Below are positions 1 through 64,000 of a stretch of 64,000 nt of DNA, piece by piece. Origin of the DNA: an uncultured delta proteobacterium. Its GTDB lineage: Bacteria; Myxococcota_A; Polyangia; Polyangiales; B10-G4. The stretch lies in contig CAVSGI010000009.1 of NCBI GenBank assembly GCA_963727445.1, positions 256,001-320,000 of the forward strand, read 5' to 3'. The notes beneath the pieces are model-generated. The model did not search any database and had not been told where the DNA came from. It worked only from the letters and a program-made list of their open reading frames with translations. The position numbers were made by a program, and so were the translations under genes. Positions within the stretch are counted from its first letter, which is position 1. The number at the start of each line of letters is the position of its first letter.

Positions 1-202
1 GCAGGCGAGACGCGGCGAAGGCGCCGTTGAAGAGCGTCGCGACACACAGCATCACGAGGACCGTGGCTTCCCTCGGGGCCACGGCGTTGGCGTCTTGAAA
101 GAACAGGAGAAAGATCGCCGCGAAGACCGCGGCGATCAACGCCAGGGCATCGCCGCGCCGCTTCGAGCCGTCGGGCTCGGGGTGGCGATCCCGAGAGCGC
201 AT
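1..202 (-). CDS. Membrane protein, N-terminal part (runs off the window)
   Basis: ATG at 202, open frame to the edge: MRSRDRHPEPDGSKRRGDALALIAAVFAAIFLLFFQDANAV..., with hydrophobic segments; not in the ORF track. Confidence 0.55.
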   Translation of the reverse strand, partial: MRSRDRHPEPDGSKRRGDALALIAAVFAAIFLLFFQDANAVAPREATVLVMLCVATLFNGAFAASRL

Positions 203-233
203 GGCTGGCGAGCCTACCAGGCCGCGCTCGTCC

Positions 234-1208
234 TCAGAACCGGTATGGGTAACGGATGGTGACGTCCTCGTCACCCTCGTGTCCGGCGAAGCGCGCCCCA
301 CGGGCCGCACGCGCCATGCACGATCCCTCCGTGGACCCTGCGAAGGGGCCGGCGATGCGAATGGCGCGGGCGCGTCCGTTCGGCGTGACGGTGAGCTGCA
401 CCTGGGTCAGGCCGTGACCACCGGCAGCGCACTGCGCCAGCGCGGGGCGGATGGCCTCCATCACGCGCTGCACCTCGTCGCGATCCGGGCCGACCGGCGC
501 CGGGCTCTCCTCCACCGCCGGCTCCGTGGAGGGCTCCGGTCCATCCCCGTGCGTGGGAAGCGCGAGGGGTTCGACGTGTGCGACCGCGTGATCGAGAAGC
601 TCGTCCATCGACGCCGTCGCAGTGTCGATGGGACGGGTCGTGGGCGCGGCGACTTCCTCTTCGAGGGTTTCCCTCTCCTGCGTCTCGGCCTGGGCCGCCG
701 CGATGAGCGGCGGGGAAACGGTGGTCTCCGGCTCGGTAGTGGCTTCGCGCCGCACGCGATTTGGAGCGCGCTCCACCGTGATGGGCTCTTCCACCTCCAT
801 CGTCTCCACACGGATCGAGCTCCCGACTGCGGGGGGCGTCGCCGCAGCGGGCGCTGCCGCATGCGCGACCGGCACCGTCGCCGGCGCGGCCAGCTCGGCA
901 TCGAGCGTTGCACTCGCGGGCAGCGCATCCGCTCCTCGCCACGAGCCCACGAGCGCCACCAGCGCCCCGACCGATAACGCGACCAATGCCTGGAGGCCGC
1001 GAGGGACGCGCGGTGACCGGCGCCGCGTCGTGGCCACGGTGATCTCACCGACGGGATAGGACTGGCGTGGCGTCGGCCAGAGCTCCGACGCCGGCTCTTC
1101 GGCGGGCAACGGGGGTGGCGCGGCGGAGGCGACCAGACGGGACAGGTCCCAGGGCTGGCCTTCGTCTTGGGTGAGCGCGGGCGGGGCGGGTGGCGTGGCC
1201 TTCGACAT
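234..1208 (-). CDS. Membrane-anchored Pro/Glu-rich protein with C-terminal TonB-C/AgmX-like domain
   Basis: One TM segment, low-complexity linker, C-terminus ...VTPNGRARAIRIAGPFAGSTEGSCMARAARGARF...IRYPYRF. Confidence 0.7.
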   Translation of the reverse strand: MSKATPPAPPALTQDEGQPWDLSRLVASAAPPPLPAEEPASELWPTPRQSYPVGEITVATTRRRSPRVPRGLQALVALSVGALVALVGSWRGADALPASATLDAELAAPATVPVAHAAAPAAATPPAVGSSIRVETMEVEEPITVERAPNRVRREATTEPETTVSPPLIAAAQAETQERETLEEEVAAPTTRPIDTATASMDELLDHAVAHVEPLALPTHGDGPEPSTEPAVEESPAPVGPDRDEVQRVMEAIRPALAQCAAGGHGLTQVQLTVTPNGRARAIRIAGPFAGSTEGSCMARAARGARFAGHEGDEDVTIRYPYRF

Positions 1209-1222
1209 CGCTCACGAAGGAA

Positions 1223-1238
1223 AGCGAATGTCGTGCCG
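1223..1238 (-). promoter_or_regulatory. Putative sigma54 (-24/-12) promoter
   Basis: Minus strand CGGCACG-ACAT-TCGCT, GG-N10-GC spacing, just upstream of the ATG at 1208. Confidence 0.55.
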
Positions 1239-1299
1239 TTCCCTACATGCGCGGCGCCGGCCGTGATCGTTGAGCTTCTCGCTGCGCCGACGTGGCTGA

Positions 1300-1339
1300 G
1301 GGTGGACCACGATGTGGACGATGGTCCACTGGTCCACCC
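1300..1339. promoter_or_regulatory. TGGACCA/TGGTCCA direct and inverted repeat cluster, putative enhancer
   Basis: gggtggacca...tggtccaccc 10 bp inverted repeat with internal gtggac/gtccac; a similar cluster lies at 43688-43722. Confidence 0.5.
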
Positions 1340-1375
1340 CTGGCGGCCTCGATGGCATGCTCTCTTTCGGAAGAG

Positions 1376-3379
1376 ATGACGGTGAAGAGAACGACAGACG
1401 GTCTGCTCGAGGAGCCGACGGGGGAGACGGGCACGGGCTATCTGCGATCCGTGGCTCGACACACCGCGACGGTCCTCGGGACCCGTTGGTGCTTCATCGG
1501 ACAGGTCGATCCTGGCGAACCGACGCGCGTCGACGTGCTGGCGTTCTGGGACGGTGAGTTCCAGGAGCCGTTTTCTTACGATTTGTCGGGAACGCCCTGC
1601 GAGAAAGTTCTCGAGCAGGTCTTCTGCCACTACCCACGAGGCGTTCAGGCGAAGTTCCCGGAAGACCAGATGCTCGTCGAGATGGGAGTCGAGGCGTACA
1701 CCGGCGTCGCCATCGCCGATCGCCGAGGGATCATCGGCCTCGTCGCCGCACTCCACGATCATCCCATCGAGTCCGCGGAGAAGGTGGGGCCGTCGCTCTG
1801 GGTCGCTGCCTCCCGTGCCGCCCTCGAGCTCGAGCGGATGCGGAGTGAGGCCGCGCTCCGCGCTTCCGACGCGCGCTATCGGAAGTTCGTCGAGCAATGC
1901 ATCGAAGGGGTGTGGTCCATCGACGCGATGGGCGTCACCGACTTCGTGAATCCGCAAATGGCGAAGATGCTCGGCCTCCGTGTCGAGGACATGCTCGGCC
2001 GCTCCATGTACGACTTCATGGACGAAGCCGCGCGCCTCGAGGCCGAGCAGAACATGGAGCGCCGAAGGCGGGGGATCGTGGAGCGCCACTCCTTTCGGCT
2101 CAAGCACGCGGATGGGCGCGACGTGTGGACCGAGATGGCGACGAACCCCATCGTCGACGACGCGGGAGAGACGCTCGGTGCTCTGGCGCTCGTCACGGAC
2201 GTCACCGAGCGGCGGCAGCTCCTCGAGAGCATGCAACAGAAGCAGAAGCTCGAGAGCCTCGGGCTGCTCGCCGGCGGGGTGGCCCACGACTTCAACAACC
2301 TGCTCGTGGGCATCCTCGGCAACGCGGACGTGGCTCTCCTACAGCCCGACCTCACACCCGCCTCGGAGCAGCTCCTCACCCGCATTCGGACCGCCGGCGT
2401 CCAGGCCGCGAAGCTAACCAAGCAGCTGCTGGCATACGCGGGCCACTCTCCTTTCCGGGCGGAGCCGATCGTCGTCTCGAAGCTCGTCGGCGATGTCGCC
2501 GAGATGCTTCGTGCGGGGCTGACAGCGCAGGTCTCGCTCGCGCTCGACGACGCGGTTCCCCTGCCTCCGATCGCGGCAGACCGCACGCAGCTCACCCAGG
2601 TCCTGGTCAATCTCGTCACCAACGCCGGCGACGCTCTCGGCGCGGACGGTGGAGAGGTTCGCATCTCCACGGGGCTGCTCGAGGCCGATGACCCGCTGCT
2701 CTCCCGCGGCTACATCGCGGACGATGCCGAGCCGGTTCCACACGTGTTCATCCGGGTTTCCGACGACGGTGTCGGCATGGACGAAGCGGCTCGCGCCCAC
2801 CTCTTCGACCCGTTCTTCACGACGAAGCCGTCAGGGCACGGGTTGGGGCTCGCGGCCGTGCTGGGGATTCTGCGCCGCCACCGGGGGACCGTCGTCATCG
2901 ACAGCGCTCCGGGCGAGGGGAGCACGTTCACCGTCTGTCTTCCGGTGCACGCGGACGTCGTGATGGGTACGGAGGGGTCGTCGGGCATGGCGCGGGGCAC
3001 ACCGACCCTGGCGGGCCGGCGGGTGCTCCTCGTGGACGACGAGGAGATGGTGCGAACCGTCGCGCGCGAGGCGCTCGGGCGTGAAGGCGTGCAGCTCGAC
3101 GAAGCCGAGAACGGCGAGCGGGCCCTCACCATGGTCGAGGAGGCGTCCGCGCCCTACGACGTCATACTCATGGATGTCGCCATGCCGGGAATCGATGGGA
3201 CCGAAACGCTGCGGCGCTTGCGCGCTCGCGGCTGTGACACGCCGGTGATCCTCTGCTCTGGCCACGCTTCCTTCGCTGTGCGAGAGGCGCCGGGGACGCT
3301 CTGGCTACCCAAGCCCTTCCAGCTCAGTGGTCTCCGTGACGCGGTCGAGGTCGCGATCTCACAGGTGCAAAGCCGCTAA
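1376..3379 (+). CDS. Hybrid sensor histidine kinase (GAF-PAS-HisKA-HATPase-REC)
   Basis: H-box AGGVAHDFNNLL, N-box NLVTNA, DDGVGM, FFTTK, GLGL; receiver VLLVDDE...DVAMPGIDG; start uncertain (ORF open from 1292). Confidence 0.93.
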   Translation: MTVKRTTDGLLEEPTGETGTGYLRSVARHTATVLGTRWCFIGQVDPGEPTRVDVLAFWDGEFQEPFSYDLSGTPCEKVLEQVFCHYPRGVQAKFPEDQMLVEMGVEAYTGVAIADRRGIIGLVAALHDHPIESAEKVGPSLWVAASRAALELERMRSEAALRASDARYRKFVEQCIEGVWSIDAMGVTDFVNPQMAKMLGLRVEDMLGRSMYDFMDEAARLEAEQNMERRRRGIVERHSFRLKHADGRDVWTEMATNPIVDDAGETLGALALVTDVTERRQLLESMQQKQKLESLGLLAGGVAHDFNNLLVGILGNADVALLQPDLTPASEQLLTRIRTAGVQAAKLTKQLLAYAGHSPFRAEPIVVSKLVGDVAEMLRAGLTAQVSLALDDAVPLPPIAADRTQLTQVLVNLVTNAGDALGADGGEVRISTGLLEADDPLLSRGYIADDAEPVPHVFIRVSDDGVGMDEAARAHLFDPFFTTKPSGHGLGLAAVLGILRRHRGTVVIDSAPGEGSTFTVCLPVHADVVMGTEGSSGMARGTPTLAGRRVLLVDDEEMVRTVAREALGREGVQLDEAENGERALTMVEEASAPYDVILMDVAMPGIDGTETLRRLRARGCDTPVILCSGHASFAVREAPGTLWLPKPFQLSGLRDAVEVAISQVQSR

Positions 3380-3542
3380 ATGGACGACCACGATTCCGGA
3401 ACGGAGGATCGTGAAGGATGCGGGGTCGCTCGCAAGGAGAGCCGACGAAGGACGGCCGATAGGCCATTCGAGGAGGCCCGACGCGGCGAGCGGCGCCGCA
3501 GACGAGCGAGGAACGTTCCCGAATCGTAGTCGTCCATTTAGC
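3375..3542 (+). repeat. 168 bp long hairpin / MITE-like element with 29 bp terminal inverted repeats
   Basis: 3375-3403 gctaaatggacgaccacgattccggaacg vs 3514-3542 (27/29 complementary); internal stems. Confidence 0.75.
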
Positions 3543-3700
3543 ACCACTTGATTAGGGTCACGGCGGCCCTCGCTTGCTCAGGCATTTCCGAGCGCTCTCG
3601 CGCTCCTCGAAAGGGGGAGCACCCTGTCTTCGTCTCGCGAAAGCACTCGAAAACCCCTGCTCGGCGCGATCCTCCGCCGCCACCCCAATCAAGTAGGCGC
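3541..3700 (-). repeat. Second ~160 bp long hairpin element
   Basis: acttgattagggt (3546-3558) / accccaatcaagt (3682-3694) plus an 18 bp inner stem; the non-Watson-Crick pairs in these stems are G-T on the minus strand. Confidence 0.75.
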
Positions 3701-3711
3701 TTCGCCTCTAC

Positions 3712-4797
3712 TCAGGGGCAGGTTTCGAGGGCGGCGGCCACGCTCGCGTCGATGCCGGCGGTGGTCGACCAGACGTCGTGAGGCGTTGCCGGGACGATGC
3801 GGAGGGTCGCGCCATCGCCGACGGCGTTGAGGAAAGGAAGGAAGGTGGCCCCACACTCGTCCGCGCCGACGACGAAGGCGAGCTTCGTCGGATAGTCGTA
3901 GCGGCCGGTCGGCCCGACGACCCCGTCGTCGGCCAGCATCGAGGGGTCGCCGTCCTCGCAGTACGTGGCCCCACCCCATGCCGAGTCCACCACGGCGGCT
4001 GCGCCCTGAAGCGTGCAGTAGAGCGTCCCGCAAGCGATCCCTCGTTCGCTCGCCGCCGACGCACATCCCACGGTTGTCCAGTCGTTCGGGGCTGCGCTCG
4101 GGCAGACCTGGTCGAGGACGGTCATCGACGGACCGCCGAGGAGCGCCGCGCCGTCGAGTCGGTCCGCGCCGTCCCACCGGGCGAGCGCGTACGCGAGCTC
4201 GATTGCGCCGCCGCTCAGTCCCATCGCGCACAGGTTGTCGTCAGCGACGTTGTCGTCGATCCACCCGACGAGCGCGGCGTAGGCGCAGGACGCCGCCCGC
4301 ACGCCCCCATCACCGACGAACCAGCCCGGGCTCGCCCAGCGTCGCTGCACCACGCGGTACCCCGCGTCGCGGAGTCGCCCGAGCAGTAGAGGACCCATGA
4401 CGCCGTCCTCCACGAAACCATCCCCGCCGCCGCCGGTTCCGAGCACGAGCGTCGCGCGCGCGGCGCCCGTCGGCTCGGAGATTCGAACATCCACCGTGAT
4501 GTCCGGCCGCCCCTCGCACTGCACCGAGAGCTGCACACACCGACTCGACGGGAGCGCGCCCGCATCGCAGGCGCCGAGCTCGGTGACCTCGCCTGGCGGC
4601 GCGATCGAAGCGTCGGCGCCGGTATCCGAGGACGCGTCCGTGGCGCTGCTGTCGACCGAGGCGTCACCGCTCGATCCATCGAGGCGCCCGCCATCCGGTG
4701 ATGCATCCACCGTGGGTTCATCTCCGCCGCAGGCCACGAGGGCGGCGACGCCGAGAAGCGAGAAGCTTCGCCAGGAGCGAGCGGCGAGCGCTCTCAC
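3712..4797 (-). CDS. Lipoprotein, alpha/beta-hydrolase-like
   Basis: Lipobox LVAC, Asp/Ser linker, GLSGG nucleophile motif, C-terminal His (TPHD). Confidence 0.7.
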   Translation of the reverse strand: MRALAARSWRSFSLLGVAALVACGGDEPTVDASPDGGRLDGSSGDASVDSSATDASSDTGADASIAPPGEVTELGACDAGALPSSRCVQLSVQCEGRPDITVDVRISEPTGAARATLVLGTGGGGDGFVEDGVMGPLLLGRLRDAGYRVVQRRWASPGWFVGDGGVRAASCAYAALVGWIDDNVADDNLCAMGLSGGAIELAYALARWDGADRLDGAALLGGPSMTVLDQVCPSAAPNDWTTVGCASAASERGIACGTLYCTLQGAAAVVDSAWGGATYCEDGDPSMLADDGVVGPTGRYDYPTKLAFVVGADECGATFLPFLNAVGDGATLRIVPATPHDVWSTTAGIDASVAAALETCP

Positions 4798-4804
4798 GTT
4801 TTTC

Positions 4805-5185
4805 TCAGGTGTCCCATTCGGCGAGGAGCCACTTCTCTGCGTCCTCGATCGAGTGGAATCCGCTCACGACCATCCGGTTCATCTCCGCCGTACGGGCGAC
4901 GCGCTTGGTCGTCTTCTCTTCGTTGGCGACGATGGCGATGCGGCGCATGCAGGACGTCGTGCTCATCCAGGTCCACATCTCTGCGCGGAGCTCGACCAAC
5001 GGGCGGTCGGCGTCACGGCCGTCGATCATCGCGCGCTTGCCGAGCTCGGGGGTCATCGCTTTCTCGATGGCCTGCTGGTAGGCCAGCATGTCCTCGCGGG
5101 CCGTCATCTTCCCTCGCACCTTGACGTAGAGGTAGCTCCCCTTGTCATGCAGCTCGTAGCGGAACGGCGCGTGTTCGTCGGTCAC
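4805..5185 (-). CDS. STAS/SEC14 (SpoIIAA-like) small protein
   Basis: YLYVKVRGKMT...RIAIVA...FHSIEDAEKWL pattern; start uncertain (ORF open to 5233). Confidence 0.65.
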   Translation of the reverse strand: MTDEHAPFRYELHDKGSYLYVKVRGKMTAREDMLAYQQAIEKAMTPELGKRAMIDGRDADRPLVELRAEMWTWMSTTSCMRRIAIVANEEKTTKRVARTAEMNRMVVSGFHSIEDAEKWLLAEWDT

Positions 5186-5238
5186 CTGGAGCTTCCCTCG
5201 CCGGCCGATGGCCCATCGCGGAGGGTACCTCATCCTCG

Positions 5239-6540
5239 GTGTCGCGAGGAGCGCTCGCGGCCGTCCTCTTCTCTTCGTGCGCGATGCCCATCGACGACGC
5301 GCGGGACGAGGAAGTCGGGGCCACCGCCGAGGAGGTGACCTGCCCGCCCGTATTGCGTCATCACCCGATCGCCGGCCCGCACAACACTGGCTACGACCCG
5401 TCCTGGAGCGACTTCCGCTGCGACGGATCGCTCGCGAACAGCGACTACGGGGGTGATCATCACGGCATCGACATTTTCGCGCCCCGGGGAACGCTGGTCG
5501 TCTCTCCCGTCGACGGAGTGGTGCTCCGCGCCGGGGTGGCGAGCGCGTCCTCCGGCAATCGCGTGACGGTTCAGGACGGGTGCGGATGGGCCTACTACCA
5601 CGGTCACCTCGACACCATCGTGGTGCCAGCGGGCGCGCGGATCCACGCCGGGGATCCCATCGGAACCGTCGGCAACACCGGGACGCCGACGTCGCCGCAC
5701 GTGCACTTCAACGTCGACCGCGACGGCGACTACTACGACGACATCGATCCACTGCCCGTTCTCCTGCCGGTGGAGGGCTCGTCGTGCGGCCCCGATCCGG
5801 AGTGCGCCTCGCGGGCGGATGGCGCGTTCTGCGTCGATGGAACCCATCGTGGCACCTGTACGGGTGGTCGCTACGAGGTCGGCGACTGCGGCTTCTACGG
5901 AACGATCTGCGACATGGATACGGGCGTGGGGCGCTGCACGCCTCACCTCGACGGCGCCTTCCTCGGCTCGGATTTCGCGGGCGGTGTTCGCATCGAAGTC
6001 CCCGTGGGCGAGGAGGTGCACGGTTGCCTCACCTATCTCAACACGGGCGCCTGGGACTGGACGCCGGAGCTCACGCGGCTGGGAACGACCGAGCCGCGCG
6101 ATCGCGCCAGCGATCATCGGGCGAGTGATTGGCTCGCGCCGAATCGGCTCGCGGCCGTCGAAGCAGTCACACCGCGCGGCGCCCAGGGCCGCTTCTGCTT
6201 CTCGCTTCACGGTGCGGCGTCGCCGGGAGAGCGCGAGGAGAACTTCTCGCTCGTTCACGAGACCTTCTTCTGGGCGGCCGACGTGGGCGGCGTCGCGGAT
6301 TCGGTCAACCGTCTGACGGTGGTGACGACGGCTGCCCGGCCACCGGAGATGGGAATCGCGCCAGACGCCGACGCCGGCCCCGCGTTCACGGACGACGCGG
6401 GTCGCATGGCCGAGTCACCCGCACCAGGGCCAGAGGTGATCCACGGCTCGTGCAGCATCGGCTTCGGCCGCCCGTGCGCGCCGGCGCTCGCGGGCGTCGC
6501 GCTTGCGTTGCTGTTGCTGATGCGCCGCCGGCGGCGGTAA
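5239..6540 (+). CDS. M23 family peptidase lipoprotein with Ig-like domain and MYXO-CTERM-like tail
   Basis: HHGIDI, YYHGHL, GTVGNTG...PHVHF; C-terminus GSCS..TM..RRRRR. Confidence 0.85.
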   Translation: MSRGALAAVLFSSCAMPIDDARDEEVGATAEEVTCPPVLRHHPIAGPHNTGYDPSWSDFRCDGSLANSDYGGDHHGIDIFAPRGTLVVSPVDGVVLRAGVASASSGNRVTVQDGCGWAYYHGHLDTIVVPAGARIHAGDPIGTVGNTGTPTSPHVHFNVDRDGDYYDDIDPLPVLLPVEGSSCGPDPECASRADGAFCVDGTHRGTCTGGRYEVGDCGFYGTICDMDTGVGRCTPHLDGAFLGSDFAGGVRIEVPVGEEVHGCLTYLNTGAWDWTPELTRLGTTEPRDRASDHRASDWLAPNRLAAVEAVTPRGAQGRFCFSLHGAASPGEREENFSLVHETFFWAADVGGVADSVNRLTVVTTAARPPEMGIAPDADAGPAFTDDAGRMAESPAPGPEVIHGSCSIGFGRPCAPALAGVALALLLLMRRRRR

Positions 6541-6639
6541 CGCCAGACTTCGAAAGCGGACGCGGGTCGCCCCCCTCGCCGTCGCATGAATGTGCGGGGC
6601 CCCGTCCGCTACGGATGGGGCCTCAGAAACGAGGTGGGG

Positions 6640-8694
6640 ATGATGGGCAGAGGATTGCCGCGGCTCGCGGCGACGATGGCGATGTGCGTCTCATGGCTGG
6701 CGTGTGGAAATCCGGACCGCGGGGTCACGGGACCGATGGAGGACGGCGGTGCCGGTGATGATGGAAGCATCCCGCGCACCGACGGGGGGACCCCGCCTCC
6801 ACCGACGATGACCGCTTCTTGCGGTGGAGAGCTCACGGTGGCCGACCGTCTGGTATCGCTCGGGTACGAAGAGGGGCTGCTCCAGCCCTCCACCCGCCGG
6901 GTGATCTCGTTCCCCGAAGAGCTCTCGCCGTCGCTCGGTGCCATGCCGGTGCTGACCCTCACGGAAGAGGGCGGCGGACGAATCGATTCGGTGGCCGTGA
7001 CCGGCGACGTGCCCGACGGGAAGGTGTATGGCGCGACCTATCAACCCACGCTCGATCGCTTCGTGGTGCTCACCTGGACGCGCACGCCGGAGCCACACTA
7101 TGCGCTCGGGGGCGTCGAGCTGACCGAGAGCGAGGCGCGCTTCGTGACCTACGAGCTCGTCGATCCGCTCCCCTCCGATGGCTATCAGATCCAGGACATC
7201 TACGCGATCTCCGGGCCTCGTGTCGCCATGCTCCGCGGGATCGACACGCTGTATCAGGTGGTCATCGACGGTGAGACGGCCACCTTCTCGTCACCGATGC
7301 CCGTCGATACCGCAGCGCTCCCCTCGACCGTCGTGCCGGACGCCGATCACGATCGGCTCATCGGCTACGGCCTCTCCTACGATCCGATGATGCCGTTCGA
7401 AGATGCGTTCGTGCCCTACGTCGCGACGCTCTCTCTCGAGACGGGTGGGGCCTGGGTGGAGCTCGCGGCGTCGGGGGAGGTGCCAGAGACGCTGCACGGA
7501 GCGGATGCATCCTCCTTCTACGAGCCCTACGCCGCCTACGACCCGAGCCGCCAACGGCTCACCGTCGCCCACGCGCGCTGGGAGGACGATCCCTTCTTCC
7601 CGGGGGAACGCACCGTTCAGCCGCTGCTCTATTCGCTCGATCTCCGGTCCGGCACCTGGTCGCTGGTCAGCGAAGATCCCGAGCTGGACGTCTACTCTTC
7701 GGGGAGCCCATGGCTCGTCGACCCCGAGATGCACCGGGGGATCGTCGTTCAAGCCGGCCATCTTCGCTCCTTCCATCTCGAGGGCGACATGGTCGGCCGT
7801 TACGAAGCCGAGCCCCTCGAAGGCACCAGCGGCATTCGCTTCATGGTCACCGCTGCTGCGCTACCGGACGGTCGCATCGCAGCCACCGACAGATGGGGCC
7901 GGCTCGTGATCCTCGAGACCGCGGGTGTTCCAGCGTGGTCGGCGGTGGGCGACGCCGAGGTCCCGATCGAAAGCAGAGCCCAGGGCGCGCTGGTCTACGA
8001 CGAGGTCGACGACTCCCTCCTCCTCATCGGTGGCGCCAGCACCGACAGCGATCCCGGCTCGGGCGCGGTGCATCGCATCGCCCTCGACGGAAGCTCGGTG
8101 GAGCTGGTCGCGACCACCGGCGAGCTGCCGCCGCGGACCGGCGCGACGGTGATCGCACACGATGGCGTGGTCTACGTCGCGGGCGGCTGGGTCGCCGGGG
8201 GCGTCGAGGCCGCCACCTACGACGACGTCTGGGCGCTCGATCTCCGCACCCTCGAGTGGAGCCAGCGCGCCACGATCGGCGTGGGGCGCGCCGACATGGG
8301 CGCGCTCGTCAGCGGCGGCGAGCTGTGGCTCATCGGTGGTTGGAACGAGAGCGGATCGTCGACCCTGACCGGCGTCGCCCGCGTCGACGCCGTGGATCTC
8401 TCGACAGGCTCCGTGCGCGAAGTCACCGTCTCTGGCGAATGGCCGGCGCGCAACGGGATCTTCTACGGTGACGGGCAACTCGGCGACGCCTTCTTCACCT
8501 TCGACATCGTCGACGACACCATCGACGGCAACGCGGCCGATCTCTGGCTCCTGATGCCCGACGGCGCCGGCGGTGCCGCCTGGCAGCCGCAGGGCAGCTG
8601 CCTCAGAGACGCGCTCGTCTCCGGCACCATCGGCGTCTCCCTCGGCGATCAGGTCTGGGCCGTCGGTGAGCACGCCTTCTCGGTGAGTCGCTGA
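6640..8694 (+). CDS. Kelch-repeat beta-propeller lipoprotein
   Basis: Lipobox WLAC; Kelch motifs LLIGG, VYVAGGW...DDVWALD..W, LWLIGGW; start uncertain (ORF open from 6586). Confidence 0.75.
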   Translation: MMGRGLPRLAATMAMCVSWLACGNPDRGVTGPMEDGGAGDDGSIPRTDGGTPPPPTMTASCGGELTVADRLVSLGYEEGLLQPSTRRVISFPEELSPSLGAMPVLTLTEEGGGRIDSVAVTGDVPDGKVYGATYQPTLDRFVVLTWTRTPEPHYALGGVELTESEARFVTYELVDPLPSDGYQIQDIYAISGPRVAMLRGIDTLYQVVIDGETATFSSPMPVDTAALPSTVVPDADHDRLIGYGLSYDPMMPFEDAFVPYVATLSLETGGAWVELAASGEVPETLHGADASSFYEPYAAYDPSRQRLTVAHARWEDDPFFPGERTVQPLLYSLDLRSGTWSLVSEDPELDVYSSGSPWLVDPEMHRGIVVQAGHLRSFHLEGDMVGRYEAEPLEGTSGIRFMVTAAALPDGRIAATDRWGRLVILETAGVPAWSAVGDAEVPIESRAQGALVYDEVDDSLLLIGGASTDSDPGSGAVHRIALDGSSVELVATTGELPPRTGATVIAHDGVVYVAGGWVAGGVEAATYDDVWALDLRTLEWSQRATIGVGRADMGALVSGGELWLIGGWNESGSSTLTGVARVDAVDLSTGSVREVTVSGEWPARNGIFYGDGQLGDAFFTFDIVDDTIDGNAADLWLLMPDGAGGAAWQPQGSCLRDALVSGTIGVSLGDQVWAVGEHAFSVSR

Positions 8695-8725
8695 GTCAGC
8701 TCCTGCCGCGGGCGATACCAGCGCT

Positions 8726-10057
8726 TCAGCCGAAGAGGCTCGCGATCCAGTAGCCGAGGCCGACCGCGCCTGCGGCCGCGAGGGCCACGAGCATCAAGAA
8801 GACCGCGCCCGTGAACATCCTTCGTCGCGAGGCGCTCGTGTCTTCGTGCAGCGCAGCCAGGGGCGGAGGGGCTGCTCGTGGCACCGGAGTGTCCAGGTCG
8901 GAGACGTCGAGGATGCGCGTCTCGGCGCCGTCGATGGGCGGCAGCTCCTCCACGTCGGTGATCTCGTCGGTGTCGTCGAGCGGGATGATCTCCGCCATCG
9001 ACACGAGCTGGGTCTTCACCCGCATCCCGGACTGATTGGACACTCCGGGCGGAGCCTCGTCGCTCAGCACGTGCGCGCGGAGCCGCTCGTGATCCGCGAT
9101 CTCGTTCGCGAACTCCCAACGCATCCACTGCGCGCGATCACTCGGGTCGGTCGACACGCCCAGGCTGGCGACCGCGTCACGGAGCTCGCGAGCCATCGTC
9201 CGCGCGGTGGCGGTTCGCGTGTCGCGATTCCGAGAGAGTGCACGCAGGACCGCGGCGTCGAGGGCGGCGGGTACGAAAGGGTTCGCCTGCGAAGGTGGCT
9301 GAATCACCTGATCGCGAACCGCGCGGAGCGTGGGGAGCGCCCCCTTGCATCGAAAGAGGAAGCCACCGCTCAGCGACTCCCAGAGCGTGACGCCCACGGC
9401 CCAGATGTCGACACGGCGATCGAGATCGGCGCCGACGATCTGCTCGGGGGCGACATAGCTCATCTTGCCCTTGAGGATGCCGACGGCGGTCTTCTCGCGT
9501 TCGGCGGCCTTCGCGATGCCGAAGTCGATGACGCGCACCGTGCCGTCGTAGAGGACGACGATGTTGTGGGGCGAGACGTCGCGGTGAATGGCCTCGAGGG
9601 GCTTGTCGTCGATGCCCACCGCCTCGTGCGCGGCGTGAAGCCCATCGAGTACGTCTGCGGCGATGCTGGTCGCGAAGGCCACCCACTCCGGCGTGCGTAT
9701 TCGACGCTCGCGTGCCCGCTTGCGAAAGAGCGTCCAGAGCGTCTCGCCGGCGAGGAGCTCCTGGACCATGTAGTAGAGCCCGTCCTCCTCGTCCCAGCTC
9801 TCGACCGTGCAGACATTCGGGTGATGGATTTGAGAAGCGAGTCGGGCCTCGTCGAGAAACATCTCGACGTAGAGGGGATCGCTGCTCAGGTGCTCGTGCA
9901 TCACCTTGAGCGCCACCAGCCGATCGCCGTCGACGTCCCGCGCCAGGTACACCGAGGCCATGCCGCCCCGCCCCACCTCACGATGGAGCTCGAAGCGGCC
10001 CAGGCGGCGCCCTTCGAGCGCTCGCGGGCCATGCAGCGGTACCTCGGGACCCACCAT
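8726..10057 (-). CDS. Membrane serine/threonine protein kinase
   Basis: GRGGMASVY, VALK, HRDVSPHN, DFGIAK, YVAPE, DIWAVG; C-terminal TM. Confidence 0.95.
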   Translation of the reverse strand: MVGPEVPLHGPRALEGRRLGRFELHREVGRGGMASVYLARDVDGDRLVALKVMHEHLSSDPLYVEMFLDEARLASQIHHPNVCTVESWDEEDGLYYMVQELLAGETLWTLFRKRARERRIRTPEWVAFATSIAADVLDGLHAAHEAVGIDDKPLEAIHRDVSPHNIVVLYDGTVRVIDFGIAKAAEREKTAVGILKGKMSYVAPEQIVGADLDRRVDIWAVGVTLWESLSGGFLFRCKGALPTLRAVRDQVIQPPSQANPFVPAALDAAVLRALSRNRDTRTATARTMARELRDAVASLGVSTDPSDRAQWMRWEFANEIADHERLRAHVLSDEAPPGVSNQSGMRVKTQLVSMAEIIPLDDTDEITDVEELPPIDGAETRILDVSDLDTPVPRAAPPPLAALHEDTSASRRRMFTGAVFLMLVALAAAGAVGLGYWIASLFG

Positions 10058-10159
10058 GTCGGCTGCGGGTTCCCCCAGCAGAGCGGCCTGGTCAATCCCC
10101 GCGCCGCAGGATTAAGTCGTCTTTCGCCGCACCGTCCTCGTTCCCGGACCCATCGGCGT

Positions 10160-10838
10160 TCAGGGGATCGTCGCCGGGTCGTCGCAGAACGCCCAGAAGC
10201 CGCTGTCGGGTGCGATGTCCTGACAGATGCTCCCGCCAGCCGTTTGCAGGACACCCGATTGGAGGAAGAAGGTGTTACCAGCGGTGACGACGCCGTCCGT
10301 GAAGCGGATGATGAAATCGTCCCCGGTGGTGAAAGTGGTGTTCGTCGCGTCGAAGACGCCTTCGAAGAGTTGATCCGGCACGCTGTCGTGCTCTTGCACG
10401 GTCGCGGTGCCCAACGCGTCCGTTCCGTCGAAGGCGGAGAGCTGAAGGAACCAGGAGTAGAAGAGCCCCAGCGAGGGCGTGATCGAATCCCCCATGTGGA
10501 CGATGACGAAGTACGTCCCGTCGGGCTCCACGCCGCAATCCGCGCTGATGATGTCGAGCTTGGGATCTCCCGCTGCAGGTCGCGTCATCCGAAGGGTCGG
10601 TTCCCGCGACGGTCGGTGCTGGCGGGATGGTGTCGCTGCTGACCCGTGTGTCCACCGAAGCCTCCAAAACATCTGTCGCCGCATCCATCACATCGGGCGT
10701 GGCGTCCCCCGCGTCCGGATGGCGATCCACGGTATCGGGGGCAGCGTCCATCGGGGGCGGCGGGGGCTCGTCCGTAGGACAGCCGCCGAGGATTGAGAGG
10801 AGCGGAGCGAGGAGGAGCAGTTGGAGGCACCGGTTCAT
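10160..10838 (-). pseudogene. Lipoprotein split by a frameshift near 10570 (possible sequencing error)
   Basis: Lipobox LGGC frame (ORF 10275-10838) reads ...DDATCSG, then continues in another frame as DPKLDIISADC... (ORF 10160-10684). Confidence 0.65.
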
Positions 10839-10876
10839 CGAGATTCATGCTACCCGATGAGCCGCCGAGGGTCGCG

Positions 10877-11105
10877 CGACAACTCCCAAGGGCAGTTGGG
10901 CGACGGCACCACCGTAGCCCGGACCTCCTTCGCGTCGGCTACGATTCCCACCACCGCACACGACATCACGGCTGGCGCCATGCACACCTGTGTGGTGGAC
11001 ATCGTCGGCGACGTCTACTGCTGGGGCGCCAACGATTGGGGTCAGCTCGGCGACGGGTCGATGACCCGGCGGCTCAGCGCGGTGTCCGTGGCGGGGCTGC
11101 GCTGA
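10877..11105 (+). pseudogene. C-terminal fragment of an RCC1-repeat protein
   Basis: DNSQGQLGDGTT...ITAGAMHTC...VYCWGANDWGQLGDG; no credible N-terminus. Confidence 0.7.
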
Positions 11106-11111
11106 GTCGGG

Positions 11112-12500
11112 TCAGAGCAGCGGGGCCATCAACCAGCACAGACGCGCTGCCAGCCTGCGGAGGGTCGTGAGCTCGTCGTATTCGTAACCCGTGATCGAAG
11201 TCGCGTTTTCGAAATCCCGACTGAGCATGTCGGCGACCTGGCTGGCGAAGGTTTCGCTCCGGACGACGGCGCCGATCTCGAAGTTGAGCGCGATCGAGCG
11301 GTAGTCGAGGTTGGCGGATCCGATCATCGCCGTATGGTCGTCGACCAGCACCACCTTCTGATGCATGAAGCCCGCGTTGGCCCGAAAGAAGTGAACACCG
11401 CTGTCGGTGTGATCCTTCAAGCAGACCAGTGCGGCGAGGGTGGAGACCAGGTGGTCGCTCGCGTGGGGCAGGAGGATGCGTACGTCGACGCCGCGCCTCG
11501 CTGCGAGCCGCAGCGCGAGGTCCACGCCCGGCGTCGGGACGAAGTAAGGCGAGGTGATCCAGAGCCGCTGGCGAGCCTCAGCGAACAGCGCGGCGAAGCC
11601 GAGGCCCAGCGCGGGATGCTCCGCCAGGGGCCCGGTGGCGAAGATCAACGCCTCGTCCTCGCCCGCGGGCGCGTCGTGTTCCGCGAGCTCGGGCGTCGAG
11701 CCGCTGGCCCACTGCCAGTCCAGCATCCACGCCGACTGCACGTCGGCGACCGCCGGGCCTTCGATGCGCAGATGCGTGTCGCGCCACGGGGACAGGCGAG
11801 GATCGTCGCCCAAGTACTCGTCCCCGACGTTCAGGCCGCCGATGAAGGCGACGCGGCCATCGACCACCACGATCTTTCGATGGTTGCGGAAGTTGAACCC
11901 GAGTCGACCGGCCCAGCCGCCGCGCGATCCGAAGGCATGGGTTTCGATGCCCGCGCCCTGCAGGCGACGGACGTAGCTCTTGATGCTCGGTCCCGATCCG
12001 ACCTCGTCGTAGAGGACCCGCACGTTCGCGCCGCGACCCACGGCCTCGATCAGGGCGTCGGCGAACTTCCCGCCGATGTCGTCGTCGCGCAGGGTGTAGA
12101 AGGAGACGCAAACGAAACTCTCCGCCCGGGTGATCGCGTCGAAGATCGCTTCGAAGGTGGCCTCCCCGTCGATGAGCAGGTCGAGGCGAACACCCGAACG
12201 AAACGGGCTGAGCGCGATGCGCTCGAAGACGGAGTCTCCCCCCGCGCGCTTCTGCTGCGCGATCCCATGGCGCCGCAGGCGTCGCTCGTAGGCGCCGAGG
12301 CGATGATGTCCGAGCACCAGATAAGCGGGCACGGCGACCCAAGGAACGAAGACAAGGGCGAGGGCCCAGGCGATCGCGCCCTGAGGTGTTCGCACTCGAA
12401 ACACGCTGTGTGCGGCGGCGGAGAGACCGGCTAGGTGGATCACCGCCAGCAGCAGCGCCCACACGACACGAATGTCCAGCTCGACCACGCCCCACATCAC
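11112..12500 (-). CDS. cls: Cardiolipin synthase (phospholipase D family)
   Basis: N-terminal TM pair; two HKD motifs, RNHRKIVVVDG and MHQKVVLVDD...GSANLD. Confidence 0.92.
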   Translation of the reverse strand: MMWGVVELDIRVVWALLLAVIHLAGLSAAAHSVFRVRTPQGAIAWALALVFVPWVAVPAYLVLGHHRLGAYERRLRRHGIAQQKRAGGDSVFERIALSPFRSGVRLDLLIDGEATFEAIFDAITRAESFVCVSFYTLRDDDIGGKFADALIEAVGRGANVRVLYDEVGSGPSIKSYVRRLQGAGIETHAFGSRGGWAGRLGFNFRNHRKIVVVDGRVAFIGGLNVGDEYLGDDPRLSPWRDTHLRIEGPAVADVQSAWMLDWQWASGSTPELAEHDAPAGEDEALIFATGPLAEHPALGLGFAALFAEARQRLWITSPYFVPTPGVDLALRLAARRGVDVRILLPHASDHLVSTLAALVCLKDHTDSGVHFFRANAGFMHQKVVLVDDHTAMIGSANLDYRSIALNFEIGAVVRSETFASQVADMLSRDFENATSITGYEYDELTTLRRLAARLCWLMAPLL

Positions 12501-12561
12501 CGCGACCCTACAGCAAGCGGCGGGCCGATGTGATTATCCTCGCCGTCCAGCGGAGGTGCGC

Positions 12562-13416
12562 ATGAAGCTCGATCAGGTCGTCCAATTCGTGGAGTCATAC
12601 CTGTCTCCCAGCACCTGGACGGGTGCGATGGCTCTCCTTCTGATCACGGTGGTGGTCACGTGGCTCTTCGAGCGAATGCTCGGCCGTTACCTTCGCAAGG
12701 CGTATCAGGGGGCAAAGCCCGAGGAGCACCCGGCCCGATTCTTCGTCTATCAACTCTTCCGAGCGGGGGTGTGGCTCTTCGCCGCCGTCCTCTATGCCCA
12801 TGCGGTGCCAGCGTTGCGCTCCATCGGGACGGCCCTCTTGGCCAGCGCGAGCGTGGTGTCCATCGTGCTCGGAATCGCGGCGCAGAACACGCTGGGTAAC
12901 TTGATAGCCGGTGCCTCCCTCCTGATCTATCGCCCCTTCGTCGTGGGGGATCGGATCCAGATCACGGCCCCGACCGGTGTCGAGCTCGGCACGGTGGAGC
13001 GAATCTCGCTCGGATACACGACGGTCAAGACCTTCGACAACAGGCGGATCGTTCTGTCGAACAGCGCGATCGCGAATCAGCCGACCATCAATCACACGAG
13101 CGTCGACCCGCGCGTCCTCGCCATCATCCCGGTGTCCATCTCCTACACCTCCGATGTCGATGCCGCTCGCGCCATCCTCCTCGAGCTCGCCGCCGCTCAC
13201 GAGAAGGTCGAAGAGGTCGTCAGCTGCCCGGTGGTCACGCTCGGTGCGAGCTCCGTCGACATGTCGCTCCGCGTGTGGACCGCGAGCTCGGACGATGCGT
13301 TTGCGGTCAAGTTCGAGCTCCTCGAGCGCGCGAAGCAGCGCTTCGAGGCGGCGGGTGTCGAGATCCCGTACCCGTATCAGAACGTCGTGCTGCACCAGGT
13401 GGACGACGCTGCGTGA
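12562..13416 (+). CDS. mscS: Small-conductance mechanosensitive channel
   Basis: GIAAQNTLGNLIAG...RPFVVGDRI...GTVERI; C-terminal GVEIPYP; GGAGG RBS. Confidence 0.9.
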   Translation: MKLDQVVQFVESYLSPSTWTGAMALLLITVVVTWLFERMLGRYLRKAYQGAKPEEHPARFFVYQLFRAGVWLFAAVLYAHAVPALRSIGTALLASASVVSIVLGIAAQNTLGNLIAGASLLIYRPFVVGDRIQITAPTGVELGTVERISLGYTTVKTFDNRRIVLSNSAIANQPTINHTSVDPRVLAIIPVSISYTSDVDAARAILLELAAAHEKVEEVVSCPVVTLGASSVDMSLRVWTASSDDAFAVKFELLERAKQRFEAAGVEIPYPYQNVVLHQVDDAA

Positions 13417-13485
13417 CCGGTGAGCTCGCGAGCGTTCGCGAGATCCGCGATCCACACAGGTGAGCTCTGGGGTTAGGCTAGCGCC

Positions 13486-14790
13486 ATGTCGGGGTCGGAC
13501 GAGAGCGCGGACGCGGGTGAACGCACCCTCGGGTTCTGGGCGACGGTCTCCATCGGCGTGGGTGGGATGGTCGGCGGGGGCATCTTCGCGGTGCTCGGTC
13601 TGGCGGTGTCGTTGGCCCAGGGTGGGACGCCCATCGCCTTCACGGTCGCCGGACTGGTCGCGCTGGTCACCGCCTATTCCTACGCGCGGCTTTCGGTCCA
13701 TTTCCAGAGCCAGGGCGGAACGGTGGTCTTCGTCGATCGCGCCTTCGGCCGAGGGCTCCTCACAGGCAGCCTCAATACGCTCCTCTGGACGAGCTACGTC
13801 GTCATGCTCGCGCTCTACTCCTACGCCTTCGGCAGTTACGGGGCGACGTTCTTCCCGAACGGCGGCGCGCTGGTTCGGCACGGGTTGATCACCGCCGGGA
13901 TCCTGGTGCCGACGGTGCTCAACATGCTCGCCGCTTCCGTCGTCGGGAAGGCAGAGACCTGGATCGTCGCGATCAAGATCACGATCCTCACGGTCTTCGT
14001 GGTGGTGGGCGCGTTTCAGGTGGATCCCGCGCGCCTCGCGCCCTCCACCTGGGCCGGCCCCGTGCATCTGATCGCGGGTGGGATGATCATCTTCCTCGCC
14101 TACGAAGGCTTCGAGCTGATGGCGAACGCGGCGGAGGACGTGCGCGATCCGAAGAAGACCCTGCCCCGCGCCTTCTTCACGACCGTGGTCTTCGTCATCG
14201 TCCTCTACGTGCTGGTCTCGTTGGTGACCGTCGGGTCCATGCAGCTCTCCGACATCATCGACGCGAAGGACTACGCGCTCGCGGAGGCCGCGCGTCCTTC
14301 GCTCGGTTCGGTCGGCTTCGAGATCATCGGCGTCGCGGCGATGCTCAGCACGTTTTCCGCGATCAACGCGACGCTCTACGGGGCGGCGCGTCTCAGCTAC
14401 ACCATCGCCAAGGAGGGAGAGCTGCCGGAGGCGCTCGAGAAGAAGGTCTGGAACCGTCCGATCGAAGGCCTCCTGGTCACGGCCGTCCTGTCCACCGCTC
14501 TCGCCAACCTCGCCGACCTCTCGAGCATCTCGATGATGGGCAGCGCCGGGTTCCTGCTGGTCTTCGCCGTGGTCAACGCCTCTGCCGCCAAGCTCTCGAA
14601 GGAGATCGGCGCGAGAAAGAGCCTGGCCATCGGGGGCGTGGTCGCGTGCGTGGCCGCCCTGGGTGCGCTGGTCTGGCAGACCATCGAGAACCATCCGATG
14701 CATCTCCTGGTGCTCGCCGGGATGCTCCTGCTCTCCTTCCTGGTGGAGCTGGGCTATCGCGAGCTTCGCGACCACGAGCTCAGCCTCTGA
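13486..14790 (+). CDS. APC family amino acid permease
   Basis: GGMVGGGIF, FLAYEGFE...AEDVRDPKKTLPRA; about 12 TM segments. Confidence 0.9.
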   Translation: MSGSDESADAGERTLGFWATVSIGVGGMVGGGIFAVLGLAVSLAQGGTPIAFTVAGLVALVTAYSYARLSVHFQSQGGTVVFVDRAFGRGLLTGSLNTLLWTSYVVMLALYSYAFGSYGATFFPNGGALVRHGLITAGILVPTVLNMLAASVVGKAETWIVAIKITILTVFVVVGAFQVDPARLAPSTWAGPVHLIAGGMIIFLAYEGFELMANAAEDVRDPKKTLPRAFFTTVVFVIVLYVLVSLVTVGSMQLSDIIDAKDYALAEAARPSLGSVGFEIIGVAAMLSTFSAINATLYGAARLSYTIAKEGELPEALEKKVWNRPIEGLLVTAVLSTALANLADLSSISMMGSAGFLLVFAVVNASAAKLSKEIGARKSLAIGGVVACVAALGALVWQTIENHPMHLLVLAGMLLLSFLVELGYRELRDHELSL

Positions 14791-15332
14791 GTCGCGGACC
14801 TGTGGTGGGCCCGTTCGCGAGCGAGGCGGAGGAAGCTCCAGCCTCTCTTCGAGACAAACCACGAGATGGGCAAGGCGGGCCAGAAGATCCAAGGCCACTC
14901 CTGAGCCCAGCGCGGCGATGTCTCCGCCACCGTCAGGTCGAAGCCGGTGTGCGCTTCACCGGCGGGGCCGTCGACGTCTACGTCGATCCGCCACCGGCCC
15001 GACCTCGGCAGGTCGACGATGGCCGCTGAGTAGAGCTTGTTCGTCGCGAGGTCTCGGCTCGCCCGCGCTTCGATCGGCGCATCGCCCCGTGGCGGCCGCG
15101 CGCGGACGACCACCGTCGCGTCTCTGTCGACCTCGCCGCTCGAGGCGTCCTGCACCAGCACGCTCACGTCGAGGGCGGCCGCGCGCGGCGGCGTCGGCGT
15201 GGTGAAGACGGTGACCCGGTAGTGGCCACGCACATCCGAGACGCGCACCGTTCCGCCGTCGGCCTCGGCGCGGTGAGCCGCCACGAGCATCAGCACGGCG
15301 ACGCCGAGCATCGACGCGACCCGTCGCCTCAC
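14754..15332 (-). CDS. Exported YtkA/FixH-like Ig-fold protein
   Basis: GTG overlapping the upstream TGA; signal ...AEADGGTVR, ATNKLYSAAIVDLPRSGRWRI, C-terminal hydrophobic segment; 3' end uncertain. Confidence 0.6.
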   Translation of the reverse strand: MRRRVASMLGVAVLMLVAAHRAEADGGTVRVSDVRGHYRVTVFTTPTPPRAAALDVSVLVQDASSGEVDRDATVVVRARPPRGDAPIEARASRDLATNKLYSAAIVDLPRSGRWRIDVDVDGPAGEAHTGFDLTVAETSPRWAQEWPWIFWPALPISWFVSKRGWSFLRLARERAHHRSATQRLSSWSRSSR

Positions 15333-17555
15333 GACATCCCCCGCATCGCCATCGGAGACAGCAGCGTCCAGACCCCGGCCGCGTAGAGCCCGATCATCAG
15401 CACGCCCCAGGGAAGCGCCGCCAGGAGCGCCTTGCCTTCGGCGGCGTGCGCGCGTCCGTTTCGGTAGGCCGCGTAGAGCCCGCCGAGGAGCCCGAGCCGC
15501 GAGGAGGAGGAGCTCGGTGTGGAGGATCCACGGCGCGGCGCTGGCGTTCATCGCCATGATCGGCATGCGGCCGAGGAAGCGGCCCGCGACCGGGAACACC
15601 GCGCCCAGACCGGTGAGGAAGTGAAACGCGGTGTGCGCCGCCCACATCCCGAGCCCGAGCGGGACGAGCGCCCGGACGAAGCGTCCAGCGACGACTCGCA
15701 CCGACCCTCGCGCGCCGCCGAAGCGCTTCGAGAGCCATGCGCTGGCGCTCACGAAGAGCAGGGGCGCGACGAGGAGACCGACCGCGAGCTCCGCCCCCAC
15801 CACCAGCGGGCGCGGCCACCCCGACGCTTCGACGAGGCGATCCTCGAGGGCCAAGGCAGGGCCCACCATGGCCGCCGCGTTCACGAAGCCGCCGAAGACG
15901 AGGACGGAGACCAGGGCGGTGAGATCGAGGCGATCCGCGAAGCGGCCGACGCCGGAACGGCGCGGCGGATCGCGAACCAGATCGAGCCCCGGCGTGACCG
16001 ACGCGAGGGTCACGTTGTCGTGTGGACACGCGCGGGCGCAGTCGAGGCAGAAGGTGCAGTCCATGTTTCCCGACTTCAGCGGGACGAAGAGGTCGGTTTG
16101 GCAGCCGGGGCTCGAAGCGCTCCCGCGCACGCACTCGTGCGTCGTGCAGCTGGCGCAGACGTCTTCGCTTCGAGCTCTCACCTCCGAGGGAGAGACGAGC
16201 GCGTGGACGAAATCGAACTGCCCTATCGGGCAGACGTGCTTGCAGAAGGCCGCCCCGTCGAAGAGTGCGTCCACCACCGCTGCGCCCACGAAGTAGGCGA
16301 CGATGAGCCACGCCGTCCAGAAGGGGCTCGACCAGAGCGAGAGCGCCTCGTAGGCCCAGAGAAAGAGGACCAGCAGCGCGATCGCGACCCACTTGTTCCG
16401 CAGGACACGCGGCCAGCGGCGGCGCCGAAACGGAAGCAGGCGCGTGAGCTTTCGGGAGAGCGTGAAGGGGCAGACGCCGCAGAAGAGGTTGCCGGCGAAG
16501 AGGATTCCGATCACCAAGAGCCCGCGAAAGTAGATCCAGGGTCCGACGCCGGCGGCGTTCATGGGCGGCAGCTGTGGGCCGAGGAGCCCATCGGCGACGA
16601 CCAGCGCCGCGAGCGCGAAGAGCGCGAGCTGAGCGAGGATCCGCGGTCGCCTCGCGCTCAGAAGGCGTCCCACGTTCCCCCGCGACCCGCGCTCGCGCGT
16701 CGCTCGTGGTTCGACGATCACCGGCAGGCGGCGTGGCCGCACGCGTCGCGACGCGAGGAGCTCGGGGATCAGTCGTACCGCGGCGAGCAGGTACGCGACG
16801 CACCCGAAGACCCAGAGGAGCGCGCCCGCCATCGCCTGATCATCGAGCGCGTTCGTGCCCAGCACCCGCGGCACGCGTGCGTAGTGTGGATAGAGAACCC
16901 GAGAGGCGAAGGTGATGAAGGAGGCGAGCGCCGTTCCCTGAACGCCGGCGACGAGGAGATAGGGGATCAGCCACCAGCGATCGGGCGCGCGGCGGCTGCT
17001 GGGCCAGGGCGCGATCACCGGCCACCAGAAAAGGAGGGCGGCGCCGAAGAACGCAGCGTGCTCGGTGTAGTGCCAGGGCTGTGAGCGGAGCGTCAGCTCG
17101 TACACGCCCGGGAGGTGCCAGACCCAGCTCACCACGGTGAAGACCAAGAGGCGCATGGGGAGCGTGGCGGCGCTGCGCACCCACTCGGCGAGCGGGCTCG
17201 TCATCACTTCGGTGGCGGCCGGTCGCAAGAGGCGCGGCAGCCCGTGCACAAGGGGCAGCCCCGGCGCTCCGCCGGCCACCAGGATCGGCGCCAGCACCAT
17301 CAGGAGCAGGTGCTGGATCATGTGCACGGAGAGCAGGAGATCCGAGAGCGGGTCGATGGGAGAAGCGAGGGCGACGAAGAGCACGCCGAGACCCATGCTG
17401 AAGAGGGCCAGCCGGCGCCGCGACACCACGCCCGCGCCGCGCGCGCGCAGGCGCAGATAGCCGCGAATGTAGATCCAGGCGACGAGCGCCACAGGCACGA
17501 CGACCGAGGCGTCCATGGGCCACGAAGCGAGGATCGACGCCCACGTCGCGTCCAT
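15329..17555 (-). CDS. CtaG-like cytochrome c oxidase assembly factor fused to a 4Fe-4S polyferredoxin membrane domain; +1 frameshift near 15497
   Basis: SVHMIQHLLL, WHLP, EH..F; CGVCP, FCKHVCP, CTFCLDCARACPHDN; a hydrophobic C-terminus (LGLLGGLYAAY...PMAMRGMS*) lies in the shifted frame. Confidence 0.8.
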
Positions 17556-17557
17556 GC

Positions 17558-19027
17558 TCAGTCGCCCCTCGCTACCGCGTCACTTCCGAGCGCGTGGGTC
17601 TCCGAAGTCGGGGCACGGGCCTCGTCTCCGTCGAGGGTCTGCATGAAGGCCACGACGGCGCTGACCTCGGCGGGGCTGAGGCGTTGACCGTAGGCAGGCA
17701 TGTTGCCGCCGCCCTGCAGCACCTGACGCACGAGCTCGGGGCGGGTCAGGCGCGCGGCGACGCCGTCCAGCGCCGGGCCTCGTTCGCCGCCCTCGCCGCC
17801 GAGCGCATGACAGTTGCGGCAGTTCTTGTTCTGCAAGACCACCGCCCCCTGGCGCTCGAGCGCCGTCCGGCCACGCACGTAACGGACCGGGACCGGCGCC
17901 GCCGTCCACGCGTCCATGTGAGGCGACCAGGGCGCCTCGCTGCCGATCCAGGTCAACAGGCCGAGCACCACGGCGGTGATCGCGACGAGCGCGACCGCCA
18001 CCGGGCGCCGACTGGGCGCGCGTTCGCCTCGGCGGAAGATGAAGGGAACGACCCCGAGGCCGAGCAGCAGCGCCACCGGAAGCCCGAGCATGATCGCCGT
18101 CTCCCAGGAGGGCGGCGCCAGGGCCAGCGCGGCGAAGAGCGGCAGGAAGTACCAATCGGGACGGGGCTCGGCGCTCAGAACGCTGGCGTCGGGTGGAGCG
18201 CCCGGGCCGGTGGGACCGAGCGCGGCAGCGATCACCAGGACGGTGAGCACCGAGAGGGCCGCGAAGATCCCGTCCTTCCAGAACGCACGCGGATAGAAGG
18301 GCTCGCCCTTCGAGAGCAGCTCCTCGTAGTGCGCGTCGTAGCTCTCCTCGTCCACGACCTCGCCTGCAACCGGAGGCTCGGAGATCCCTCGCCGGATCAC
18401 GAGGTAGAGGTGGAGGCCGACGAGACCGAGGAGGATCGCGGGCACGACGAAGACGTGGAGCCCGAAGAAGCGTGAGACCGTGGCGCCTCCGATGTAGTCG
18501 CCGCCGAGCACCAGTCGAACCATCGACGGACCGATCACCGGTAGGCGCCCCATCATCGAGGCGAGGACGTTGACGCCCCAATAGGCCGACTGATCCCAGC
18601 GCAGGATCTGCCCGGAGAAGGCCATCAGCAGGGTGATCAGGAAGAGCAGAGACCCCACCAGCCAGGTGAGCTCCCGTGGGTACTTGAACGCGCCGAAGAG
18701 GAACACCTGCGCCAGGTGGACGCACATCATCACCACCATCCCGCTCGCGCTGAAGTTGTGGAGCGCGCGGAGGAGCCAGCCGAGGGTGACGGCGTGGTTC
18801 AGATGCTGAAGGCTCGCGTACGCCCCCTGTGCCGAGGGCACGTAGAAGAAGGCGAGGAGGGACCCGGTGACGATCTGGACCGCGAGAAAGGTCAGGGTCG
18901 CGCTCCCGAAGACGTACCACCAGTTGACCCCCGGCGGGACGGGGTGGCGGAGCGTCTCGCGTACGAAGTCGCCGAGCTCGAGGCGACGTTCGAACCATCC
19001 GACGAAGCGTGACCACCTCTCGCGCAT
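17558..19027 (-). CDS. qcrB: Cytochrome b (b6 + subunit IV) fused to C-terminal cytochrome c
   Basis: WWYVFGS, RALHNFSAS..HLAQVF, FFGLHVF..HLYLV, PRPDWYFL, CRNCH. Confidence 0.9.
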   Translation of the reverse strand: MRERWSRFVGWFERRLELGDFVRETLRHPVPPGVNWWYVFGSATLTFLAVQIVTGSLLAFFYVPSAQGAYASLQHLNHAVTLGWLLRALHNFSASGMVVMMCVHLAQVFLFGAFKYPRELTWLVGSLLFLITLLMAFSGQILRWDQSAYWGVNVLASMMGRLPVIGPSMVRLVLGGDYIGGATVSRFFGLHVFVVPAILLGLVGLHLYLVIRRGISEPPVAGEVVDEESYDAHYEELLSKGEPFYPRAFWKDGIFAALSVLTVLVIAAALGPTGPGAPPDASVLSAEPRPDWYFLPLFAALALAPPSWETAIMLGLPVALLLGLGVVPFIFRRGERAPSRRPVAVALVAITAVVLGLLTWIGSEAPWSPHMDAWTAAPVPVRYVRGRTALERQGAVVLQNKNCRNCHALGGEGGERGPALDGVAARLTRPELVRQVLQGGGNMPAYGQRLSPAEVSAVVAFMQTLDGDEARAPTSETHALGSDAVARGD

Positions 19028-19041
19028 GTTGCCGCTCCTCT

Positions 19042-19587
19042 TCAAGACGATCGCTCGAAGGTGTTGGAGAGCGTCGGCAGATGACCGCCCAGGACCTTGA
19101 GCCGGCGGTTTTCGATCTTCGTCGGGTACTGGTAGAGCCCGCGCGGCGGCGGCCCGGCCGCACGCGATCCGTCCTCGTAGTACACGCCACCATGGCAGGG
19201 GCACATGAAGAGGCCCGACTGACGAAACCAGGTGACGGGACAGCCGAGGTGGGTGCAGTTGGGCGACAGCACGACGAACTCCGAGCTTGCCTTGCGGCGT
19301 ACGTACGCCGACAGGTGTGCGCTCCCGCCGTCGTCGGAGGTGGACCCCGGATGGGTGAAGGACACGGCGCGCGTCTGCCCGACCTCGAAGTCGTCGATGG
19401 GGCCGAGGTCGATCGATTCCTCCGCGTGTTTCCCGAAGAGCGGCCCGAGGACCGCGCCGAGGACCGGTGTGGCGACGGCAGCCGCGGCGAGCCCGCCGAG
19501 GGCCGCGCCGATGCGTGTGAGCCAACTACGGCGCGACTCGGGCTCGGGTGCGTCGCTCGACTCAGCGTTTGGTTCGTCTTCGTTCAT
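19042..19587 (-). CDS. qcrA: Rieske iron-sulfur subunit (Tat-exported)
   Basis: SRRSWL Tat motif, CTHLGC, CPCHGG, GPPPRGL. Confidence 0.92.
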   Translation of the reverse strand: MNEDEPNAESSDAPEPESRRSWLTRIGAALGGLAAAAVATPVLGAVLGPLFGKHAEESIDLGPIDDFEVGQTRAVSFTHPGSTSDDGGSAHLSAYVRRKASSEFVVLSPNCTHLGCPVTWFRQSGLFMCPCHGGVYYEDGSRAAGPPPRGLYQYPTKIENRRLKVLGGHLPTLSNTFERSS

Positions 19588-20327
19588 GGCTCTGCTCTCG
19601 TAGATGGCGTTTCGGTGGAACCGGTGCGCCAGGTGTCGATGAAGGCGACGATGTCTTCGACGTCCTTCGGCTCGAGGGCGGAGAACGACGCGCTACGGCC
19701 CTCCTTCGAGAGGAAGCTCGGCATGTCGAGGTCCGCGCGGCCCGTGATGATCATTCGGCGAAGATCCGCGTTGGGGGTGAGCGCGAGGTAGGCGGGATCG
19801 GAGATCGCGGAGCCGTGCCCGGCGACGCCTTCTCCGCGCGCGCCGTGACAGCTCGCGCAAGCGTCGTGGTAGGCCGCGCGTCCCGCGGCTGGATCGCCGC
19901 CGGGCATCAGCCCTCGGAGCTCTGCGCGCTCGAAGTAGCGCGCCATGGCGTCGACCCTCGGGTCTTGCGCGCGAGCGGCCCACTTCCCTCGCATGGCGTC
20001 GATGAGCGCGTCGATTTCGGCGTCACTGAGCGGACCTCCGCTCGCCTCTTCGAAGGCAGGCATCGAAGGAGGACGTCCGTGAGCGATCACATCGTGGAGC
20101 ACGCGGTCCGACGCGATCGCGAAGAGGAGGGCGTCGTCCAGCGGGGGCGCGGGACCGAGGGACCCCTCGGCGCCGTGGCAGCCCTGACAGTAGAGGGCGT
20201 AGAGCGCCATCGGCTCCGCGTCGCTCCCTGCGTCGGACGGCGCCGCCGTGGGCTCCGTGCAGGCCCACGACGACGTGACGACCGCCGCGAAGAGAGCGAC
20301 GCGTCCGATGTGCCGGGCCGCGTTCAC
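19584..20327 (-). CDS. Di-heme c-type cytochrome (possible lipoprotein)
   Basis: CQGCH and CASCH, each followed by a MP motif; GTG start overlapping the upstream stop. Confidence 0.85.
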   Translation of the reverse strand: MNAARHIGRVALFAAVVTSSWACTEPTAAPSDAGSDAEPMALYALYCQGCHGAEGSLGPAPPLDDALLFAIASDRVLHDVIAHGRPPSMPAFEEASGGPLSDAEIDALIDAMRGKWAARAQDPRVDAMARYFERAELRGLMPGGDPAAGRAAYHDACASCHGARGEGVAGHGSAISDPAYLALTPNADLRRMIITGRADLDMPSFLSKEGRSASFSALEPKDVEDIVAFIDTWRTGSTETPSTRAEP

Positions 20328-21112
20328 GGCCCCCCACTCGGATGCCGCGTCGCGACCTTCTCGTGACGCTCGACGATGAAGCCGACCATGATCCCGTAGC
20401 CGAGCTGCGACGCGACGAACCACGGCCACGACACGCGCGCGGCGAGGAGCGGATCGACGATGGCGATGGCGGAGTGGAGGATGCCGCTCCAAAGAAGGGG
20501 CGCGAGGAGGCCGCCCCACACGATGGGGCGTCCGGGGAGCATCGGCAGCAGCGTCGCGTACAAGAACCCGAGCCCGACCGACATCGCGGCGTGGATCCCG
20601 GTACCGACGAGCACGGTGGAGAGATGAAACTGCTCGAGTGACGCGGCGGAGGCGGCGGCCGAGGGGACGACGGCGCCGGCCAGCAGGTTCACCGGATACC
20701 AGATGCCGTGGCCGGAGATGACGCCGTAGCCGAGCGCGACGACGATCATCACCAGCCCGCCCAGGATGCCGCCGCGCGCCCCCGAGGCGTAGGGATGAAC
20801 GAGCTCGGGATGAAGCGCCCGCAGGGGCGCGGCGGGATCGCGCGTCTCCTCCACTTCGGCTGCCACCGGCTCGATCGGAGAAGGGGCGGCGCCGCGCGGC
20901 ACGTGGGTGTGGCTGTGCTCGGAGTAGACGGTGCGCGTCCAACCGATGGCGCCGTGGAGCGCGAACGCTGCACCCAGGAGACTGACGACCGGATGGGTGA
21001 CCCAGCCGGCGCCCGCGAGGGCGAGCCCGACGGCCGCGAAGAAGGGATAGATCGTCGGCGCGGGCACCTCCACGCCGTGTTCATCATGCGCGTCCTTCGT
21101 CGTCGCGTTCAT
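20324..21112 (-). CDS. Membrane protein of the oxidase operon (N-terminus resembles oxidase subunit IV)
   Basis: VPAPTIYPFFAAVG..., several TM segments, translationally coupled. Confidence 0.7.
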   Translation of the reverse strand: MNATTKDAHDEHGVEVPAPTIYPFFAAVGLALAGAGWVTHPVVSLLGAAFALHGAIGWTRTVYSEHSHTHVPRGAAPSPIEPVAAEVEETRDPAAPLRALHPELVHPYASGARGGILGGLVMIVVALGYGVISGHGIWYPVNLLAGAVVPSAAASAASLEQFHLSTVLVGTGIHAAMSVGLGFLYATLLPMLPGRPIVWGGLLAPLLWSGILHSAIAIVDPLLAARVSWPWFVASQLGYGIMVGFIVERHEKVATRHPSGGP

Positions 21113-21113
21113 C

Positions 21114-21701
21114 TCAGCGCCCCACCAGATAGACGAGCGGGAAGATCACGACCCAGACGGCGTCGACGAGATGCCAGTACCAGGAGATCAGCTCTCGCCC
21201 GAGGCTCTTGCCGCGGAACGAGCTCCCGCGGAGCGACGCGGCGAAGACCACGGCGAGGAGCACGACTCCGAGGGTCACGTGCAAGAGATGAAAGCCGACG
21301 AGCGTGTAGAAGGTGGAGCCGAAGGAGCTCGACCACGGCAAGAGCCCGTGCTTCATCAAGTCGGCCCACTCGAGGACCGTCCCGATCACGAAGACGCAGC
21401 CGAGAACCAGCGTTCCGCCCCACCAGAAGAGGAAGCGTCCATGCGCCGACTCGCGCTCCCGCGCGATCGCACGGTGAACGAAGAAGCTGCTGGCGTAGAG
21501 ACAGATCGTCCCCGGCAGAATGGCGGCCACGCTCAGCAGGTCGTGTCGCGCGGGGCCGGTGCCGCCCGCGCCGAGAAAGTAGACGTAGGTCATGATCAGC
21601 GTCCCGAAGAACGCGACCTCGCTGAGCATGAACACCGCCATACCGACCTTGGGCGCGGGGGGACGCACACCCCCGACGTCGGTGTTCGCGATCTCCTTCA
21701 T
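21114..21701 (-). CDS. coxC: Cytochrome c oxidase subunit III
   Basis: FMLSEVAFF, FYTLVGFHLLHV, YWHLVDAVW. Confidence 0.92.
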   Translation of the reverse strand: MKEIANTDVGGVRPPAPKVGMAVFMLSEVAFFGTLIMTYVYFLGAGGTGPARHDLLSVAAILPGTICLYASSFFVHRAIARERESAHGRFLFWWGGTLVLGCVFVIGTVLEWADLMKHGLLPWSSSFGSTFYTLVGFHLLHVTLGVVLLAVVFAASLRGSSFRGKSLGRELISWYWHLVDAVWVVIFPLVYLVGR

Positions 21702-23374
21702 TCGAGCTCCCAGTCCGGATCGTCCGGATGCTTGAGGTCCCAGAGCGGCCGCCGGCTCTGCACTTCGGGCACCTCTTCGAAGTCGTAGGGGGGCGGCGGC
21801 GAGGTGGTCGCCCATTCGAGGGTCCACGCATCCCAGGGATCGTCGCCGGCGGGCTCGCCTCGCTTGAGGGACCACGCGAGGTTCGCGAAGAGGACGGTGA
21901 AGGCCGCCGCGAGAACGAATGCCCCGGCGGTGGCCGCGAGGTTCCACGGCTCGAGTCCCATTCCGGGCTCGAAGGTGTAGACCCGCCGCGGCATGCCCAG
22001 CAGTCCCGCGATGTGCATCGGGCCGAAGGTCAGGTTGAAGCCGACGAGCATCAGCCAGAAGTGGACCCGGCCCAGTCGCTCGCTGAGCATCCGCCCGCTC
22101 ATCTTCGGGAACCAGTAGTAGAGGGCCGCGGTGATCGCGAAGAGGCTTCCGCCGAAGAGCACGTAGTGGAAGTGCGCGACGACGAAGTAGGTGTCGGTGA
22201 CCTGCCAGTCGAAGGGGACGGTCGCGAGCATGATCCCCGTGAGGCCGCCGATCACGAACATGGAGACGAAGCCGATCGCGAAGAGCATCGGGGTCGCCAG
22301 ACGGAGTCGGCCTTTGTACATCGTGGCGATCCAGTTGAAGACCTTGATGCCGGTGGGCACTGCGATGAGCAGGCTCGCGGCCGCGAAGAAGTCGTCGAGC
22401 GGGACGCTCATCCCGACGGCGAACATGTGATGTGCCCACACCGCGAGGCTCAGGAAGCTGATGGCGACGGTGGCGGCGGCGACGGATTCGTATCCGAAGA
22501 TCACCTTTCGCGAGAACACCGGGATGATCTCCGACGCCATGCCGAAGGCGGGCAGCGCCATGATGTAGACCTCCGGGTGACCGAAGAACCAGAAGAGGTG
22601 CTGCCACAGGAGCGCGGAGCCACCTGCGGCGGGTGCGAAGAAGTGCGTTCCGATCCGGCGGTCGAGGAGCAGCATCACCTGCGCTGCGGTGAGCGGGGGG
22701 AAGGCGAAGACGATCAGGAACGACGTGGCCAGCATCATCCACACGAAGAGCGGCAGCTTCCCGATGCTCATCCCCGGGGCGCGCAGCGACACGATGGTGG
22801 CGATCAGGTTGATCGCGCCCCCCACCGTGCCCACGCCGCTGACCAGCAGGCCGAGTGCCCAGAACTCGGGCGCCTGACCTCGTTCGAAGGCGTGGGAGGT
22901 CAGAGGCGAGTAGGCGAACCAGCCGACGTCCGGCGCCGAGCTGTCGACGTAGCTGTAGTAGAGGAGCAGCCCACCGAATGCGAAGGCCCAGAAGCTGAAA
23001 GCGTTCAGCCGCGGGAAGGCCATGTCCCGCGCGCCGATCATCAGGGGCACGAAGTAGTTCGCGAAGCCGATGAGGATCGGCATGACGACGAAGAAGATCA
23101 TCGTCGTCCCGTGCATGGTGAAGAGCTGGTTGTAGGTCTCGGGGCTGAGAACGCCGGCGTGGGGGACGGCCAGCTGCACTCGCATCACCAGCGCCTGGAT
23201 GCCGCCGAGGACCATGAAGAGGCCCGACGTCGCGAGGTACATGATGCCGATGCGCTTGTGGTCCACGGTCGTGGTCCAGCGATCGGAGGGCACCGCGCGC
23301 GTCGCGACGGAGGCCGGCGTCGCCGGTGATGCCGGTGCGCTCAGGGGGACGGGGCTCGTCTGGGTGGGAGGCAC
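21698..23374 (-). CDS. coxA: Cytochrome c oxidase subunit I (A1 type)
   Basis: DHKRIG, FTMHGTTMIF, FWFFGHPEVY, VWAHHMF, VVAHFHY, GMPRR. Confidence 0.97.
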   Translation of the reverse strand: MPPTQTSPVPLSAPASPATPASVATRAVPSDRWTTTVDHKRIGIMYLATSGLFMVLGGIQALVMRVQLAVPHAGVLSPETYNQLFTMHGTTMIFFVVMPILIGFANYFVPLMIGARDMAFPRLNAFSFWAFAFGGLLLYYSYVDSSAPDVGWFAYSPLTSHAFERGQAPEFWALGLLVSGVGTVGGAINLIATIVSLRAPGMSIGKLPLFVWMMLATSFLIVFAFPPLTAAQVMLLLDRRIGTHFFAPAAGGSALLWQHLFWFFGHPEVYIMALPAFGMASEIIPVFSRKVIFGYESVAAATVAISFLSLAVWAHHMFAVGMSVPLDDFFAAASLLIAVPTGIKVFNWIATMYKGRLRLATPMLFAIGFVSMFVIGGLTGIMLATVPFDWQVTDTYFVVAHFHYVLFGGSLFAITAALYYWFPKMSGRMLSERLGRVHFWLMLVGFNLTFGPMHIAGLLGMPRRVYTFEPGMGLEPWNLAATAGAFVLAAAFTVLFANLAWSLKRGEPAGDDPWDAWTLEWATTSPPPPYDFEEVPEVQSRRPLWDLKHPDDPDWELE

Positions 23375-23395
23375 TGGTTTACGGATCCCTTCGAC

Positions 23396-24403
23396 TCATC
23401 TCAGGCTCATCAGGTAGTCGGTGATCTCTTCGACCTGCGCGTCGGTGAGGCGCATGTCGGGCATCAGGCAGCCGGGCTTGACCGCCTGCGGGTCGCGAAT
23501 CCACGACGCGAGGTGCGCGCGGTCGTTGGGGACCATCCCGCTGCCGAGCGTGTCGCGCGTCATCAGGTGGGTGAGGTCGGGCCCGTTTTCGCCGTTGGCC
23601 TCGGTGCCGCGGATGGTGTGGCAGCTCTGACAGGCCAGATCGAAGAAGGCCGCGCGGCCATCGTGCGCCGACGGATCGTCGACCGCTGGCTCCGCCTGGT
23701 GGGCGAGCCATCGGTCGTAGACGTCGGGGGGATCGGCGACGACCCGCACCATCATGTTCGCGTGCTGCAGCCCGCAGAACTCACCGCACTGACCGCGGTA
23801 GACGCCGGGCTCTCGCACCACGAAGGACGTCTCGTTCGGGTGTCCCGGGATCACGTCGGTCTTGCCGTTCAGCCGTGGGACCCAGAAGCTGTGGATCACG
23901 TCGGCCGACACCAGGCGCAGCGCGATCGGCGTTCCCGTCGGAACGTGGAGCTCGTTGGCGGTGACCGTCGGCGCGGCATCGGGCGCGTCGCCCTGGTAAG
24001 CGTAGCGCCACCACCAGCGGTAGCCGTCGACCGTGACGTGTACCGGATCCTCGCGCGGCATCGCGCGGATCTGACCGGTGACGCGCACCACTACGAGAAA
24101 GATGACGAAGACGATCAGAAGCGGCGCGACCGTCCACGCCACTTCGATCGGCTTGCTCCCGTAGAGCTGCGGCGGCTCAGCGAGGCGACGCTCTCCCTCG
24201 CGCTGTCTGAAGCGGAAGACGAAGTAGAGGAGCGCCCCCTGGACCAGCAGGAAGATGACCGCACAGATGGCCAGCACCAGGATGGACACCCCACCGATCG
24301 CGTCGGCTTCGGGCGTCGCAGGTGACAGCACCTGCAACGGCACGCAGCCGAGCACGAGGCCCCCTGCCCAACGAGGGGCGGGCCTCTCTGCTTCGTGCAC
24401 CAC
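23396..24403 (-). CDS. coxB: Cytochrome c oxidase subunit II with fused cytochrome c (caa3 type)
   Basis: EVAWT, DVIHSFW, CuA motif CGEFCGLQHANM, CQSCH. Confidence 0.95.
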   Translation of the reverse strand: MVHEAERPAPRWAGGLVLGCVPLQVLSPATPEADAIGGVSILVLAICAVIFLLVQGALLYFVFRFRQREGERRLAEPPQLYGSKPIEVAWTVAPLLIVFVIFLVVVRVTGQIRAMPREDPVHVTVDGYRWWWRYAYQGDAPDAAPTVTANELHVPTGTPIALRLVSADVIHSFWVPRLNGKTDVIPGHPNETSFVVREPGVYRGQCGEFCGLQHANMMVRVVADPPDVYDRWLAHQAEPAVDDPSAHDGRAAFFDLACQSCHTIRGTEANGENGPDLTHLMTRDTLGSGMVPNDRAHLASWIRDPQAVKPGCLMPDMRLTDAQVEEITDYLMSLR

Positions 24404-24529
24404 AACTACTCACTAGGCGCGTCGCATCGATATCAAGTCGACCCAGAGGCCTCTGAACTCACCGGCTACTCGAAGAGCCAGCCGCCCTGCTGTGTCCGCT
24501 TTTCGCACGTGATTTCGACCTTCGAGACT

Positions 24530-24544
24530 TGGCACGGAGCTTGG
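24530..24544 (+). promoter_or_regulatory. Possible sigma54 promoter
   Basis: TGGCACG-GAGC-TTGG: canonical -24, non-canonical -12; just before the ATG at 24560. Confidence 0.4.
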
Positions 24545-24559
24545 TACTGCAGCCGTTCC

Positions 24560-26257
24560 ATGCGTACTTGGACTCTCCTCATCCTCATGTCCCTCATGGG
24601 CGGTTGCGCGGCCAATACCGGCGGCCCGGCCCTGGACGATGCCGACAACCCCTTCCTCGAGACCGACAGCAGCAAGGACGACAGCGGGTATCTGAACCTG
24701 CGCGGGGTCGAAGCCGAGGTCACCATCGAGGCCGACCTCGAGGCGCCGGAGTATCGCTTCTTCGACGGCCCGGCCGACCTGGCCCAATACGCCGTCACCT
24801 ATCTGCGCAGCGGTCGCGGCATCTACATGGAGATCCTGGCAGAGGACGCGGACGCACCGAATCGGGTGGAGTGGCAGGTCGACGGAGAGTGGGTCTCACG
24901 CGAGCAGGCCCGCGCGGCCGGCATCGAGAACCTGCGCCGCTTCCGCCTGCGCGGCGTCAACGTCGTGTTCATGGACGGCGCCGACTCGCTCGCCAGCGGC
25001 GACGTGATCGAGGCGAAGGTTCCGGTCCGTCCCTACGCCACGATGCAGGAAGGGGGACCCGCCTGCACCGATCCCGACGCGCATCTCGGCTTGGACCAGG
25101 GCATCTACTGGTACCTCTGGAATCCGGATCACAGCGGCTGCACCGTCGACACGCAGCAGATGACGCTCACCGTGGACCGCGTCCTGCCGCGTAACCCCGA
25201 GTCCTATCCCGAGTACGACGAGCTCCTGGCCGACGGCCGCATCGAGGCCGCCGTGGTCTTCGGCAAGCTCGACGAGGGCAACGTCGAGGACGACTACAAC
25301 TGGCGCAACGTCGACGCGCTCGCCCACTTCCTCGAGAGCGCCGGCTTCGCCCGCGCGGAGGAGGCGCCCGAGGGTGCGCGTCGCTACGAGAAGCAGGCCG
25401 GTGACTTCGTGGAGTCGGTGGACATCTACGGCCCCGACTTCTTCCACAGCGTCGCCGACTACTCGCGCCTCGCCAACTGGCAGCGCGCCGTCAACGAGCA
25501 CGAGATCGTGATGTACAACGGCCACAGCGTGCTCGGCTCGGGCATGGCCTTCGAGCAGGTCGAATACCCGGAGAAGTACCAGATCTTCCAGGTCGCCAGC
25601 TGCCTCAGCTACGAGTACTACGTGCGCCCGATCCTCGCCGGGAAGGGCTCCTGGGATTCGGTCGACGTGGTCTCGAACGTCGAGCCCACCTACTACACCG
25701 AGAACATCCCGCTGACCTCGACCATCCTCGCCCAGATCTTCAAGGGCGCGGAGAACGGCGGCAACAAGTCCTGGCAGGACATCATGAACGCAGTGAGCAA
25801 CCGCCTGGGCCACGCCCGCTTCGGCGTCAGCGGTGCCCGTGACAACTGCTTCACGCCCACCGGCGACCGCTGTGGCGCGCCGCCGCCCCCGCCCGCGGGT
25901 GACGATGCGCGCTTCGAGAGCACCGGCGCGGTGGACATCCCCGACGACGATCCGGCTGGCGCGACCAGCATCATCGACGCCGAGAGCGACGCCACCATCG
26001 GGTCACTCAGCGTCGAGCTCGACATCACGCACACCTACGTGGGCGACCTCCACATCGAGCTCACCCACGGCGGGACCACCGCCGTCCTCTGGGATCGCCA
26101 GGGCGGTGGCGAGGACGACATCCACCAGTCCTTCGACCTGTCGGACTTCGACGGTCAGGCGGCCGGAGGCGAGTGGAAGCTCCAGGTGGTCGACGGCGCG
26201 GGCCGCGATGTCGGCACCATCGACAGCTGGGCGATCGTCATCACCCCGGCGGGGTGA
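24560..26257 (+). CDS. Lipoprotein with C-terminal proprotein-convertase P-domain
   Basis: Lipobox MGGC; DITHTYVGDLHIEL...FDGQAAGGEWKLQVVD...GTIDSW; strong GC3 codon bias. Confidence 0.85.
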   Translation: MRTWTLLILMSLMGGCAANTGGPALDDADNPFLETDSSKDDSGYLNLRGVEAEVTIEADLEAPEYRFFDGPADLAQYAVTYLRSGRGIYMEILAEDADAPNRVEWQVDGEWVSREQARAAGIENLRRFRLRGVNVVFMDGADSLASGDVIEAKVPVRPYATMQEGGPACTDPDAHLGLDQGIYWYLWNPDHSGCTVDTQQMTLTVDRVLPRNPESYPEYDELLADGRIEAAVVFGKLDEGNVEDDYNWRNVDALAHFLESAGFARAEEAPEGARRYEKQAGDFVESVDIYGPDFFHSVADYSRLANWQRAVNEHEIVMYNGHSVLGSGMAFEQVEYPEKYQIFQVASCLSYEYYVRPILAGKGSWDSVDVVSNVEPTYYTENIPLTSTILAQIFKGAENGGNKSWQDIMNAVSNRLGHARFGVSGARDNCFTPTGDRCGAPPPPPAGDDARFESTGAVDIPDDDPAGATSIIDAESDATIGSLSVELDITHTYVGDLHIELTHGGTTAVLWDRQGGGEDDIHQSFDLSDFDGQAAGGEWKLQVVDGAGRDVGTIDSWAIVITPAG

Positions 26258-28958
26258 TGGCCATCTCCTCTTCCGCGTCTTCCGATTCGGGCGAGGCGCG
26301 AGCCGCGGCCCTGCGCTCCAGGAGGTTCGCGGCCAGCGCCGTCCATCCGGTCTGATGACTGGCGCCCATGCCGCGCCCGTCGTCGCCATCGAAGTACTCG
26401 TGGAAGAGGACCAGATCGCGGCACGCCGGGTCGCCCTCGTGGAGCGCGCTGCCACCGTGACAAGGCCGCTGCCCCTGCTCGTTCGGCAGGAAGAGGCGCG
26501 TCATCCGCAGCTCGATCTCCTCGGCCACCCGCCTGAGGTTCATCTTCTGACCTGAGCCGGTCGGGCACTCGACCTCGAAGGAGTCGCCGTAGAAGTGGTG
26601 GTATCGCTTGAGCGCCTCGATGAGGAGGTAGTTGAGCGGGAACCAGACGGGCCCGCGCCAGTTGGAGTTTCCTCCGAACATGTTGGTGTCCGCCTCGGCC
26701 GGCGCGTAGTGGACCTCGGCTTCGCGGCCCTCCACGCGGACCACGTAGGGATGCTCGAGGTGGACGCGCGAGAGGGAGCGGACGCCATAGGGTGAGAGGA
26801 ACTCGCTCTCGTCGAGCACGTATCCAAGGACGCGCTTCAGGCGATCGCGGGATGGGATCGCCAACAGGCGTCGTCCGGGTTGCGAGTCTCGCGCCATCAG
26901 GGATGTGCCCTGCGCCAGGTCCGGTCGATTCTCGATGAACCACGACAGGCGCTGGTCGAAGAGCGGCAGCCGGCTGAGCCTCTTCTCCTCGAGCGACTCG
27001 ACGGCGAAGAGCGGGATGATCCCCACGGCGGACCTCACCCGCAGCGGCATGGGATTTTCGTGGATGATGGCCTCGTCGTAATAGAAGCCGTCCTCCTCGT
27101 GCCAGAGGCCGTTTCCGCCGATCTCGTTCATCGCGCGGGTGATCGACACGAAGTGCTCGAAGAACTTCCAGGCGATGTCGGCGTAGACCTGATCCTCGCG
27201 CGCGAGCTCGAGCGCCATCGCCAGCAGGGTCGTGCAATAGAACGCCATCCACGCGGTGGCGTCCGCCTCCTCGAGCTCACCGACCCCGGGCAGGGGGTTA
27301 CTGCGATCGAAGACACCGATGTTGTCGAGGCCCAGAAAGCCGCCGGCGAAGAGGTTGTTTCCGTCGCTGTCCTTGCGGTTCACCCACCAGGTGAAGTTCA
27401 CCAGGCACTTTTGAAAGGCGCGCTCGAGGAAGAGCCGATCGCGCCCCCAGCCGGCCTTCGAGGAGAGCTGGTAGACGCGCCAGACGGCCCATGCGTGCAC
27501 GGGCGGGTTGACGTCGCCGAAGGAGAACTCGTACGCGGGGATCTGCCCGTTGGGGTGCATGTACCACTCGCGCCCGAGGAGCAGGAGCTGCTCTTTGGCG
27601 AACTCCGGATCGGTGCGCGCCATGGCCACGCAGTGAAACGCCAGGTCCCAGGCGGCGAACCACGGGTACTCCCAACCGTCCGGCATCGACAGGACGTCAC
27701 GCGCCCACAGGTGTCGCCACTCGTTGTCCCGTCCCGTGAGTCGCTCCTTCGGAGGCGTCGGCTGACTCGGGTCTCCTTCGAGCCAGTGATCGACGATGAA
27801 ATGGTAGAACTGGCGCGACCAGACGAGACCGGCGTCGGCCTGGCGCGCGACGAGGCGCTCCTCCGGCGTCATCGGAGTGTCGCGCTGGGATTCGTAGAAC
27901 GAGTCGGCCTCTTTCCGTCGCTGGTCGAAGGTGCGCGCGAAATCGTCGCCGAACGGAGGCGCGCTGGGACGCGCCGCGGACGTGAGGCGAGCGCGGAGGA
28001 CGACCTCGCCACCAGCCGGGATGTCGAGCCGGTACCAAGCGGCGGCTTTCGTCCCGTATTGGTCCGGGTTCACGGCATCCTCGTCACCCTCGACCACGCG
28101 GCGATGAAAGGCGTCCTTGACGTAGGTTTGCTCCGACGCCGCACCGAAGAGGCGTTGGGCGTTCGTTTCGTTGTCGGTGAAGAGGAAGGCCGGTTCGATC
28201 TCCTCCGGTCCCTCGAAGGCGAGGTGAAAGCGCCCGAGCGAAGGATGGTCGGCGCAGAGGCCCTGGGCGGTGCGCTCGATGCGCCCGCGCGGCCAGTACG
28301 CCTCGCCCTCGCGTCCCCATGCCCAGGTGTTCCGCTGCCAGAGCGTAGGCAGGAGATGCAGCGGCGCGGCCTCGGGTCCCCTGTTCGCGCAGGTGATGCG
28401 AACCAGGATGTCCTCTGGATCTGCCTTGGCGTACTCGACGTAGACGTCGAAGTAGCGCCCGTCCTCGAACACGCCGGTGTCTTCGATCTCGTACTCGGGA
28501 TCGCCGAGGCCGCGACGCCCGTTCTCTTCGCGTAGCTGCGCGTAGGGGAACTCGGCCTGCGGATACTTGTAGAGCGCGCGCGCGTAGGAGAAGGTCGGGG
28601 TGGCGTCGAGAAAGTAGTACAGCTCTTTGACGTCCTCGCCGTGGTTGCCTTCGGGGCCGGTCAGACCGAAGAGACGTTCTTTGAGGAACGGGTCCCGCTC
28701 GTTCCAAAGCGCGAGCGCGAAGCAGAGCCTGCACTCGCGGTCGGTGATGCCGAGCAGCCCGTCCTCGCCCCATCGGTACGCGCGGCTTCGCGCGTGGTCG
28801 TGCGGCAGATAGGACCAGCAATCGCCGTTCGGCGAATAGTCCTCGCGGACGGTGCCCCACTGGCGGTCGGCGAGGTACGGCCCCCAACGGCGCCAGTTGC
28901 GCTCGCGGCGCGCGTCTTCGTCGAGCCTGGCTCGCTCCGGATCGCGGGCGCCGCTCAC
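26241..28958 (-). CDS. MGH1-like glycoside hydrolase (GH63-like glucosidase)
   Basis: WGPYLADRQWGTVREDYS, WEYPWFAAWDLAFH, GGFLGLDNIG, NSNWRGPVWFP, GASHQTGWT; GTG overlapping the upstream stop. Confidence 0.92.
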   Translation of the reverse strand: MSGARDPERARLDEDARRERNWRRWGPYLADRQWGTVREDYSPNGDCWSYLPHDHARSRAYRWGEDGLLGITDRECRLCFALALWNERDPFLKERLFGLTGPEGNHGEDVKELYYFLDATPTFSYARALYKYPQAEFPYAQLREENGRRGLGDPEYEIEDTGVFEDGRYFDVYVEYAKADPEDILVRITCANRGPEAAPLHLLPTLWQRNTWAWGREGEAYWPRGRIERTAQGLCADHPSLGRFHLAFEGPEEIEPAFLFTDNETNAQRLFGAASEQTYVKDAFHRRVVEGDEDAVNPDQYGTKAAAWYRLDIPAGGEVVLRARLTSAARPSAPPFGDDFARTFDQRRKEADSFYESQRDTPMTPEERLVARQADAGLVWSRQFYHFIVDHWLEGDPSQPTPPKERLTGRDNEWRHLWARDVLSMPDGWEYPWFAAWDLAFHCVAMARTDPEFAKEQLLLLGREWYMHPNGQIPAYEFSFGDVNPPVHAWAVWRVYQLSSKAGWGRDRLFLERAFQKCLVNFTWWVNRKDSDGNNLFAGGFLGLDNIGVFDRSNPLPGVGELEEADATAWMAFYCTTLLAMALELAREDQVYADIAWKFFEHFVSITRAMNEIGGNGLWHEEDGFYYDEAIIHENPMPLRVRSAVGIIPLFAVESLEEKRLSRLPLFDQRLSWFIENRPDLAQGTSLMARDSQPGRRLLAIPSRDRLKRVLGYVLDESEFLSPYGVRSLSRVHLEHPYVVRVEGREAEVHYAPAEADTNMFGGNSNWRGPVWFPLNYLLIEALKRYHHFYGDSFEVECPTGSGQKMNLRRVAEEIELRMTRLFLPNEQGQRPCHGGSALHEGDPACRDLVLFHEYFDGDDGRGMGASHQTGWTALAANLLERRAAARASPESEDAEEEMAITPPG

Positions 28959-30073
28959 TCGTCCCTCGCGAAAGAGACGACGCGCTTGATGCCCGAGGAC
29001 GGACCGACGAGAAGCTCTTTCGCCTCCTCCGGCGCGAAGCGGCCGGTGATCAGCGCCGCGACCTGCTTCGGCCATCGCTGATAGAAACGAGTGAGGTCCG
29101 CTACCGAAGCCTCGAAAGCGTCGGGGCCGGCGTTCACCGTGCCGAAGACCAACTGGTTCTGGAGCACCATGTTGCGCATCAGGTCGTCGGCCTCGAGGTT
29201 GATCGGACCCTTGCGGCCGGGGACGCCAGTGAACACGAAGACGCCGTTGGTGCCCAGGATGGACAGCGCATCGAAGGACACGCTGACTGCGCCCGTCGCC
29301 TCGTAGAAGAGGTCGATGTTCCCCACGCGCTCCTTCAAGGTGGCGAGCGACGTCGACTGGCTCGAGACGTAGCGCGCCCCGACCGACTCCACCCACTGCG
29401 CCTTTTCGCTGCCCTCTGGTTCGAGGGAGTAGACCCAGGTGTCGAAGCCGCGAATCACCAGCGCCAGCGCGCCGAGGAGCCCCACCGGCCCCGCACCGAG
29501 GACCACCGCCCGCTGCCCGCGTTCGTCGCCCTCGGGCTGACCAGCCATCGTCCACGGCAGCCGCTCCTGCACGTCCCACACCTGAATGAGCGCCTTCTCC
29601 GCGATGGTCAGCGGCTCCACCAGCACGCCCACCTCCCGCAGCTCCGGAGGAAGGACGTGCATGAAGCGCTGATCGTCCACCACCCGCTCGGTCATGAAGC
29701 CGTGGCGACCGTTGATGCCGCGTTCGGTGAAGTCGCCGGTGAAGCAGAAATCCTGTCGGCCGGCGGCGCAGGAACGGCATTCGGGGTGACCGCAGGGCCG
29801 GCGCACCATCGTCACCACCAGGTCGCCGGGCTCGACGCGTGTGACGCCCTTGCCCACCTCGACGACGCGGCCGAGGGACTCGTGCCCGATCACCAGATAG
29901 TCCGACCCGGTGGGCGGCGTGCCATAATCGAAGCGCGCGATCTCGCGATCGGTGCCGCAGACTCCGACGTCCAGGATCTCGAGGAGCACGTCGGTTGCGC
30001 TCGCGAGCTCCGGCTCGGGGTGGTCGACGACTTCGATCTTCTGGTTCGCGGGAAAGACGGCGACTGCGCGCAT
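28955..30073 (-). CDS. Zinc-dependent glucose 1-dehydrogenase (MDR family)
   Basis: GVCGTDREI, GHESLG, VRRPC..C..C, GAGPVG, GTVNA. Confidence 0.88.
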   Translation of the reverse strand: MRAVAVFPANQKIEVVDHPEPELASATDVLLEILDVGVCGTDREIARFDYGTPPTGSDYLVIGHESLGRVVEVGKGVTRVEPGDLVVTMVRRPCGHPECRSCAAGRQDFCFTGDFTERGINGRHGFMTERVVDDQRFMHVLPPELREVGVLVEPLTIAEKALIQVWDVQERLPWTMAGQPEGDERGQRAVVLGAGPVGLLGALALVIRGFDTWVYSLEPEGSEKAQWVESVGARYVSSQSTSLATLKERVGNIDLFYEATGAVSVSFDALSILGTNGVFVFTGVPGRKGPINLEADDLMRNMVLQNQLVFGTVNAGPDAFEASVADLTRFYQRWPKQVAALITGRFAPEEAKELLVGPSSGIKRVVSFARDE

Positions 30074-30124
30074 GCTGGTACCTCCAGACGTCCTCTGTAG
30101 TCGCGAGCTCGTCCGACGCCAGTG

Positions 30125-30529
30125 CTACTGCCTGATGAGGCGCGGGTAGTAGCTGCCGGCGTCCTTGACGATCTCGTCACCCTCGCGCCAGCTGTTCACC
30201 TGTGCGTGATAACCCTCGGGGGGCAGCGGCTGCATGGTGCTCATCGACAGCGCGCCTGCGCTGTGTGCATCGCCGACGGCGACCGTACCCTCGACGCCAT
30301 CGGCGGTGCGGTAGTGGATCTGCAGGTAGGGCATGTAGGTCGAGCCCACGCCCGTCTTGACCTTGATCTTCAGGACCTCGATGTGGGTGACCACCCCCGT
30401 CCAGCTCGCAGCGGTTGCTTCCCGAACGCGCTTCTGTCGCCGCCCAAGGACGAGGACCAGCGTGATGGGGACGGCGATCAAGAAGAGCATCGCCAAGACG
30501 CCCCCTGCGATTCCCAGCGCCCGTTCCAC
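30125..30529 (-). CDS. Hypothetical membrane-anchored protein
   Basis: N-terminal TM, coding-like codon usage. Confidence 0.6.
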   Translation of the reverse strand: MERALGIAGGVLAMLFLIAVPITLVLVLGRRQKRVREATAASWTGVVTHIEVLKIKVKTGVGSTYMPYLQIHYRTADGVEGTVAVGDAHSAGALSMSTMQPLPPEGYHAQVNSWREGDEIVKDAGSYYPRLIRQ

Positions 30530-30587
30530 GAAGGCACGCTAACATCCAGCGAGCCCGGAGCGGCTCCGCTCAGCCGACCCGGCGTGC

Positions 30588-31538
30588 TCAGCGACAGGAG
30601 AGCATGACGTCCGGCTCGCGGCGGTGGGGATAGCTGAGAACGGTTCCGTACTCGAAGGCGCCGCCCACCACGTCGAAGGTCACCGTGCCGTCCGTGGTTC
30701 CCTGATGGCCGGTCGTGTAGGTGATGGCCCAGTCGCCCAGCACCATGCTCTGGCCCGTCACCGGATGCGTGGCCGAGACGTCCACCAATCGCGTTGGGAG
30801 GGCGTCCGTGTTCGAGGTGAGGTTCGAGATCTGACCGGAGGGCGATTCGATGTGCCAGACCAGCGCGGCACCGTGCTTCTCTTCGTCGACTTCGATCACG
30901 GTCTGTAGCTGAAGACCGCCGAGGCGTGCGGCGATCTCGTCGGTGTCGATCTCGATCGTCCCCGACTCCGCGCTGATCCCGAGGAGCTCCGCGAGCGGGG
31001 CGGTGCCGCCGAAGTCCACCGTGAGGTTGGTGGCGGTGTGACCGGTGAGGTCGACGGACGCCGACGCCGTGACGGTGAACTCGGTGAACCAGTTGGCCGG
31101 ATCGAAGAGGTCGTAGGGGATCACGTCACCGGCTTCGCCGAAGGACGTCGCCTCGGAGAGGTGGACCGACATGCGCATCACGCCGGAGGTGTAGATCCCG
31201 TCGCCTTCGTAGGTGAAGGAGCCCGGATGGCCATCCGATCCGGCGGCGACGTCGACCAGAAGAAAGATGAGGTTGTTGACGAAGCCCTGGGCGAGCTGGC
31301 CGCAGGTGACGAGCTCGGAGATGCTGTCGCGAAAGCCGCGGGCGACGTCGAGGTTCAGCTCCACGGTCGCGGGATCGAGGCCGGCGGTGCAGGTCTCGAG
31401 ACCGGGGTGGCCGTCCATCTCGAGCGCGTCGACGGGCGGGTCGGTGTTCGGCTCGTCGTTCGGATCCGGCGGATTGATGGTCTGACAGCCGGCGAGAAGA
31501 ACGACGGAAAGGGCGAGATTCGAGGCAAGAAAGCGCAT
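30588..31538 (-). CDS. Hypothetical lipoprotein
   Basis: Lipobox LAGC; GC3 bias. Confidence 0.75.
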   Translation of the reverse strand: MRFLASNLALSVVLLAGCQTINPPDPNDEPNTDPPVDALEMDGHPGLETCTAGLDPATVELNLDVARGFRDSISELVTCGQLAQGFVNNLIFLLVDVAAGSDGHPGSFTYEGDGIYTSGVMRMSVHLSEATSFGEAGDVIPYDLFDPANWFTEFTVTASASVDLTGHTATNLTVDFGGTAPLAELLGISAESGTIEIDTDEIAARLGGLQLQTVIEVDEEKHGAALVWHIESPSGQISNLTSNTDALPTRLVDVSATHPVTGQSMVLGDWAITYTTGHQGTTDGTVTFDVVGGAFEYGTVLSYPHRREPDVMLSCR

Positions 31539-31655
31539 ATGGACCTACAGACGGCGGCGCCGTCCCCGCATTCTAGCGCGTGCGGCGAAAGCCCGGGTCG
31601 ACATCGCGTCAGCGCCCTTGGTCCCTCCTCGGTCGCTCTGGCACCATCCGCCGCC

Positions 31656-32276
31656 ATGACCGAATCGATCACCCTCTACGGCTTCGGCGACGTGGACCGG
31701 AGCGGAAAAGTGCGATGGCTCGCGAACGAGCTCGGCCTCGAGGTGAAAGAGGAGCGGGTGAAGCTCGGCGAGCACAGAAAGCCGCCCTACACCGAGCTCA
31801 ACCCGATGAAGCAGGTTCCCACGGTGGTCTTTCGCGGCGACACGCTGATCGAGAGCACCGCCGCCTGCCAGACCATCGCGGAGGCGTTCACCGATCCGAA
31901 GCTGTGGCGCGGGCCGGGCGACGAAGGGCGCCGCGAGTATCTCTTCTGGATCTCCGCGTGCGCCGAGACCCTCGAGGGGCGCCTGGTCGAAGCGACGCTC
32001 AGCAAGGCCGGCGTCCTCGACGAACGCTACTTCGAGCTGCACGAGCGCGTCCTGCGCTCGAAGCTGCGCGCGCTCGTGCAGAAGCTCCCCGAGGAAGGCT
32101 ACCTCTGCGGCGACTTCACCTTCGCCGACATCGTTGCAGGCTACAGCTTCCGACTCGCGGCGGGGATCGACCTCGCCCCGTGGGCCGACGTCGAAGCCTA
32201 TCTCCGCCGCCTCGCGGCCCGTCCTGCCGCGCAGAAGGCCCGCTTCTTCCAGAGCATCGAGGCGCGCCTCGGCTGA
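31656..32276 (+). CDS. Glutathione S-transferase family protein
   Basis: RSGKVRW..ELG, ELNPMKQVPT, IESTA, YLCGDFTFADI, RPAAQKA. Confidence 0.9.
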   Translation: MTESITLYGFGDVDRSGKVRWLANELGLEVKEERVKLGEHRKPPYTELNPMKQVPTVVFRGDTLIESTAACQTIAEAFTDPKLWRGPGDEGRREYLFWISACAETLEGRLVEATLSKAGVLDERYFELHERVLRSKLRALVQKLPEEGYLCGDFTFADIVAGYSFRLAAGIDLAPWADVEAYLRRLAARPAAQKARFFQSIEARLG

Positions 32277-32277
32277 C

Positions 32278-32425
32278 GTGGAGCTCCACGCCCAACGGCC
32301 GGGTCGTGAGTACGACGACGCCTTCTGGCACGCCGTCCACGCTCTGTACGACGAAGCTTTTCCCGGACTGCCCGCGGGCATCGCCCGAGCGCGCGCGCTC
32401 GGCGTGCGCTGGCGCGACGTGACGT
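32278..32425 (+). pseudogene. 5' fragment of a probable GNAT acetyltransferase
   Basis: GTG just after the GST stop: VELHAQRPGREYDDAFWHAVHALYDEAFPGLPAGIARARALGVRWRDVTS, cut off by a tandem repeat; family call from recall. Confidence 0.45.
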
Positions 32426-32525
32426 CTGTCCGTCTTGACAGACCGCCCGCCCGAGGCGACCGCTCGCCCGACGCGTCCTGTCCGTCTTGACGGACCGCTC
32501 GCCCGAGGCGACCGCTCACCGACGG
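32426..32525. repeat. Two ~52 bp tandem repeats with palindrome GTCCGTC-TT-GACGGAC and 17 bp subunits
   Basis: Units start at 32426 and 32478; gaccgcYcgcccga-like subunit occurs four times. Confidence 0.75.
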
Positions 32526-32629
32526 GCTGAAGCGGGGCGCCTGGCGACAGCCGCGCTCGCCGTGCACACGGCTCGCGGCGGTGCCTTGCCCAACCGCCAA
32601 GGAGCAGGGGAGCGAGGAGCACGTCACGG

Positions 32630-32726
32630 CGGAGCGCTACGAAGTGTTCGCGTCGTCGTTCACGTCACCGCCCGTCGAAGGAAGACTTCGCGCGATGCGT
32701 CTCCGCCTCGCCGACGTCGCTGGGCT
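32630..32726 (+). repeat. Diverged 97 bp duplicate of 34777-34873 (upstream region and first codons of the WD40 gene)
   Basis: Shared core cgaaggaagacttcgcgcgatgcgtctccgcctcgccga. Confidence 0.85.
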
Positions 32727-32881
32727 CGACGGTCGTGGCCATCTCGGGTAATCGCAGGGCTTCAAGCAGTTCTACCTGATCGTTCAACGCCGATCATCAC
32801 GGGCCCGGTGGAAGACAACGCGCCCGGCGGAGAGAGGGTCGAGTGGTACGACACGATCCAGCTCGATCCGTGACCGCGGCG

Positions 32882-32908
32882 CGGGGAGATCGAAACCCGG
32901 TTGGCGCC
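32882..32908 (+). mobile_element. Solo left terminal repeat of the HUH-transposase element
   Basis: cggggagatcgaaacccggttggcgcc vs 49278 cggggagat(gat)cgtaacccggttggcgcc. Confidence 0.8.
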
Positions 32909-33068
32909 CCATGCCGACCAGAGCAACGACGGCGCAAGTCGGCGATCTCGAGCGTTCGCGTCGCGTCGATGAGCGACAGGATCCCGTAGGGCGCGTTCCG
33001 TCGGCGCGTGTTGAGCGCCTTCTGCACACGGATGAGCTGGTGGGAGCGTAGCCCACCGCCCATCCGCC

Positions 33069-33310
33069 GTCACACCCGGGCCGGTCTCGCAGCGGTCGAC
33101 GCGCTCACTTCGCGCGGGGCTTCATCGCGCAGCGCGTCCAGCACCCGCGTCGCGAAGGTCCAGGTGTCGTGAGGCATGCGCGCCGTCAGGAAGGGCCCGT
33201 CTTGAACGACGAGACGAGGTGGTCCGCATGTGGGCTTCCACGCACGGCCTGCTCACGCTGCATGGACAGCCCAACGACGATGCCCGGGCCCCAGGTGAAC
33301 GCCTTCGGAG
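33069..33310 (-). pseudogene. Frameshifted C-terminal fragment resembling DJ-1/PfpI proteins
   Basis: ...GSPHADHL / LVVQDGPFLTARMPHDTWTFATRVLDALR; family call from recall. Confidence 0.45.
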
Positions 33311-33362
33311 CGCCTCGATACGGACGTCGGCGCCGCTCACGCCCGCGGTGTAGCCTCGACGC

Positions 33363-34682
33363 GTGACCACACGAGCCCCGGATAGCGAGCCACTCGGCCC
33401 GGTCGACAACGCGTGGCTACGCATGGAGAGGCCGGAGAACCCGATGGTGATCACCGGCATCCTGACGTTCGGGGAGCGGATCGTACACGAAGATCTTCGG
33501 GCGCTCGTCGTCGGAAGGCTCCTGCGCTTCCGCCGCTTCCGCCAGCGCGTCATGCGACGTGGGCCCCGAGACGTGGGCTACTGGGAGGACGCACCCGACT
33601 TCGACGTCGGAGCGCATGTGGTCGAGGAGGAGCTTCCAGCACCCGCCGATCGGAGCACGGTGTCGCGACGCGTCAGCGAGCTCATGAGTCAGCCACTCTC
33701 CCTCGACGATCCGCCCTGGCGCATCCATCACCTGGTCGGCTTCGACGGGGACAAGAGCCTGCTCGTGTGCCGGCTGCATCATTGCATCGCCGATGGGTTC
33801 GCGCTGATGCACGTGATGATGTCGTTGACCGATGATGATCCGGACGAGAAGACCGAGGGCGTGCCGCCGGGCGGCGCCGCGACCCGCGGCCGTCGCCTCG
33901 GAGACGCCGAGGGGATACCCGCACGCGTTGTCGAGGCGACTTCACGCCTCTTCGCTGGCCTGCGCCATCTCCTGTTCATGACGAACGAGCCTGCGAGCCC
34001 ATTTCGTGCAGAGCTCACCGGTGCCAAGCGCGCTGCCTGGTCGCGCCCGATTCCCCTCGACCGCATCAAGAGGATCGGGCACGCCCACGGTGGCACGGTG
34101 AATGACGTGCTTCTCGCCGCGGCGACCGGCGCCCTTCGGCGCCACGCCATCTCGCGCGGCCATCCGATGACCAACGCGGAGATCCGCGCCATCGTGCCCG
34201 TCGCGCTTCGCGAACGGTCCGAAATGGAAGAGCTCGGGAACTACTTCGGCCTGGTCTTCCTCGAGCTCCCCATCGGCGTCGCCGACCCACGCGGGCGACT
34301 GCTCGCCGTCGAGGAGCGCATCGCGAAGCTCAAGCACTCCGGCGAAGCACTGCTGGCCTATTACATCCTCGCTCTGGCCGGTGTCGCGACCCGGGCGGTC
34401 GAGGACCTCGTCATCCGCATTTTCGGCGCCAAGACCTCCCTGGTCGTCACCAACGTGCCCGGTCCGAAGGCCCATCGCTGGCTCGTCGGCCATCGCATCG
34501 AGACGATCATGTTCTGGGTCCCACAGTCCGCGAAGGTCGGGCTCGGGGTCAGTCTCTTCAGCTACGCCGGCGCGGTGCGGATCGGCGTCGCCACGGACCT
34601 GGCCATCACCGACGACCCCGAGGCGATCGTCCTGGCGTTCGCCGACGAGCTCGACGCGCTCGAAGAGGCGACTCTGTCGTGA
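33363..34682 (+). CDS. Wax ester synthase/diacylglycerol acyltransferase
   Basis: DNAWLRME, HHCIADG catalytic motif, GTVNDV, VTNVPGP, SLFSYAG. Confidence 0.93.
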   Translation: MTTRAPDSEPLGPVDNAWLRMERPENPMVITGILTFGERIVHEDLRALVVGRLLRFRRFRQRVMRRGPRDVGYWEDAPDFDVGAHVVEEELPAPADRSTVSRRVSELMSQPLSLDDPPWRIHHLVGFDGDKSLLVCRLHHCIADGFALMHVMMSLTDDDPDEKTEGVPPGGAATRGRRLGDAEGIPARVVEATSRLFAGLRHLLFMTNEPASPFRAELTGAKRAAWSRPIPLDRIKRIGHAHGGTVNDVLLAAATGALRRHAISRGHPMTNAEIRAIVPVALRERSEMEELGNYFGLVFLELPIGVADPRGRLLAVEERIAKLKHSGEALLAYYILALAGVATRAVEDLVIRIFGAKTSLVVTNVPGPKAHRWLVGHRIETIMFWVPQSAKVGLGVSLFSYAGAVRIGVATDLAITDDPEAIVLAFADELDALEEATLS

Positions 34683-34841
34683 TGTGGCGGTCCGTGGGTC
34701 GCGGATGGAGCCCGCCGTTCCGCCGCCGGTCCCTTCCGACGGGACGCGAGGCGGGGGCTGGTCGCGCCCGCGGTGACGGATCGCTACGAAGCGTTCGCTT
34801 CGTCGTTGACGTCACGGCCCCTCGAAGGAAGACTTCGCGCG

Positions 34842-35816
34842 ATGCGTCTCCGCCTCGCCGAAGTCGCTGGGCTGTCGGCCCGGCCCAATTCGCTCGCGGC
34901 GTCACCGGATGGTGAGACCATCGCTTGCACCCTCTTCGAGACGAAGAAGCTTCGCATCGGCGAGGCCGACACATTGGCGGAGCGCAAGACGATTCACCTC
35001 GGACAAGCGTTCACGCGCGGCTGCGCGTTTTCGGCGGACTCGAGTGAGGTCGTGGCGGGACAGAAGGAGCTGAAGGTCTTCTCGCTCGCGACATACAAGC
35101 CGGTCCGAAAGCTCGAGGGTCATCGGCACGACGTGACCCACGTCCAGCTCTGCGCCTCGGGGACGTTGGCGATCACCGCGAGCGGAGTCAATGTGGAGAA
35201 GGCCGACTGCTCCGTGCGAACCTGGGACTTCGCGTCGGGCAAAGAGCTGTCCCGCTGGAAGCTCCCGACCGCGGTGGACGGTCTCGCGGTGCGACCCGAC
35301 GGGTCGTTCGCGATCGGCGTGACCGCTGGCGGAGAGATCGTCGGAGGCGTGCCCGGCCAGAAGGAGCCGCTCTGGACGAGCCGGGCGCCTTCGCCCCCCA
35401 AGCGCGCGCACGGGATCCTGGTGTCGGCCGTATTGCCATCCGACCTCGAGACGGCCTGGATCGGCGGCCATCAGGGAGAGCTGTTCGAGGTCTCCGCCGC
35501 CGACGGCTCGATGATGCGTCAGGTCCGCCAGGCCGACCCCTGGTCGCATGTCGCCGCCGCGCTCGTGGATCTTCCGGAGAGTGCATGCTTCCTCGCCGGC
35601 TTTCATCTTCCAGGACACCTCCGAAAGGCCGCCATCGACCAACGGGGGGCCCGCGATGCGCACATCGCGGTGCTCGATCGCGACGGGGTCGAGGTGTGTT
35701 GGGCACCTGTCGAAGCGGGGCTCGTCGTCGCTGTCGCCGCGAGCTCGAACGGCGACGCCATCTTCGCCGCGACCGCGGAACCCGACGCGCTGCGTCGTTA
35801 CGTCGTCGAGCGGTAA
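34842..35816 (+). CDS. WD40-repeat beta-propeller protein
   Basis: LAASPDG, LEGHRHDV, SVRTWD, VRPDG. Confidence 0.75.
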   Translation: MRLRLAEVAGLSARPNSLAASPDGETIACTLFETKKLRIGEADTLAERKTIHLGQAFTRGCAFSADSSEVVAGQKELKVFSLATYKPVRKLEGHRHDVTHVQLCASGTLAITASGVNVEKADCSVRTWDFASGKELSRWKLPTAVDGLAVRPDGSFAIGVTAGGEIVGGVPGQKEPLWTSRAPSPPKRAHGILVSAVLPSDLETAWIGGHQGELFEVSAADGSMMRQVRQADPWSHVAAALVDLPESACFLAGFHLPGHLRKAAIDQRGARDAHIAVLDRDGVEVCWAPVEAGLVVAVAASSNGDAIFAATAEPDALRRYVVER

Positions 35817-35828
35817 CGGGGCCGGGGC

Positions 35829-37377
35829 CGGGGGAGATCGTAACCATGTTGGGATCGCGGGGGAGATCGTAACCATGTTGGCGCCGAGCCAGGGACGCCA
35901 GCACCACTGAGGGCCGAAAGTCGCGACAAAACCGCCGGTGGCGGCCGCCGGCGGAGTGGCGGACTTTCGCCACATGATCGGCGTAAGTGGTTGAAATGAG
36001 GTCGCCGATTTGTGGCGCCGTTCTGGCAGTGGGCGCGGAGCCATGTCCGCCCTCCGCAAGCCAAAAACCGCCTACGACCGCCACCTGCGCAGCCGACGAC
36101 GTCGGCGCAGCCGTCGTAAGCGCGTCCTGAAGGGCAAGATCTGGACGACGGTCCGCCGGACGACGCGACGTTACTTCCTCTTCCGGCCGGATGAAGAAGG
36201 AAAGGTAGCGGAGATCTTCTGGTACTGCCTCGCAGTCGCGGCGAAGAAGCACGGCATCGCCGTGCATGCCGCGGTGCTGATGTCGACGCACATCCACCTC
36301 GTCTACACCGACGTGCGCGGCGTGCAGCCCGACTTCAAGCGTGACTTCCACCGCACCTTCGCCCAGGGCCTGAAGGCGCTGCTCGGCTGGCCCGAGGAGG
36401 TCTTCAACAAGTACTTGGGCGGTGAGCACGAGCCGCTCACGGCCGACGCGGTCGCGGACGACATCGCCTACCTCATCGCCAATCCGGTCTCGGCCTTCGC
36501 CGTCCGCTACGCGAAGGACTGGCCCGGGGCCCAGACGCTGCCGAGGGACATCGGCCGGCGCGTCATCGAGGTGGCGCGGCCTGACGGCTACTTCGACGCC
36601 AACAATCCCGACTGGCCCGCGAAGGCGACGCTTCGCCTCGAGATGCCGGAGTGCCTCGTGACCATGTACGGAGAGGACGGAGCGCGCGCGAACCTCGCGC
36701 GTCGCGTGCGCGACTACGAGCGCGCGGCGTTCGCCGAGGCGAAGCAAGAGGGGATCGCCTTCAAGGGGGTGCGTCGGTGCATGCGGGTGGCGCGCACGGC
36801 ACGTGCGCGGAGCTGGGAGCTCTTCGGCAAGCTCAATCCTCGCTTCAAGGCCAGCGGTGACCTGGGCGCGGCGCGCGCCGCCATCGAAGAAAACGCGCAG
36901 TTCGACGAGGACTACGAAGCAGCGCTCGCGCGCTGGACCGCGGGCGACCGGCGGGTCGTCTTCCCTCACGGCACGTGGTGGATGCGCGTCCATCACGGGG
37001 TGCGGGTCGCACCCGCCCCGCGACGTCGGCTCTCTTCGTAGCGCCCTTCACGGCGCCCGGTCGGGCTCCCTGCGTGTCTGCGCCAAGCGCGGACGCGCAG
37101 CGGCGCGTCCGTCGGTCGCGTCCGACGCGACGCATGACGGTGACGGCGGTCGATTCCGCTCGAGGCGTGCGGTGATCCGCGACGCGCGGCGTCATCCCGG
37201 CCTCAGGTCCGACGCGCCATCGCTCCTTGCGCCGCTCCGCCCACCATCTGGGCTCGTCACTCCTCCGCCAACCTGGTCACGATCTCCCCCCCATCTCCCC
37301 CCGCCATCGCTCCTTGCGCCGCTCCGCCCACCATCTGGGCTCGTCACTCCTCCGCCAACCTGGTCACGATCTCCCCC
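35829..37377 (+). mobile_element. TIR-bounded HUH/Y1 transposase element, copy 1 (core 35859-37290, both ends duplicated)
   Basis: Left GGGGGAGATCGTAACCATGTTGG twice (35830, 35859); right CGCCAACCTGGTCACGATCTCCCCC twice (37266, 37353); near-identical to 49279-50713. Confidence 0.9.
36043..37041 (+). CDS. Y1 HUH tyrosine transposase (RAYT/IS200-like) with C-terminal extension
   Basis: HUH motif LMSTHIHLV, catalytic Tyr in YLIANPV, DWPG, FPHGTWWMR; 332 aa. Confidence 0.9.
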   Translation: MSALRKPKTAYDRHLRSRRRRRSRRKRVLKGKIWTTVRRTTRRYFLFRPDEEGKVAEIFWYCLAVAAKKHGIAVHAAVLMSTHIHLVYTDVRGVQPDFKRDFHRTFAQGLKALLGWPEEVFNKYLGGEHEPLTADAVADDIAYLIANPVSAFAVRYAKDWPGAQTLPRDIGRRVIEVARPDGYFDANNPDWPAKATLRLEMPECLVTMYGEDGARANLARRVRDYERAAFAEAKQEGIAFKGVRRCMRVARTARARSWELFGKLNPRFKASGDLGAARAAIEENAQFDEDYEAALARWTAGDRRVVFPHGTWWMRVHHGVRVAPAPRRRLSS

Positions 37378-37449
37378 GAGGGTAGAATGCTGTCGATTCC
37401 GCGTATACCGGCCCGAGACCCCGGCCCGAGACCGAGAATGCCGATTCAA

Positions 37450-38409
37450 ATGAGCTTCCTTCAACGCACGGCGCTGCTCTCGTCGACCATCGTGATCATC
37501 AGCGCGACGCTCGGCTGTGGCTCACGCCGGGGCGTCGTCAGCGACACGGGGGTCGCTCGCGACGCCTCGATGGATGGCGCCATCGGTGACGGTACGGTGG
37601 GCGACAGCGCATCGAGCGATGGCGCGGCGGACACCACGGTGGGTGACGGGTCCCTCGACAGCGAAACGCCGGGCGACGGGGGCGCGCCCTACATCGGTGA
37701 AGAGTGCTATCCCGACGACGCCTGCTGGAGCGGGTGTGGTGAGGACGCGCCGGTGCGCGACTGCGCGGCGGCCTGTCCGGCGGCCGGTCGGCAATGCTGG
37801 GAGGGTTGTCGTCGAGAGTTCATCTCGCTCGCGGAGTGCACGACGCTCTGTGGGTTCGACGGACCGGGCTCCCAGGCAGGATGCGCCGAGCTGTGCTCGG
37901 AGTATGGCGAGACGCTGGCGAGCTGTCGGTCACTTTGTGGCGACCTCACTAGCAACTGTGGCCAGGCGGCCTGCGTCCAACTCTGCCGAAACGAGGAACT
38001 GACGGCGGCGGAATGCGTCGCGGCGTGTCCCGCCTTCGATACGCCGTTGGGTATCGGCTGGTGCTACACCGCGTGCCTCGGAAACACCCCGGCCGCGGAG
38101 TGTCGCTCACTCTGCGGCGGCGCGGGGACGACCTGCGGAGAGAGCGGGTGCTGGCAGATCTGTGACGACGCCACCCCGCCGGCCAGCTGCGCGAGCACGT
38201 GTGGAGTGACGACGGCGTGCGGGATCGGTCGCTGCTACTTGCACTGTGGAAGAGCGGGGCTCGATTTCTCGGTGTGCCGCGAGACCTGCGGGTACGTGGA
38301 GGGGACTTGCGACTGCCTCTTCAGCGGCTCGGTTCGCGAGACGTGCATGGACGCCTGCCTCGAGGCGGGCGAGACCGGCACTCTCTGCGACATGATTTGC
38401 GCGCCCTGA
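37450..38409 (+). CDS. Cys-rich lipoprotein with repeated CxxxC units
   Basis: Lipobox TLGC, D/G/S linker, regularly spaced CxxxC pairs. Confidence 0.8.
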   Translation: MSFLQRTALLSSTIVIISATLGCGSRRGVVSDTGVARDASMDGAIGDGTVGDSASSDGAADTTVGDGSLDSETPGDGGAPYIGEECYPDDACWSGCGEDAPVRDCAAACPAAGRQCWEGCRREFISLAECTTLCGFDGPGSQAGCAELCSEYGETLASCRSLCGDLTSNCGQAACVQLCRNEELTAAECVAACPAFDTPLGIGWCYTACLGNTPAAECRSLCGGAGTTCGESGCWQICDDATPPASCASTCGVTTACGIGRCYLHCGRAGLDFSVCRETCGYVEGTCDCLFSGSVRETCMDACLEAGETGTLCDMICAP

Positions 38410-38886
38410 TTCGAGGATGTGCCGTCCGCCGTCGGTAGCGTGCAGTAGATGCCCATCAGCTCTCCGGCCAGGCGGCCCATCTCTCCCTCGCGCAACCCAC
38501 ACCCGCCAACGAAGCGGCGCAGACAAGAGCATCCCAAGACCGGATCTGCATGGGGATTGGGATGTCCCAAGACCCGATCGCGTCGATGACCACGTAAGGG
38601 CAAATTGGGGGAAGCCTCCCGAGCTCTTCTCGCACGAACGCGCTCGTCGGCCCTGTCGAGGAGCGGAACACGAAATGTGGGTCACCGAGCACTTTGTAGT
38701 GAATCGTAGGCGAGGAGCCGCCGTCCATCCCGGCGTCGTTGGAGAGGCGTGGCGGGTGCATGGGGCATCGGCCGCGAACGACCGGAGCGCGACGCGAGCA
38801 GCGTCGAGGCCACGGCCGGGGTGCACCTTGCGGGAGGAGTGCCCTTTCCAGCGGCGGTTTCCAACACGCATCGAGAGAATCCCGCA

Positions 38887-39162
38887 ATGAAAAAGTACAT
38901 TACCTTTCTCGCCTCCCTTCTCATCACCTTCACCGTCCTCAGCGGCTGCGGAAAGTCCGTCTGCGAAGAGATCGTCGACAAACAGGTCGCGTGCGACACG
39001 ACAGGCCTCGCCAGCGCCTTCCGCGGTGCCGCCGTCTCGGCCTGCGAGCAGTCCGACAACAGCAACGCAGACCTCGAAGCCTGCAACGACTGCCTCGAAG
39101 GCAAGAGCTGCGAGGAGATGAGCGAATGCGACACGGTCTGCGACTTCGGTAGCGGCAGCTGA
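38887..39162 (+). CDS. Small Cys-rich lipoprotein
   Basis: MKKYITFLASLLITFTVLSGC lipobox; acidic Cys-rich mature part. Confidence 0.8.
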   Translation: MKKYITFLASLLITFTVLSGCGKSVCEEIVDKQVACDTTGLASAFRGAAVSACEQSDNSNADLEACNDCLEGKSCEEMSECDTVCDFGSGS

Positions 39163-39499
39163 GGCGAGGGCGCAGCGCCGATACTCCGCATTTCCTGCAA
39201 CGCGGGGGATGCGACGATCGACTCGGTCGTGAACGCAGCGCCCGACGGGCCCGCAGAGGACACGGGCCCGTCGAAGTGCGCATTCCGGCGCGCCTTTCGA
39301 TCGATCCGATTGCAGAAGCTCGGTCTGCGGCGTCAACGTTGGAAGCAGCTTTGGTGTCGGCCTCGTCGCTTCTGCTATGGCGACGGCCTCGCGTGAGCAC
39401 TCCGAGGACCAAGTCGGTGGCGCCAGTCCGCCTCGCGCTCGCGCTCCCCGAGCCCAACGGAGCCCGCGCTCGACCTGCGGGTCCACGCCATCGCGCGGG

Positions 39500-39688
39500 C
39501 GGTTCGAATCTCTGGCAGTGGCAGGGTCAGTCCTCGAATCTCGGCCCCAACGACACGCGCGTCGTCGTCGACGACCGCTTCACCCCCGACGGCGAGCTCT
39601 GCCCATGTGGGTGATGCATCGCGACGAAGAGGGCGCCGTCATCCGCGATGGCGAGGTCGAGCGGGAAGAGCCCTTCGGCGGTTCGTGA
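39500..39688 (+). pseudogene. Frameshifted C-terminal gene fragment of unknown family
   Basis: GC3-biased frames ...NLGPNDTRVVVDDRFTPDGE / LPMWVMHRDEEGAVIRDGEVEREEPFGGS*; no start. Confidence 0.4.
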
Positions 39689-39758
39689 CCAGCAGAGCAG
39701 CCGGCGGCTCCCGCCGAAACCACCCCCCAACCGAACGCGCCGTAGTAGGTTCTTCAGG

Positions 39759-40247
39759 ATGCGAGCCCCCAGCTTCACGCTTCTCGTCTCTGTCATCGCC
39801 GCGTCCCTCCCCCTCGGTTGCACCGCCGACACCACGCCCGGTGGCCCGCCGATGTGCACCGGCGGCGGCTGTACGACCTGCGTAGCGACCGACTGCACCT
39901 GCAGCGGCGGAGGCCGGTGCATGACGGTGTGCGAAGACGGCTGCAACCTGACCTGTTCGGGCTCCGCCGGCTGCTCCGGCGAGTGTGGTAACGACTGCAA
40001 CTTCACCTGCTCCGGCACGGACGAGTGCAACGTCGTCGTCGGTGCGCGCTCCGAGATCACGTGCTCGGGCTCTCACGGGTGCGTGGTCGAGTGCGTCGGC
40101 GGCAACTGCGTGGCTTCGTGCGGCGGGAGCGATGGGTGCGCGATCGTCTGCTCGGACGGTGGCTGCACCATCGATTCGTGCGCCGAGGGCGATGTGCAGG
40201 AGTGCGCCGACGGGACGCTCGTCTGCGCGCGCGCCTGTCCAGAGTGA
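39759..40247 (+). CDS. Cys-rich repeat lipoprotein
   Basis: Lipobox PLGC; repeated C-xxx-CSG-xxx-C units. Confidence 0.8.
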   Translation: MRAPSFTLLVSVIAASLPLGCTADTTPGGPPMCTGGGCTTCVATDCTCSGGGRCMTVCEDGCNLTCSGSAGCSGECGNDCNFTCSGTDECNVVVGARSEITCSGSHGCVVECVGGNCVASCGGSDGCAIVCSDGGCTIDSCAEGDVQECADGTLVCARACPE

Positions 40248-40370
40248 GCCTCGAGCGTCCGACGCTCCCACCGGGTCATGCCGTCGATGCGATCGAACCT
40301 TCGTCGAAGAAGGGGACGAGCGGTTACCGCCTCGCCACAGGCGGTGCCTTGGAAGATGCCGAGGCGGAAA

Positions 40371-40590
40371 TCAGTCCCGCGACACGATGGTGCAGGTCTC
40401 CGTCTCGGGGTCGAAAGTGATCACCGCGGTTCCGGCGGCGAGCTCGGCCCGGACGCGCTCGCGCTTGGTTTCGATCGGGACGTCCGTGTGCCCATAGTCG
40501 GTGCCTTCCCGGAGCACGTAGTCGTCGATGACGCTGTCGAGCGCTTCGGGGCTCAGGCGCTCGGGAGGGGATCTCGAAAGGGTCGCTCAT
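40371..40590 (-). pseudogene. yheU: YheU (UPF0270) family gene with a +1 frameshift in a C run (possible sequencing error)
   Basis: Removing one C at 40567-40570 gives MSDPFEIPPERLSPEALDSVIDDYVLREGTDYG...TIVSRD*; LREGTDYG is the YheU signature; length 220 = 3n+1. Confidence 0.8.
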
Positions 40591-40722
40591 CGTCCCAGAT
40601 GCTCGTCGAGGAACGGAAGATTGTCGTCCGCCTGTTCTGCCACCGGGAGTTGCGTGGATTGCAGGGAGCTGCGGCCCCCGTTGCTCCGGCGGCATTCCGT
40701 GATTCGCGGCATACCGTGAGCG

Positions 40723-41772
40723 TCACCCACTCGGGTCGAAAGGCTCGGCGCCTTCGATCGCGCGTCGGATCGCCCGCAGAGGTCCCTCACATCGCGAGAG
40801 GCGAAGAAGCTCGACGGGTGAGCCGTGCTCGATCGACGAATCCTCCTCCGTGAACGGAAGGAACGGAGCGCTGAAGCCGAAAATCGTCGTGCATTCGCTC
40901 GGCCGATCCGTCGCAGACGCGGCGAGCGTCGTCGACGCCGCCGCGACGTCGCTGAGGGCGTGGCCGCGAGCACCTCGAGTCCCGTAGCGCTCTGGCTCCA
41001 ACGCGCTTCGCACCGGAGACTGAGTGTCGAACGCTTTCATGTCGATCTCGGAAAGGGTCGAATCGCACGAGCCGTCGAAGCGTGACCGGTACTCGCCATC
41101 CGCCTGCGGGAGTAGCAGGTCGTAGGAGCACGACGCGCCCGATCGCTGGACCACGCCCAGGAGGCTGGCTCGTTTCACCTCGTAGCGGTCTGGTACGCCG
41201 CTGACGACCGACTCCGGGACGTGGATGTGAAAGCGCACCTGCGCAGCTTCCTCCTCTTCCCCGGACGCCGTCACGAAGTTGGCGCCTCCGATGAACGTCC
41301 GACAGCGCACCCCATCGCGCTCCATCGGTCCCACTGAGTACATCTCGGCATGTGTAGCCCTGAGGCCGGGTGTGGAGATCTCCGCGCGCCGTCCGCAGGT
41401 GAGTGCCCCGTCGTCGCGCAGGGGCGCGAGCGTCAACGTCAGGGTCGTGGCATCCGCTTCACGCGCGGTGAACGAGACAAGAGACCGGCCCTCGCAGTCG
41501 GCGCTCGTCGCGACGGAGCGCGGGTCGAGCCTCAATCGGTGCCGCTCCGCCCATCGAGGCCGCGCGATGAGCTCGATCTCGCTCTCTCCACAAGGCGCAG
41601 CTGTGGGTGAGTCGTCTTCGAGCGGCGCGGCCGGGGGGGACGGCACGGTCTCGGACGGCACGGTCTGGGACGGCACGGTCTGGGTCGGCGTCGCTGACGC
41701 GCCATCATCGTCCCCACACGCGACGAGCAACAGAGCGAAGAAACCCCACGCGAGTGCATCGCCGCGATTCAC
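40723..41772 (-). CDS. Hypothetical lipoprotein
   Basis: Lipobox LVAC, TVPS repeats; start uncertain. Confidence 0.6.
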   Translation of the reverse strand: MNRGDALAWGFFALLLVACGDDDGASATPTQTVPSQTVPSETVPSPPAAPLEDDSPTAAPCGESEIELIARPRWAERHRLRLDPRSVATSADCEGRSLVSFTAREADATTLTLTLAPLRDDGALTCGRRAEISTPGLRATHAEMYSVGPMERDGVRCRTFIGGANFVTASGEEEEAAQVRFHIHVPESVVSGVPDRYEVKRASLLGVVQRSGASCSYDLLLPQADGEYRSRFDGSCDSTLSEIDMKAFDTQSPVRSALEPERYGTRGARGHALSDVAAASTTLAASATDRPSECTTIFGFSAPFLPFTEEDSSIEHGSPVELLRLSRCEGPLRAIRRAIEGAEPFDPSG

Positions 41773-42086
41773 GCCCGGAAGAATAGCAAGCGGCGAGCGG
41801 CTTGGCTCCGGGGGTCTCGGGCCGGCGAGCAGAGCGCTCTTCGGTCCGCGCGCTCCGCTCAACGAGGCGGCCGTCGTGCGTAACGAACTCCACGGCCGCG
41901 CCGTAGCCGGTGCCGTCACTCTTACGCACCTTGGCGAGATGGATGCTCGTGCCGTGAGCATCGACGGCTGTCTCGAGGAAGCGGCGCGTGCGTCGCCAGG
42001 AAGAAAGAAAAAGCCTGAACTTTCCCTCTCCGAGGCGTCCAAACTGTCGTGAAAATCCCAGCGCACCTCGTCGTCAGCCGCGACGC

Positions 42087-43514
42087 TCAGATGGCCCGGA
42101 TGGCCATCGCGAAGGTGATCTCGCGCAGGTTGTTGAGCCCCTTGTTGAGCGTGCCGTCGTTGTCCGAGTCACCGACCGCCCAGGTCTCCCAGGTCAGACC
42201 GTCGTCCCTCTGCTGGCAGGCATTGTTGTTCATCCGATCCTGTTGCTGATCGTCGAGCGCCATCAGGAACGCTTGGCCGTTGACCTCGCTGTAGCCATAG
42301 ATGCGCACCATGTGGCCGCTCGTGACCACCTCGCCATTCGGGGTCTGGGCGAGTCGGTTGAAGGCGAGGACGACGGCGTCGCCGTTCTCGAGATGGTCCC
42401 GTATCCAGGGCACGGTCACCGCGCTGCCCATCGCAGGGCTCACCGGATCCGGTTCCACGATCGAATCCGCGCAGTCATCCGGAAGGTCGTCGAGAACGCC
42501 TTGATGCTCGAGCACGACGTCCTGGTTCAAGTCGGTGTTCTCGAGGTAGGCGTAGAGCCCGTTCATCATGCCACCCTGGTTACTGACGTCGAAACAGTAG
42601 GCGATCGAGCCGCCGTTGCAGGTGTCCGTCGCCGGACGCTGCGAGAGCACATCGAGTATGCCGACGAGGCCGGGACCACCGCCGAGACCACGAATGTTCG
42701 GGTGCGGCACATCGAGGCCGAAGGTGCCTTCCAGGTAGGCGAGCGCATTGGCGTATGCGACCGGTCCACACTGGTTCTGCGCCGAGTTGACGTTCTCCTC
42801 AGCCGGCAGGCTCACCGTATACCAACTCTGGACGCCGAGCTCCGGCTCGATCGGCTCTGGGGCGAGGACCGGCGGCGCCTCCGGGGGCTCGGGGGGCAAC
42901 CCATCGGGGGGCGGCACAGTGATGCCCGACGGTTGAGTCATCTGGGTCGTCGCGACCGCGATGGGCAACAGGCGGGCGCGCTCCCACGTCCTGAGGTCCC
43001 GGCCACTGCTGAGCGGCTCGCTGGTGAAGATGACGAGCAAGTCAGTGGTGCGAAGTCGGCTCTCGGTTCCCAGGTTGAAATAGGTACGGACCGGAGGAAC
43101 GAAGGTCGGATCCGCGGCGCGCAAGCGACGAACTCGCTCCGGCCAGTCGTTGTTCGGTTGCGACTGAATCGGCAGGTTGTGCACGACCCATCCGAGCTCG
43201 TTGCGCGCGCTCAGAAAGCCCCGACTCGCGCCTGTCTGGCGCGCGACCGCGATCGGATCGACCGACAGCGCTCCCCAGGCCGACATGCCGCCCTCCTCGA
43301 CGAAGTCGATCTGCTCGACCGCAAATGCGTCGTCATCGAGGACCACCGAGGTGGACCGGGTCGAATCGTCCCGTGACCGCGAAAGGCTCCCATCGCCGCT
43401 GCGAAGAGCGCCACTCTGGAAGCCAGCCTCCCCCCCGGCGTCCGCCGCGCAGCCCCCCAGTCCAGCCGAGGCCAGCAGAATCGCGAGCACTGAATGAAGA
43501 CGATACCGATGCAT
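42087..43514 (-). CDS. Lipoprotein with papain/C39-like cysteine peptidase domain
   Basis: Lipobox LGGC, Pro linker, NQCGPVAYANAL and GHMVRIYGY; RBS-like gaggag. Confidence 0.7.
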   Translation of the reverse strand: MHRYRLHSVLAILLASAGLGGCAADAGGEAGFQSGALRSGDGSLSRSRDDSTRSTSVVLDDDAFAVEQIDFVEEGGMSAWGALSVDPIAVARQTGASRGFLSARNELGWVVHNLPIQSQPNNDWPERVRRLRAADPTFVPPVRTYFNLGTESRLRTTDLLVIFTSEPLSSGRDLRTWERARLLPIAVATTQMTQPSGITVPPPDGLPPEPPEAPPVLAPEPIEPELGVQSWYTVSLPAEENVNSAQNQCGPVAYANALAYLEGTFGLDVPHPNIRGLGGGPGLVGILDVLSQRPATDTCNGGSIAYCFDVSNQGGMMNGLYAYLENTDLNQDVVLEHQGVLDDLPDDCADSIVEPDPVSPAMGSAVTVPWIRDHLENGDAVVLAFNRLAQTPNGEVVTSGHMVRIYGYSEVNGQAFLMALDDQQQDRMNNNACQQRDDGLTWETWAVGDSDNDGTLNKGLNNLREITFAMAIRAI

Positions 43515-43606
43515 TTCCGTTTCTCCTCTTGGGGGCCGACTTAGGCCAGGGGGCGGAGGGGGCCGGCCTGAGGCCCCCAGAACCTGGCCAACCCGCATGG
43601 ATGAAC

Positions 43607-43622
43607 AGCAACGGGCATGCCG
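43607..43622 (-). promoter_or_regulatory. Putative sigma54 promoter
   Basis: Minus strand CGGCATG-CCCG-TTGCT, GG-N10-GC. Confidence 0.6.
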
Positions 43623-43687
43623 ACGCGTTCGCAGCGGTACTGACACCACATTGACTCGCGATTCGCGTCGATGAATGCAGCATCGGA

Positions 43688-43722
43688 ATGGACCAGGTGG
43701 ACCACTGAACCAGCTGGTCCAC
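43688..43722. promoter_or_regulatory. TGGACCA repeat cluster, putative enhancer
   Basis: atggaccag gtggaccac tgaaccagc tggtccac. Confidence 0.5.
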
Positions 43723-43811
43723 GCGCCGCGAACGTCGCTGCTGAGTAAGAGCCCGGTAAAAGGGGGGAGCTCGAAGGAATCGCGACGAGGGCGCGCTTCG
43801 TACACCTGGTC

Positions 43812-44708
43812 ATGAGGCAATGGTGGGTGATCGGGGCGGTGCTGCTCGCGGCGAGCGTGGCGACACCAGTGGCGGCGCAGCGAGGAAGAGCAGGACGAGC
43901 GGGGCACGCGCCCTTCTACTTCGGCGGTCCGCTCGGGCTGCGTGACGCGACGGAGGAGCAGATCGCGGCGCTGCTTCCGCGCGCGGACTGGGTCGACGAT
44001 GTGGATCGAGTCGAGGCGTACGTCCCCGTGTCGGACGCGGGGACCGGCGTGGTCGTTCTCGAGCGGATCCGCGCGACCCAGGGCTCGGACGTGTTCCTCT
44101 GCATCGATCACGACGGCCGCCATCGCTGCGGTGCCTTCGACGTCGGTCGCGAGGGCTGGGAGCTGATCCGTATCGTCCAGCGTGTCGAGCCCCTCGACGA
44201 CGACACCTACGTCGTCGAGTCGGCGATGCGCATGGACGGCGGCAACGGGGAAGGAAGCGGCGCGTATGGGAGCGCCGAGCTCCATCTCGTCGACGTGGTA
44301 GGGGACGATCTCGCCCGCCGCGGCTGGGTGCCGATCAGCGGGATGGAGTGGATGACGATCAACGCATGCGGCTGGGACGAGCCCTGCTACGTTCGACAGG
44401 TGCGCCGCGCGCACATCCCTTGGTCGGTCACTGCGCCGGGACGCTTACGCCTCGGCGCCGTTCGCGCGGAGCGCGTCGTCGCCGACGGGCTCTTTCGCGC
44501 GTACCGGACGCCTCCCGGGCGTTCCCGCGCCCACGGGCCGAAGCGTCTGCGCGGACGCGCCGCGGCCACCGTGCTCGCCCTCGGCTTCCCCGAAGTCCGT
44601 GCGGGCGAGACGCTCCTTCCCGTCGGCCGCGATCTGCGAGGCTGCTATGACGACGAGGGCACGACCCTGACACGCGTCGGTTGCCGCCAAACGGGGAGCA
44701 GGCCCTAG
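43812..44708 (+). CDS. Hypothetical secreted protein
   Basis: Signal peptide ending AAQ; GC3 bias. Confidence 0.65.
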   Translation: MRQWWVIGAVLLAASVATPVAAQRGRAGRAGHAPFYFGGPLGLRDATEEQIAALLPRADWVDDVDRVEAYVPVSDAGTGVVVLERIRATQGSDVFLCIDHDGRHRCGAFDVGREGWELIRIVQRVEPLDDDTYVVESAMRMDGGNGEGSGAYGSAELHLVDVVGDDLARRGWVPISGMEWMTINACGWDEPCYVRQVRRAHIPWSVTAPGRLRLGAVRAERVVADGLFRAYRTPPGRSRAHGPKRLRGRAAATVLALGFPEVRAGETLLPVGRDLRGCYDDEGTTLTRVGCRQTGSRP

Positions 44709-44893
44709 CGCGGACGCAGGTCTGCCACTCCAGTGGCCCTTGCTCCAACGGGTGGCGGCCAGGCGCCTACATCCCAACTATCCTCCCGGCGTCAAGTCGA
44801 GTACTTCGACGTCTCGTCGAGGGCGTGCTGCGCGGCTCTGGCGATTCGGGATCGTCGCGGGTGGCCAGCCACTGGTCCGGGCCGGGCGGCGGC

Positions 44894-45592
44894 TCAAGGC
44901 GTGACGCGGCCGACCGCCGCGTCGCGCGCGGTGTAGAGCGCGTGAAGCGCGTCGGCGACCTTCGCCGGATCGAGCGTCGCTTGTCCGACGTCGAGCGGGG
45001 TGCCCTTGACGATGCCGAGGACGAGGAGCTCACCGACGAAGATGCCCTCCGGCTTCAGCTCGTGGTGGAGGAGGTTGGCGAGCTTGTGCTGCGCGGCTTT
45101 CGCGAGCCCCATGCCCATCGCGCCATAGCGAACGACCATCTCGTTGACCTCGTCCTCATCCAAGGCGAACCCGCCGCCGGTCACCAGGACGGCTGAAGTG
45201 CCCTTCTGCGCGCGCATGTCCTCCAGCGAGGCTTGAAGCGCGGCGACGAGACCGACGACGCCGACGTCGTAGAGCTTGCGCAGGTCCTCCATCGAGGCCG
45301 TGAGGAGATCGCCCGCCACGGGCGCGTAGGCGTTGTAGTGGATCGCGGTGATCGACCCGAGCGTCGCGCGCACATCACCGATCATCTTCTTCACGGCGTC
45401 GGGCTCGCCCAGATCGCAGGCGAAGCCCTTCGAGGCGATGCCCGCGTCGCCGAGATCGCGCGCCCCGGCGGCGACCTTCTCCGCGCTCCGCGCGACCAGC
45501 GCGACCTGGAAACCCTCGCCACCGAACTTGCGCGCCACGGCCTGGGAGATCCCGGGACCGTAGCCGCACACCACGATCGTCTTGGTCGTCAT
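44894..45592 (-). CDS. SDR family oxidoreductase
   Basis: VCGYGPGISQAVARKF, LVARS, YNA, VLVTGG, AKAAQ. Confidence 0.88.
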   Translation of the reverse strand: MTTKTIVVCGYGPGISQAVARKFGGEGFQVALVARSAEKVAAGARDLGDAGIASKGFACDLGEPDAVKKMIGDVRATLGSITAIHYNAYAPVAGDLLTASMEDLRKLYDVGVVGLVAALQASLEDMRAQKGTSAVLVTGGGFALDEDEVNEMVVRYGAMGMGLAKAAQHKLANLLHHELKPEGIFVGELLVLGIVKGTPLDVGQATLDPAKVADALHALYTARDAAVGRVTP

Positions 45593-45613
45593 GATGCGGT
45601 GTTCTACCACAGC

Positions 45614-45793
45614 GCGGACGTGGCTCGCGCCCAGTGCCAGAACGGCGCCGCAAATCGCCGACCTGGTTTCAAGCGCCCTTCACGGCGCCCGGCGTCATTC
45701 CGGCCTCAGGTGCGACTCGCCATCGCTCCTTGCGCCGCGCAGCCCACCATCTGGGCTCGTCACTCCTCCGCCAACCTGGTCACGATCTCCCCC
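45614..45793. mobile_element. Rearranged non-autonomous derivative of the HUH element
   Basis: 45614-45672 matches the reverse complement of 35991-36050; 45673-45793 matches 37041-37060 joined to 37190-37290, including the right TIR. Confidence 0.85.
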
Positions 45794-45845
45794 GCGCCCG
45801 ACTCGACGAAAGCGCGCGAAGCGCGCCATCATCGGCGGGTCGGCC

Positions 45846-46825
45846 ATGTCCAACTTCTTCGAGCTCTCGACGCGCGTCCTTTCGTGCGACCACTGCGGTG
45901 CCCCGGTGGAGGTGCCGATCGAAGGCGGCCAGGTGTCCTGTCGCTACTGCAACGCGACGGTGATCGTGACGGCGCGGCCGGTGATCCAGCCGCGCGCCGC
46001 CACGTCCGCAGACGTGAGTGTGGTGGCGGAAGGGACGCGGCTCGCGAAGCTGCGAGAGCAGAATCCCAACGCGGAGATCCCGCCGCTTCACCTCCTCCGA
46101 CTCTGCTCCGGCCTGCTGCTCGAGACGGACAAGCGCCCGCGCGCCCTCGAGCTCTTTCAGGCCGCGCGAAAGAAGCTCGCGGAGGGCGACGACGCGGAGG
46201 CGGAGCGAGACCTCTACTTCCTGGCCATCCTCTTTTCGAACTACTACCGGAAGGAAGGCGACTACCTGCGCCTCCGCGCCTTCCTCGAGTCCGCCCTCGA
46301 AGCGGCCCCCGCTCCGAGGATCTCAACGCCGACACCGACTACCGAGCGAGCCGGGCGTTTCTCGCGATCGTGCGGGGCGACTTCGCGGACGTCCTCGAGA
46401 CCCTGGGCGAGAAGTACGGCGACGTTCCGATCGCCGGTGACAGCACTGCCATGTGCTCCCTCTACCGGGCGCACGCCCTCGAGATGACGAAGGGGGCCGA
46501 CGCGGCGGCGGGTGAGCTCGTCCGGATGGCGGAGCGCTCCCAAGCCGACTGGTTCGCGACGAAGCGGGCGCGAAAGAACAACGAGAAGACCGGCCTGGTC
46601 CTGTGTCCGGAGAGCTACGCGATCGCCCACAAGAGGCTCCCGTGGTCGAAGACCAGCCCCTACGCGACCCCGCTCAGCTACGCTGCCGTCCTGGCCATGG
46701 CGCTCGGGATCATGGCCCTCCTGGGAGCGTCGACGACCGCTTTGGCCGTCGTCGGAGGCTTGGGTGGTGTCTTGGTGCTCATCATCGCGCGGAAGTGGAT
46801 CGCGATGGGACGCGACAGCGAGTAG
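45846..46825 (+). pseudogene. Zn-ribbon/helical membrane-anchored protein broken by a frameshift or deletion near 46310
   Basis: CDHCGAP...CRYCN N-terminus in one frame; SEDLNADTDYR...two TM segments in another. Confidence 0.65.
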
Positions 46826-46877
46826 CGCCCGGCGCGCTCAGCTCCGGCATCCCCCGCGCGGCTTCGGCCTTCACCCC

Positions 46878-46981
46878 GACGACGGTCCGCCGGACAACGC
46901 GACGGTACGTCCTCTTCCGGCCGGATAGAGAAGGAAAGGTAGCGGAGATCTTCTGGTATTGCCTCGCCGTCGCGGCGAAGA
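46878..46981 (+). mobile_element. ~104 bp internal fragment of the HUH transposase gene
   Basis: TTVRRTTRRYVLFRPDREGKVAEIFWYCLAVAAK; diverged copy of ~36145-36248. Confidence 0.9.
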
Positions 46982-46999
46982 TGCTACCGAGAGAAGAGT

Positions 47000-48052
47000 A
47001 TGAGGAATTCACGACGACGCTGGCCGGCGACCGCGCACCTCGCTGTGCGTGTCGCACTCGCATCGGCGGTGTCGATGCCCGTGACCGCCTGGGCATGTGC
47101 CCTCGTGGCCCTGCCGAACGAAGCCGTGCAGGTCGATGGGGAAGAGGTGCTGATTCTCTGGGACGCCGACAGCGGCAAGGAGCATCTGATTCGGCACATC
47201 GGCTTTCGTGGAGACGCGACGCACTTCGGGTTCCTCGTGCCGACGCCGGGGGAGCCGGAGGTGGCCGAGGTGGAGGGCGACCCCTTCGGCGTGCTCTTCG
47301 ATCTCTACTACCGCCCTCCACCGCCGCCGCCACTGTCGCGGACGCGTTCGCGTCAGAGCTCGATGGAGCTCGCATCGCCGTGGGACTCCAACGTCGAGGT
47401 CGTGGCCGAGCATCACGTGGCGGGGCAGACGGCGACCGTGCTCCGCGCGGCAGACGCGAGCGCCCTCGACGACTGGCTCGCCGAAAACGGCTACCCGTCG
47501 GGGCCAGCGCTCGAAGCGTACGTCCGGCCCTACGTCGCCCGTGGATGGATGATCACCGCCTTCAAGTACGACAAAGAACAGCCCCAGGTCGACAGCCCGA
47601 CCATCAGCCTGAGCTTCGACACCGACACCCCGTTCTTTCCCTACGCTGAACCTATCGGGCACCGCCCGGCGCGCCCCTTCCGCCTCAGCGTCGTCGCGCC
47701 CACACCGATGCGCGCACACCTCTCGCGCGCATCTGCTCGCGGCGCGCGGTGGCGCGCCCGCATCGGCTATCGCAACGAGCTCATCGAGCAGCAACGCGTA
47801 CGCCTCCTCGACGAGGCGGGGGTCACCCTGCCGGAAGGCACACTGCATCTGACCACCTGGGACGAGCCACGGAGCCGCCGCGGTCGGCGTGACCTCTACT
47901 TCGCGGTGCAGCGTAGGGCGCACCCGATCCGCGGCAGGATCCGGACGCGCATCGTTGCGCCGCGGCCGCGGGCACGCGCGCCCGTCGGGGAGCCCTTCCG
48001 GCAACCTTTCCGAGGGGTGCGGTCGCATCGACGCAGCGGGGGAGAGTCGTAG
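47000..48052 (+). CDS. DUF2330-like protein
   Basis: AWAC signal, EEVLILWD...EHLIR, FGFLVPTP, WLAENGY, YVARGWMITAFK. Confidence 0.75.
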   Translation: MRNSRRRWPATAHLAVRVALASAVSMPVTAWACALVALPNEAVQVDGEEVLILWDADSGKEHLIRHIGFRGDATHFGFLVPTPGEPEVAEVEGDPFGVLFDLYYRPPPPPPLSRTRSRQSSMELASPWDSNVEVVAEHHVAGQTATVLRAADASALDDWLAENGYPSGPALEAYVRPYVARGWMITAFKYDKEQPQVDSPTISLSFDTDTPFFPYAEPIGHRPARPFRLSVVAPTPMRAHLSRASARGARWRARIGYRNELIEQQRVRLLDEAGVTLPEGTLHLTTWDEPRSRRGRRDLYFAVQRRAHPIRGRIRTRIVAPRPRARAPVGEPFRQPFRGVRSHRRSGGES

Positions 48053-48151
48053 GCGACGTGGATGGCGCGATCGACCGCCCCCAGCAGCGCAGTGCTAGCG
48101 CGTGCAGCAAGGCGCGGGTGGAACAAGAACATCTTGGCGATCCGAACGGTT

Positions 48152-48172
48152 GGGGGACGAGCTCCGTCCCCC
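48152..48172. terminator. Hairpin between convergent genes
   Basis: gggggacg-agctc-cgtccccc; no clear U tract. Confidence 0.35.
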
Positions 48173-48195
48173 TGTGGCGGCCGAACGAACCAGGC

Positions 48196-49227
48196 TCAGA
48201 GGCCGTCGGGCGTACAGGTGAGCACCATTCGCCCGTCGACCGGGTTCGTGGTCTCCATCGGATAGGTGTTCGGCACGAGGTCGCAGCTGGGGTCGGTGTC
48301 GTCGACCCGACGAAGGCAGAGGCCGTCGCTGGTGCCGGAGCTCGTCGCCGCGCAGAAGGTGCCCGGCCGGCCAGCCCGGTCGGGGCAATATTGGGTGCAC
48401 GGCTCGGTGCAGAAGAAGCTGGGGTGACAGAAGGCGTCGCTCTCGGGCGTTCCGTCGCCGCAGTCCTCGTCGACCGCGCACGAGTCGCCGATGAAGCCGC
48501 GGGGCACGACGCGCGGCGGCCGCGGGCCGATGGAGTCGCCGAAGACGATCTCGGCATCGGGAGCGTAGAGGGCCGCTTCGACACCCACGTCGACCTCGTC
48601 ACCATTCGCGTCGAGCTCCACTTCCTGCTGAATCGACACCGGGGTCGAGGCGAAATCCTTGACCGCGTAGAAGAGCTCGACGATGTCGGGCTTCTCCATG
48701 CGCATGCAGCCGTGAGAGACGTAGCCGCGCCGGAGCGGATGGGTGATCGGGCCGTGAAGGCCGTAGGTGTTGGCACCGGCCGCATTGCGAATGTTCAGAC
48801 GCAGGAAGGGCAGGCCCTCGAAATACGACGGCTCCCAGCGAGCCGGCACGTAGTACCAGCCATCGTTCGTATCCGGACTCGTCAGGTAGTGGCCGGTAGG
48901 CGTGATGCTGTAGCCGCTCGATCCGAGCTTGCCGACGCCGGTGGGATAGACGCGGCTGAAGCCCGTCTGTCGATCGAAGAGGTGGACCGTCTGCTTGCTG
49001 AGCGAGACGATGATCTCGGGCGCGACGAGGCCGGCGGGAGGCGGGATCTCGTAGGGAAGAGGTCGATCCTCTTTGTCCTCGAGGGAGTAGCGTTCCTGGT
49101 CCCCCTGAACACCCTCGTCGTAGCCATCGGGCGGCCCGTCGAGCTGCTCCGCGGCACAGCCCACGAGCGGCGCGAGCAAGAAAAGCGAGTACGAGATACG
49201 CAAAGCACCGAGACGACCACCCATCAT
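48196..49227 (-). CDS. L,D-transpeptidase (YkuD) lipoprotein with Cys-rich C-terminus
   Basis: Lipobox LVGC; IIVSLSKQ, TPTGHY, YGLHG...GYVSHGCMRM. Confidence 0.9.
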   Translation of the reverse strand: MMGGRLGALRISYSLFLLAPLVGCAAEQLDGPPDGYDEGVQGDQERYSLEDKEDRPLPYEIPPPAGLVAPEIIVSLSKQTVHLFDRQTGFSRVYPTGVGKLGSSGYSITPTGHYLTSPDTNDGWYYVPARWEPSYFEGLPFLRLNIRNAAGANTYGLHGPITHPLRRGYVSHGCMRMEKPDIVELFYAVKDFASTPVSIQQEVELDANGDEVDVGVEAALYAPDAEIVFGDSIGPRPPRVVPRGFIGDSCAVDEDCGDGTPESDAFCHPSFFCTEPCTQYCPDRAGRPGTFCAATSSGTSDGLCLRRVDDTDPSCDLVPNTYPMETTNPVDGRMVLTCTPDGL

Positions 49228-49277
49228 GGGTTCCTTTATAGCAAGAGCCCCAATCCAGGCGAATTCGGATGGGGCGC

Positions 49278-50759
49278 CGGGGAGATGATCGTAACCCGGT
49301 TGGCGCCGAGCCAGGGACGCCAGCACCACTGAGGGCCGAAAGTCGCGACAAAACCGCCGGTGGCGGCCGCCGGCGGAGTGGCGGACTTTCGCCACATGAT
49401 CGGCGTAAGTGGTTGAAATGAGGTCGCCGATTTGTGGCGCCGTTCTGGCAGTGGGCGCGGAGCCATGTCCGCCCTCCGCAAGCCAAAAACCGCCTACGAC
49501 CGCCACCTGCGCAGCCGACGACGTCGGCGCAGCCGTCGTAAGCGCGTCCTGAAGGGCAAGATCTGGACGACGGTCCGCCGGACGACGCGACGTTACTTCC
49601 TCTTCCGGCCGGATGAAGAAGGAAAGGTAGCGGAGATCTTCTGGTACTGCCTCGCAGTCGCGGCGAAGAAGCACGGCATCGCCGTGCATGCCGCGGTGCT
49701 GATGTCGACGCACATCCACCTCGTCTACACCGACGTGCGCGGCGTGCAGCCCGACTTCAAGCGTGACTTCCACCGCACCTTCGCCCAGGGCCTGAAGGCG
49801 CTGCTCGGCTGGCCCGAGGAGGTCTTCAACAAGTACTTGGGCGGTGAGCACGAGCCGCTCACGGCCGACGCGGTCGCGGACGACATCGCCTACCTCATCG
49901 CCAATCCGGTCTCGGCCTTCGCCGTCCGCTACGCGAAGGACTGGCCCGGGGCCCAGACGCTGCCGAGGGACATCGGCCGGCGCGTCATCGAGGTGGCGCG
50001 GCCTGACGGCTACTTCGACGCCAACAATCCCGACTGGCCCGCGAAGGCGACGCTTCGCCTCGAGATGCCGGAGTGCCTCGTGACCATGTACGGAGAGGAC
50101 GGAGCGCGCGCGAACCTCGCGCGTCGCGTGCGCGACTACGAGCGCGCGGCGTTCGCCGAGGCGAAGCAAGAGGGGATCGCCTTCAAGGGGGTGCGTCGGT
50201 GCATGCGGGTGGCGCGCACGGCACGTGCGCGGAGCTGGGAGCTCTTCGGCAAGCTCAATCCTCGCTTCAAGGCCAGCGGTGACCTGGGCGCGGCGCGCGC
50301 CGCCATCGAAGAAAACGCGCAGTTCGACGAGGACTACGAAGCAGCGCTCGCGCGCTGGACCGCGGGCGACCGGCGGGTCGTCTTCCCTCACGGCACGTGG
50401 TGGATGCGCGTCCATCACGGGGTGCGGGTCGCACCCGCCCCGCGACGTCGCCTCTCTTCGTAGCGCCCTTCACGGCGCCCGGTCGGGCTCCCTGCGTGTC
50501 TGCGCCGAGCGCGGACACGCAGCGGCGCGTCCGTCGGTCGCGTCCGACGCGACGCATGACGGTGACGGCGGTCGATTCCGCTCGAGGCGTGCGGTGATCC
50601 GCGACGCGCGGCGTCATTCCGGCCTCAGATCCGACGCGCCATCGCTCCTTGCGCCGCTCCGCCCACCATCTGGGCTCATCACTCCTCCGCCAACCTGGTC
50701 ACGATCTCCCCCCGCCTCCGCCAACCTGGTCACGATCTCCCCTCCGCCCGCACGATCTC
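49278..50759 (+). mobile_element. TIR-bounded HUH/Y1 transposase element, copy 2 (core 49279-50713)
   Basis: Left TIR variant with a GAT duplication; right TIR at 50688-50713 and 50719-50742, partial at 50751-50759. Confidence 0.9.
49465..50463 (+). CDS. Y1 HUH tyrosine transposase, identical protein to 36043-37041
   Basis: Identical translation in the ORF track. Confidence 0.9.
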   Translation: MSALRKPKTAYDRHLRSRRRRRSRRKRVLKGKIWTTVRRTTRRYFLFRPDEEGKVAEIFWYCLAVAAKKHGIAVHAAVLMSTHIHLVYTDVRGVQPDFKRDFHRTFAQGLKALLGWPEEVFNKYLGGEHEPLTADAVADDIAYLIANPVSAFAVRYAKDWPGAQTLPRDIGRRVIEVARPDGYFDANNPDWPAKATLRLEMPECLVTMYGEDGARANLARRVRDYERAAFAEAKQEGIAFKGVRRCMRVARTARARSWELFGKLNPRFKASGDLGAARAAIEENAQFDEDYEAALARWTAGDRRVVFPHGTWWMRVHHGVRVAPAPRRRLSS

Positions 50760-50766
50760 GCGCCGT

Positions 50767-51225
50767 CTACTCAACGTCCCAAGACGTCCGACGGCTCGGG
50801 TCGATCGACTCCCAATCTTCGCGCGCCTGCTTCCGATCCTCTTCCTTGCGTAGCAGGGTGCGGCCCAGCGCTTGGATCAGCGGCCGGACCTCGGCCCACA
50901 TCGGATCGTCCCAGCTGATGAGCACGCCTGGATCGCGGCGCTTCGGCCGGAGCGAGAGCATCGCGCGAAAATCGTCGCCGCGAATATAGGACGCCGAGAC
51001 CGAGACCAGTTGCGAGCTGGCATCCGGCGACCAGTAGAGCGCCGCCATCCACATGTCGTCGAAGGACTTCAGCTCGGCGACCGCCGGGTGGGGCAGACCG
51101 TACTTGGAGAGCTGCGCGCAGACCTCCTCATACCAGGCATGCACGCGCTCCCGTATCCGGTCCGGCGCCCCTTCCGCGACCACCAGCGCTGTCTCCACTG
51201 CGCTCACCTCGATAGAGGATGCCAC
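50767..51225 (-). CDS. Hypothetical protein
   Basis: Protein-like composition; RBS-like gaggcgg. Confidence 0.55.
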   Translation of the reverse strand: MASSIEVSAVETALVVAEGAPDRIRERVHAWYEEVCAQLSKYGLPHPAVAELKSFDDMWMAALYWSPDASSQLVSVSASYIRGDDFRAMLSLRPKRRDPGVLISWDDPMWAEVRPLIQALGRTLLRKEEDRKQAREDWESIDPSRRTSWDVE

Positions 51226-51343
51226 GACCCACCGCCTCGGTGGTCGGTCTTGGATTCAATGATTTCGAGTATTTGTATGGAACTGTCCACGAGTGGGGGC
51301 ACATCCCGGGCGCTTCGGCTGCGTATTCGTTAGGCTACATGAG

Positions 51344-52015
51344 ATGAGCGCGGAGCCGAAACGTACGGGGGTCCACTGGGGCTTGCCCATTCCGGTGCGC
51401 GTGCTCGCCGTCGGCGATCGTGATCTCCTCGATGTTCTCGAGAGGAAATTCACGCCCATCTGTCGCTTCGACAAGGCGCACTCCATTCGTCAGGCGAACA
51501 TGCGGATGGGCTTGGCGAGCACGCCCTTCGACGCCTTCGTGATTCAGCTCGAATTGCCGGATGGGGACGGCCTCGATTGGTATCGCAGCCTTCGTGACGG
51601 GGGCGAGGTGGCTCGCTCGATGATCGTGTCGGAGCCTTTTGTGGTCGACGTGGAGGCGCGCGCCGCAGCTGCGGGGGCGTGCTTCCTCGAGAGGAGACCT
51701 GGATCGGATTGGGAAGGCGGCCTGCTTCGGTGCTTCCTCGAGCGCGTCGCGACCGAGCACATCCTCCGCCAGCTCATCCGACGCTACGCCTCCGAACGCA
51801 ACTTGTCGGACCGAGAGTCGGAGTTCCTGGAAGCGGCCTTGTGGATGAAGTGCGAGGACATCTCCCAGTTGCCAGGCGAAGACGGCGACGCGGTTAAGTC
51901 GAGGATCGAAGCCATCACCGACAAGACCGGTCTTCCGAGTGTGGAGTCGGCAATCGTGGCTGCGCTTGTGCGGGGGATCCTCGAGTCTCTCTCCGGCTCC
52001 GGCTTCGACCGCTGA
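51344..52015 (+). CDS. Degenerate response regulator with LuxR-like HTH
   Basis: LELPDGDGLD receiver remnant; LSDRESEFL...VKSRI..I..KTG. Confidence 0.55.
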   Translation: MSAEPKRTGVHWGLPIPVRVLAVGDRDLLDVLERKFTPICRFDKAHSIRQANMRMGLASTPFDAFVIQLELPDGDGLDWYRSLRDGGEVARSMIVSEPFVVDVEARAAAAGACFLERRPGSDWEGGLLRCFLERVATEHILRQLIRRYASERNLSDRESEFLEAALWMKCEDISQLPGEDGDAVKSRIEAITDKTGLPSVESAIVAALVRGILESLSGSGFDR

Positions 52016-52262
52016 TCACCGCCGAGGCCGCGACCACGGCTGCGCCGAAGAGCGCAGCGCCGGCCAGCGGCGTGCCGAGGACGCGAAGGCCCACGAAGAG
52101 GAGCGCCAGGGCGGTGCCGGGTGGGCGCGCGCCGGTCCCCGCGCCGAGGAGCACCCCCGCCATCCCCTCGTCCACCATCCACCCGGCCAGGTGGTCGTGC
52201 AGGAAGACTCCGGCCCCGACGATGGCGCAGACGAGGGCAGGCGCGAGCAAGCGGCGTCTCAT
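51915..52262 (-). CDS. Small membrane protein
   Basis: ATG coupled to the upstream stop, hydrophobic segments; 3' end overlaps the convergent gene. Confidence 0.5.
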   Translation of the reverse strand: MRRRLLAPALVCAIVGAGVFLHDHLAGWMVDEGMAGVLLGAGTGARPPGTALALLFVGLRVLGTPLAGAALFGAAVVAASAVISGRSRSRRETRGSPAQAQPRLPTPHSEDRSCR

Positions 52263-53389
52263 CGCTCACCTCCTTTCGGTGTGGTGATCATGGCGAAGAG
52301 AATCGCGTCGCCGATCGGTCCACCCATCGCGAAGGTCCGCACCCCGCGATGGTCGATGGGCGCCCCGGCGAGCGCGGCGGTGGCGTAGAGCGCGGCGAAG
52401 GTCTCCTCGTCCGCGTTGGCGCGCGCGGCGCCCAGCGCGAAGCCGGTGGCGGAAGGGCTGAGCCCGAAGAACACGGGGCCCGAATCGACGTCGGATTCGA
52501 AGCTCCCGCCGTGCATCTGCTCCCGCATCGCGGCGAAACCGAAGCCCCGGCGCAAGAGGTGGGTGTGCATCGCATCGTAGAGCTCTCTCGAGAGCTGCGG
52601 GTCGGCGTAGCTCAGGAAGAAGGACGCGAACGCCGTACCGGAGCCGCGCGCTCTATCGACGGCTGCGCCGCGTCGGTTGACGGCTTGATAGAGAAGGCCG
52701 GTTTCGGGATCGCGGTAGTGCTCGCGCAGGAGCGCGGCATAGCGGGACACGATGTCGCCGTGGTCTTCTCCCGTCGCCCGATCGTGTACGCCGAGCGCCG
52801 CGATCGCTGCGGCGTTGTCGACCGGGTAGGTCTCTGCCGGGTAGGTCTCGAGCAGCCCGCTCTCGCTCTGGCGCATGAGGCGCGACAGGTGGGCGACGAT
52901 CCGGCCCTCGAGGTCCGCGTGCGGGGAGTCGGGGTCGAGCTCGACCAGGAGCGCCAGGGCCAAGCCGTAGTAGCCGAGAAACGCCACGTGGGCCCGGCGC
53001 GTACCGATGTCGGCGAGTGGATATCGGCCCCACGCCGCCCGATCGAAGGCGCGCACCTCGCGCCGCTTCACGGCAGAGAGCGCCGACTCCATCCGGCGCA
53101 CGGCGACCTCGCGATATTCCGGATGGGCCCGCGCGACGTTGGCGTGACCGATGGCGCTCATCACATAGGTGCCGAAGAGCCACTCTCCGTCGAATCGCTG
53201 GACGCCCGTCGAGAAATCGCCCTCGCCAAGCGGCTCCTCGGTCCAGCGGGCCACGCCGTCCGCGTGTGCGCGCGCGAGCGAGAGATCGTCGTCGTAGAGC
53301 GGCCCCGCATCTCTTCGAAAGACCAGACCGGGTGCCAGCAGGCCACCCACGAGGAGGGCGGCGGCGAAGGTCGCATGGGTTGTCGTCAC
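52259..53389 (-). CDS. Linalool dehydratase/isomerase-like (alpha/alpha)6 protein
   Basis: LLETYPAETYPVDN, RGSG, DVDSGP, SATGF, IGDAILFAM; family call from recall. Confidence 0.6.
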   Translation of the reverse strand: MTTTHATFAAALLVGGLLAPGLVFRRDAGPLYDDDLSLARAHADGVARWTEEPLGEGDFSTGVQRFDGEWLFGTYVMSAIGHANVARAHPEYREVAVRRMESALSAVKRREVRAFDRAAWGRYPLADIGTRRAHVAFLGYYGLALALLVELDPDSPHADLEGRIVAHLSRLMRQSESGLLETYPAETYPVDNAAAIAALGVHDRATGEDHGDIVSRYAALLREHYRDPETGLLYQAVNRRGAAVDRARGSGTAFASFFLSYADPQLSRELYDAMHTHLLRRGFGFAAMREQMHGGSFESDVDSGPVFFGLSPSATGFALGAARANADEETFAALYATAALAGAPIDHRGVRTFAMGGPIGDAILFAMITTPKGGER

Positions 53390-53470
53390 CCGCTCACGAT
53401 GAGGCGCGCCTGCCGTCGCGCGAGCGGGTGGCGGGTCGAGCGGTCGCCAAGCGGCGTCGAGCGGTCGGCG

Positions 53471-54970
53471 TCAGCCGGGGATGGTGTCCGGATCGCTGTC
53501 GACCACTTCCTGGTCCGCCTCGAGCTCTTCTTCCTCGCGCCGCCGGATCCACATCGTTCCGAAGACGCCGAGGAGGATCAGCACCGCCAGCGCGAGCACC
53601 ATTCGCTTCAGAGGCCAGCCTTCTTCCGCGGGTCCGTCGCCGTTCGCAGCCACGATGAAAGCGAGGGCCCCCGCGTGTTCCGGATCGTGGAGGAGCACCT
53701 GCTGGTAGGCGCCGAGATCCGCGACGCCGCTGGCGAGCCGCGACTCCGCCTCGATGAACTGCAGCTCGGCGCGCCAGCTCTCCGCGCTCGCGTGCGTCGG
53801 CGACAGACGCACCGCGCGGCGATAGAAGCGCCGAGCCTCGGCCACGTCGCCCGCCGTCAGTGCGCGCGCGCCGAGCGCCGCGTATCCGGGCGCCAGCTGC
53901 GCTCGCTGGGGCAGGTCGGGCGCGGCGATCAGCACCGCGTCGAACTTCGTGCGCATGGTGTCGAGATCGCCGTCGGCGAGCGCCGCGAGGCCAGCGTCGA
54001 GCTCGCGCCGCACCGGCGCGAGGCGCTGCGCGTCGTGCGCGGCGTACAGCATCGAGGCCGTCGCCTCCCAACCGAGGCTCTGATCGGCGTGCTCGCCCGT
54101 CAGGTTCCGGTAGACGCGGCGCAGCTGCCAGATCGCGTTTCGTCCGTAGCGCTCCGTCGCCCAGCGCGCGGCGTTGCGCACCTGGGCGCGCTCGTGCACC
54201 ACGCACCCCACGACCGCGCGCATCGCGTCCATATCGCGCTTGGTTCCGTACGCGCGGATGATCTCGGCGAGCAGCCGCATGTCGTGGGTCTGGATGGCAC
54301 GTCCGGGCTCGGGGCTACCGAGCTCGCGGATCCCCCAGCGGGCGAAGCGTCGAACGCCCGGATCGCCGTGATCGTCGAGGATCAGGAGCATGGGCAGGGC
54401 CCTCTCGCCGAGCCGCCACACCATGCGCCGGAACTCCCAGCGCCACGCCTGCGGATCGGTCGCGATGATCTCGCCGAGCACCGGCGCCGCCTCGATGGTC
54501 GCCATGTCCACCAGCGAACGCGCGAGAAGACGTCGCTCCACCAGCGCCACGGTCATCGCCTCGCGATCCTCGCCGAGCACGGTCGGCAGGCCCGGGATGA
54601 CGTCGACGTCTTCGTCGGCGCGCAGGCTCCCCACCGCGTGGCGAAAGCGGTTGATCGTGCGATACGCCTCCTCCGTGTCGAAGCGCGGCCGGGCGAGAGT
54701 CTCGACGCGCCGGCGGATCGCGGGCAGCGCCTCCTCTTCGAGCGTGGAGAGCGCGTCGCACGCAGCCTGCCGCGCGGCCGGATCGTCGCTCGCCAGATCC
54801 GCGGCCCACCCCTCGAGCTCCTCGAGGGTCGTGCCGTATTCGTCCGCCTCCGCCGCGGTCTGTTGTGCCCGCGCCGTGCCCGTGCCCATCGCGAGCGACA
54901 GGACGAGCGCGACCCCGATCGTCAGGTGACGATGCGGAACGCTGCGAACTCTCCCGTATAGCTGCGCCAT
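53471..54970 (-). CDS. HEAT/TPR-repeat exported membrane-anchored protein
   Basis: Signal ...ARAQ; HEAT-like DDPAARQAA, DPGVRRFA; TPR-like YRRAVRLSP; C-terminal TM; start uncertain. Confidence 0.7.
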   Translation of the reverse strand: MAQLYGRVRSVPHRHLTIGVALVLSLAMGTGTARAQQTAAEADEYGTTLEELEGWAADLASDDPAARQAACDALSTLEEEALPAIRRRVETLARPRFDTEEAYRTINRFRHAVGSLRADEDVDVIPGLPTVLGEDREAMTVALVERRLLARSLVDMATIEAAPVLGEIIATDPQAWRWEFRRMVWRLGERALPMLLILDDHGDPGVRRFARWGIRELGSPEPGRAIQTHDMRLLAEIIRAYGTKRDMDAMRAVVGCVVHERAQVRNAARWATERYGRNAIWQLRRVYRNLTGEHADQSLGWEATASMLYAAHDAQRLAPVRRELDAGLAALADGDLDTMRTKFDAVLIAAPDLPQRAQLAPGYAALGARALTAGDVAEARRFYRRAVRLSPTHASAESWRAELQFIEAESRLASGVADLGAYQQVLLHDPEHAGALAFIVAANGDGPAEEGWPLKRMVLALAVLILLGVFGTMWIRRREEEELEADQEVVDSDPDTIPG

Positions 54971-55200
54971 TTGGTCTCGACCTTGTCCACGCGGGCGGTC
55001 GTCGGCCCTTGCTGGGCCCAGTTGAGGAAGTCCTTCACGTCGTCCTCCTCACCTTCGACGACCATCTCCACCGAGCCGTCCGGGCGGTTCTTCACCCAGC
55101 CGGTGAGGCCGTGCTCTCGCGCTTCCCGTTGAGCCGTGGCGCGGTAGTACACTCCCTGTACCCGTCCCCGGACGACCAACTGGATTCGCTTCTGGCCCAT
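54922..55200 (-). CDS. acyP: Acylphosphatase
   Basis: GRVQGVYYR, GWVKNRPDGSVE. Confidence 0.95.
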   Translation of the reverse strand: MGQKRIQLVVRGRVQGVYYRATAQREAREHGLTGWVKNRPDGSVEMVVEGEEDDVKDFLNWAQQGPTTARVDKVETKWRSYTGEFAAFRIVT

Positions 55201-55421
55201 GCCTCTTCTCCCTCGTTAGCCGAGACCCGGCGGATGGCCAAAAAACCGGCAAACCCCGGGCACTTGCCTCGATCGGCCGGAGGATAGCGCACCTTGGCGG
55301 GGGCGGGCACCAGGAGCCCTTGCGGGGGAGGGTCCGATCCGCTAGATAGCCCGACCCCCTCTCAATGGTCTGGGCGCCTTTCGCCCCCAGGATCCCAGGA
55401 CGGAGGGACCGAGGTATCCCG

Positions 55422-55706
55422 ATGAAGCCCGAAATTCACCCCGAGTACAACGCCGCCACCATCACCTGTGCCTGCGGCGCCAGCTACGAGACCCGCTCGA
55501 CGGCAGGCTCCTTCAACGTCGACATCTGCGCGGCGTGCCATCCCTTCTACACCGGCCGCCAGAAGATCATGGACACCGCTGGCCGCGTCGAGCGCTTCAA
55601 GAAGAAGTACGCCAAGGCGAACAAGGCGAAGGAAGAGAAGGCCGCCAAGGCTGCTGCCGCCGAAGCCGCCGCTGCCGAAGCCGCCGCCGAGAAGACGGAC
55701 GCCTGA
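55422..55706 (+). CDS. rpmE: 50S ribosomal protein L31 (Zn-binding type) with Ala/Lys/Glu tail
   Basis: [29 protein letters not shown]. Confidence 0.97.
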
Positions 55707-55823
55707 GGCTCACGGGGGATGCTGCGAAATGACGCAGCGAGTACGTGCAGGCGTCCTCCGCTATCCCCAAATGCATCGGGCCAGAGCCGTCGGCTCTGAT
55801 CCTCTACCCTGACGTGGCGCCGC

Positions 55824-56918
55824 GTGCTTCCGTTCGACAAGCTGGACGAGCTGGCCGCCCGCCATCGCGAGGTGGAGGAGCGGCTCTGCCGTCCGGACGT
55901 CGCCGCCGACGCCAAGAAGTACACGGCGCTGATGAAGGAGCGCGCGGAGCTCGGCGATCTGGTCGAGGCTTACGCGCGCTACCGCGACGTCGACAAGCGC
56001 CTGGCCGAGGATCGGGAGGCGCTCTCCGATCCGGAGCTCAAGGAGATGGTGCAGGAGGAGATCCCCGAGCTCGAAAAGGAGCTCGGGGAGATCGAGAAGC
56101 GCCTTCAGTTGCTCCTTCTGCCGAAGGACCCGGCCGACGAGCGCAACACGCTGCTCGAGATCCGCGCCGGTGCGGGTGGTGAAGAGGCTGCCCTTTTCGC
56201 AGCGGATCTGCTGCGGATGTACATGCGCTTCGCCGAATCGCAGGGCTGGAAGGTCGAGATCCTGTCGACCAGCGAAGCGTCGGCCGGGGGGCTCAAGGAA
56301 GTGGTGGCGCTCATCGAGGGCGACCGCGTCTTCTCCCGCCTTCGCTTCGAGGGCGGCGTGCACCGCGTACAGCGCGTGCCGGTGACCGAGTCCCAGGGAC
56401 GCATCCACACTTCGACCGCGACGGTGGCGGTGCTCCCCGAGGCCGAGGACGTCGACGTCACCATCGACGACAAGGACCTGCGGGTCGACACCTACCGCGC
56501 CTCCGGCGCCGGCGGCCAGCACGTCAACCGGACCGACTCGGCGGTGCGCCTCACCCACCTGCCGACGGGGCTCGTCGTCCAGTGCCAGGACGAGCGCTCT
56601 CAGATCAAGAACCGCAGCAAGGCGATGAAGATCCTCATGGCCCGCCTCCTCGACAAGGAGCGCGAGGCGCAGGCCCAGGCCGAATCCGCCGAGCGGCGCA
56701 ACATGGTGGGCACGGGCGATCGCTCCGAGAAGATCCGCACCTACAACTACCCGCAGAACCGCGTCACCGATCACCGCATCAACCTGACGGTGCACAAGCT
56801 CGACTCGGTCATCGAAGGCGAGCTCGGCGAGATCATCGACGCCCTCCGCGGCCACCACCAGGCCGAGCTCCTGCGCCACCTCGGGATGGATCCCGACGAG
56901 CGCCCCGACCCCAACTAA
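55824..56918 (+). CDS. prfA: Peptide chain release factor 1
   Basis: GVHRVQRVPVTE (PxT), GAGGQHVN, DRSEKIRTYNYPQNR. Confidence 0.97.
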   Translation: MLPFDKLDELAARHREVEERLCRPDVAADAKKYTALMKERAELGDLVEAYARYRDVDKRLAEDREALSDPELKEMVQEEIPELEKELGEIEKRLQLLLLPKDPADERNTLLEIRAGAGGEEAALFAADLLRMYMRFAESQGWKVEILSTSEASAGGLKEVVALIEGDRVFSRLRFEGGVHRVQRVPVTESQGRIHTSTATVAVLPEAEDVDVTIDDKDLRVDTYRASGAGGQHVNRTDSAVRLTHLPTGLVVQCQDERSQIKNRSKAMKILMARLLDKEREAQAQAESAERRNMVGTGDRSEKIRTYNYPQNRVTDHRINLTVHKLDSVIEGELGEIIDALRGHHQAELLRHLGMDPDERPDPN

Positions 56919-57799
56919 CCGAGCACGCGCGCGGGATCGAGCGCTGCTGCCAGCGTCTCGATTGTGCGCGAGGCGCCGGTCGCGCGCGCGCCGGCCACCT
57001 CCGTCACGTCCTCGAGGTGCTTGCCGCCGCGCTCCTCGGCGATCCGCCGCGCCACCGCGGCGCGAACACGGCGCATGCGCTCCGGGCCGTCGAGGCGGAT
57101 GGCCAGCCGGGCCCCTTCGCCGTCCATGACGCGGATCTCGCTCCCCACGGATCGCACCCCGCGGCCGCGCATCCACGCGAGCGCCGCCGCCGCTTCGTCG
57201 GGCGCGTCGAAGCGGAAAGCGAGGATCGTCTCGGCGGTCAGAGCGCGCGCCACGAGATGGGCCGAGGTGATCACGCCCAGGCGCCCGCGCGCGCCCACGA
57301 AGGCGCCGATCAGGTCCGGGCCCACCGCTCGGCGCGGCGCGGGACGGATGTGGAGAAGGCGTCCGTCCGGGAGCACCGCCGACAGGCCGGCGACCAGCTG
57401 GTCCACCGGGTCGGCGTCGCGATCCCGCGCCCCAGGCGCACCTTCGGCGAGCCACGCACCCACCGACTGCTCCGCCGCCTGATGCATGCCGAGGGTGAGC
57501 TGCCGTTCTCCGAGCGCCCCCTCGACGTCCGCCAGGGACGCGCCTGCCTCCACGTGCACCAGGAGCGATGCGTCGTCGTAAGCCAAGAGATCCGCCATGC
57601 GTCTGAGATCGATGGTCACCGCGCCGTCGCGCGGCGGCGCGCCCGGTGGGGACATCGGCGCGCCGAGTCGGTTGGCGATCGCGAGAGCGTCCGCGAGCTC
57701 GGCCTCACTCCGCGGCAAGAGCGCCGCGCGCCCCTGCGCTTCTTGAACGGCGCCGGGCATCGCCTCGCGCAGCGCTTCGATCAGCTGATCACGCGCCAT
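56915..57799 (-). CDS. FAD-binding oxidoreductase (GlcE-like)
   Basis: VEAGA, SVGAWLA, APRRAVGPDL..FVGARGRLGVIT. Confidence 0.8.
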   Translation of the reverse strand: MARDQLIEALREAMPGAVQEAQGRAALLPRSEAELADALAIANRLGAPMSPPGAPPRDGAVTIDLRRMADLLAYDDASLLVHVEAGASLADVEGALGERQLTLGMHQAAEQSVGAWLAEGAPGARDRDADPVDQLVAGLSAVLPDGRLLHIRPAPRRAVGPDLIGAFVGARGRLGVITSAHLVARALTAETILAFRFDAPDEAAAALAWMRGRGVRSVGSEIRVMDGEGARLAIRLDGPERMRRVRAAVARRIAEERGGKHLEDVTEVAGARATGASRTIETLAAALDPARVLG

Positions 57800-59396
57800 G
57801 GTTGCCTCGCTGCGCGACGCTCGGCGACGCGGCGCCGATGAGCGCGCCCGGGTTCAGGATGCCGGCCGGATCGAATTCGTCCTTCAGCGTGCGCACCACG
57901 TCGATCGCTACGCCCTGTTCGGCGCGCATCGCTGGCGCCTTGCTCCGCCCGACGCCGTGGTGGTGCGAGAGCGTGCCCCCCGCCGCCACCACCGCTTCGA
58001 GCGCGTCCTTCCACGTCTTGTCGTAGGTCGCGAGCGCCGCGTCCTCGTCGGGCGCCGAGCCCGCGAAGCTGAAATAGATCGACGCGCCGTCGGGATAGGC
58101 GTGGCTGAAGTGCGCCATCACGAAGACGTGCGGGCTCAGCGCGGCCCGCACCGCGTGGTACATCGGCAGCAGGCGCGACCAGGTCGACGCCACCTCCATC
58201 GTGTCCACGAAGGCGCCCCAGGCGTAGAGCGGCGACTGCCGGTAGCTGACGCTGTGGCGGTGGGCGAGCCAGCGTCTGGCGGGTGCTTCGCCGGTGTCGC
58301 GCGCGCCTTCACCGCGCGCGATCTCCGCCGCGAGGGCGAGCTCGGCGTCCGCGAGGTCGGGGTGATCCTCCCAGACCAGCACCATGAGCGCGCCGCCCAG
58401 GGCGCGGTCGGGCAGGGCGTCGATGATGCGATTGAGCGCTTTGGGGCGCCGCAGCGCGCGATTGAGCATCCGCGCCCCCAGGCCCGGCCGGTACGGCCCG
58501 GCCTTTTCGAGCTCCTCCTCCTCGTCCGCCTCCTGCACCGACTCGTCGGCAGGCCCTTTCACGCCGCCACGCCGCGCGAGCATCGTGTCGAAGGGATCGT
58601 AGAGACGCGCCACCGCCGGGCGCAGGCCCGCCTGGAAGATCTTCCGCATGCCGTCGAGGCCCGCTTCCGTGCTCTCGAAGACGAAGGACGCGAAGCGGCG
58701 CGAGGCGGGGGCCGGGGAGATGCGCACCGTGGCCTCGGTGATGATGGCGAGGATCCCTTCGCTGCCCACGACGAGCGGGATCAGCGCCGGCTCGATGCCG
58801 GCGTCGAGGTCGGCCTCGCGGATCTGCCCACCGCCATCGACACAGCGCAGCCCCACCACCATGTCCTCGATCTTCCCGTAACGCCCCGAGCACTGGCCGG
58901 CCGAACGCGCCGCGAGCCAACCGCCGAGGGTCGAGCAATGGATCGACGAGGGAAAGTGGCCGAGGGTGTATCCGCGCGCCGCGAGACCGTCCTCGAGATG
59001 CTGTCCGATGATCCCCGCCTCGATCCGCGCCGTCAGTCGCTCCTCGTCCACGGAGAGGAAGCGCCGCATCCGCTTGAGGTCGATGAGGATCGTCTCCTCG
59101 GTCGGCAGCACGCCGCCGCACACGCCCGAGCCCGCGCCGTAGGGCACGATGGGGATCTTGCGCTCGCGGGCGTAGCCAATGATGTCGACGATCTCTTCGG
59201 TGGTCTCGGGCCAGGCGATCATCGCCGGCGGGGAGGGCGCCGCCACGCCGCTGCGCGTGACGATCTGCTGGCGCGGCCAGAGGTCGCGCGCGTACGCCAC
59301 ACGATCCGCTTCGCCAGCCGACACCCGCCCCCCCACGAGCGCGGAAACGTCGGACAAGACTCCGGACGAGCTCACGCTCGCGTTATACAGGATCAC
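57789..59396 (-). CDS. FAD-linked oxidase (GlcD / alkyl-DHAP synthase-like)
   Basis: PYGAGSGVCGG, GHFPSS, STLGGW, YGKIED, GSEG, HHHGVG, NPG. Confidence 0.88.
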   Translation of the reverse strand: MILYNASVSSSGVLSDVSALVGGRVSAGEADRVAYARDLWPRQQIVTRSGVAAPSPPAMIAWPETTEEIVDIIGYARERKIPIVPYGAGSGVCGGVLPTEETILIDLKRMRRFLSVDEERLTARIEAGIIGQHLEDGLAARGYTLGHFPSSIHCSTLGGWLAARSAGQCSGRYGKIEDMVVGLRCVDGGGQIREADLDAGIEPALIPLVVGSEGILAIITEATVRISPAPASRRFASFVFESTEAGLDGMRKIFQAGLRPAVARLYDPFDTMLARRGGVKGPADESVQEADEEEELEKAGPYRPGLGARMLNRALRRPKALNRIIDALPDRALGGALMVLVWEDHPDLADAELALAAEIARGEGARDTGEAPARRWLAHRHSVSYRQSPLYAWGAFVDTMEVASTWSRLLPMYHAVRAALSPHVFVMAHFSHAYPDGASIYFSFAGSAPDEDAALATYDKTWKDALEAVVAAGGTLSHHHGVGRSKAPAMRAEQGVAIDVVRTLKDEFDPAGILNPGALIGAASPSVAQRGNHGA

Positions 59397-59836
59397 CCCG
59401 GGTCGTGGCGTGGACGCGGAGAGGTCTCCTTGCTTTCGTCCGGCTCGAGCGCGCGGGCGCGGCGCTCGACGAGGTCCGAAAGGGCGACGAAGGGGATGCG
59501 CACCGGGCAGACGCGTTCGAGCTCCTCGAGGTCACCGCGCCTCAAGCTCGCGAGGTAGCGTTTCGCGGCGCCATGGTCCTCCACCCGCCGCGCATAGGCC
59601 CTGACCAGCTCGCTCGGGCCCCGGAAGATGGGGCGTGCCGCCTGATCGTACGCGTCGAAAGCCACGTCGCAGGCGCCGCAGGCCGTGCAGCGCCGGACGG
59701 CCGAGAGGACGGCGAGGTCCGCGGTTTCGAGAGCGGCCTTCGAGGTTTGCTCGGCGGGCGCCTGGGCGGCGCTTTGCTCCACCTCCTGGCCCGCGAGGCG
59801 GCGCAGGGCCGCCTTGAAACGGTCGACCAGGCTCAA
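59393..59836 (-). CDS. Small Fe-S (ferredoxin-like) protein
   Basis: CTACGACD and VCPVRIP. Confidence 0.65.
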   Translation of the reverse strand: MSLVDRFKAALRRLAGQEVEQSAAQAPAEQTSKAALETADLAVLSAVRRCTACGACDVAFDAYDQAARPIFRGPSELVRAYARRVEDHGAAKRYLASLRRGDLEELERVCPVRIPFVALSDLVERRARALEPDESKETSPRPRHDPG

Positions 59837-59902
59837 GGGCCCGTGTCCTTGACGTGGGGGCCCCTGCCCCTACATTTGCTCGACCTGACTTCGCCGAATC
59901 CC

Positions 59903-60568
59903 ATGGCTGAGGATCCCAAAAACCCCACGGTGAACGCCGCGTCCCTCGAGCGGTACTCGGAGGCGGAGCTCCCCACTGAGTACGGCATCTTCCGTGTCTT
60001 CGTCTACCGCGAGGGCGACAAGGAGCACGCTGCCATCGTCCACGGCGACATCGACGGCGCCCCCGACGTCCTGTGCCGGGTTCACAGCGAGTGCCTCACG
60101 GGCGAGGTGCTTCACTCCCTGAAGTGCGACTGCCGCGAGCAGCTCGACCTCGCCATGCGTCGCATCGCCGAGGCCAAGAAGGGCGTCGTGGTCTACCTCC
60201 GCCAGGAGGGTCGGGGCATCGGCCTCGGCAACAAGATTCGCGCGTATGCGCTGCAGGCCCAGGGCGCTGACACCGTGGACGCCAACACCATGCTCGGCTT
60301 CCCCCCCGATCTCCGGCGCTATGACGTCGCGGCGCGCATCCTCGAAGATCTCCGCGTGCGCTCCATCGCCCTGATGACGAACAACCCCGAGAAGGTGGAC
60401 GCGCTGATCGCCGACGGTGTCAACGTCACCCGCCGGGTCAACCACCACGTCGACCCCACGGCCGAGAGCCGCGGCTACCTCGAGACCAAGCGCTCCCGCC
60501 TCGGCCATCACCTCGACCATCTCGGCGACGGCGAGCGTCACGACCTGGCCGAGCTCGACGCCGAGTAG
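59903..60568 (+). CDS. ribA: GTP cyclohydrolase II
   Basis: RVHSECLTGE, CDCREQL, QEGRGIGL, MTNNPEK. Confidence 0.96.
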   Translation: MAEDPKNPTVNAASLERYSEAELPTEYGIFRVFVYREGDKEHAAIVHGDIDGAPDVLCRVHSECLTGEVLHSLKCDCREQLDLAMRRIAEAKKGVVVYLRQEGRGIGLGNKIRAYALQAQGADTVDANTMLGFPPDLRRYDVAARILEDLRVRSIALMTNNPEKVDALIADGVNVTRRVNHHVDPTAESRGYLETKRSRLGHHLDHLGDGERHDLAELDAE

Positions 60569-61551
60569 ACGACCACGTCGTCGCCCTCGACGCGCACCTC
60601 GAAGGTCGGGTTCGATCGTCCGCTGCCCACCTCCGTCAGCACGTCGCCGGTGCGCACGTCGATCTTCCAGCCGTGACCCGGGCAGATCACGACGTGCTCC
60701 TCGATGCGTCCGGTGCAGAGGCTCTGTCCGCTGTGGGGGCAGGCGTCCTCCATGGCGAAGTACTGCCCGGACACGTTGGTGACGAGGATGTCGTAGGGTG
60801 GGTGGGTCAGGCGCGTCAACTCGCCCGGGGCGAGGGCGCTTCGCGGGACGCGACCGAGCTCCTTCAAATTCACCGGTCCATCGGCCTTGGCGCGCTGGAT
60901 CTCGGCCAACAGATCGCTCAGCGCGCTCGTCACCCGCTCGATCCGCTGGTGGACGTCGAGCGCCTCGAGGATCGCCTGACGGTCGCGCGCATCCGCGACC
61001 AGGCGATCGGCGATGGCGTCGGCTACCTGACCCGGGTTCGCGCTTTCATCGAGCCCGAGAGAGAAATCGGGATGCGTTTTCTGGACGACCGCGCTGATCG
61101 CCGATGCGCAGCTCAACAGGCCCGAGACGTCCGGTCCGCGGGCCGCCCCTTCGTCGGGGAGCATCGTGGCCCGGGCGCGGCGATAGGACCGGCCCTCCAT
61201 CGGGAGCTCCTCCAGGCGCGCCCGTCCGAGGCCCACCAGAACCACGTTGTGACGCCCGTCGTCGAGCGCCTCGTGCCAGACGATCCGCCCCACACCGCTC
61301 ACCGGCGCGATCGGCGGCTGACCCTGGTACTGCGCTTCGTGCCCCGGCAGGAGCAGCGTCACCGCCATCGCCTTGGGACCCTTCGTCGTGCAGTCGATGA
61401 TCATCTCGCGATAGCGCGGCTCGAAGAGATGCAGCGGCAGCGCGCTCCCGGGAAAGAAGACCATCTTCGGTAAAGGGAAGACGGGCAGCGCGCTCAGCTC
61501 CTCTGTCGAGAGCGGAGGCAGCTCCTCCGCGGAGGGGACGTCGAGGAACAT
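60538..61551 (-). CDS. LON substrate-binding domain protein in frame with a Rieske ferredoxin domain
   Basis: LPVFPL..FFPG..LPLHLFEPRY; then CPH...CPGHGW; fusion may be an indel artefact. Confidence 0.8.
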   Translation of the reverse strand: MFLDVPSAEELPPLSTEELSALPVFPLPKMVFFPGSALPLHLFEPRYREMIIDCTTKGPKAMAVTLLLPGHEAQYQGQPPIAPVSGVGRIVWHEALDDGRHNVVLVGLGRARLEELPMEGRSYRRARATMLPDEGAARGPDVSGLLSCASAISAVVQKTHPDFSLGLDESANPGQVADAIADRLVADARDRQAILEALDVHQRIERVTSALSDLLAEIQRAKADGPVNLKELGRVPRSALAPGELTRLTHPPYDILVTNVSGQYFAMEDACPHSGQSLCTGRIEEHVVICPGHGWKIDVRTGDVLTEVGSGRSNPTFEVRVEGDDVVVYSASSSARS

Positions 61552-61555
61552 CGCT

Positions 61556-62074
61556 TCAGCCCCAGAGGAGCTTGACCGCGCGAGGCAGGTCCGCCCGTTC
61601 CAGCATCTCGCAACCGCCACAAGAACGGGGGAAGGCCGGCGTGGCGCAGGACTGACACTCACGAATCACCGACACCGTGGAGGCGAGCTCTTCGCGCAGG
61701 CGCCGGAGCTTGGTGATCTTCTGCTGCATCTCGTCGATCTGCCGGCCGAGAATCGCGGACATCTGCTCGCTCGCTTCCTCGGCGCTCGTACAGGTCTCCT
61801 TGAGAGCGAAGAGCTCCTTGATGTCGCACAGGGAGAGGCAGGCCTCGCGCAGATCGAGGATCAGTTGCAGCTTGAGGAGCTCGTCCTCGTCGAACATCCG
61901 GTGCCCACCGTCGGTGCGCGTGGTGGGGCGCAGCAGGCCGGCTTCCTCGTAGAAGCGCACCGTCCGTAGGGTGCTCCCCGTCAGACGGGCCATGTCCCCG
62001 GTCGTCAAGAGGGAGGGCTCCGCCTCGGACTCCTCCGAGCGATGCTCTTGCTCCGCTTCCGCGCCTCGGGTCAC
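61556..62074 (-). CDS. MerR family transcriptional regulator
   Basis: LTTGDMARLTG..RTVRFYEEAGLL...GGHRMF; C-terminal CxxC...CxxC. Confidence 0.92.
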   Translation of the reverse strand: MTRGAEAEQEHRSEESEAEPSLLTTGDMARLTGSTLRTVRFYEEAGLLRPTTRTDGGHRMFDEDELLKLQLILDLREACLSLCDIKELFALKETCTSAEEASEQMSAILGRQIDEMQQKITKLRRLREELASTVSVIRECQSCATPAFPRSCGGCEMLERADLPRAVKLLWG

Positions 62075-62218
62075 GTGAAAAATCCCTTTAGATCCCGTTC
62101 AATTGCTAAGGGAGTGCGGTGCCTCCGTCAAGGGGACGCAACCAAACGGAGGACGAAACGATAAGTGCGTATCACCTCGCCGCGGCTTCGGCCCGGCCCT
62201 TTCGCCAGGAGATCCGCC

Positions 62219-62650
62219 ATGACCACCTTCCGATTCACCCAGCCCGTTCCCGTCGTCAGCAGCGCCACCACCCGCGTGGAGGTCAGCGGTGCGCGGGCCA
62301 CGGCCCCCGGCACGGGGCGTCGTTTCGAGGACGCTCTGACCGTGGGCGCCGGGGTCCTTCTGGACGGCGTCGAGACGGTCTCGGCCGCGGTGCCCGGTGG
62401 CGCCGTCGCCTCGGCCGCCGTGCGTGGCGCCCGTTCAGCGGTCGGGACCGCGACCGCGGGGACCACCACCCCGACCGGCGGTCCCGCCGCCATGGGCACC
62501 AACATTCAGGCGTCCATGATGCAGGACAACATGGCCTTCCTCCAGCTGCAGCAGCAGATGCAGTCCGAAAATCAGCGCTTCACCACCCTGTCCAACGTGC
62601 TCAAGGCCCGTCACGAGACGGCGAAGAACAGCATCAACAACATCCGCTGA
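62219..62650 (+). CDS. Hypothetical protein with T3SS needle/rod-like C-terminal helix
   Basis: ...FLQLQQQMQSENQRFTTLSNVLKARHETAKNSINNIR; AGGAG RBS. Confidence 0.65.
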   Translation: MTTFRFTQPVPVVSSATTRVEVSGARATAPGTGRRFEDALTVGAGVLLDGVETVSAAVPGGAVASAAVRGARSAVGTATAGTTTPTGGPAAMGTNIQASMMQDNMAFLQLQQQMQSENQRFTTLSNVLKARHETAKNSINNIR

Positions 62651-62733
62651 CCCCCGGGTTGAGCGTCGCGGGCGCGCGCGTGCGGGCGCCTTGCGGCGGC
62701 GTTCCCGATTTGGATACCCTCCGGAGGCCTTCG

Positions 62734-63099
62734 ATGAGCTCACCCATCAAACCACCGGGCAAACCGCCCGGCGTCCCCCCTGCCTCGGAGTCCGCCGGCG
62801 GACCTTCGAAGGCGAGCTTCGATGCGGCGCTCGAGCGCACCGCGGAGGCGAAGAACACCGATCAGGCTGGGCAGGTCGTCTCGAGCGAGGCGATCGCGGC
62901 CCTGGCCAAAGACCTCGCGGCCGGCAAGATCGACCCGGCCAAGGCCATCAATCAGCTCGTCGCCCGAGCGCTCGATGGACCGACAGCGTCTGCGCTTCCT
63001 CCCGCTCGCCGCGCGGAGCTCGAGGCGCACCTTCGCCGAGCCCTCTCGGACGACCCCACCCTCGCGGCGCTCACCCAGGACCTCGAACGTGGTGGCTGA
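62734..63099 (+). CDS. Hypothetical protein
   Basis: GGAGG RBS, MSSPIKPPG...DDPTLAAL. Confidence 0.7.
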   Translation: MSSPIKPPGKPPGVPPASESAGGPSKASFDAALERTAEAKNTDQAGQVVSSEAIAALAKDLAAGKIDPAKAINQLVARALDGPTASALPPARRAELEAHLRRALSDDPTLAALTQDLERGG

Positions 63100-64000
63100 A
63101 AGACGCGCACTGCTCATCCTTTCGCTTTCCTTGCTCGCGGCCCTGGCTCCCGAGGCGGCCTCCGCCCAGGAGCCGGTGCGCGTCTACATCATCGCCATCC
63201 CGGCCGACGCCGAGCTCGAGCCCGTCGCTGCGCGGGTAGGTGCCGCGGCCCGCGCCTCCCTCCGCCAGCTCCCGGGCGTCGACTGGGCCGGCGCCGACCG
63301 CAGCTTTCTCGGCTACACCGACTACGTCTACGAGCGCCTGGCGAGCGCACGAGAGAAGCTCGAGTTGGGGCGTCAGCAATATCTCAACCTCGAGCTCGCC
63401 GAGGCCATCGAGACGCTGACTGGCGCCGTCGAGGACTTCGACGCGTCCGCGGCCGCTCTCGAGGACCCCTCGGATCTCGGTGAAGCGCTCCTCTTCCTCG
63501 GTGCCTCTCAGGTCTTCGAAGGACACAACCGGGCCGCACGGCACACCTTCGCGCGCCTGCACATCCAGATGCCCTACCTGGAGCCCGACCCGAACCTCTT
63601 CAATCCGGACATCATCGAGGAGTACGAGCGCGCCGCGCCTCGTGACGCTCAGAACCCGCAGGGCAGCATCACCATCGAGAGCGAGCCCGCTGGCGCCATC
63701 GCTTACGTCGACTACGTGGCGCGCGGACGCACGCCTTTGACGATCGACTCCCTGGCGGCGGGCTCCCACGTGGTTCGCGTCACCCGTCCGGGGGCGACGC
63801 CCTTCGTCCAGGAAGTGACCCTGCGCCGCCGCGGCTCCGAGACCGTCAACGCCTTCCTCGAAGACGCGACGCCCGGGCTGGCCGAGTCCGTTCAGGGCCT
63901 CCGCAACCACGGCCTCGAGACCATCGAAGAGGGGGACGCGCTGTCGCAGATCGCCGCTTCGCTGGAGCTCGACAAGCTCGGCATCATCCAGGTCTCCCGC
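63092..64000 (+). CDS. PEGA domain protein (runs off the window)
   Basis: Signal ...ASAQ; GSITIESEPAGAIAYVD...GRTPL...GSHVVRV; frame open to the edge. Confidence 0.8.
   Translation, partial: MAERRALLILSLSLLAALAPEAASAQEPVRVYIIAIPADAELEPVAARVGAAARASLRQLPGVDWAGADRSFLGYTDYVYERLASAREKLELGRQQYLNLELAEAIETLTGAVEDFDASAAALEDPSDLGEALLFLGASQVFEGHNRAARHTFARLHIQMPYLEPDPNLFNPDIIEEYERAAPRDAQNPQGSITIESEPAGAIAYVDYVARGRTPLTIDSLAAGSHVVRVTRPGATPFVQEVTLRRRGSETVNAFLEDATPGLAESVQGLRNHGLETIEEGDALSQIAASLELDKLGIIQVSR

Follow-up and report, generated by a model that had tools for sequence, protein, structure and literature searches.

Organisation of the element and its copies

The window, i.e. the whole 64-kb stretch of DNA that was analysed, carries a 1.43-kb unit bounded by inverted ends of approximately 20 bp, the sole gene of which encodes an HUH/Y1 protein of 332 aa. 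The first-pass annotation had described this unit together with a near-identical second copy and the absence of tnpB, and these points were confirmed: copy 2 is offset from copy 1 by 13,422 bp, and a second gene of tnpB size is absent from the unit. The features directly observed or predicted at the locus are as follows (strand in brackets, where assigned):

32882..32908 (+): solo left-tip unit of approximately 26 nt, 3 kb upstream of copy 1
35830..35858 (+): copy 1, left side: 23-nt unit re-copied from the tip, and a short filler that contains a micro-unit
35859..35883 (+): innermost tip of the left inverted end of copy 1, with its AGATC at 35864
35940..35954: GC-rich palindrome, conserved in the left end
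35984..35996 (+): IHF-like site, just upstream of the following motif
36014..36027 (+): predicted sigma54-type GG-N10-GC promoter motif
36043..37041 (+): HUH/Y1 transposase gene of copy 1, coding for 332 aa (H83, H85, Y143, N147)
37266..37290 (-): innermost tip of the right inverted end of copy 1
37291..37377 (-): re-copies on the right side of copy 1, namely a micro-unit of 8 nt and a unit of 76 bp up to the outer tip
45611..45793: gene-less scrambled remnant, composed of an inverted inner left-end piece and 111 bp of right end with tip
46878..46984 (+): transposase fragment of 107 bp, 92.5% identical
49279..50743 (+): copy 2, with its gene at 49465-50463 and a 3-nt stutter in the left tip
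50712 and 50743: right tips of copy 2, with a partial unit to approximately 50760

The homology between the two copies (35856-37291 versus 49275-50713, 99.2%) ends at the tips and the flanks differ. Six substitutions were detected over 1,410 nt, one of them in the coding sequence, and the two proteins are identical. As the homology does not extend past the tips on either side, the two copies do not represent a segmental duplication, an alternative that the first-pass annotation had itself raised. The 25-nt end motif reported there was matched eight times in the window with at most three mismatches (compared to none in 100 shuffles), while a ninth full tip, at 49279, contains an internal repeat of 3 nt, and there are partial tips at approximately 37293-37300 and 50750-50760; the earlier count of nine full and two partial motifs was thereby reproduced.

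Contigs of unrelated public runs also carry pieces of the element. In contigs of runs X1, X3 and X4, the element terminates at 50712-50714 and adjoins three different flanks there, one of which (run X3) reproduces the tip-flank junction at 45793, while the flank seen in run X4 is absent from the window. Neither a circular or linear intermediate nor an end-to-end joint was detected in the low-depth contigs of these runs. A same-genus genome (G001) yielded no empty site for the window copies, the region being without synteny.

A number of further observations were made in the surroundings of these copies. A different tandem repeat family, with a period of approximately 50 bp, is present at 32423-32521, 360 bp from the solo tip, and forms arrays elsewhere in the host genome (G000; C9:695478-695896 and C10:635074-635208); it possibly constitutes the end of another element. 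The start of a WD40 gene (34777-34873) is copied at 32630-32726, just upstream of the solo tip (97 bp, 93% identical). Small genes resembling CxxC zinc ribbons adjoin element ends in three places (window approximately 45844-46400, and G000 C21 approximately 36100 and C20 approximately 111950), and the successive ORFs between element pieces at 37387-44414 are cysteine-rich or resemble lipoproteins and match no Pfam family.

The transposase, its upstream region and its distribution

The HIH and YxxxNPV motifs attributed to the protein in the first-pass annotation were located at H83-I-H85 and Y143-x3-N147-P-V, separated by an HUH-to-Tyr distance of 60 aa, and H83, H85, Y143 and N147 are conserved at 99-100% among 234 homologues. 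The very basic N-terminus that had also been described is indeed present in the window protein, but is mostly confined to its subfamily, most homologues starting near residue 23-25 and the typical family protein being approximately 305 aa in length. In an AlphaFold model (pLDDT 84.5), the best fold match is TnpA-REP of E. coli (PDB 4ER8; Foldseek E 4e-4; VIA Z 11.1, rmsd 3.5, 156 aligned), followed by the IS608 and Sulfolobus transposases. With an HUH motif and a tyrosine within Y-x3-NP on a Y1 core fold, the protein belongs to HUH/Y1 class 2. Neither the window protein nor any of 32 close relatives gave a Pfam match to Y1_Tnp or an HTH, while 28 of 81 broad members match Y1_Tnp (PF01797); the Pfam HTH families Bac_DnaA_C, HTH_23 and HTH_28 were matched by none of the 32 close and 81 broad members. 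The model NF047646 is matched by 80 of the 81 broad members at E<=0.01, the window protein reaching 23.6 bits against a cut-off of 80.

The C-terminal domain (residues approximately 165-326) ends in FPxGTWWM and is modelled as long helices and strands. When these approximately 160 residues were folded alone (pLDDT 80, pTM 0.47), Foldseek returned no match at E<=0.001 and the best VIA Z was 4.1, on a generic helix; judged from these models, the fold searches indicate neither a known nor a new fold. An ESM Atlas search retrieved unnamed Myxococcota clusters only.

Of 99 dereplicated left ends, 82 contain a GGCA-N8-GC motif at a distance of 14-16 nt upstream of the start codon, compared to 792 of 8,886 background ORFs of the host genome; a further count gave 111 of 144, versus 4 and 3 in controls. 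The IHF-like site was found in 35 of 99 left ends and in 0/99 and 2/109 control stretches. The consensus of the left-end promoter motif is CGGCACG-N4-TCGCT, that given for sigma54 being TGGCACG-N4-TTGC(T/A) (PMC7910581), and the host genome encodes sigma54. Control of the transposase gene by sigma54 is predicted from sequence, although the GGCA-N8-GC motif could instead bind the transposase. The left-end palindrome is a possible site for an activator or for the transposase.

In the host genome, five full-length copies are close (80-100% aa), two copies are at 40% and others are more distant; the 42 tip matches of this genome are mostly situated beside family genes. Genome G503, on the other hand, displays 268 tip-core matches versus 6 in controls, many of them in solo tandem arrays; cognate repeats are dispersed in G503 and not in G000. 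Several genomes hold many copies at unrelated sites. The family comprises 735 clusters at 50% identity (E<=1e-30) and was detected in 31 of 61 relatives, in 61 of 101 genomes of the class and, at E<=1e-60, in 9 of 61 across the phylum, with no match among 72,556 plasmids. Among named records, Myxococcota genomes and Sorangium proteins predominate, and cultured myxobacteria with single-contig genomes are among the carriers. A record titled Coxiellaceae (L090/G112) groups with the class of the window in a genome search, its title probably being mislabelled, and a gene-less mini-element of approximately 95 bp, bearing both tips of a second subfamily, lies at G000 C5:175031-175130.

One orthologous site is occupied in 14 genomes of genus g120. 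The median dN/dS of the gene at this site (0.16 at dS 0.95, 91 pairs; the naive C9/C13 value was excluded owing to an indel) is that of a gene under purifying selection, and the element ends are rewritten in each genome. Two copies in G491 are 99.6% identical over 1,092 bp, comprising the core only; since near-identity is confined to the core, gene conversion does occur and can mimic recent transposition. The description of the element as recently mobile thus gives half of the picture, as family members also reside at the shared g120 site and conversion can have the same appearance.

Inverted ends, tip re-copies and junction turnover

The family end reads AGATCCGACC..GTTG and, as a matrix derived from 222 ends, AGATCCGACCGA[GC]GTTG; it is nearly always directed inward and is positioned about 175 nt before and 240 nt after the gene. 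The AGATC...GTTG part is kept among the 222 family ends, while the four outer positions are variable, the outer bases differing between the two ends and among elements. The GGGG of the window ends is local, variable outer sequence. More distant members carry a related ACC-N2/3-GTT core in their ends, and exact inverted matches of at least 13 nt were detected in 8 of 54 of these, compared to 18 of 600 shuffled pairs. Pairing within the ends equals the independent expectation, folding energies equal those of shuffles, and alignment folding of whole ends revealed no compensatory changes; a hairpin or structured RNA in the ends was rejected for want of covariation. The longest flank-to-flank match reached at least 7 nt in 1 of 88 elements versus 8 of 400 shuffled pairs, and a fixed target duplication was rejected in the window and in the family, as the first-pass annotation had noted for the former.

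Outside the innermost tip, nested copies of the element end are observed, often accompanied by purine-rich filler. After ends with less than 150 nt of flank, containing N or identical to another had been dropped, such re-copies were recorded at 131 of 216 distinct ends (left 65/110, right 66/106). A first parse had identified them at 127 of 208 ends, compared to 36 of 674 control GATC sites; the parser relies on the 5-nt tip of each end itself, and very short units include chance hits (approximately 5% in controls). In a tip-agnostic scan of 200 ends, 67% of 236 exact repeats start at positions -6 to +1, with the mode at -2, and their ends spread out to +201. The re-copies thus begin some 2 nt beyond the tip and terminate at any position, exact templated units attaining 100-200 nt, and on the AGATC strand of both element ends a fixed 5' start is linked to variable 3' ends. 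Of 292 junctions, 165 contain filler, 55 are blunt and 72 display an overlap (microhomology). The filler is composed of 37% A, 30% G, 23% C and 10% T, whereas A and T each make up 19% of the flanks, and no base preference was detected at the variable end, where a second cleavage would fall, among 84 units. In L061 and L120 the tip itself is lost, in what look like microhomology joins. The extra end motifs of the window are polar nested re-copies of the tips and not separate insertions, a property that the first-pass annotation had missed although it is the most telling one of the element, and they likely record the position at which the enzyme cuts and the manner in which the DNA is rejoined. 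Distant relatives of approximately 440 aa with a further C-terminal extension (G000 C12:51805-53133 and C20:110131-111882) possess reiterated ends of their own, and tip arrays devoid of a transposase are situated between two 72%-identical paralogues of a cargo gene in L374 (G514) and L372 (G489).

Turnover of the junctions is seen directly when elements with a shared flank are compared: the junctions differ at 11 of 14 such ends (10 non-redundant pairs), 68 of 117 pairs that are identical throughout, many representing duplicate data, having been left out of this count. Rewriting of junctions goes on after insertion. Tip-anchored losses of flank amount to 34 bp (L080/L195), 83 bp (L172/L174) and 1.25 kb (G503 versus G533). 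In L065/L161, L141/L116 and L171/L178, as in the window copies, one or both flanks of near-identical elements are switched at the tip, pairs at 99% identity having both flanks different, while L086 and L095 (98.9% identical) share a three-unit end and L151/L154 resembles a crossover inside the element. An apparent long-range inversion or rearrangement between L141 and G219 was not counted, as it falls at an N gap in G219.

A clean empty site was recovered at none of six filled loci compared with relatives (L060, L073, L087, L121, L077 and L357): either one flank matches and the other derives from a different context, or the element lies within a variable cargo patch between core genes. These relatives are approximately 80-97% identical, so that a precise original insertion could have eroded. 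The only target that could be reconstructed is that of L088:274-4142, where an element, 1.4 kb of cargo and 173 bp of another right end are surrounded by a 463-bp target duplication. Single flanking gene duplications exist in L088, L071 and G514; a role of the element as an engine of tandem gene duplication was rejected, there being no enrichment (3/41 element loci versus 4/100 control windows, p=0.41). Additionally, a 2.26-kb segment between a right end and a solo right tip (L250:10420-12688, G009) is arranged otherwise in G039, the left flank of L073 adjoins, by eye, an apparent tRNA 3' end, and this tRNA-like piece recurs three times around cargo in L324 (G039), in the pattern of an integration hotspot.

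Proposed mechanism and relation to known elements

The reading to which we lend somewhat better than even credence is that the enzyme nicks each tip, keeps hold of the element 5' end and rejoins it to any available 3'-OH. A RAYT-like HUH/Y1 nuclease would likely nick each end some 2-4 nt beyond the AGATC tip, would remain bound to the element 5' end via Tyr143 as a 5'-phosphotyrosine, and would be released by whichever DNA 3'-OH is near. The tip would be re-copied where the 3' end of the flank itself, extended for some distance into the element by a host polymerase, serves as acceptor; if that 3' end were first trimmed or tailed, a tip-anchored deletion or filler would result. A 3' end elsewhere, e.g. 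of nascent DNA at a fork, would provide a new neighbour for that end, and if both ends were rejoined elsewhere with replication between them, the whole unit would move without a fixed target duplication. While the sequences themselves establish the anatomy, the polar nature of the re-copies, the turnover of junctions and the missing target duplication, the position and strand of the nick, the phosphotyrosine step, the acceptors and the control by sigma54 are inferred. Cleavage by HUH enzymes yields a 5'-phosphotyrosine together with a free 3'-OH that can prime synthesis or attack the linkage (PMC8266576), and this chemistry gives the fixed-5'/variable-3' polarity observed here, which supports nicking and rejoining. 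Nick, extension and rejoining were also proposed for BIME amplification, with a second cut in that case (PMC3333891); the fillers and the absent base preference suggest a free end in the present family. A fully promiscuous acceptor is nevertheless an extrapolation, as the attacking strand has to end in a 3' C in the case of E. coli TnpA-REP, which cuts between C and T (PMC8266576).

Several other explanations bear on the same junctions. The enzyme might only make or provoke breaks at the tips, by fork collapse at a nick or through a linear intermediate, with host Ku/LigD end-joining, or repeated re-priming at the free end of the template, writing the stutters, fillers and deletions. The 72 microhomology junctions would be expected from such processes too, the genome has Ku, and the 165 filler junctions and the tip losses in L061 and L120 fit equally; we hold this explanation to be unlikely all the same, given the 55 blunt junctions, the intact tip with which most units start, and the exact templated units of 100-200 nt, a length that is long for end-joining fill-in. 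Sharing of one flank only can, moreover, come from recombination between copies or from mis-joined repeats. Copies and stutters could also be assembly artefacts, as the host assembly is incomplete (27 contigs), repeats can be mis-joined or collapsed and L138/L145 may be a repeat collapse; this is scarcely credible when the same signature recurs at more than 200 ends in many assemblies, including single-contig genomes, when L086 and L095 share their three-unit end, and when contigs of other runs reproduce the boundary.

An IS608-like route, in which the inverted ends would form a single-stranded panhandle, a circle would be excised and precisely inserted, and the stutters would be later by-products, is in keeping with the core fold common to IS200/IS605 transposases, with the missing target duplication and with the two-tip mini-element on contig C5. 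We regard it as quite improbable: no clean empty site emerged from the six comparisons, the ends lack a covarying hairpin, their outer bases differ between ends and between elements, and the L088 insertion carries its 463-bp duplication. Still somewhat less probable is a resident, REPtron-like domesticated gene of which only tip fragments spread, near-identical copies arising through gene conversion of old ones. The single orthologous site with its low dN/dS in g120, the many solo arrays of G503, the core-only identity of the G491 copies and the lack of plasmid matches agree with residence, and are to be set against the many copies at unrelated sites in several genomes, the window copies that match from tip to tip, the 99%-identity pairs in which both flanks differ, and the few tips of G000, mostly beside family genes. 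Returning to nicking and rejoining, a more far-reaching version would be a categorically different mode of transposition that mirrors the DDE type: the two element ends would be held as 5'-phosphotyrosine tips and ligated to any 3' end by a sigma54-driven enzyme, retained by myxobacteria as a signal-switched device for the reshuffling, deletion and recruitment of accessory genes at the tips; we offer this as a doubtful possibility.

The nearest named class is TIRYT/TIRtron (Di Nocera et al. 2013, PMC3733652), the broad definition of which, a Y1 gene between inverted repeats, applies to the element; most TIRYTs belong to TnpA-Y1 subclass 2.1 of Quentin et al. (2018), i.e. RAYT group 1. A Y-x3-NP HUH/Y1 gene between inverted repeats in place of GTAG hairpins, repeats that also occur singly or grouped elsewhere and some recent duplicates (6.3% in RAYT group 1, PMC5581495) are shared. 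The link to TIRYTs drawn in the first-pass annotation holds to this extent, but its GGGG argument is weak because the G-run is variable outer sequence and is not conserved among the 222 ends: the repeats of most published TIRYTs contain GGGGWSAS (PMC3733652), to which the window end conforms at 7 of 8 positions, and the family end does not. Additionally, a C-terminal HTH was reported for all 20 subclass-2.1 TIRYTs by Quentin et al. (2018, bioRxiv 279083), whereas the present family displays no detected HTH and a C-terminal domain of approximately 160 aa without a fold match; for TIRYTs, the portion of PMC3733652 available makes no mention of polar re-copies of the tips or of a promoter of sigma54 type. 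Subclass 2.3 of Quentin et al. (2018) resembles the family in its long protein (approximately 325 aa) with a long C-terminal tail and in several copies per genome without REPs, but has a median HUH-to-Tyr distance of 110 aa with an insertion domain and is hosted by Chromatiales/Alteromonadales rather than Myxococcota. Since 28 of 81 broad members match PF01797, some relatives could be included in the published TnpA-Y1 data set.

RAYT/TnpA-REP of E. coli (4ER8) is the best structural match, with the same catalytic signature, and TnpA-REP/BIME systems likewise exhibit local tandem amplification of the cognate repeat and long residence at fixed loci. Unlike the REPs of RAYTs/REPtrons (subclasses 2.2 and 2.5), however, the repeat, a sequence motif, has neither a covarying hairpin nor a GTAG foot and points inward at both ends; the gene is multi-copy in near-identical whole units, unlike tnpA-REP, which is described without evidence of mobility, and, compared with single-copy, vertically inherited RAYTs/REPtrons, the family is multi-copy yet vertical at one site. 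IS200/IS605 elements (IS608, ISDra2), which move through a single-stranded circle and have a tetranucleotide target, share the Y1 core fold and the absence of target duplication, but have Y-x3-Q instead of Y-x3-NP, half the protein length (approximately 150 aa), subterminal hairpins instead of inverted ends, often tnpB, and precise empty sites, the last two of which were not found here. IS91/ISCR elements and Helitrons join a fixed end to variable termination points and carry adjacent DNA along, features that recur in the family; they belong to a different HUH family, and here both ends are fixed starts, on opposite strands. In the largely non-subscription literature covered, no account of the family, of tip re-copies or of a sigma54-driven HUH transposase was encountered. 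The earlier view of a poorly characterised HUH/Y1 element with inverted ends is supported, and on sequence grounds the family appears to be an unclassified myxobacterial branch of inverted-end RAYT-like elements, the natural junctions of which clearly record polarity and the position of the cut.

The action of the TIR-flanked relatives of RAYTs, and the mobility of class-2 Y1 elements itself, are called open in the literature covered. The family offers a sequence-level prediction of the strand and position of the nick, plus hundreds of natural junctions, and together with cultured hosts possessing single-contig genomes this renders the question accessible to experiment. Should the enzyme indeed link fixed 5' ends to 3' ends of any kind, it would represent an unusual, programmable ligation chemistry and a candidate source of the hypervariable gene patches in these large genomes; if the transposase is controlled by sigma54, this would point to activity timed by the host.
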